23,189 nucleotides of DNA from Octopus sinensis (lineage: Eukaryota), in contig NW_021823563.1 of assembly GCF_006345805.1 (NCBI RefSeq), positions 1-23,189 on the forward strand, written 5' to 3'. Below are positions 1-23,189 of this stretch, one piece after another. Positions within the stretch are counted from its first letter, which is position 1, and each line of letters begins with the position of its first letter. Position numbers and translations under genes: made by a program. A model generated the notes under the pieces. That model was not told the origin of the DNA and did no database searches. It saw nothing but the letters and a program-made list of their open reading frames with translations.

Positions 1-99
1 ACTAACCTTACACGACAACTCCTATGATAAATAAATATTCATTTTAGTCTAGTAATTATAAAATTATAATGTAATTATTAAGCATTTTCTTATAGCAGC

Positions 100-1330
100 T
101 TACCTCGTCTATTATAAATAAGCTAGGTATATCCTATAATAAGGTTTTGGAATGCAAACCTAGTCTACCCCTTATCTACTATATTCTAAAATAATTTCAC
201 TTTTCAATTTACTGATTTAAATTTCCTTCACTAAAACACTAAACTTCTAAACCATTTTATCTTACTCATTTACCCTCTATATCATCTTATGGAGGCACGT
301 GGCCTAGTGGTTAGAGCAGCGGACTCGCTGTCGAGGGACCACGGGTTCGAATCTCGGACCGGGTGATGTGTGTGTTTATGAGCGAAACACCTAAGCTCCA
401 CGCGGCTCCGGCAGAAGGTAATGGCTGAGTCTTTCGCCACAACTTTCTCTCACTCTTTCCTCCTGCATCTTGCAGCTCACCTGCGACGGACTGGCGTCCC
501 GTCCAGGTGGGGAACCTATACGCCAAGAAACCGGGAACCGGCCCTTATGAGGCAGGCATGGCTCGGGAAGGAACAAACAACAACTATATCGTCTTGCTGA
601 TAATACATTTCTATTGGGTTCACACTTAACCTATACAGAACCATACTGTTATAATTCACTGTCTATTTTATAACACAGTAAATACATTCTAAAGTCATTA
701 ACATGCAGGTAATATATGAAATGTTTAGCATATTCCTTTAATTTAACTCATTAATACAATAAATTACTATTTATTAATTAACTATAATTTTATATTATTT
801 TGATTTATATTTATATAAATATGAAATTATTTCTATAGTCTCCATCCCTATATTGTATAAGATACTAAAATTATTCGAATTCTTTGAAAAAACTATCTAA
901 AATATATCTATTTATTTCAAATCACAAGTAGGATTATGGCTGTTAAATAGTTAGGTATTCTCCCTACCCCATTAGCTTTGGCCTACTAATTTTAACTGAA
1001 ATACATTCAACTGTACCAAATGGGTTCTTCAAAGAGAACTTGATTTATGGCTCTGCTACTTGAATTGTCTTTTCCTCTATCTATAAAAGATAGATTCTTG
1101 TTGTTGTCTCCACTAGAATTGATAGAATAATATCAAACCCTCTCCCCCAATAGTAAATCTAAATAACAAAGTAAAATCAGTGATACGCAGTGTCTCCATG
1201 AATAAATATTAATTACTACCATGTTTCTGTTGATGAAACTGGTTTCTCTGTCTATCTATTTACTCTCTTTATGATGTTGGTAAATGGAATAAGTATAAAT
1301 ATGAATCTTTTCATCTAACTAAAATTCTAT
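100..1330 (-). pseudogene. Possible very decayed Penelope-like retroelement ORF, interrupted by the SINE
   Basis: Minus-strand remnants in the expected order: QFHQQKHG..M (~1245-1200), WGRGFDII (~1150-1127), DNNKNLSFID (~1110-1080), IGYT (~140-125). Spacing is compressed and there are many stops, so this is weak. Confidence 0.3.
291..583 (+). mobile_element. tRNA-derived SINE, full length, with target-site duplication
   Basis: A box TGGCCTAGTGG (300-310), B box GGTTCGAATCT (344-354), central motif CCTGCGACGGACTGGCGTCCCGTCCAGG (480-507; resembles the Meta-type SINE domain, from memory), (AAC)n tail. Flanking direct repeat CTATATCATCTT (277-288) / CTATATCGTCTT (584-595). Confidence 0.9.
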
Positions 1331-1559
1331 ATTTTTATATGCAGCTGAAGATTGCTCTACATTTTAAAACTCATGTAATACTTGCATTGTTTAATCAATG
1401 AAGTCGCATGAAACGATCGTACTGCATTACCTTTGGATATACTTGTTGCTTATTTTGATTATAATCACCCCATTTTGAATTATATTGATAATACCATACC
1501 AAATTCTGATGCCTTTAACTTAAGTACCATATTCAGCAGAATCTAAATTTTTACTGAAC

Positions 1560-1560
1560 T

Positions 1561-1587
<27 letters not shown>
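1560..1587. repeat. (TA)n microsatellite
   Basis: Direct inspection. Confidence 0.95.
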
Positions 1588-1591
<4 letters not shown>

Positions 1592-1800
1592 ATAATAAAT
1601 CTCTGGACGAGATGTAAACAGTAATTGCTCGACAACGTAAAGTATACTAGCCATCCCAATATGGCTAACCACTAAGGGTGGGTGTTACTGTAGCTTTTAG
1701 CCCCAGGAGATCATCGTCTCCAACTGGCTTTAGGCACACTTTCTGTGCCCTTATGGTATTTGCAAAGGGAGGTCATCCTTCTCTCGTAAACCTAAGTGAT

Positions 1801-1803
<3 letters not shown>

Positions 1804-1875
<72 letters not shown>
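1804..1875. repeat. (CA)n microsatellite
   Basis: Direct inspection. Confidence 0.95.
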
Positions 1876-1879
<4 letters not shown>

Positions 1880-2064
1880 TATACCTTCGAAACGCAGAGT
1901 AGATGAAACCATGGCGACTGAAGAAGGGGAATTTTCCTTGTGTTATTTGTCCTGTACTCTATTTTTTTTGTTTAGAAAAATGTCCAATTCCTTGGTTTTA
2001 TGCTTATGTTTTCGTTTCTCATTGTGTTCGACGTTTTTTTTTATGTCCTGTACCCATATATGCG

Positions 2065-2204
2065 TGTATATATACATGTAGAGGTAGGTACGTACATATA
2101 TGTACATATATATACCTATGTTTTATTTATTAATATGTTATATGACGGAACGCACGCATCCATTTCTAAGTAATATTGTTCTATATATATATATATATAT
2201 ATAT

Positions 2205-2250
<46 letters not shown>

Positions 2251-2450
2251 CATACACATATGCATGTATGTATGTATATATACATATGCATGTATGTATA
2301 TATAACATATGTATGTATGTATTTGGACACATATGCACGCCCTTATATATTAATATATATAATATATATATATATATTATATATATATATATATATATAA
2401 TATATAATATATGTATATATATATATATATACATATGCACATAGTGCTTA
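2065..2450. repeat. (TA)n/(TATG)n compound microsatellite
   Basis: Direct inspection; explains the YI-repeat ORFs. Confidence 0.9.
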
Positions 2451-2576
2451 TATGTCACAGAATATGTGTCATTGTTTTGTATATTTATATTAAAACAGAT
2501 TTATTCACATACATTTAGAAAAGAAAAAAATTGCGACAATTTTTGAAAATAAATAAATTCAAATCAGCCAAGGAAT

Positions 2577-2577
2577 G

Positions 2578-2657
<80 letters not shown>

Positions 2658-2716
2658 CAACAACAATAATAATAACAATAAAGATAATAATAATAATACT
2701 GATACTGACAATAATA
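2577..2716. repeat. (AAT)n/(AAC)n microsatellite
   Basis: Direct inspection. Confidence 0.95.
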
Positions 2717-3074
2717 ATGTGCAGACAATATACAAATAAACACACACAGACACACACACTTCAACAAACAAGAAAATTTGAACAAAATCACAGACAAAAA
2801 AAAACCCAACAAAATTTGATAAATTTGGTGTAGAAAATAGCAACAATTTATCGTGTTTTTTCATAGAATAAAATAAAATATATCGTTATTTAGTTATTTT
2901 ATTACAATAAAATCGAGAACTTCCCACCCCATCGCCTTCACCATCGTCCTCTCCACCGCCATAAACTTAATGCTACGCGCCAAATAAAAGAAAACAAATT
3001 AGTACCCCCGGTTCAACACAGCCTGACTCTACTCTCCTCCAAGCTACTCTAGTTCACCATGTATCATACCATAC

Positions 3075-3098
3075 AACGCACACGCACACACACACACA

Positions 3099-3145
<47 letters not shown>

Positions 3146-3381
3146 AACACAAACAAACAAACGCACAAACATATACATATATATATATACACACACATAT
3201 GGAGATATATGCATGTATGTATATATATGTATATATATATATACATACACACACACACACACATACACACACACATATATATATATATATGCGTATATCT
3301 ATATTTCTATGTGTGCATATATATATATGTGTGTGTGCGTGTCTATGTGCATGTATATATATATTCGATAGACAGATAGAC

Positions 3382-3444
<63 letters not shown>

Positions 3445-3620
3445 CAAAGAGATAGATGATAGAGAGATATAGATAAATAGATAGATAGATATATGGATGG
3501 ATAGATAGATAAATAGATAGATAGATGGATAGATATAGATATATAAACAGGCTGACAGAGACAGACAAACAGACAGACAGATACATAGATATTTTGATAG
3601 ATTATCAAAGAGATAGAGAG
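3075..3620. repeat. Compound (CA)n-(TA)n-(GATA)n/(GACA)n microsatellite
   Basis: Direct inspection; the GATA run spans ~3368-3600. Confidence 0.95.
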
Positions 3621-3667
3621 TTAAATAAGTAGATGGCTACATACACAAATGCATACACACCTTCAAT

Positions 3668-3799
3668 GCTGCTGCTGCTGCTACTGCAACTGCTACTACT
3701 ACTACTACTACTACTACTACTTAGAACATTATCATAAATATTATTATTATTTTTATTATTTCCTTTTCTTCTTGTTATTATCCTTAATATTGTTATTTT

Positions 3800-3834
<35 letters not shown>

Positions 3835-3858
3835 AGTAGTAGTAGTAGTAGTAGTAGT
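3668..3858. repeat. (CTG/CTA)n and (TAG)n trinucleotide runs
   Basis: (CTA)n at ~3693-3720 and its complement (TAG)n at 3800-3858. Confidence 0.9.
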
Positions 3859-4129
3859 GCTCTGGTTGGTAATCTTTTTTTCCTTTTCTTTGTTGTATTT
3901 GAATGAAGTCAATTTGTATATAAAAGTCATTAATCAAAAATGTGTGTGACTGCGTTGTAATAAATGTCGGAATTTGATTTTTGACGAAAAAAATAAAATT
4001 ATAATAATATACAAAAACAAAACAAAAAAAAAAAAATCAAAATCAACTGAAACAACACAAAATCTGTCGGTCGGCCATTTTGCTTCTTTCTTGTTCTTTG
4101 AGATTTGTATATGTAAAATTTTAAGAATA

Positions 4130-4150
4130 TGTGTGCGCGTGTATATATAT

Positions 4151-4202
<52 letters not shown>

Positions 4203-4414
4203 TATACACATACATGTACATATAATATATATATATATATACATGTACATATATATATATATACATACATGTACATACATATTCATACATATACATATGC
4301 ATGCATATATCTGTCTATGTCCATGTATATGCTGTTATCGTGATTTGATGCTGTTTTTAACATGTATCTATAAATCTATATATCACATGTATACATACAT
4401 ACGTCTCTATATAT

Positions 4415-4448
<34 letters not shown>

Positions 4449-4474
4449 TATATATATATATATAAATATACATA

Positions 4475-4542
<68 letters not shown>

Positions 4543-4570
4543 GTATGTATATCTACATGCATATATGAGA
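4130..4570. repeat. (TA)n/(CT)n/(TATG)n compound microsatellite
   Basis: Direct inspection. Confidence 0.9.
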
Positions 4571-5160
4571 TATGATATTCGTATGTCTATGTGTACAGTC
4601 GAGTGTTAGCATTTTCTAACGTTTTTCAAGACAAAAATTGGCTGGCCACTTATAATTCGTTTTTGTCCTCGTATCCATACACACTCGCGCGCCGCCACAC
4701 ACACACACTAATACACACACACACACGCATACACACGCACACAGATACAGACACACACAAACATACATACATACGCATCTATATCTGCTTTCCTTTTCGA
4801 CGGAATATACTAAAAGTACGCTTGCGTTTTAGATCTGATTTTTCATTTTATTTCTAAAGTAAAATTTCTCGTCAGTTTTTTTCAGAAGATCAAAAGTCAC
4901 TGAATCCATCAACGTTCTAGACTTTCCTTGCCTCATCATCAGAATAATGTGTTGCAGGTCTTCTCTATATGTTGTTAGCAATTGCAAGAGGATTTTCTAT
5001 TCCGATATGTAATGTAAGCTAGTTATTACCTTATTACAGATATAGTATCTTGTGCGACATGCACCTAGTGTTATTTCTGTAGAAATAATTCAAGATATAC
5101 CAAAAAATATAATGGAACCAATAATGCATTCATAGAAACATACATACTTACATATACACC

Positions 5161-5203
<43 letters not shown>

Positions 5204-5256
5204 ATATATATATAATATATATATATATATATTATATATATATATTATGTGTGTGT

Positions 5257-5380
5257 AAAAGTAAAAAATATACAAACTGGGAAAGAACGTGAAACATTTA
5301 GAAGACGACACAAAAAACACGGACGGGACATTCGAAGCCCTCAATCATCAGTCAAGAACCGGATCATCTTCGCAATTTCG
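5257..5380 (-). mobile_element. Short (TA)n-flanked interspersed repeat fragment, possibly a Penelope-type terminal repeat
   Basis: Bounded by TA runs on both sides. The minus strand reads CGAAATTGCG...GACTGATGATTGAGGGCTTCGAATGTC followed by a T-rich tail. Shares GAACGTGAAAC with 6300-6310. Confidence 0.4.
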
Positions 5381-5393
5381 ATATATATATATA

Positions 5394-5535
5394 TCACGTG
5401 ATCACGTGACCGACCAGGCTATCAGACGTTGCTACACATCGCTGGTCACAATGCGCTTTGCATTGTTTTAGCCTTCAAATGACGCCACCCCGCTGGTTAA
5501 GTGAGCAGGCCAACAGAAGAAAGAGTTGCGAAAAA
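5394..5535 (-). mobile_element. 3' half of an octopus-type SINE (OR1-like), 5'-truncated
   Basis: Ends in a (TCACGTGA)x2 palindromic tail. The minus-strand start TTCGCAACTCTTTC resembles 433-459 of the first SINE. Family assignment is from memory. Confidence 0.55.
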
Positions 5536-6361
5536 GTGATGTTCACACTATTTGGTAGATGTTTCGCAAGTTAAATAAAGAATATTAACCAAAAAATGGT
5601 TTTAAACCATTGTTGAATTATCTGTACTGTTCATGTAAATTTGGTCAAAAATGAAGAATTTAAGGGCAAAAAACAGGTTTTCTAATCAGTTTTCCGCAAT
5701 TGTTGGTCATACGTGGATGAATTCTGTGCATTTCGGAGTCTCCTAACGTTATCCTTGGGGTGAGTAAATAGTGTGTAAAGTTTGAACGCAATGCACCGAA
5801 GCAGTGAGAAGTGGAAAAAGTGGATAAAACCGACTTTTTCACAGTTTCCAAGCATAGAGATTGTACACAGTGTTATTGGGTCGAGGGTCTTTTTGAAGTG
5901 ACTTAAAAGTTTGGAATGTGTTTGTAAGGTCAAACCAAAAACAGGAAGAGAGGAAAAAACAAGAGTGAGAAAATATAAAAGCGGGGAGATAATAAAGAGA
6001 TGAAGAGAGGGAGAGTGTACTGGCTAGTGGTCAGTCAGGATAAATTGATAGAAGGAAAGCTGAGGTGACGGTGAGAGAGAGAGATAAAGATATGAGTTTG
6101 TAAAGAGATGAGAGGGTAAAGAGTAAAGGAGTGCGAGGTATGTAGAGATAGAGCCTAAGTGAAGGGCAGAGAGAAGGGGTAGGGGTAGTAATATTGTAGC
6201 AAAATGTTAATAGATTCGCACACACACATAAACACACACACACACACACACACACATATAATATATATAAAAGTCAACCAAAACAGTCCGACGAACGGGA
6301 ACGTGAAACTCTGAGTAACAGCTTTTTTTTTTTATATCTTTACACCTTCATTAATAATGTG

Positions 6362-6403
<42 letters not shown>

Positions 6404-6404
<1 letters not shown>

Positions 6405-6591
6405 AGATCGTTAGCCACTGCAAACATTTTTCTTCTCTCCTTGTGTCTCTCCTTGTTTTCTGTGTCCCTTTCTGTAGAAGAGCATAGGCTCGAAACGTAA
6501 AAGACTTTTTCTATTCCTGAGCGTTATACTAACGCATCTGTTTGTTTTGTACACCACCTGTCTTCGTCTTTTGTTGTTTTTCGTAAACTCT

Positions 6592-6595
<4 letters not shown>
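6404..6595 (+). mobile_element. ~190-bp (TA)n-flanked non-autonomous element carrying a variant hammerhead fold (copy A)
   Basis: Near-identical reverse-complement copies at 17371-17552, 18584-18772, 19907-20089 and 20783-20960; the 3' end ...AAACTCTCCC runs into (TA)n. Confidence 0.85.
6468..6503 (+). ncRNA. Minimal type I hammerhead-like motif with non-canonical core CUGUAGA
   Basis: CTTT-CTGTAGA-A-GAGC(ATAG)GCTC-GAAA-CG-TA-AAAG: stem I CTTT/AAAG, stem II GAGC/GCTC, palindromic ACGT in place of stem III. Confidence 0.6.
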
Positions 6596-6638
<43 letters not shown>

Positions 6639-7654
6639 CAGATATATGTATTTGACATCAGGAAAAAAAACCATAATTTCTAAAATGTGCAACGATATAA
6701 ACGGATGAAAAAAAGGTATCAAAATTTTCTTTACAATTTAATACTTTCTGGTCATCTGATCTAATTTCTGAAAATCGACAAAATAAATCATAAGAAAACA
6801 AAACAAATGACTAATTCCTTTTCATTTTTGTTTTCTTCGTCAACGTCAATCGTTTCGTGTCTCCTCAATCTCATTTTCTTTCTTCATGTCAATTAATTTT
6901 CACTTCTTTATTTTTATGTTTCTTCATCTTAATTAGTTTTTTTTTCCCTAACTCAGATTTTATCTTTCATCTTCCATGTCAGCGTTTTTCGTTCCTCTCA
7001 TTTGTATTCTTCCTCTTTCATTCATTCATTTCAGTTGATCTTTTTTTTCTTCTTTAAATCAACTTTTCATCCTTCATTTTCATCAATTCCTGCAGCTCAT
7101 TTCACGCGTTTCTTTCACATCAATTGTTTGCGTTCTTCATCTTCTATTTTATAAGGCTGGTACTACAATAGCGAAAGCCGGCTTTATTTTGGAATAACGT
7201 TTAATTTAACTATGTCCATAATATATGACATTTTGAAGCGTAGAGTTTGCGCTATTGATTTATACTAATAGTTCTGCCTTCAATTGACGGCTAAAATTGA
7301 AACGAACTCATGTACAACAACTATAATAATTGCAGGAGAACTAAAAAATGACCACTAGAAAGTAGAGTAAAACAAAAATGAAGAAAAAAGAAAGGAAAAC
7401 TGCTTGGAAAATTGTATCGCGCGAGTTAAAGCGAAATCGTAAATAATCATTATTGTAAAATTTGTTGCTTGCTTTTTCATTTTTTTTTCTTTTTTCGCGC
7501 GAGGAACACGATTCATTTCTTGATTGCACTGTGATATTTGACGAAAATAAATTCTATACCACAGCTTCCAGCATTCACCGAATTGGTTGGATGAGATAGA
7601 GCATCAGCACAACTTTCCTGATCTGAGTCATGATCGATGTTTGGTTATTGGCGT

Positions 7655-7897
7655 GAAGGCACGCAGCTTGATTAGGGTGTTGTACTCACGATCCCAAGTT
7701 CCTGGCTTTGTTTTTCTGACCGGTAGCGAGTTGTGTCATTGTCCAAAATACATTATTTTACGTTACCCCAGATAATTCAGCTGCGAATGATTAACCCTGC
7801 GAGGACTGGCATCTCATTCGGTGGAAATGTTATCGCGATCACTTAAACACATGAAAACCGAGAAAGCAACCATGTGAGTCCTAGGACATGAGACAGT
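7655..7897 (+). mobile_element. Old, diverged SINE related to the 291-583 SINE
   Basis: Starts GAAGGCACGC (cf. GGAGGCACGT). Central CCTGCGAGGACTGGCATCTCATTCGG (7796-7821) and GAAAACCGAGAAA match the same motifs in the same order. Confidence 0.65.
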
Positions 7898-8094
7898 CAT
7901 TTAGATTAATTTTTGTTTTTGCATAAATTACTATAAAACTTTTATTTTAGTTTTTCCTCCTTTGCAACACATTTCCCACCTCGCCTTCATTTCTATTTTC
8001 ATCTCCCTACTAAATTATTTTCCTTGCTCAAACGCTTTATTCATAGCATTCACTTCAAATACTTTGTTTTTATTTTTTTCATTTTTCATACCTC

Positions 8095-8520
8095 ATGAGA
8101 AAATGAAGATTCTTTTATCCTTCATTTTAAATTGATCCTTCATCTTTAAATGAAGGAACAATATTTGATCCTTAATTTCCAAAAGAAAAATCAACATTCT
8201 CTGCGCCTTATTCTCAATCGAATCCTTGATCTTAAAATGAAGATTAACCTTAATTGCTATTTCGTGCACTTGATCTTTTACCTTAAAATGACTTTCATAT
8301 TTCCATCTTTAATTTCAAAATGAAGAATCAACGTTTTTGTCTATTCATCTTAAATTGATTCTTCGTCTGAAAATAAAGGCTCATCCTTAATGGACACTTC
8401 ATGTCAACTTGATCCTCATTTCTAAATAACAGATCAAACTAAACTGACCCGTTCTATGAACTTGACCATTCATCTCTAAATGAACAACATTATTTGAATC
8501 TTGCGCTCAACTTCATGTTT
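8095..8520. repeat. Degenerate array of the palindromic monomer TTGATCCTTCA-N-TGAAGGATCAA
   Basis: Irregular diverged copies, e.g. TTGATCCTTCATCTTTAAATGAAGGAACAA at 8132-8161. Confidence 0.7.
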
Positions 8521-9330
8521 GATTTCCAACTAAAGGATAATTTCATTTCTCATCTGAATTTGATCTTTCATTTCAAAATTAAAGATAAACATTTTTCGAT
8601 CTTTGACCTCAACGTCATCTTTCATCTCAAACTGAAGGATCAATATAATTGATCTCTCATCTGAACTCGATCCTTCATTCCAAAATTAAAGGTGAACATT
8701 TTTCAGTCCTTGAGCTCACCTTTGCCTTTCATTTCAAACTGAAGGATCAATATAATTGATCTCTCGTCTCAACTTGATCCTTCATTTCAAAATTAAAGGT
8801 GAACATTTTTCAGTCCTTGAGCTCAACTTTGCCTTTCATTTCAAACTGAAGGATGAATATAATTGATCTCTCATCTCAACTTGATCCTTCATTTCAAAAT
8901 TAATGGTGAACATTTTTCAGTCCTTGAGCTCAACTTTGCTTTTCATTTCAAACTGAAGGATCAATATAATTGATTTCTCATCTCAACTTGATCCTTCATT
9001 TCAAAATTAAAGATGAACATTTTTCAGTCCTTGAGCTCAACATTGCCTTTCATTTCAAACTGAAGGATCAATATAATTCATTTCTCATCTCAACTTGATC
9101 CTTCATTTCAAAATTAAAGGTGAACATTTTTCAGTCCTTGAGCTCAACATTGCCTTTCATTTCAAACTGAAGGATCAATATAATTGATCTCTCATCTCAA
9201 CTTGATCCTTCATTTCAAAATTAAAGGTGAACATTTTTCAGTCCTTGAGCTCATCATTGCCTTTCATTTCAAAGTGAAGAATCAACATATTCGATCTCTC
9301 ACCCGAAACTTGATCCTTCATTTCAAAACA
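8521..9330. repeat. 107-bp tandem repeat, ~7.5 copies, each a dimer of 54+53-bp subunits
   Basis: ACTGAAGGAT starts at 8631, 8738, 8845, 8952, 9059 and 9166, with a variant at 9273: exact 107-bp period. Confidence 0.95.
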
Positions 9331-9894
9331 AACAATTAATAGTTTAATTTTATCCTTTATCGCAACTTCATTTCTAGTTTTCGTCTTTCACCTTGGAAAT
9401 GATATGACAGTTACTTCTGACAAGGTCCTATGAAAAAGGGCGCCCGCAGATGATTGTAAATGCCACGATCCTCTCAGGAATATTGTGCGCAGAAACTGGA
9501 TGGATGGATCTCTCACCTAAACTCTTTTCGTCTTAATGATTTCTGTCGTCTTTCGCTCATTTCCCTTGTTCTTTGATCTCGTAAGTTCCCCTTCTTTCAA
9601 TCTTTTTTTCGTTCACGTTAATTATGTCTTCACCCTATTTTTTGCTGTCATTTTTTCTTCTTCGCTTCTACCGCATATCTTTCCTTCATTTCTATATTAC
9701 TTCATTCACGCATGTTTCTTTCGTTGTAACATTTCCGTCTTTCGTTCTTCACAAGAAACGCCTGCTTCCGTATAATTTATATCCCCTTCATTCCTCTCAA
9801 ATGATTTTACTTTCATTCCACACCATTTTCTTCCTTCATCTTAATTATTTTACTTTGAATTATTTCAATTTTATTTCTGTCACATCAATTATCT

Positions 9895-10270
9895 CTCTTT
9901 TTACTCTTTTACTCTTTTACTTGTTTCAGTCATTTGACTGCGGCCATGCTGGAGCACCGCCTTTAATCGAGCAAATCGACCCCAGGACTTATTCTTTTCG
10001 TAAGCCCAGTACTTATTCTATCGGTCTCTTTTGCCGAACCGCTAAGTGACGGGGACGTAAACACACCAGCATCGGTTGTCAAGCAATGCTAGGGGGACAA
10101 ACACAGACACACAAACATACACACATACAGATATACATATATACGACAGGCTTCTTTCAGTTTCCGTCTACCAAATCCACTCACAAGGCATTGGTCGTCC
10201 CGGAGCTATAGCAGAAGACACTTGCCCAAGATGTCACGCAGTGGGACTGAACCCGGAACCATGTGGTTGG
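9895..10270 (-). mobile_element. tRNA-derived SINE (octopus OR2/CORE-like), A box missing
   Basis: Minus strand: B-box-like GGTTCAGTCCC, CORE-like ATCTTGGGCAAGTGTCTT, internal TG/TA tract, and a LINE-type tail GCTCCAGCATGGCCGCAGTCAAATGACTGAAAC + (TAAAAGAG)n. Confidence 0.85.
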
Positions 10271-10356
10271 TTTCCATATAAACTTCTCCCTTCTCACCAC
10301 AATTTTTCTTTCGCTCTTTCCACTCTATTTACTTCTCTCATCTAAACTTATTTAAT

Positions 10357-10593
10357 CTTTTACTTCGTTCGGTTATTGGAGTGCGGCCATGTTGGGGCAT
10401 CACCTCGAAGTGTTTTAGTCCAACAAATCGATCTCAGTACTTATATTTTAAGTCTGGTACTTTTTCTAACATTCTCTTTTGCCGAACTACTATGTTACAG
10501 GGCCTGATACAAACCAACAACAGCTGTCAAGCAGTTGCAAGGGCAAACACACAAAAATCCACGTGCATACACGCAAACACACGTACCATAAAT

Positions 10594-10624
<31 letters not shown>

Positions 10625-10807
10625 GTATGCGCGCACATACACACATGCAATGGGACTCCGTACAGTTTCCGCCTAGCAAATTCAATCTCAAATCATTGGT
10701 TGGCCCCAGAGTTTTAATAGGAGACATTTGTCCTAGGTGCCTCGCGGTGGACTTGAACGCGACATCGCGTGGTTACAAAGCAAGACCTTAGCCACATAGA
10801 CATACCT
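10357..10807 (-). mobile_element. Older diverged copy of the same SINE family
   Basis: Colinear with 9895-10270 (GCGGCCATG, AAATCGA, CTCTTTTGCCGAAC, CAGTTTCCG), with an internal (CA)n and a degenerate A/B-box head at 10745-10807. Confidence 0.8.
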
Positions 10808-10957
10808 ATTTCATTCCCTAATTCAAATTTCATTTCTTTCATCTTGCGTCTCTTTCACGTTTTTATTTGAATAATTCCTTCACTTCAAATATTCTTTTGC
10901 TCCTTCATTCCCCTCTGGTTTTATTAAAATCAAATCAGTTGTTGTCTCGGCGCGAAA

Positions 10958-11352
10958 CGGCTGTGAAATTTACTTCGCAATTTCGAGGTTACAGGTTCTG
11001 TACGACAACGTGGTATTTAAGGCGGAGAGCTGGCAGAAACGTTAGCACGTCGGGCGAAATGCTTAGCGGTATTTCGTCTGCTGTTACGTTGTGAGTTCAA
11101 ATTCCGCCGAGGTCGACTTTACCTTTCATCCTTTCGGGGTCGATAAATTAAGTACCAGTTACGCACTGGGGTCGATGTAATCGACTTAATCCGTTTATCT
11201 GTCCTTGCTTGTCCCCTCTATGTTTGGCACCTTGTGGGTAATAAAGAAATAGGTATTTAAGGGAAATCTCATTTAGAGAAGTTTAAGATCACAACTGCGG
11301 TACGACCCAAGTTATAGGAACAAACCAAGTTGCGAAGTAGGAAATCTGCAGT
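10958..11352. mobile_element. Putative decayed MITE (imperfect terminal inverted repeats) split by a SINE
   Basis: TACTTCGCAATTT (10971-10983) vs AAGTTGCGAAGTA (11327-11339), 12/13 complementary, with weaker complementarity on either side. Confidence 0.5.
11021..11251 (+). mobile_element. tRNA-derived SINE (octopus OK-like), full length, with target-site duplication
   Basis: A box GAGCTGGCAGAA, B box GAGTTCAAATTCC, central CCTTTCATCCTTTCGGGGTCGATAAATTAAGTACCAG. Direct repeat GGTATTTAAGG at 11012-11022 and 11252-11262. Confidence 0.9.
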
Positions 11353-11776
11353 GCAGGAAACTGTGCAGAAGCACATAGAATCCATTGCATCCTTCGATAA
11401 TCCAAACATCCACTTTTGTCACACGCTGAGGCACATTGAGCCTACCAAAGATCCACATTAAAGACACCCGAGTCTCCCCTGCTTCTTCCGCGAAAAGATA
11501 CATTACACGTTCGAACAGCTACATACGCATCACCGTGAACGACGAAGATCCATTTTTATATTTTTATATCTTTTTCTTCCACATCAATGATTTTTCACTC
11601 TCATTTCTTCGTTCCTCTTTTGACTCGTTCACATCAATAGTCTCTTCCGCTTCCATTTTCTCATCTGTTGTTTCCATTTTTATCCAATCATCTTTCGCAT
11701 CGAGGTTTCGTATTAAATTAGTTTCTTTCATTGCGTTTTTTAAACAATGTTTTTTGTCGTATATATTTTTTGCCGT

Positions 11777-12071
11777 TTCTTCTTCTTATTCTTCTTCTTC
11801 TTCTTCTTCTTCTTCTTCTTCTTCTCTTCTTCTTCTTCTTCTTCTTCTTCTTCTTCTTCTCTTCTTCTTCTTCTCCTTCTTCTTCTTCTTCTTCTTCTTC
11901 CTTCTTCTTCTTCTTCTTCTTCTTATTAATAACAATAATAATAATAATAATAATAATAGTGATAATGTTGATGATAATAATAATAATAATAGTGATAATG
12001 ATAATGATAATAATATAATAATAATAATAACACAATAATAATAATAATAATGATAATAATAATAATAATAA

Positions 12072-12113
<42 letters not shown>

Positions 12114-12223
12114 TGATTGTAATAATAATATTCATAATAATAAAATGGCGGCGGAAACGAAGGGATAAAAACTAATGAATAAATATAAATAAAACAATAA
12201 TAATAATAATAATAATAATCATC

Positions 12224-12262
<39 letters not shown>
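11777..12262. repeat. (TTC)n followed by (AAT)n microsatellites
   Basis: Direct inspection. Confidence 0.95.
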
Positions 12263-12265
<3 letters not shown>

Positions 12266-12476
12266 TAATTTTTTTTTTGCTATTTTAAATCTTGAAATAA
12301 TTAAATTGTGCAAGGCCTCTCTATCAGTTTTAGGCTTGAAGGCCTTCAACATATGAAGGAAGCATTTGTCACCCTCGATAGAGTTAACGCGATTATTTAA
12401 CTTCTTCATGAAAAGTCATTCGAGGTTTAAAGATCAACATCAGCAACAATAACAGCTACAACTGCCAACAATAACA

Positions 12477-12493
12477 TACTACTACTACTACTA

Positions 12494-12528
<35 letters not shown>

Positions 12529-12561
12529 GCTACTACTACCACCACCACCACTAACACCACC

Positions 12562-12599
<38 letters not shown>

Positions 12600-12626
12600 C
12601 ATCACTAACACCACCACCACTACTAT

Positions 12627-12657
<31 letters not shown>

Positions 12658-12760
12658 GCTACTACCACCACCACCACCACCAACACCACCACCGCCACCA
12701 CCACCACCACCACCACTACTACTACTACTATTAATAATAATAATAACAATAATAACTGCA

Positions 12761-12794
<34 letters not shown>

Positions 12795-12860
12795 CAATGA
12801 TGATGGTGATAATAATGATAATGATAGTGCAAAAATTATTAATAATAATGATAATTAAAA
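12477..12860. repeat. (CTA/CCA)n, (AAT)n and (ATG)n compound trinucleotide repeat
   Basis: Direct inspection. Confidence 0.95.
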
Positions 12861-13004
12861 TAATAATGTTTTAGTCTTAACTACTAAGGGTTCACAAAAA
12901 TATTGGAGACGGCACAAGATGGTGCGGTGTAGGGTTTAAATATAAGAGCCTGTTAGAAAAGGAAATTAACTGCAACGGATAAACAATAAAAAGAAGGGCG
13001 ATGG

Positions 13005-13335
13005 CGTTGATGACGATGACGATGATGGTGATGGTGATGATGATAACAATATTGATAATAATAAAAATAACAACAACAGCAATAGTGATGATGATGGTGG
13101 TGGTGGTGGTGGTGGTGGTGGTGGTGGTAGTGGTGATGATGATGATGATGACGATGACGATGACGATGCGGATGATGATGATGATGACGACGATGGTAGA
13201 AATACGAAAACATCGAGGAGGTGGAAGAACAAAAGAAAAAAAAGAGAAAAAGAAGAAAAAATAATGAAGACGATGATGAAGATGACAATGATGATGATGA
13301 TGATGGGGATGATGATAATGATCACGATGATGATA

Positions 13336-13379
<44 letters not shown>

Positions 13380-13400
13380 ATGATGATGATGATGATGATA
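13005..13400. repeat. (GAT/GAC/GGT)n compound trinucleotide repeat
   Basis: Direct inspection. Confidence 0.95.
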
Positions 13401-13828
13401 AGCCCCAAAACACAGAAGGGAATGAACAGTGAACTGACAGACGAGAAAGAGTTTCCTATTAGCAACGTTTCTTAGATAAAAAAAAATCCATTAAATTCAA
13501 GACCCAGAAATAAACCGTGTCAAACAGTAAAACAAAACAAAAAGCAAAAAATACCGAAAATCAATAAATCCCAAAAAAAAAATCAAATAAAATGGTAAAG
13601 ATGTCTCCAAGAGTTCAAGAGATAAGAAAAGGAGCAGCGTTCAGGAAACTCGCCTCCAGAGAGAGAAACAGAGAGCAAGTAAGACCATTCCATTCCTTAT
13701 CGCCATAGAGTTTCATCATTTTGCAGACAGACAGATAGGAGGGTACTTTGCAAACTGCACAAATATATAGCTTTCTTTCTATCTTACTCAATCGTCTCCT
13801 CTCTCTTTCCCTTTATCTTTCTCCCCCC

Positions 13829-13871
<43 letters not shown>

Positions 13872-13950
13872 CTAATAATATTAGGGAGTATGGCTCCAAA
13901 CTTACAGGGAAAAATTAGATATAGGATTAAATCAAATTTCACAGTATACA

Positions 13951-14213
13951 TATATAAAATATGAATTAGAGATAAAACCACTATTAGGCAACTCAAACAG
14001 TGATAGACATAAACCAATACAAAAATAACAAATAATATATATATAATTAATATAATATACAATATATATATAAAATATAAAATAAATTTAAAATTTGTTT
14101 TTTTTCTTTTCTTTTCTTTTAACCAAAAAGTATAAAAAGAATGATAAATATAATAAGTAAAAACACTACGTACGTTTCATGGCTATAATTATCTCTAATT
14201 CATATTTTATATA
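13951..14213 (-). mobile_element. AT-rich element bounded by a perfect 25-bp inverted repeat, containing the 3' half of a hammerhead
   Basis: TATATAAAATATGAATTAGAGATAA (13951-13975) is the exact reverse complement of 14189-14213. Minus strand at 14161-14185 reads AGCCAT-GAAA-CGTACG-TA-GTGTTT. Confidence 0.6.
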
Positions 14214-14232
14214 TATATATATGTATTTATAC

Positions 14233-14535
14233 AAAATTTAGAGGACTGTCCACTAAAAATGGACAGTCTATATGCTGGATATAGACGTCAAATCGCTATT
14301 TTCCACGAAGAATGAGTTCTCAAGAAAAAACTCAGCAAAAAACCAAAAGTGTAAAAATAAGCAAGACAAATGAAAATATACGACATAAAAAACGTTTACC
14401 TATGAACTAATTAGTTTCACTTGTTAATATTTATGTATATGGACACGCAAACATCTGCAAGATCATCAGCATAGTCTGTCGTTTACAAAACACAATTTCC
14501 AGAACTAGATACAGAACGCTCAACCGAAATCCAGC
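14233..14535 (-). mobile_element. Penelope-type terminal-repeat-like element: HHR, T-rich tract, 3' hairpins, then (TA)n
   Basis: Contains the HHR at 14400-14474 and hairpins GACTGTCCA/TGGACAGTC (14244-14268) and GTCTATAT/ATATAGAC (14266-14286). Boundaries approximate. Confidence 0.55.
14400..14474 (-). ncRNA. Type I hammerhead ribozyme
   Basis: Minus strand: CTATG-CTGATGA-T-CTTG(34-nt loop)CAAG-T-GAAA-CTAATTAG-TT-CATAG. Stem I CTATG/CATAG, palindromic stem III, predicted GUU cleavage between 14405 and 14404. Confidence 0.8.
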
Positions 14536-14573
14536 ATGTATAAAGTTCTACAATTTATATTTATGTGTATCAA

Positions 14574-14690
14574 TCATCATCATCACCACCACCACCACCA
14601 CCACCACCACCACCACCACCACCACCACCACCACCACCACAACCACCACCACCACCACCACCACCATCATCATCATCCTAATTATCATCA
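14574..14690. repeat. (CAT/CAC)n microsatellite
   Basis: Direct inspection. Confidence 0.95.
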
Positions 14691-14693
14691 TTA

Positions 14694-15017
14694 TCTTTTC
14701 TTGGTACGTATAGACAGCCTGTGTAACTTTTTGGGTGGAGTAACCCATATCTAGTTAGCAACTTTCTGTCTAAGCTGTTTAGTTCGTCTACTGTCCATGC
14801 GTTTACCCCTGCTCCGTATCTAAGGAGTGAAACAGCCCAGGTGTTGATAGCTTCAATCTTATTCCGACCGTTTAATTTCGACTTAAGGATCAGTCTCAGT
14901 CTGCGCAAGTACTCCACCTTAAATTTTTCTGTCATTTCTTTTTCCATCAATTTGTCCATTTCCAAAATCCCCAAGTACTTATAGCCCGTCTCTTCTATCT
15001 GCTTCATAACCTCCCCT
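14694..15017 (-). pseudogene. Non-LTR retrotransposon fragment (late RT/thumb region), R4/Dong-like
   Basis: Translation YKYLGILE...EYLRRLRLILKSKLNGRNKIEAINTWAVSLLRYGAG...LHPK...LYVPRK matches the typical R4/Dong-clade post-RT sequence; truncated at both ends. Confidence 0.8.
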
Positions 15018-15229
15018 GAAAAAGTTTATCCTATATTAGATGTAAATTTAATAGTGTTCACTTCCGGACTCTCTCACTCTGTGAGAGTTTTCAGTTCGAA
15101 TCGCACGTGTCTCGAGATGTGCTGGAGATTTTCTATTTTGGATATATTTGGGGTACTTAGATCTGCTCATGACTTAGTGCTTGCTTCTTCCATGGGTATG
15201 AGTAAGTATTTCATTTATATCTTACGTGT

Positions 15230-15290
15230 TTATCGCTGACGAGGAGAAAATTCTTATGAATTAACTCTGAAATTGGGACCGATACGATAA
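15230..15290 (+). ncRNA. Type I hammerhead ribozyme
   Basis: TTATCG-CTGACGA-GGAG(AA AATTC TTAT GAATT AA)CTCT-GAAA-TTG(GGAC)CGA-TA-CGATAA. 6-bp stem I, extended stem II, predicted AUA cleavage after 15284. Confidence 0.8.
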
Positions 15291-15521
15291 TAACGGAATT
15301 TTTTAGAAATTTCTGTCAGCTTGTTTCGAGACGCGTTTTTATAGTGTTAGATTATATGGTTATTGACAATATTCCTATTTTCGGCATATTTGGCATTAGA
15401 ATATTTTTCTTTTGCCCTTGTTTATAAGTTGTTTATATATATATGTTTGCATATTTATATATATTTATATATGTTTTGAAACAAGAAATTCACCAAAATA
15501 TATTTCAGCAATACGGAAATT

Positions 15522-16050
15522 TTATTCATCAAAGTAACTACCGTTACAATCAACATGTTTTTGCCAACGAGTTGCAAGTTTGTTTATTCCGGTAACATAA
15601 AATTCTGGCGTTCTGGAGCTGATAAACTCTTTGAACGAACTTTTAGCATCGGCTTGTTTGAACTTCTTCTCTCTCAGGAAACCATCAAGTATTTGAAAAA
15701 GTGCTAGTCGGTAAGAGAAATGTCTGGGGAAATAAGCTGGATGGGGTAGAACTTTATAGCCATGTTAACTCAACTTCTGAAGCGTCATCAGTGAAACGTA
15801 TGGTCGAGAATTGTCATGAAGAAGGATTGTCCCTCTTCTGTGGACCAGTCTCGGATGGAGGAGTGGCAGCTTTTCGTTCATTTTGGCAATTTTACGGCAA
15901 TATATTTCTGCTGTAATGGTTTTTCGGGTTATAGTGGATGAGTCCAGCAGTACACCACCAAACAGTCACCATAACCTTCTTTTTGAAGAGTTCGGGTTTA
16001 TGGAAGGCTTTCAGTGCTTCATTTAGGTCCAACCACTGCAAAGAACGTTT
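15522..16050 (-). pseudogene. Mariner (D,D34D) transposase remnant, C-terminal catalytic half, Hsmar1-like
   Basis: Manual translation: KRSLQWLD...KKVMVTVWW.../TITAEIYC...LLHDNSRPY...LPHPAYSPDISLTD*HFF/...RWQKHVDCNGSYFDE*; two frameshifts and two internal stops. Confidence 0.92.
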
Positions 16051-16057
16051 TTTTTAT

Positions 16058-16284
16058 CAACTGTAAGACTATATGTGACCGCGTGTGTATCGTTTGCGAT
16101 TTTTTTCCCTTCATCTTCTCTTCCTTGGATCTTTCTTTTTCTTATGTTTCTGACGAAGAGGTCCACTCGAAACGTTAAATCATCCTTCTTTCTTTCCTTT
16201 CCTGAGCGTCCAGTAACACTATATTTGTTCCACGTCCTCGCGTTGTTGTGTTTTCTCTTTGTGTTTTCATGTTTGGATTAAGTT
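16058..16284 (+). mobile_element. Short HHR-carrying element ending in (TA)n, 5'-truncated within its first ribozyme
   Basis: 16061-16105 matches 17609-17652, 16190-16284 matches 20663-20755, and it contains the HHR at 16146-16180. Confidence 0.8.
16146..16180 (+). ncRNA. Minimal type I hammerhead ribozyme (dimer-type)
   Basis: GTTT-CTGACGA-A-GAG(GTCCA)CTC-GAAA-CG-TT-AAAT. Stem III is reduced to the palindrome ACGT; predicted GUU cleavage after 16176. Confidence 0.7.
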
Positions 16285-16479
16285 TATATATATATATACA
16301 TACATACTGACACAAACACACACATATAAATGTAATATACGTGCATACATTTATGTTTGCCTATGAAATCTTTCGCTTATACGTTGTCTCTATATTTAAC
16401 AGCAATTTCGATTAGGAAATTTCCAAAATTCCCAAAGACGAAGACAAAGAGATTACCTAGATTTTTCAGACATATGAAT

Positions 16480-16935
16480 TAAATGATATTCCCAACATCT
16501 TGTGTGAATCGTGTATATTCCTATCTCAAATATTCTACATTAATTCCCCGAAGAATTGTATCCAAGATTTCTTACTGTTATCTCCCAAGAGCTATGCAAA
16601 TATCAGTTACTCCATCGCTGCGTTGGTTTATCCAAAGCCAAAATTATAATCATTTTATATTCCGAATTATGCAATAGGTTACCAGTATTCTCTCTACCTA
16701 AGAATAAAGTTTGGCGTATATATAAATTTTTAGTGCTAGGCCATCGATAATATATATGTAAATATATGCAGCTAAGGGATAATAGTCAAGAATATTTTAA
16801 AGTTTCTATTTTAATCGATAGCAAATCAGGAATTAGGTGGTATTTGTCTTAACATTTCTAGATTCAGATCATGTTGAGTTCCTGACATAGAGACTATGGC
16901 TAATTGTGTTTCTCTTTGTTCCTATCTAAAGAGTT
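16480..16935 (+). pseudogene. Possible decayed Penelope-like ORF (RT-to-endonuclease linker region)
   Basis: FP...RRIVSKISYCYLP resembles the PLE NRNTVKISYSC.P motif (also seen at 20182-20350). NCVSLCSYLK near 16902-16931 resembles the C-terminal CxLC motif. Confidence 0.35.
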
Positions 16936-17315
16936 GGTTTTGCCGCAGCGGTCAATTAAGCTAAATACTATTTAACCAGTGAAAATTTGCATCGGGCCAA
17001 CAGGGTTCCTGCAGTGATCATTCGGTTTTCATTCTATTTGATCGGAATTAATGAGAGAATATTTAATTAATGATCTCGTAGTCAAATATGAAATTCTGGG
17101 TTTGATCCCGATCCGCGGAACTTACGATGATGTCTTCTTTTTATTTTCCTTCCTTTTGAGCCCTAGAATATCTGCGGCTGGTTACCCGGATCACATGGGG
17201 CATAAATGATTCAGAACACAGCCATCCTCTGAATAGGACACCCATCCGTTGCAGTGTTCAAGGCCTGTAATTTTTATAGGTGGGGACAAGTGTCTATGGT
17301 TATGACCACTGCCTG

Positions 17316-17369
<54 letters not shown>

Positions 17370-17370
17370 A

Positions 17371-17552
17371 AGGGAAAGTTTGCGAAAATAAACAAAAGAC
17401 GAAGGCAGGTGGTGTACAAAACAAACAGATGTATTAGTATAGCGCTCAGGAATAGAAAAAGTTTTTACGTTTCGAGCCTACGCTATTCTACAGAAAGATA
17501 CACAGAAAAAAAACAAGGAGAGAAAAAAATGTGCGTAGTAGCTAACGATCTA
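17371..17552 (-). mobile_element. Variant-HHR element, copy B
   Basis: Reverse complement of 6404-6595; motif at 17462-17497 with one stem II mismatch. Confidence 0.85.
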
Positions 17553-17569
17553 TTTAACCATCTCGCACC

Positions 17570-17617
17570 GTCTCTGATGAAGGGATATCCATAATATCCC
17601 AGAAACAGCTGTAAGGC
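17570..17617 (+). ncRNA. Type I hammerhead ribozyme
   Basis: GTCT-CTGATGA-A-GGGATAT(CCATA)ATATCCC-A-GAAA-CAGCTG-TA-AGGC. 7-bp stem II, palindromic ACAGCTGT, predicted GUA cleavage after 17613. Confidence 0.85.
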
Positions 17618-17667
17618 TATATGTGACCGCATGTGTATCGTTTGCGATTTTTCTCCACTTGTAGGGT

Positions 17668-17801
17668 GTTTAATCGACCCCAAAGGGAATAAAACGCGCA
17701 ATACATGTCAGTGGGATTTGAACTCAGAAGATATGGAGCCAGAAGAAAGTCTGCTAAGTATTTTTCCTGACGTGCAAATGATTCTGCCAGCTCGGCGACT
17801 T
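17668..17801 (-). mobile_element. Diverged 5' half of an OK-like SINE
   Basis: Minus strand: CGAGCTGGCAGAATC...GAGTTCAAATCCC...CTTTGGGGTCGAT, colinear with 11021-11145. Confidence 0.8.
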
Positions 17802-18209
17802 TAACTACAACATTTGCAGCTTTTGAAATATATTCCTTGAATTTTTTCTTCTAAATAATTCATTACTTCAATGGTATCAGTCACTGGTCTGCGAAAGTGA
17901 GGGAGGACTGCCCTCTCGGCATTTAGGTCTATTGTGAAAGTCCCAAAGCATGATTCAGTCTCGAAATGATTTTATCGGACTCTGATTAGTGAATCACTAG
18001 ATACACTTTATGATTTTACTGTACATTTACGTAACATACAGAAATGCATGTATTGTATAACTGGAAGAAGCCCGTCATATATATATATATATATATATAA
18101 TTATATATATAATATATTAATATATATATATTTAATATATATTTTTGTAATTTTTATTATATTTTTTAATTTTTATTTTTTAATTTTTTATTCTTTTATT
18201 TATTCTTTT

Positions 18210-18475
18210 ATCTACTCTACCACCGATTCCTTTGACCACTCCCCTAATAATGACAGTTTTGCGCCATGCCTACCCCCAAAAAAGTCCACCACCACCACCC
18301 ATTTAAACCTGCCTAAATGTATAAATGCCAAAACAACTCTTGTCTACTAGCTTCTGATGATTTTTTGAATGAAACAGTTCTAGTCCTGTAGAAGCTCCTT
18401 CTATAAAATAAATTAATTTACTCTGCTATGTATTGAGTACATTATTTACTGTGGTTAACCCCGACTCAACCCGGG

Positions 18476-18480
<5 letters not shown>
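18210..18480 (+). mobile_element. Penelope-type terminal-repeat-like segment
   Basis: TATAAAT (18320-18326), HHR (18349-18396), AATAAA (18407-18412), ending in (TA)n; duplicated at ~19390-19660. Confidence 0.6.
18349..18396 (+). ncRNA. Type I hammerhead ribozyme, damaged copy
   Basis: AGCTT-CTGATGA-TTTTTTGAAT-GAAA-CAG(TTCTAGTC)CTG-TA-GAAGCT; short deletions in stems I and II relative to 19528-19578. Confidence 0.6.
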
Positions 18481-18510
<30 letters not shown>

Positions 18511-18583
18511 TTTGCAGGAGTATGACTGGTGTTGAAACAATTAATGAATCGCTCAAATGTGCATGTGATATATATATACATAT

Positions 18584-18772
18584 AGGAGAGTTTTAGAAAA
18601 AAACAAAGAGAAGAAGGTGGTGTAACAAAAACAAACAGATGTATTAGTATAACGCTCAGGAATAGAAAAAAGTCTTTACGTTTCGAGCCGACGCTCTTCT
18701 ACAGAAAGGAACACAGAAAAAACCAGGCGAGAAACAAGGAGAGAAAAAAATGTGCGTAGTAGCTAACGATCT
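18584..18772 (-). mobile_element. Variant-HHR element, copy C
   Basis: Reverse complement of 6404-6595; motif at 18674-18708. Confidence 0.85.
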
Positions 18773-18790
18773 ATTTAACCATCTCGCACC

Positions 18791-18838
18791 GTCTCTGATG
18801 AAGGGATATCCATAATATCCCAGAAACAGCTGTAAGGC
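18791..18838 (+). ncRNA. Type I hammerhead ribozyme, identical to 17570-17617
   Basis: Same sequence; predicted cleavage after 18834. Confidence 0.85.
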
Positions 18839-18886
18839 TATATGTGACCGCATGTGTATCGTTTGCGATTTCTCCACTTGTAGGGT

Positions 18887-19022
18887 GTTTAATCGACCCC
18901 AAAGGGAATAAAACGCGCAATACATGTCAGTGGGATTTGAACTCAGAAGATATGGAGCCAGAAGAAAGTCTGCTTAAGTATTTTTCCTGACGTGCAATGA
19001 TTCTGTGCCAGCTTGGCGACTT
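18887..19022 (-). mobile_element. Diverged 5' half of an OK-like SINE (duplicate of 17668-17801)
   Basis: Part of the tandem duplication. Confidence 0.8.
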
Positions 19023-19527
19023 TAACTACAACATTTGCAGTTTTTAAATATATTCCTTGAATTTTTTCTTCTAAATACTTCATTACTTCAATGGTGTCAG
19101 TCACTGGTCTGCGAAAGTGAGGGAGGACTGCCCTCTCGGCATTTAGGTCTATTGTGAAAGTCCCAAAGCATGATTCAGTCTCGAAATGATTTTATCGGAC
19201 TCTGATTAGTGAATCACTAGATACACTTTATGATTTTACTGTACATTTACGTAACATACAGAAATGCATGTATGTATAACTGGAAGAAGCCCGTCATATA
19301 TATATATATATTTATATATTTTTTTAATTTTTATTTATATTTTTTAATTTTTATTTTTTTATTTTTTAATTCTTTTATTTATTCTTTTATCTACTCTACC
19401 ACCGATTCCTTTGACCACTCCCCTAATAATGACAGTTTTGCGCCATGCCTACCCCCAAAAAAGTCCACCACCACCACCCATTTAAACGTGCCTAAATGCA
19501 TAAATGCCAAAACAACTCTTGTCTACT

Positions 19528-19578
19528 AGCTTCCTGATGATTTCTTTTGAATGAAACAGTTCTAGTCCTGTAGAAGCT
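19528..19578 (+). ncRNA. Type I hammerhead ribozyme
   Basis: AGCTTC-CTGATGA-T-TTC(TTTT)GAA-T-GAAA-CAG(TTCTAGTC)CTG-TA-GAAGCT. Perfect 6-bp stem I, intramolecular stem III, predicted GUA cleavage after 19572. Confidence 0.85.
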
Positions 19579-19657
19579 CCTTCTAAAAATAATTAATTTA
19601 CTCTGCTATGTATTGAGTACATTATTTACTGTGGTTAACCCCGACTCAACCCGGACC

Positions 19658-19701
<44 letters not shown>

Positions 19702-19721
19702 TTTATATATATATATATATA

Positions 19722-19756
<35 letters not shown>

Positions 19757-19906
19757 CATATATATATATATCTTTTGCGGAGTATGACTGGGTGTTGAAA
19801 CAATTAAAATGCTTGGCTCAAATCTGCACTCAATGTGGCATGTGATATATTATATATATATATATATATATAGTATATATATATATATATATTTATTTAT
19901 ACATAT

Positions 19907-20089
19907 AGGGAGAGTTTTACGAAAAAAACAAAAGACGAAGACAGGTGGTGTTACAAACAAACAGATGTATAGTATAACGCTCAGGAATAGAAAAAAGTCT
20001 TTACGTTTCGAGCCGACGCTCTTCTACAGAAAGGGACACAGAAAAAACCAGGCGAGAAACAAGGAGAGACAAAATGTGTGTAGTGGCTA
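19907..20089 (-). mobile_element. Variant-HHR element, copy D
   Basis: Reverse complement of 6404-6595; motif at 19999-20033. Confidence 0.85.
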
Positions 20090-20175
20090 TATATATCGAC
20101 TTTGCAAAGGCCTTTGATAAAGTTGATCATGGGATATGTCACAAACTACAGGGATATCGGCATAACTAGAAAAGA
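20089..20175 (+). pseudogene. Short LINE reverse-transcriptase fragment (CR1/L2/Jockey-type)
   Basis: Translates as IYIDFAKAFDKVDHGICHKLQ, the conserved DFxKAFDxVxH RT motif. Confidence 0.8.
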
Positions 20176-20181
20176 CAGAGG

Positions 20182-20350
20182 CCACCATTCTCGCTCCAAG
20201 TCAAATCTCTACCAAAATTAACTTTCAAAATTCTAAAATCTGATTTTCTACCACATCATAAATATTATCCCATCTTTAACAAATCATCAGTGAAGATCTC
20301 CTACTCTACCACACTTAGGATATATAATAGCCTCCTCGAACAAACGTAAA
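20182..20350 (+). pseudogene. Penelope-like element ORF fragment
   Basis: In frame from 20182: PPFSLQVKSLPKLTFKILKSDFLPHHKYYPIFNKSSVKISYSTT, then LGYIIASSNKRK after a frameshift; matches the PLE PPFS...HK...IFN..VKISYS...II..NK motif. Confidence 0.7.
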
Positions 20351-20662
20351 GTCCAAAACCAGTCTTTTGAATATCTAAACTATTGCACTGGATCTGAAGC
20401 TAGCCTGGGCAATAGCAATAATACAAACATTAATAACTCAAGCTTTTTCCCTTCAGAAGGAGGTGGTGTCATCCAATAATGGACCCTAATATCTGAAACG
20501 GCCGTAGGACTTTTAAAAGTCTATCTAGCTTATTTGTGGTATTGTAGTTTTATTTAGTTGGACTAAGTATTCTTAATATCCACACACATTTACAGTTTTC
20601 TTTTCGATTAAATGTATATTAGTGTCTAAATAGATGTCCCTAACTTGCTTGTAGTTGCTCTA

Positions 20663-20755
20663 CTTCTTCTCTTCTTTCCTGAGCGTCCAATAATACTTTA
20701 TTTGTTCCACATCCTTGCGTTGTTGTCTTTTTGTTTTCTTGTTTGGATTAACTTT
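20663..20755 (+). mobile_element. 3' fragment of the 16058-16284 element family
   Basis: TTTCCTGAGCGTCCA...TTTGTTCCAC...TGTTTGGATTAA then (TA)n, as at 16198-16290. Confidence 0.8.
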
Positions 20756-20782
20756 ATATATATATTATATATATATATATAT

Positions 20783-20960
20783 AGGGAGAGTTTACGAAAA
20801 AAACAACAAAAGACGAAAACAGGTGGTGTACAAAACAAACAGATGTATTAGTATAACGCTCAGGAATAGAAAGTCTTTTACGTTTCGAGCCTACGCTCTT
20901 CTACAGAAAGGGACACAGAAAACAAAGAGACAAAAAATGTATGTAGTGGCTAACGATCTA
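20783..20960 (-). mobile_element. Variant-HHR element, copy E
   Basis: Reverse complement of 6404-6595; motif at 20875-20910. Confidence 0.85.
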
Positions 20961-20996
20961 TTATGGCGTCGTGCGTGTGTGTGTATGCATGTATAT

Positions 20997-21006
20997 TTAT
21001 CTATCG

Positions 21007-21049
<43 letters not shown>

Positions 21050-21135
21050 ATCTACATCTATCTATCTATCTATCTAATATCTATCTATCTATCTATCGTC
21101 TATCTATATATATATCTCTATCTATCTACGTCTAT
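20997..21135. repeat. (CTAT)n microsatellite
   Basis: Direct inspection. Confidence 0.95.
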
Positions 21136-21504
21136 AATATATATATGTGTTGTAATTTTATATATAAATCTACTTTCGCTTTCACGTGTTCGGAGACTTG
21201 CGATTGGCCTGAATACAATATAGCTGACAGTCAGTCCCCAAGCAGCCGTACATATGTCGCTGCTATTGCAACAAAATGAAACTTAATTCTTTGGTTGGAA
21301 AATTTAACTATCAAAGAATTTAACGCACACATACTCACATAAACGCACACACACATGCACGCACGCACGTACGCACGTACGCGCGCACACACATACCACA
21401 CATAATACGAATATATATATATATATATACATATACAATGTGTTCACAAAGGTATTAGGCAGAAAACAAAAATTCAACATTAATTGAGGTCTGAAACATA
21501 AACA

Positions 21505-21935
21505 TCTATATCTATAAAACAGTCCTTAGACGAAAATTGTGTGCACATTTTGTTTGACGGTTAATGGCGGACAAACCGAGGCTAGGATCGAGCTGAAAAT
21601 TGGCAGGGATACTAAATGCATGGTGAGGATGAGACCCGCGATGGTTAAAATTCGCAAGCTATAAAGATGTGGTTGCTATGGCAAAAAGAGTGAAAATTCA
21701 TCGTCTTTAAACGGACTTTGACAAGTGTTTGTTGTTTCTCTCTTACGGTTATCACCCTTTCTTCTCCCATCTCTCTCTTTCCCCCTTCCCTCCTCTTTAT
21801 CTCTATAACGGCTTTTGACAACTTCTACTCACTCTCTTACCCTCTCCGTGTTCGCTTCGCTGTTTCTCTCTGTACGTCTTTCTGTATCTATAGAGAAAAA
21901 GCGTTGACAGCCGCAAGTGTGAGTAATGGAGAGGA
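21505..21935 (+). mobile_element. Possible non-autonomous Helitron/Helentron-like element
   Basis: Starts A^TCTATATCTATAAAA, contains GATCGAGCTGAAAATTGGCA (21586-21605) and a pyrimidine-rich tract; no clear 3' hairpin-CTRR found. Confidence 0.35.
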
Positions 21936-21981
21936 ATAAAATAATAAATAATTATATTGTGTCGGAAATATATTTCACTCT

Positions 21982-22045
21982 TCGTTTGTCTGTCCTGGTT
22001 TGTCCTCTCTGTGTTTAGCCCCTTGTGTGTAGCAAAGAAATAGGT
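21982..22045 (+). mobile_element. 3' tail fragment of an OK-like SINE
   Basis: CGTTTGTCTGTCC...TTTAGCCCCTTGTG...AAAGAAATAGGTA matches 11192-11255 and 22228-22287. Confidence 0.8.
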
Positions 22046-22055
22046 AAGTAATGAA

Positions 22056-22287
22056 GGCGGCGAGCTGGCAGAGACGTTAGCACGCCGGGCGAAATACGTA
22101 CCCGTATTTCGTCTGCCGTTACGTTCTAAGTTCAAATTCCGCCGAGGTCGACTTTGCCTTTCATCCTTTCGGGGTTCGATAATTAAGTATCAGTTACGCA
22201 CTGGGGTCGATCTAATCGTCTTAATCCGTTTGTGTGTCCTTGTTTGTCCCCTCTGTATTTAGCCCCTTGTGGGTAGTACAGAAATAT
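22056..22287 (+). mobile_element. tRNA-derived SINE (OK-like), full length
   Basis: Colinear and highly similar to 11021-11251. Confidence 0.9.
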
Positions 22288-22782
22288 ATATACATTTTTA
22301 GTGAACCCTTAAACAAGTGAGACAGTCACTGTGGTATAATCACAAAAAAAATTCACATCGAAGTGTGCTGTGAATGACGTCACTTGACAACCAGTCACTT
22401 GTTGCAACATGATAGGACCTCCTCTGTCACAATGCTTTAATATTCACAAGCCGTTGGAATCTTATGGTCCTGCGTGTAAACAGAAAAATCTACATTTGCT
22501 GATGCGCTCTGAATCATTTACATATATAACTTTTATAATGAAAACAAACACCAATCGGAAGACACGGAACGAATGACCACTATGTTCTATTGTACAAAAG
22601 AACGGCTAATATAAATGTAGATATTTAAATTTAATGGCGATAGTGACATAGGAGTGTCAATACCTCAGGAAAAAGCAAACATCACAAAGGATTCCTTTGA
22701 AAGAAACGCCACATTTTAGAATATCTCGATGAAGGCTACAATCTTCACCGTTACATTTATATGTAATATATACATGAAAGCA

Positions 22783-22786
<4 letters not shown>

Positions 22787-22840
<54 letters not shown>

Positions 22841-23149
22841 TATATATATACATTTATATATACATGCATTTCAATACGTATGAATAAATATTCATGCATG
22901 CATGTTAATACAAACATATGTATGAATGTACGTATTTAGGTATGTATGTATGTATGTATATATATAGCTGTGTATGTATTATGTATATATGTGAGTATAT
23001 TACTGATACGCTGGAGTGCAACAACATAAACAGAATATATTAATATGTAAACTATTACGTATACATACATGCAAACAACACATATATAAGCAAATACATA
23101 TATACATACATACATACACACATACATACGTATATATATATATATATAT

Positions 23150-23189
<40 letters not shown>
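22787..23189. repeat. (TA)n/(TATG)n/(TACA)n low-complexity region
   Basis: Direct inspection. Confidence 0.9.

What the first reader, a model, noticed from the sequence alone, without database searches (positions are those of the whole stretch)
6404..6595. Amplified ~190-bp element whose hammerhead core is fixed as CUGUAGA instead of CUGANGA
Seen: all five copies (6468+, 17462-, 18674-, 19999-, 20875-) read CTTT-CTGTAGA-A-(G/T)AGC-loop-GCTC-GAAA-CGTA-AA, with U at the normally invariant A6 position. Stem II loops vary (ATAG, GTAG, GTCG) while the odd core does not. The element is homologous to the canonical CUGACGA motif at 16146 (same layout, same downstream TTCCTGAGCG). Three copies belong to one local duplication, so there are about three independent insertions. 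Inference: either a functional natural core variant or a lineage that kept spreading after losing catalysis.
Basis: partly seen in the sequence, partly recalled or inferred. Interest (0 to 1): 0.75.

Follow-up and report, generated by a model that had tools for sequence, protein, structure and literature searches.

The report
Penelope hammerhead with fixed U6 core
These 190-base repeats are cut-short tail ends of a very abundant Penelope-type jumping gene whose small hammerhead RNA motif has U in place of a normally fixed A, and the rest of the motif is conserved in a way that suggests it likely still works as a slowed self-cutting RNA, although cutting is untested.

Summary
The five copies are real and read CTGTAGA. 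They are 5'-truncated 3' ends (pseudo-LTRs) of a Neptune-like Penelope retroelement: long copies run upstream into RT and GIY-YIG frames. Genome-wide, 15,387 of 16,064 exact matches have U at core position 6, but position 7 takes all four bases, so the fixed core is CUGU-N-GA, not CUGUAGA (24 of the first 100). In 67 copies chosen by an anchor outside the motif, only N7 and H17 vary among subfamilies; 0 of 34 other hammerhead columns vary against 23 of 72 flank columns. The motif therefore stayed under selection after A6 became U, and the lineage was active until recently. Two other families here carry U4C in many copies. No pile-up of 5' ends at the cut site was seen, in this family or its sister. 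Best reading: an attenuated, dimer-dependent ribozyme (0.5); main rival: a kept structure without catalysis (0.35). I found no natural A6U variant in print, but two key papers were unreadable. This scan noted the same variant before, in this genome and others. New variant of a known kind.

The parts
6404..6595 (+). 5'-truncated 3' end (pseudo-LTR) of a Neptune-like Penelope element, subfamily with A7/A17, between (TA)n runs
6468..6503 (+). minimal type I hammerhead motif: stem I 6468-6471/6500-6503, core C3-A9 6472-6478 with U6 at 6475 and N7 at 6476, extra A 6479, stem II 6480-6483/6488-6491, GAA 6492-6494, palindromic helix III strand ACGU 6495-6498, H17 6499; predicted cut after 6499
   Evidence: sequence; layout matches the published PLE consensus
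17370..17553 (-). second copy (core C3 at 17493); G10.1 changed to U, so this copy is decayed
18584..18774 (-). third copy (core C3 at 18704); likely chimera of its two neighbours inside a 1.2-kb tandem duplication
19907..20089 (-). fourth copy (core C3 at 20029)
20783..20962 (-). fifth copy (core C3 at 20906)
16070..16287 (+). end of the sister family with canonical A6 core (C3 at 16150); same layout, 3-nt loop II, G-C instead of C-G at stem I pair 4

Best explanation
The repeat is the truncated 3' pseudo-LTR of a Neptune-like Penelope retroelement that inserts at (TA)n, and it carries a minimal type I hammerhead whose core A6 changed to U once in the master lineage; the motif likely still acts as a slow, dimer-dependent self-cleaving RNA. 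Shown: parent element, fixation of U6, continued amplification through at least seven subfamilies, conservation of every other core and stem position with change only at N7 and H17. Inferred: U6 weakens the uridine turn and, in a monomer, is predicted to pair with the palindromic ACGU strand, closing an inactive rod; two motifs in a tandem transcript would swap these strands to form helix III and cut occasionally after H17. Most template RNA would stay uncut, which fits copies that span an intact motif.
For: Parent: RVT_1 hit 32.9 bits (cut-off 29.6) and weak GIY-YIG hit 0.85-1.7 kb upstream of the motif in L071; tandem pLTR-5'UTR-ORF layout. Fixation: 15,387 of 16,064; under 1% A6 in contigs of two other runs, organisms B and D. 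Constraint: 0 of 34 vs 23 of 72 columns polymorphic at 10%, Fisher p 3.5e-5, and p 0.002 at a 15% threshold; on a tree of 174 copies H17 switches A/U three times and never to G on an internal branch; subfamilies differ by up to 23% in flanks but by at most 2 hammerhead positions. Youngest subfamily median divergence 0.0% over about 104 columns. The core positions changed in this genome (4 and 6) are those with known active natural variants: A6C with kobs under 0.1 per min, and U4C weak in vitro but sufficient in vivo (PMC3088659 passages); U4C has 7,052 exact matches in the sister family and recurs in a third family. Tandem arrays of 3-4 motifs at 440-510 bp spacing exist. Predicted pairing of U4/G5/U6 with A15.1-C-G: 0.56-0.98 in two U6 copies, 0.00-0.07 in a natural A6 copy.
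Against: No cleavage assay and no RNA end data. In a type III hammerhead, all single mutants of the CUGA turn had low activity (PMC9901934 passage; the A6U value itself was not seen). No footprint of cutting: 70 of 92 anchor-selected fragments span the motif, and 1 of 92 starts at the site with 2 more within 3 nt; 23 of 24 copies that continue into the ORF contain the intact motif; the A6/U4C sister is the same (64 of 71 span, 0 at the site), so this test does not discriminate. Stems are invariant within the family, so there is no compensatory change after U6 arose. Stem I is weak (4-5 bp; predicted 0.13-0.15 in the window copy) and G1.4 reads T in 5-9% of depth in two runs. The only raw-read run laid just 5 reads from 2 starts, all with A6, too few to weigh. 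The rod that U6 creates explains much of the same conservation without catalysis.
Confidence: 0.5

Rival explanations
1. The motif no longer cleaves but is kept as a structure: a rod hairpin or palindrome-mediated dimer that the element's RT/endonuclease protein binds, or that is needed for packaging or priming. U6 was tolerated or favoured because it extends the rod.
For: U6 creates three in-register pairs between stems I and II, four in the youngest U7 subfamilies. Loop II is also invariant, which catalysis alone does not require. Template RNAs are mostly uncut. Naiad PLEs proliferate without canonical hammerheads, and HHR function in EN+ PLEs is called unclear (PMC8557442 passages). PLE min-HHRs are weak even with a canonical core, and non-cleavage roles were not excluded (PMC4209133).
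Against: C3 and U16.1 are unpaired in the rod yet unchanged, and H17 flips between A and U but not to G, which would stabilise the rod and block cleavage; both points rest on few events. The sister U4C change does not improve its hairpin.
Confidence: 0.35
2. The ribozyme died with A6U and the element kept spreading; the motif is a neutral relic that has not yet decayed.
For: Two different damaging core changes reached thousands of copies in sister lineages. No genomic footprint of cutting.
Against: Flanks changed at about a third of columns among subfamilies while 34 constrained columns did not, and the two that did are the two the hammerhead consensus leaves free.
Confidence: 0.1
3. The block is conserved at DNA level as part of the pLTR promoter, not as RNA.
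For: PLE pLTRs hold promoters (PMC6765202 passage); many short copies begin 65-85 bp upstream of the core.
Against: The variable positions and the stem I C-G/G-C swap between the U6 and sister families follow an RNA fold.
Confidence: 0.05

Closest known systems
Minimal type I hammerheads (min-HHR) in pLTRs of metazoan Penelope-like elements (Cervera and De la Pena 2014, PMC4209133; main text parts 1-2 of 4 and supplement file 2 part 2 of 3 read)
   Same: Type I layout, 4-5 bp helix I, extra nucleotide after A9, G10.1-C11.1, palindromic C-G at 15.2/16.2, location in the pLTR after RT-GIY-YIG, mostly single truncated copies.
   Different: All rows of the alignment part I read have A6 (CUGANGA or UUGANAA); here position 6 is U in 96% of copies. 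Their descriptor required the canonical core.
Natural hammerhead core variants A6C (phage Bcep176) and U4C (viroid) (Perreault et al. 2011, PMC3088659; passages read)
   Same: Substitution in the CUGA turn with the rest of the core intact; low but detectable activity reported.
   Different: Those are single loci; this is A6U, fixed in over 15,000 copies of a mobile element across several subfamilies. A6U is not in the passages seen; the figures were not visible.
Neptune clade of EN+ Penelope-like elements (features from Craig et al. 2021, PMC8557442; passages read)
   Same: RT, CX2-5CxxC linker, C-terminal GIY-YIG, pLTR partial tandems, (TA)n target bias.
   Different: Clade placement by tree was not tested; Nematis shares the linker.
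Non-LTR retrozymes (PMC7229834 passages; bioRxiv 10.64898/2026.07.22.740005 part 1 of 5)
   Same: Short hammerhead-bearing repeats related to PLE pLTRs.
   Different: Retrozymes are unit-length tandem repeats; these are variably 5'-truncated ends of a coding element with a fixed 3' end, and tandem arrays are a minority with variable junctions.

Membership tests
EN+ Penelope-like element | PLE-type reverse transcriptase upstream in the same orientation | tested here: met
   RVT_1 E 6.7e-8 above cut-off; DKG and YIDD motifs in L071 frames
EN+ Penelope-like element | C-terminal GIY-YIG endonuclease with CCHH motif | tested here: met
   Pfam GIY-YIG E 4e-4, 21.1 bits, just under the 22.6 cut-off; IYCISCxxC..YIGQT..R..EH and two later His visible in the frames
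EN+ Penelope-like element | pseudo-LTRs from partial tandem arrangement | tested here: met
   24 of 40 loci show 3'UTR-hammerhead-5'UTR running on over 1 kb toward the ORF
Neptune clade | CX2-5CxxC linker between RT and EN; microsatellite targeting | tested here: met
   CSRPRCRTC in L072-L074; (TA)n at the 3' end of most copies
Neptune clade | RT phylogeny inside Neptune | not tested
Hammerhead ribozyme (canonical core) | C3 U4 G5 A6 N7 G8 A9, G12 A13 A14 A15.1, U16.1 H17 | tested here: not met
   all positions met except A6, which is U in 15,387 of 16,064; no Rfam hammerhead hit in the window at E up to 1, also none for the canonical copy
Hammerhead ribozyme (canonical core) | helices I and II can form; covariation | tested here: inconclusive
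   stem II predicted 0.8-1.0, stem I 0.13-0.96 by copy; stems invariant within the family; one compensatory swap against the sister family
Hammerhead ribozyme (canonical core) | self-cleavage after H17 | not testable with these tools
   no RNA raw reads offered; genomic 5'-end test uninformative
PLE min-HHR | extra nucleotide after A9, G10.1-C11.1, palindromic 15.2-16.2 | tested here: met
   columns against the consensus
Non-LTR retrozyme | non-coding unit-length tandem repeats | tested here: not met
   copies are truncated ends of a coding element with variable 5' ends

The most novel reading that the evidence does not exclude
A6U is a selected brake: Penelope-like elements repeatedly tune their hammerheads down at the uridine turn (A6U once, U4C twice in this genome), with U6 also locking the monomer in an inactive rod that opens only on dimerisation, so a large class of working CUGUNGA/CCGANGA ribozymes in animal genomes is invisible to standard searches.
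Probability: 0.3. Interest if true: 0.7.

Novelty: new variant of a known kind. Interest (0 to 1): 0.45.

Why it matters
What the hammerhead does for Penelope-like elements is open. This genome offers a natural series in related, recently active elements: canonical A6, U4C and A6U. If A6U cuts, the accepted core consensus is too strict for PLE ribozymes and descriptor searches miss tens of thousands of motifs. If it does not, the motif is being kept for a non-catalytic job in retrotransposition. Either result comes from a simple in vitro assay.

Tried and rejected
(1) An apparent second U6 family with a different stem II (181 matches in all) was rejected: the same family is A6 in thousands of copies, so its U6 copies are post-insertion mutants; it is not independent covariation support. 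(2) Pile-up of 5' ends at the cut site, prompted by L074 starting 2 nt past it: not found, and not found in the sister control; truncations follow TA microhomology. (3) Rfam scan: only microsatellite-driven miRNA and snoRNA hits. (5) Tree-based count on 174 copies includes copies found by core patterns, so I rest on the anchor-selected set (25 of 92 dropped as truncated or too diverged over the motif). (6) Literature searches for A6U, CUGUNGA, CUGUUGA/CUGUAGA/CUGUCGA, core variant, and hammerhead with octopus and Penelope gave nothing relevant (listings only, plus passages of PMC6962438 and PMC11014351). Lunse et al. 2017, Arkhipova et al. 2017 and Ambros and Flores 1998 were not held, and supplement file 1 of PMC4209133 could not be searched; any of them may already list A6U. 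(7) Look-up of earlier scan notes by sequence found nothing.

Full report
Observation. A motif scan and self-BLAST of the window give five copies with core CTGTAGA, C3 at 6472(+), 17493(-), 18704(-), 20029(-) and 20906(-), 86-88% identical to the first over about 200 bp, and a canonical relative at 16150. Each copy ends at a TA run. Individual copies are decayed: 17493 has lost G10.1, and 18704 and 20029 lack one A next to H17. The 18704 copy shares one flank with 17493 and the other, plus private changes, with 20029, so I count four likely insertions and one chimera. Rfam finds no hammerhead here, not even the canonical one.

Genome-wide core. The window is a whole small contig of a 2.72-Gb genome; I did not establish the organism. 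A pattern leaving positions 6, 7 and loop II free has 16,064 exact matches, control 0. Only 677 have a base other than U at position 6; of the first 100 of those I count 66 C, 28 A and 6 G, the spectrum of mutation after insertion. Position 7 among the first 100 matches is U 50, A 24, C 17, G 9. Patterns that leave either half of the core free show subfamily-level change only at position 7 and at position 17, A or U (first 100 listed of 13,321 and 14,560). Contigs from runs of organisms B and D agree: A at position 6 in 0.7% and 0.45% of depth, N7 A-to-T in 31% and 23%, H17 A-to-T in 17% and 19%. The fixed core is CUGU-N-GA.

Parent element. Several copies share more than 1 kb upstream. Longer stretches show frames with DKG and YIDD RT motifs, a CSRPRCRTC linker and a GIY-YIG domain with the CCHH pattern; Pfam gives RVT_1 above cut-off and GIY-YIG just below. 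In L074 the same 3' segment precedes a 5' UTR and the ORF; of 40 loci found with that UTR, 24 continue over 1 kb toward the ORF, and two loci hold arrays of 3-4 motifs at 440-510 bp spacing. These are the features given for Neptune-type elements in PMC8557442; no tree was built. The 190-bp unit is the short end of a 5'-truncation series with a fixed 3' end at the element's own ATATAT, which likely anneals to nicked (TA)n (inference; internal initiation is shown for another PLE in PMC11167929, part 1 read).

Relation to known motifs. The layout matches the published metazoan PLE consensus point for point except A6. The sister family at 16150 has the same stem II arms, a 3-nt loop and G-C for C-G at stem I pair 4; one sister copy has a GIY-YIG fragment upstream (L184). 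Since the other families here and the published rows have A6, U6 is derived, and I found only one U6 lineage in this genome.

Is the motif still constrained? I selected copies by a 19-nt anchor downstream of the motif (17,835 matches), fetched the first 90 places, obtained 92 anchors and kept the 67 that cover the motif. Of 36 hammerhead columns only N7 and H17 have a second allele at 10% or more; of 72 flank columns, anchor excluded, 23 do (p 3.5e-5; 0.002 at 15%). Columns are not independent and some flank columns lie in T runs, so the p values are indicative. A flank-only tree of 174 copies, some found by core patterns, gives the same picture: H17 switches three times between A and U and never to G. 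Seven subfamilies differ by up to 23% in flanks and at most two hammerhead positions; median divergence from their majority rows runs from 0.0% to 8.5%, the window's being about 3%. The lineage thus amplified repeatedly with U6 while keeping everything else.

Other core variants. In the sister family 36 of 64 anchor-selected copies have U4C, 7,052 exact matches genome-wide. A third, unrelated family has both U4 and C4 subfamilies, with a C4 copy at window 6284-6321. Positions 4 and 6 are where natural, weakly active variants are reported. This fits tolerated attenuation, but it also shows that these motifs need not be fast.

Footprint of cutting. None. Of 92 fragments 70 span the motif and one begins at the predicted site; 23 of 24 ORF-linked copies contain it intact; the sister control has 64 of 71 spanning and none at the site. 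Uncut tandem templates and religated circles both predict this, so it does not decide the matter. RNA data could not show ends.

Mechanism. Folding predicts that U6 lets U4-G5-U6 pair with the palindromic A-C-G, in register with stem I, giving an inactive monomer rod; a natural A6 copy of the same family does not form it. I therefore favour a slowed ribozyme that cuts only when two motifs exchange their palindromic strands (0.5), over a structure kept for protein binding or dimerisation without catalysis (0.35), neutral relic (0.1) or DNA promoter block (0.05). Mutational data on another hammerhead show low activity for all CUGA-turn single mutants, which keeps the first figure modest.

Novelty. 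PLE hammerheads are known; a natural A6U core was not found in the searches listed under Tried and rejected, with two relevant papers unreadable. Earlier unreviewed notes of this scan report the same variant in this genome and in others; I reached my reading before seeing them and could not check the other genomes. Verdict: new variant of a known kind, interest 0.45.

Noticed in passing
window 6284-6321 (+): Hammerhead of a third repeat family with U4C core, short stem II and a self-complementary helix III; the family has 4,280 exact matches with both U4 and C4 subfamilies, often as close inverted pairs.
   Followed up: partly
window 17570-17612 and 18791-18833 (+): Canonical-core hammerhead of a fourth family with a 7-bp stem II, an extra base before GAAA and palindromic ACAGCUGU helix III; about 20 relatives among fetched loci.
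   Followed up: partly
sister family, e.g. L345, L352; window 16150 is an A6/U4 member: A large subfamily has fixed U4C: 7,052 exact matches.
   Followed up: partly
window 6516-6523 and 16201-16208: A downstream YGAGC block conserved in both families is complementary to the 3' arm of stem II plus G12 and could form an inhibitory helix; its one variable base keeps a G-C or G-U pair. Not found in the minimum-energy folds.
   Followed up: no
window 17359-19690: 1.2-kb tandem duplication at 91% identity, apparently from crossover between two copies of the element; could be an assembly artefact.
   Followed up: partly
window 8304-9328: 107-bp tandem repeat, 7.3 well-matched copies plus older ones.
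   Followed up: no
window 11013-11251 and 22048-22286: Another dispersed 240-bp repeat at 89% identity, with a diverged inverted copy near 17670-17814.
   Followed up: no
L294/L298/L299 and L297/L302: Head-to-tail arrays of hammerhead plus part of the 5' UTR (periods about 510 and 440 bp), retrozyme-like arrays arising from the coding element.
   Followed up: partly
short copies: Many short copies of both the U6 and sister families begin 65-90 bp upstream of the core, which may mark a transcription start or an RT stop; not quantified.
   Followed up: no
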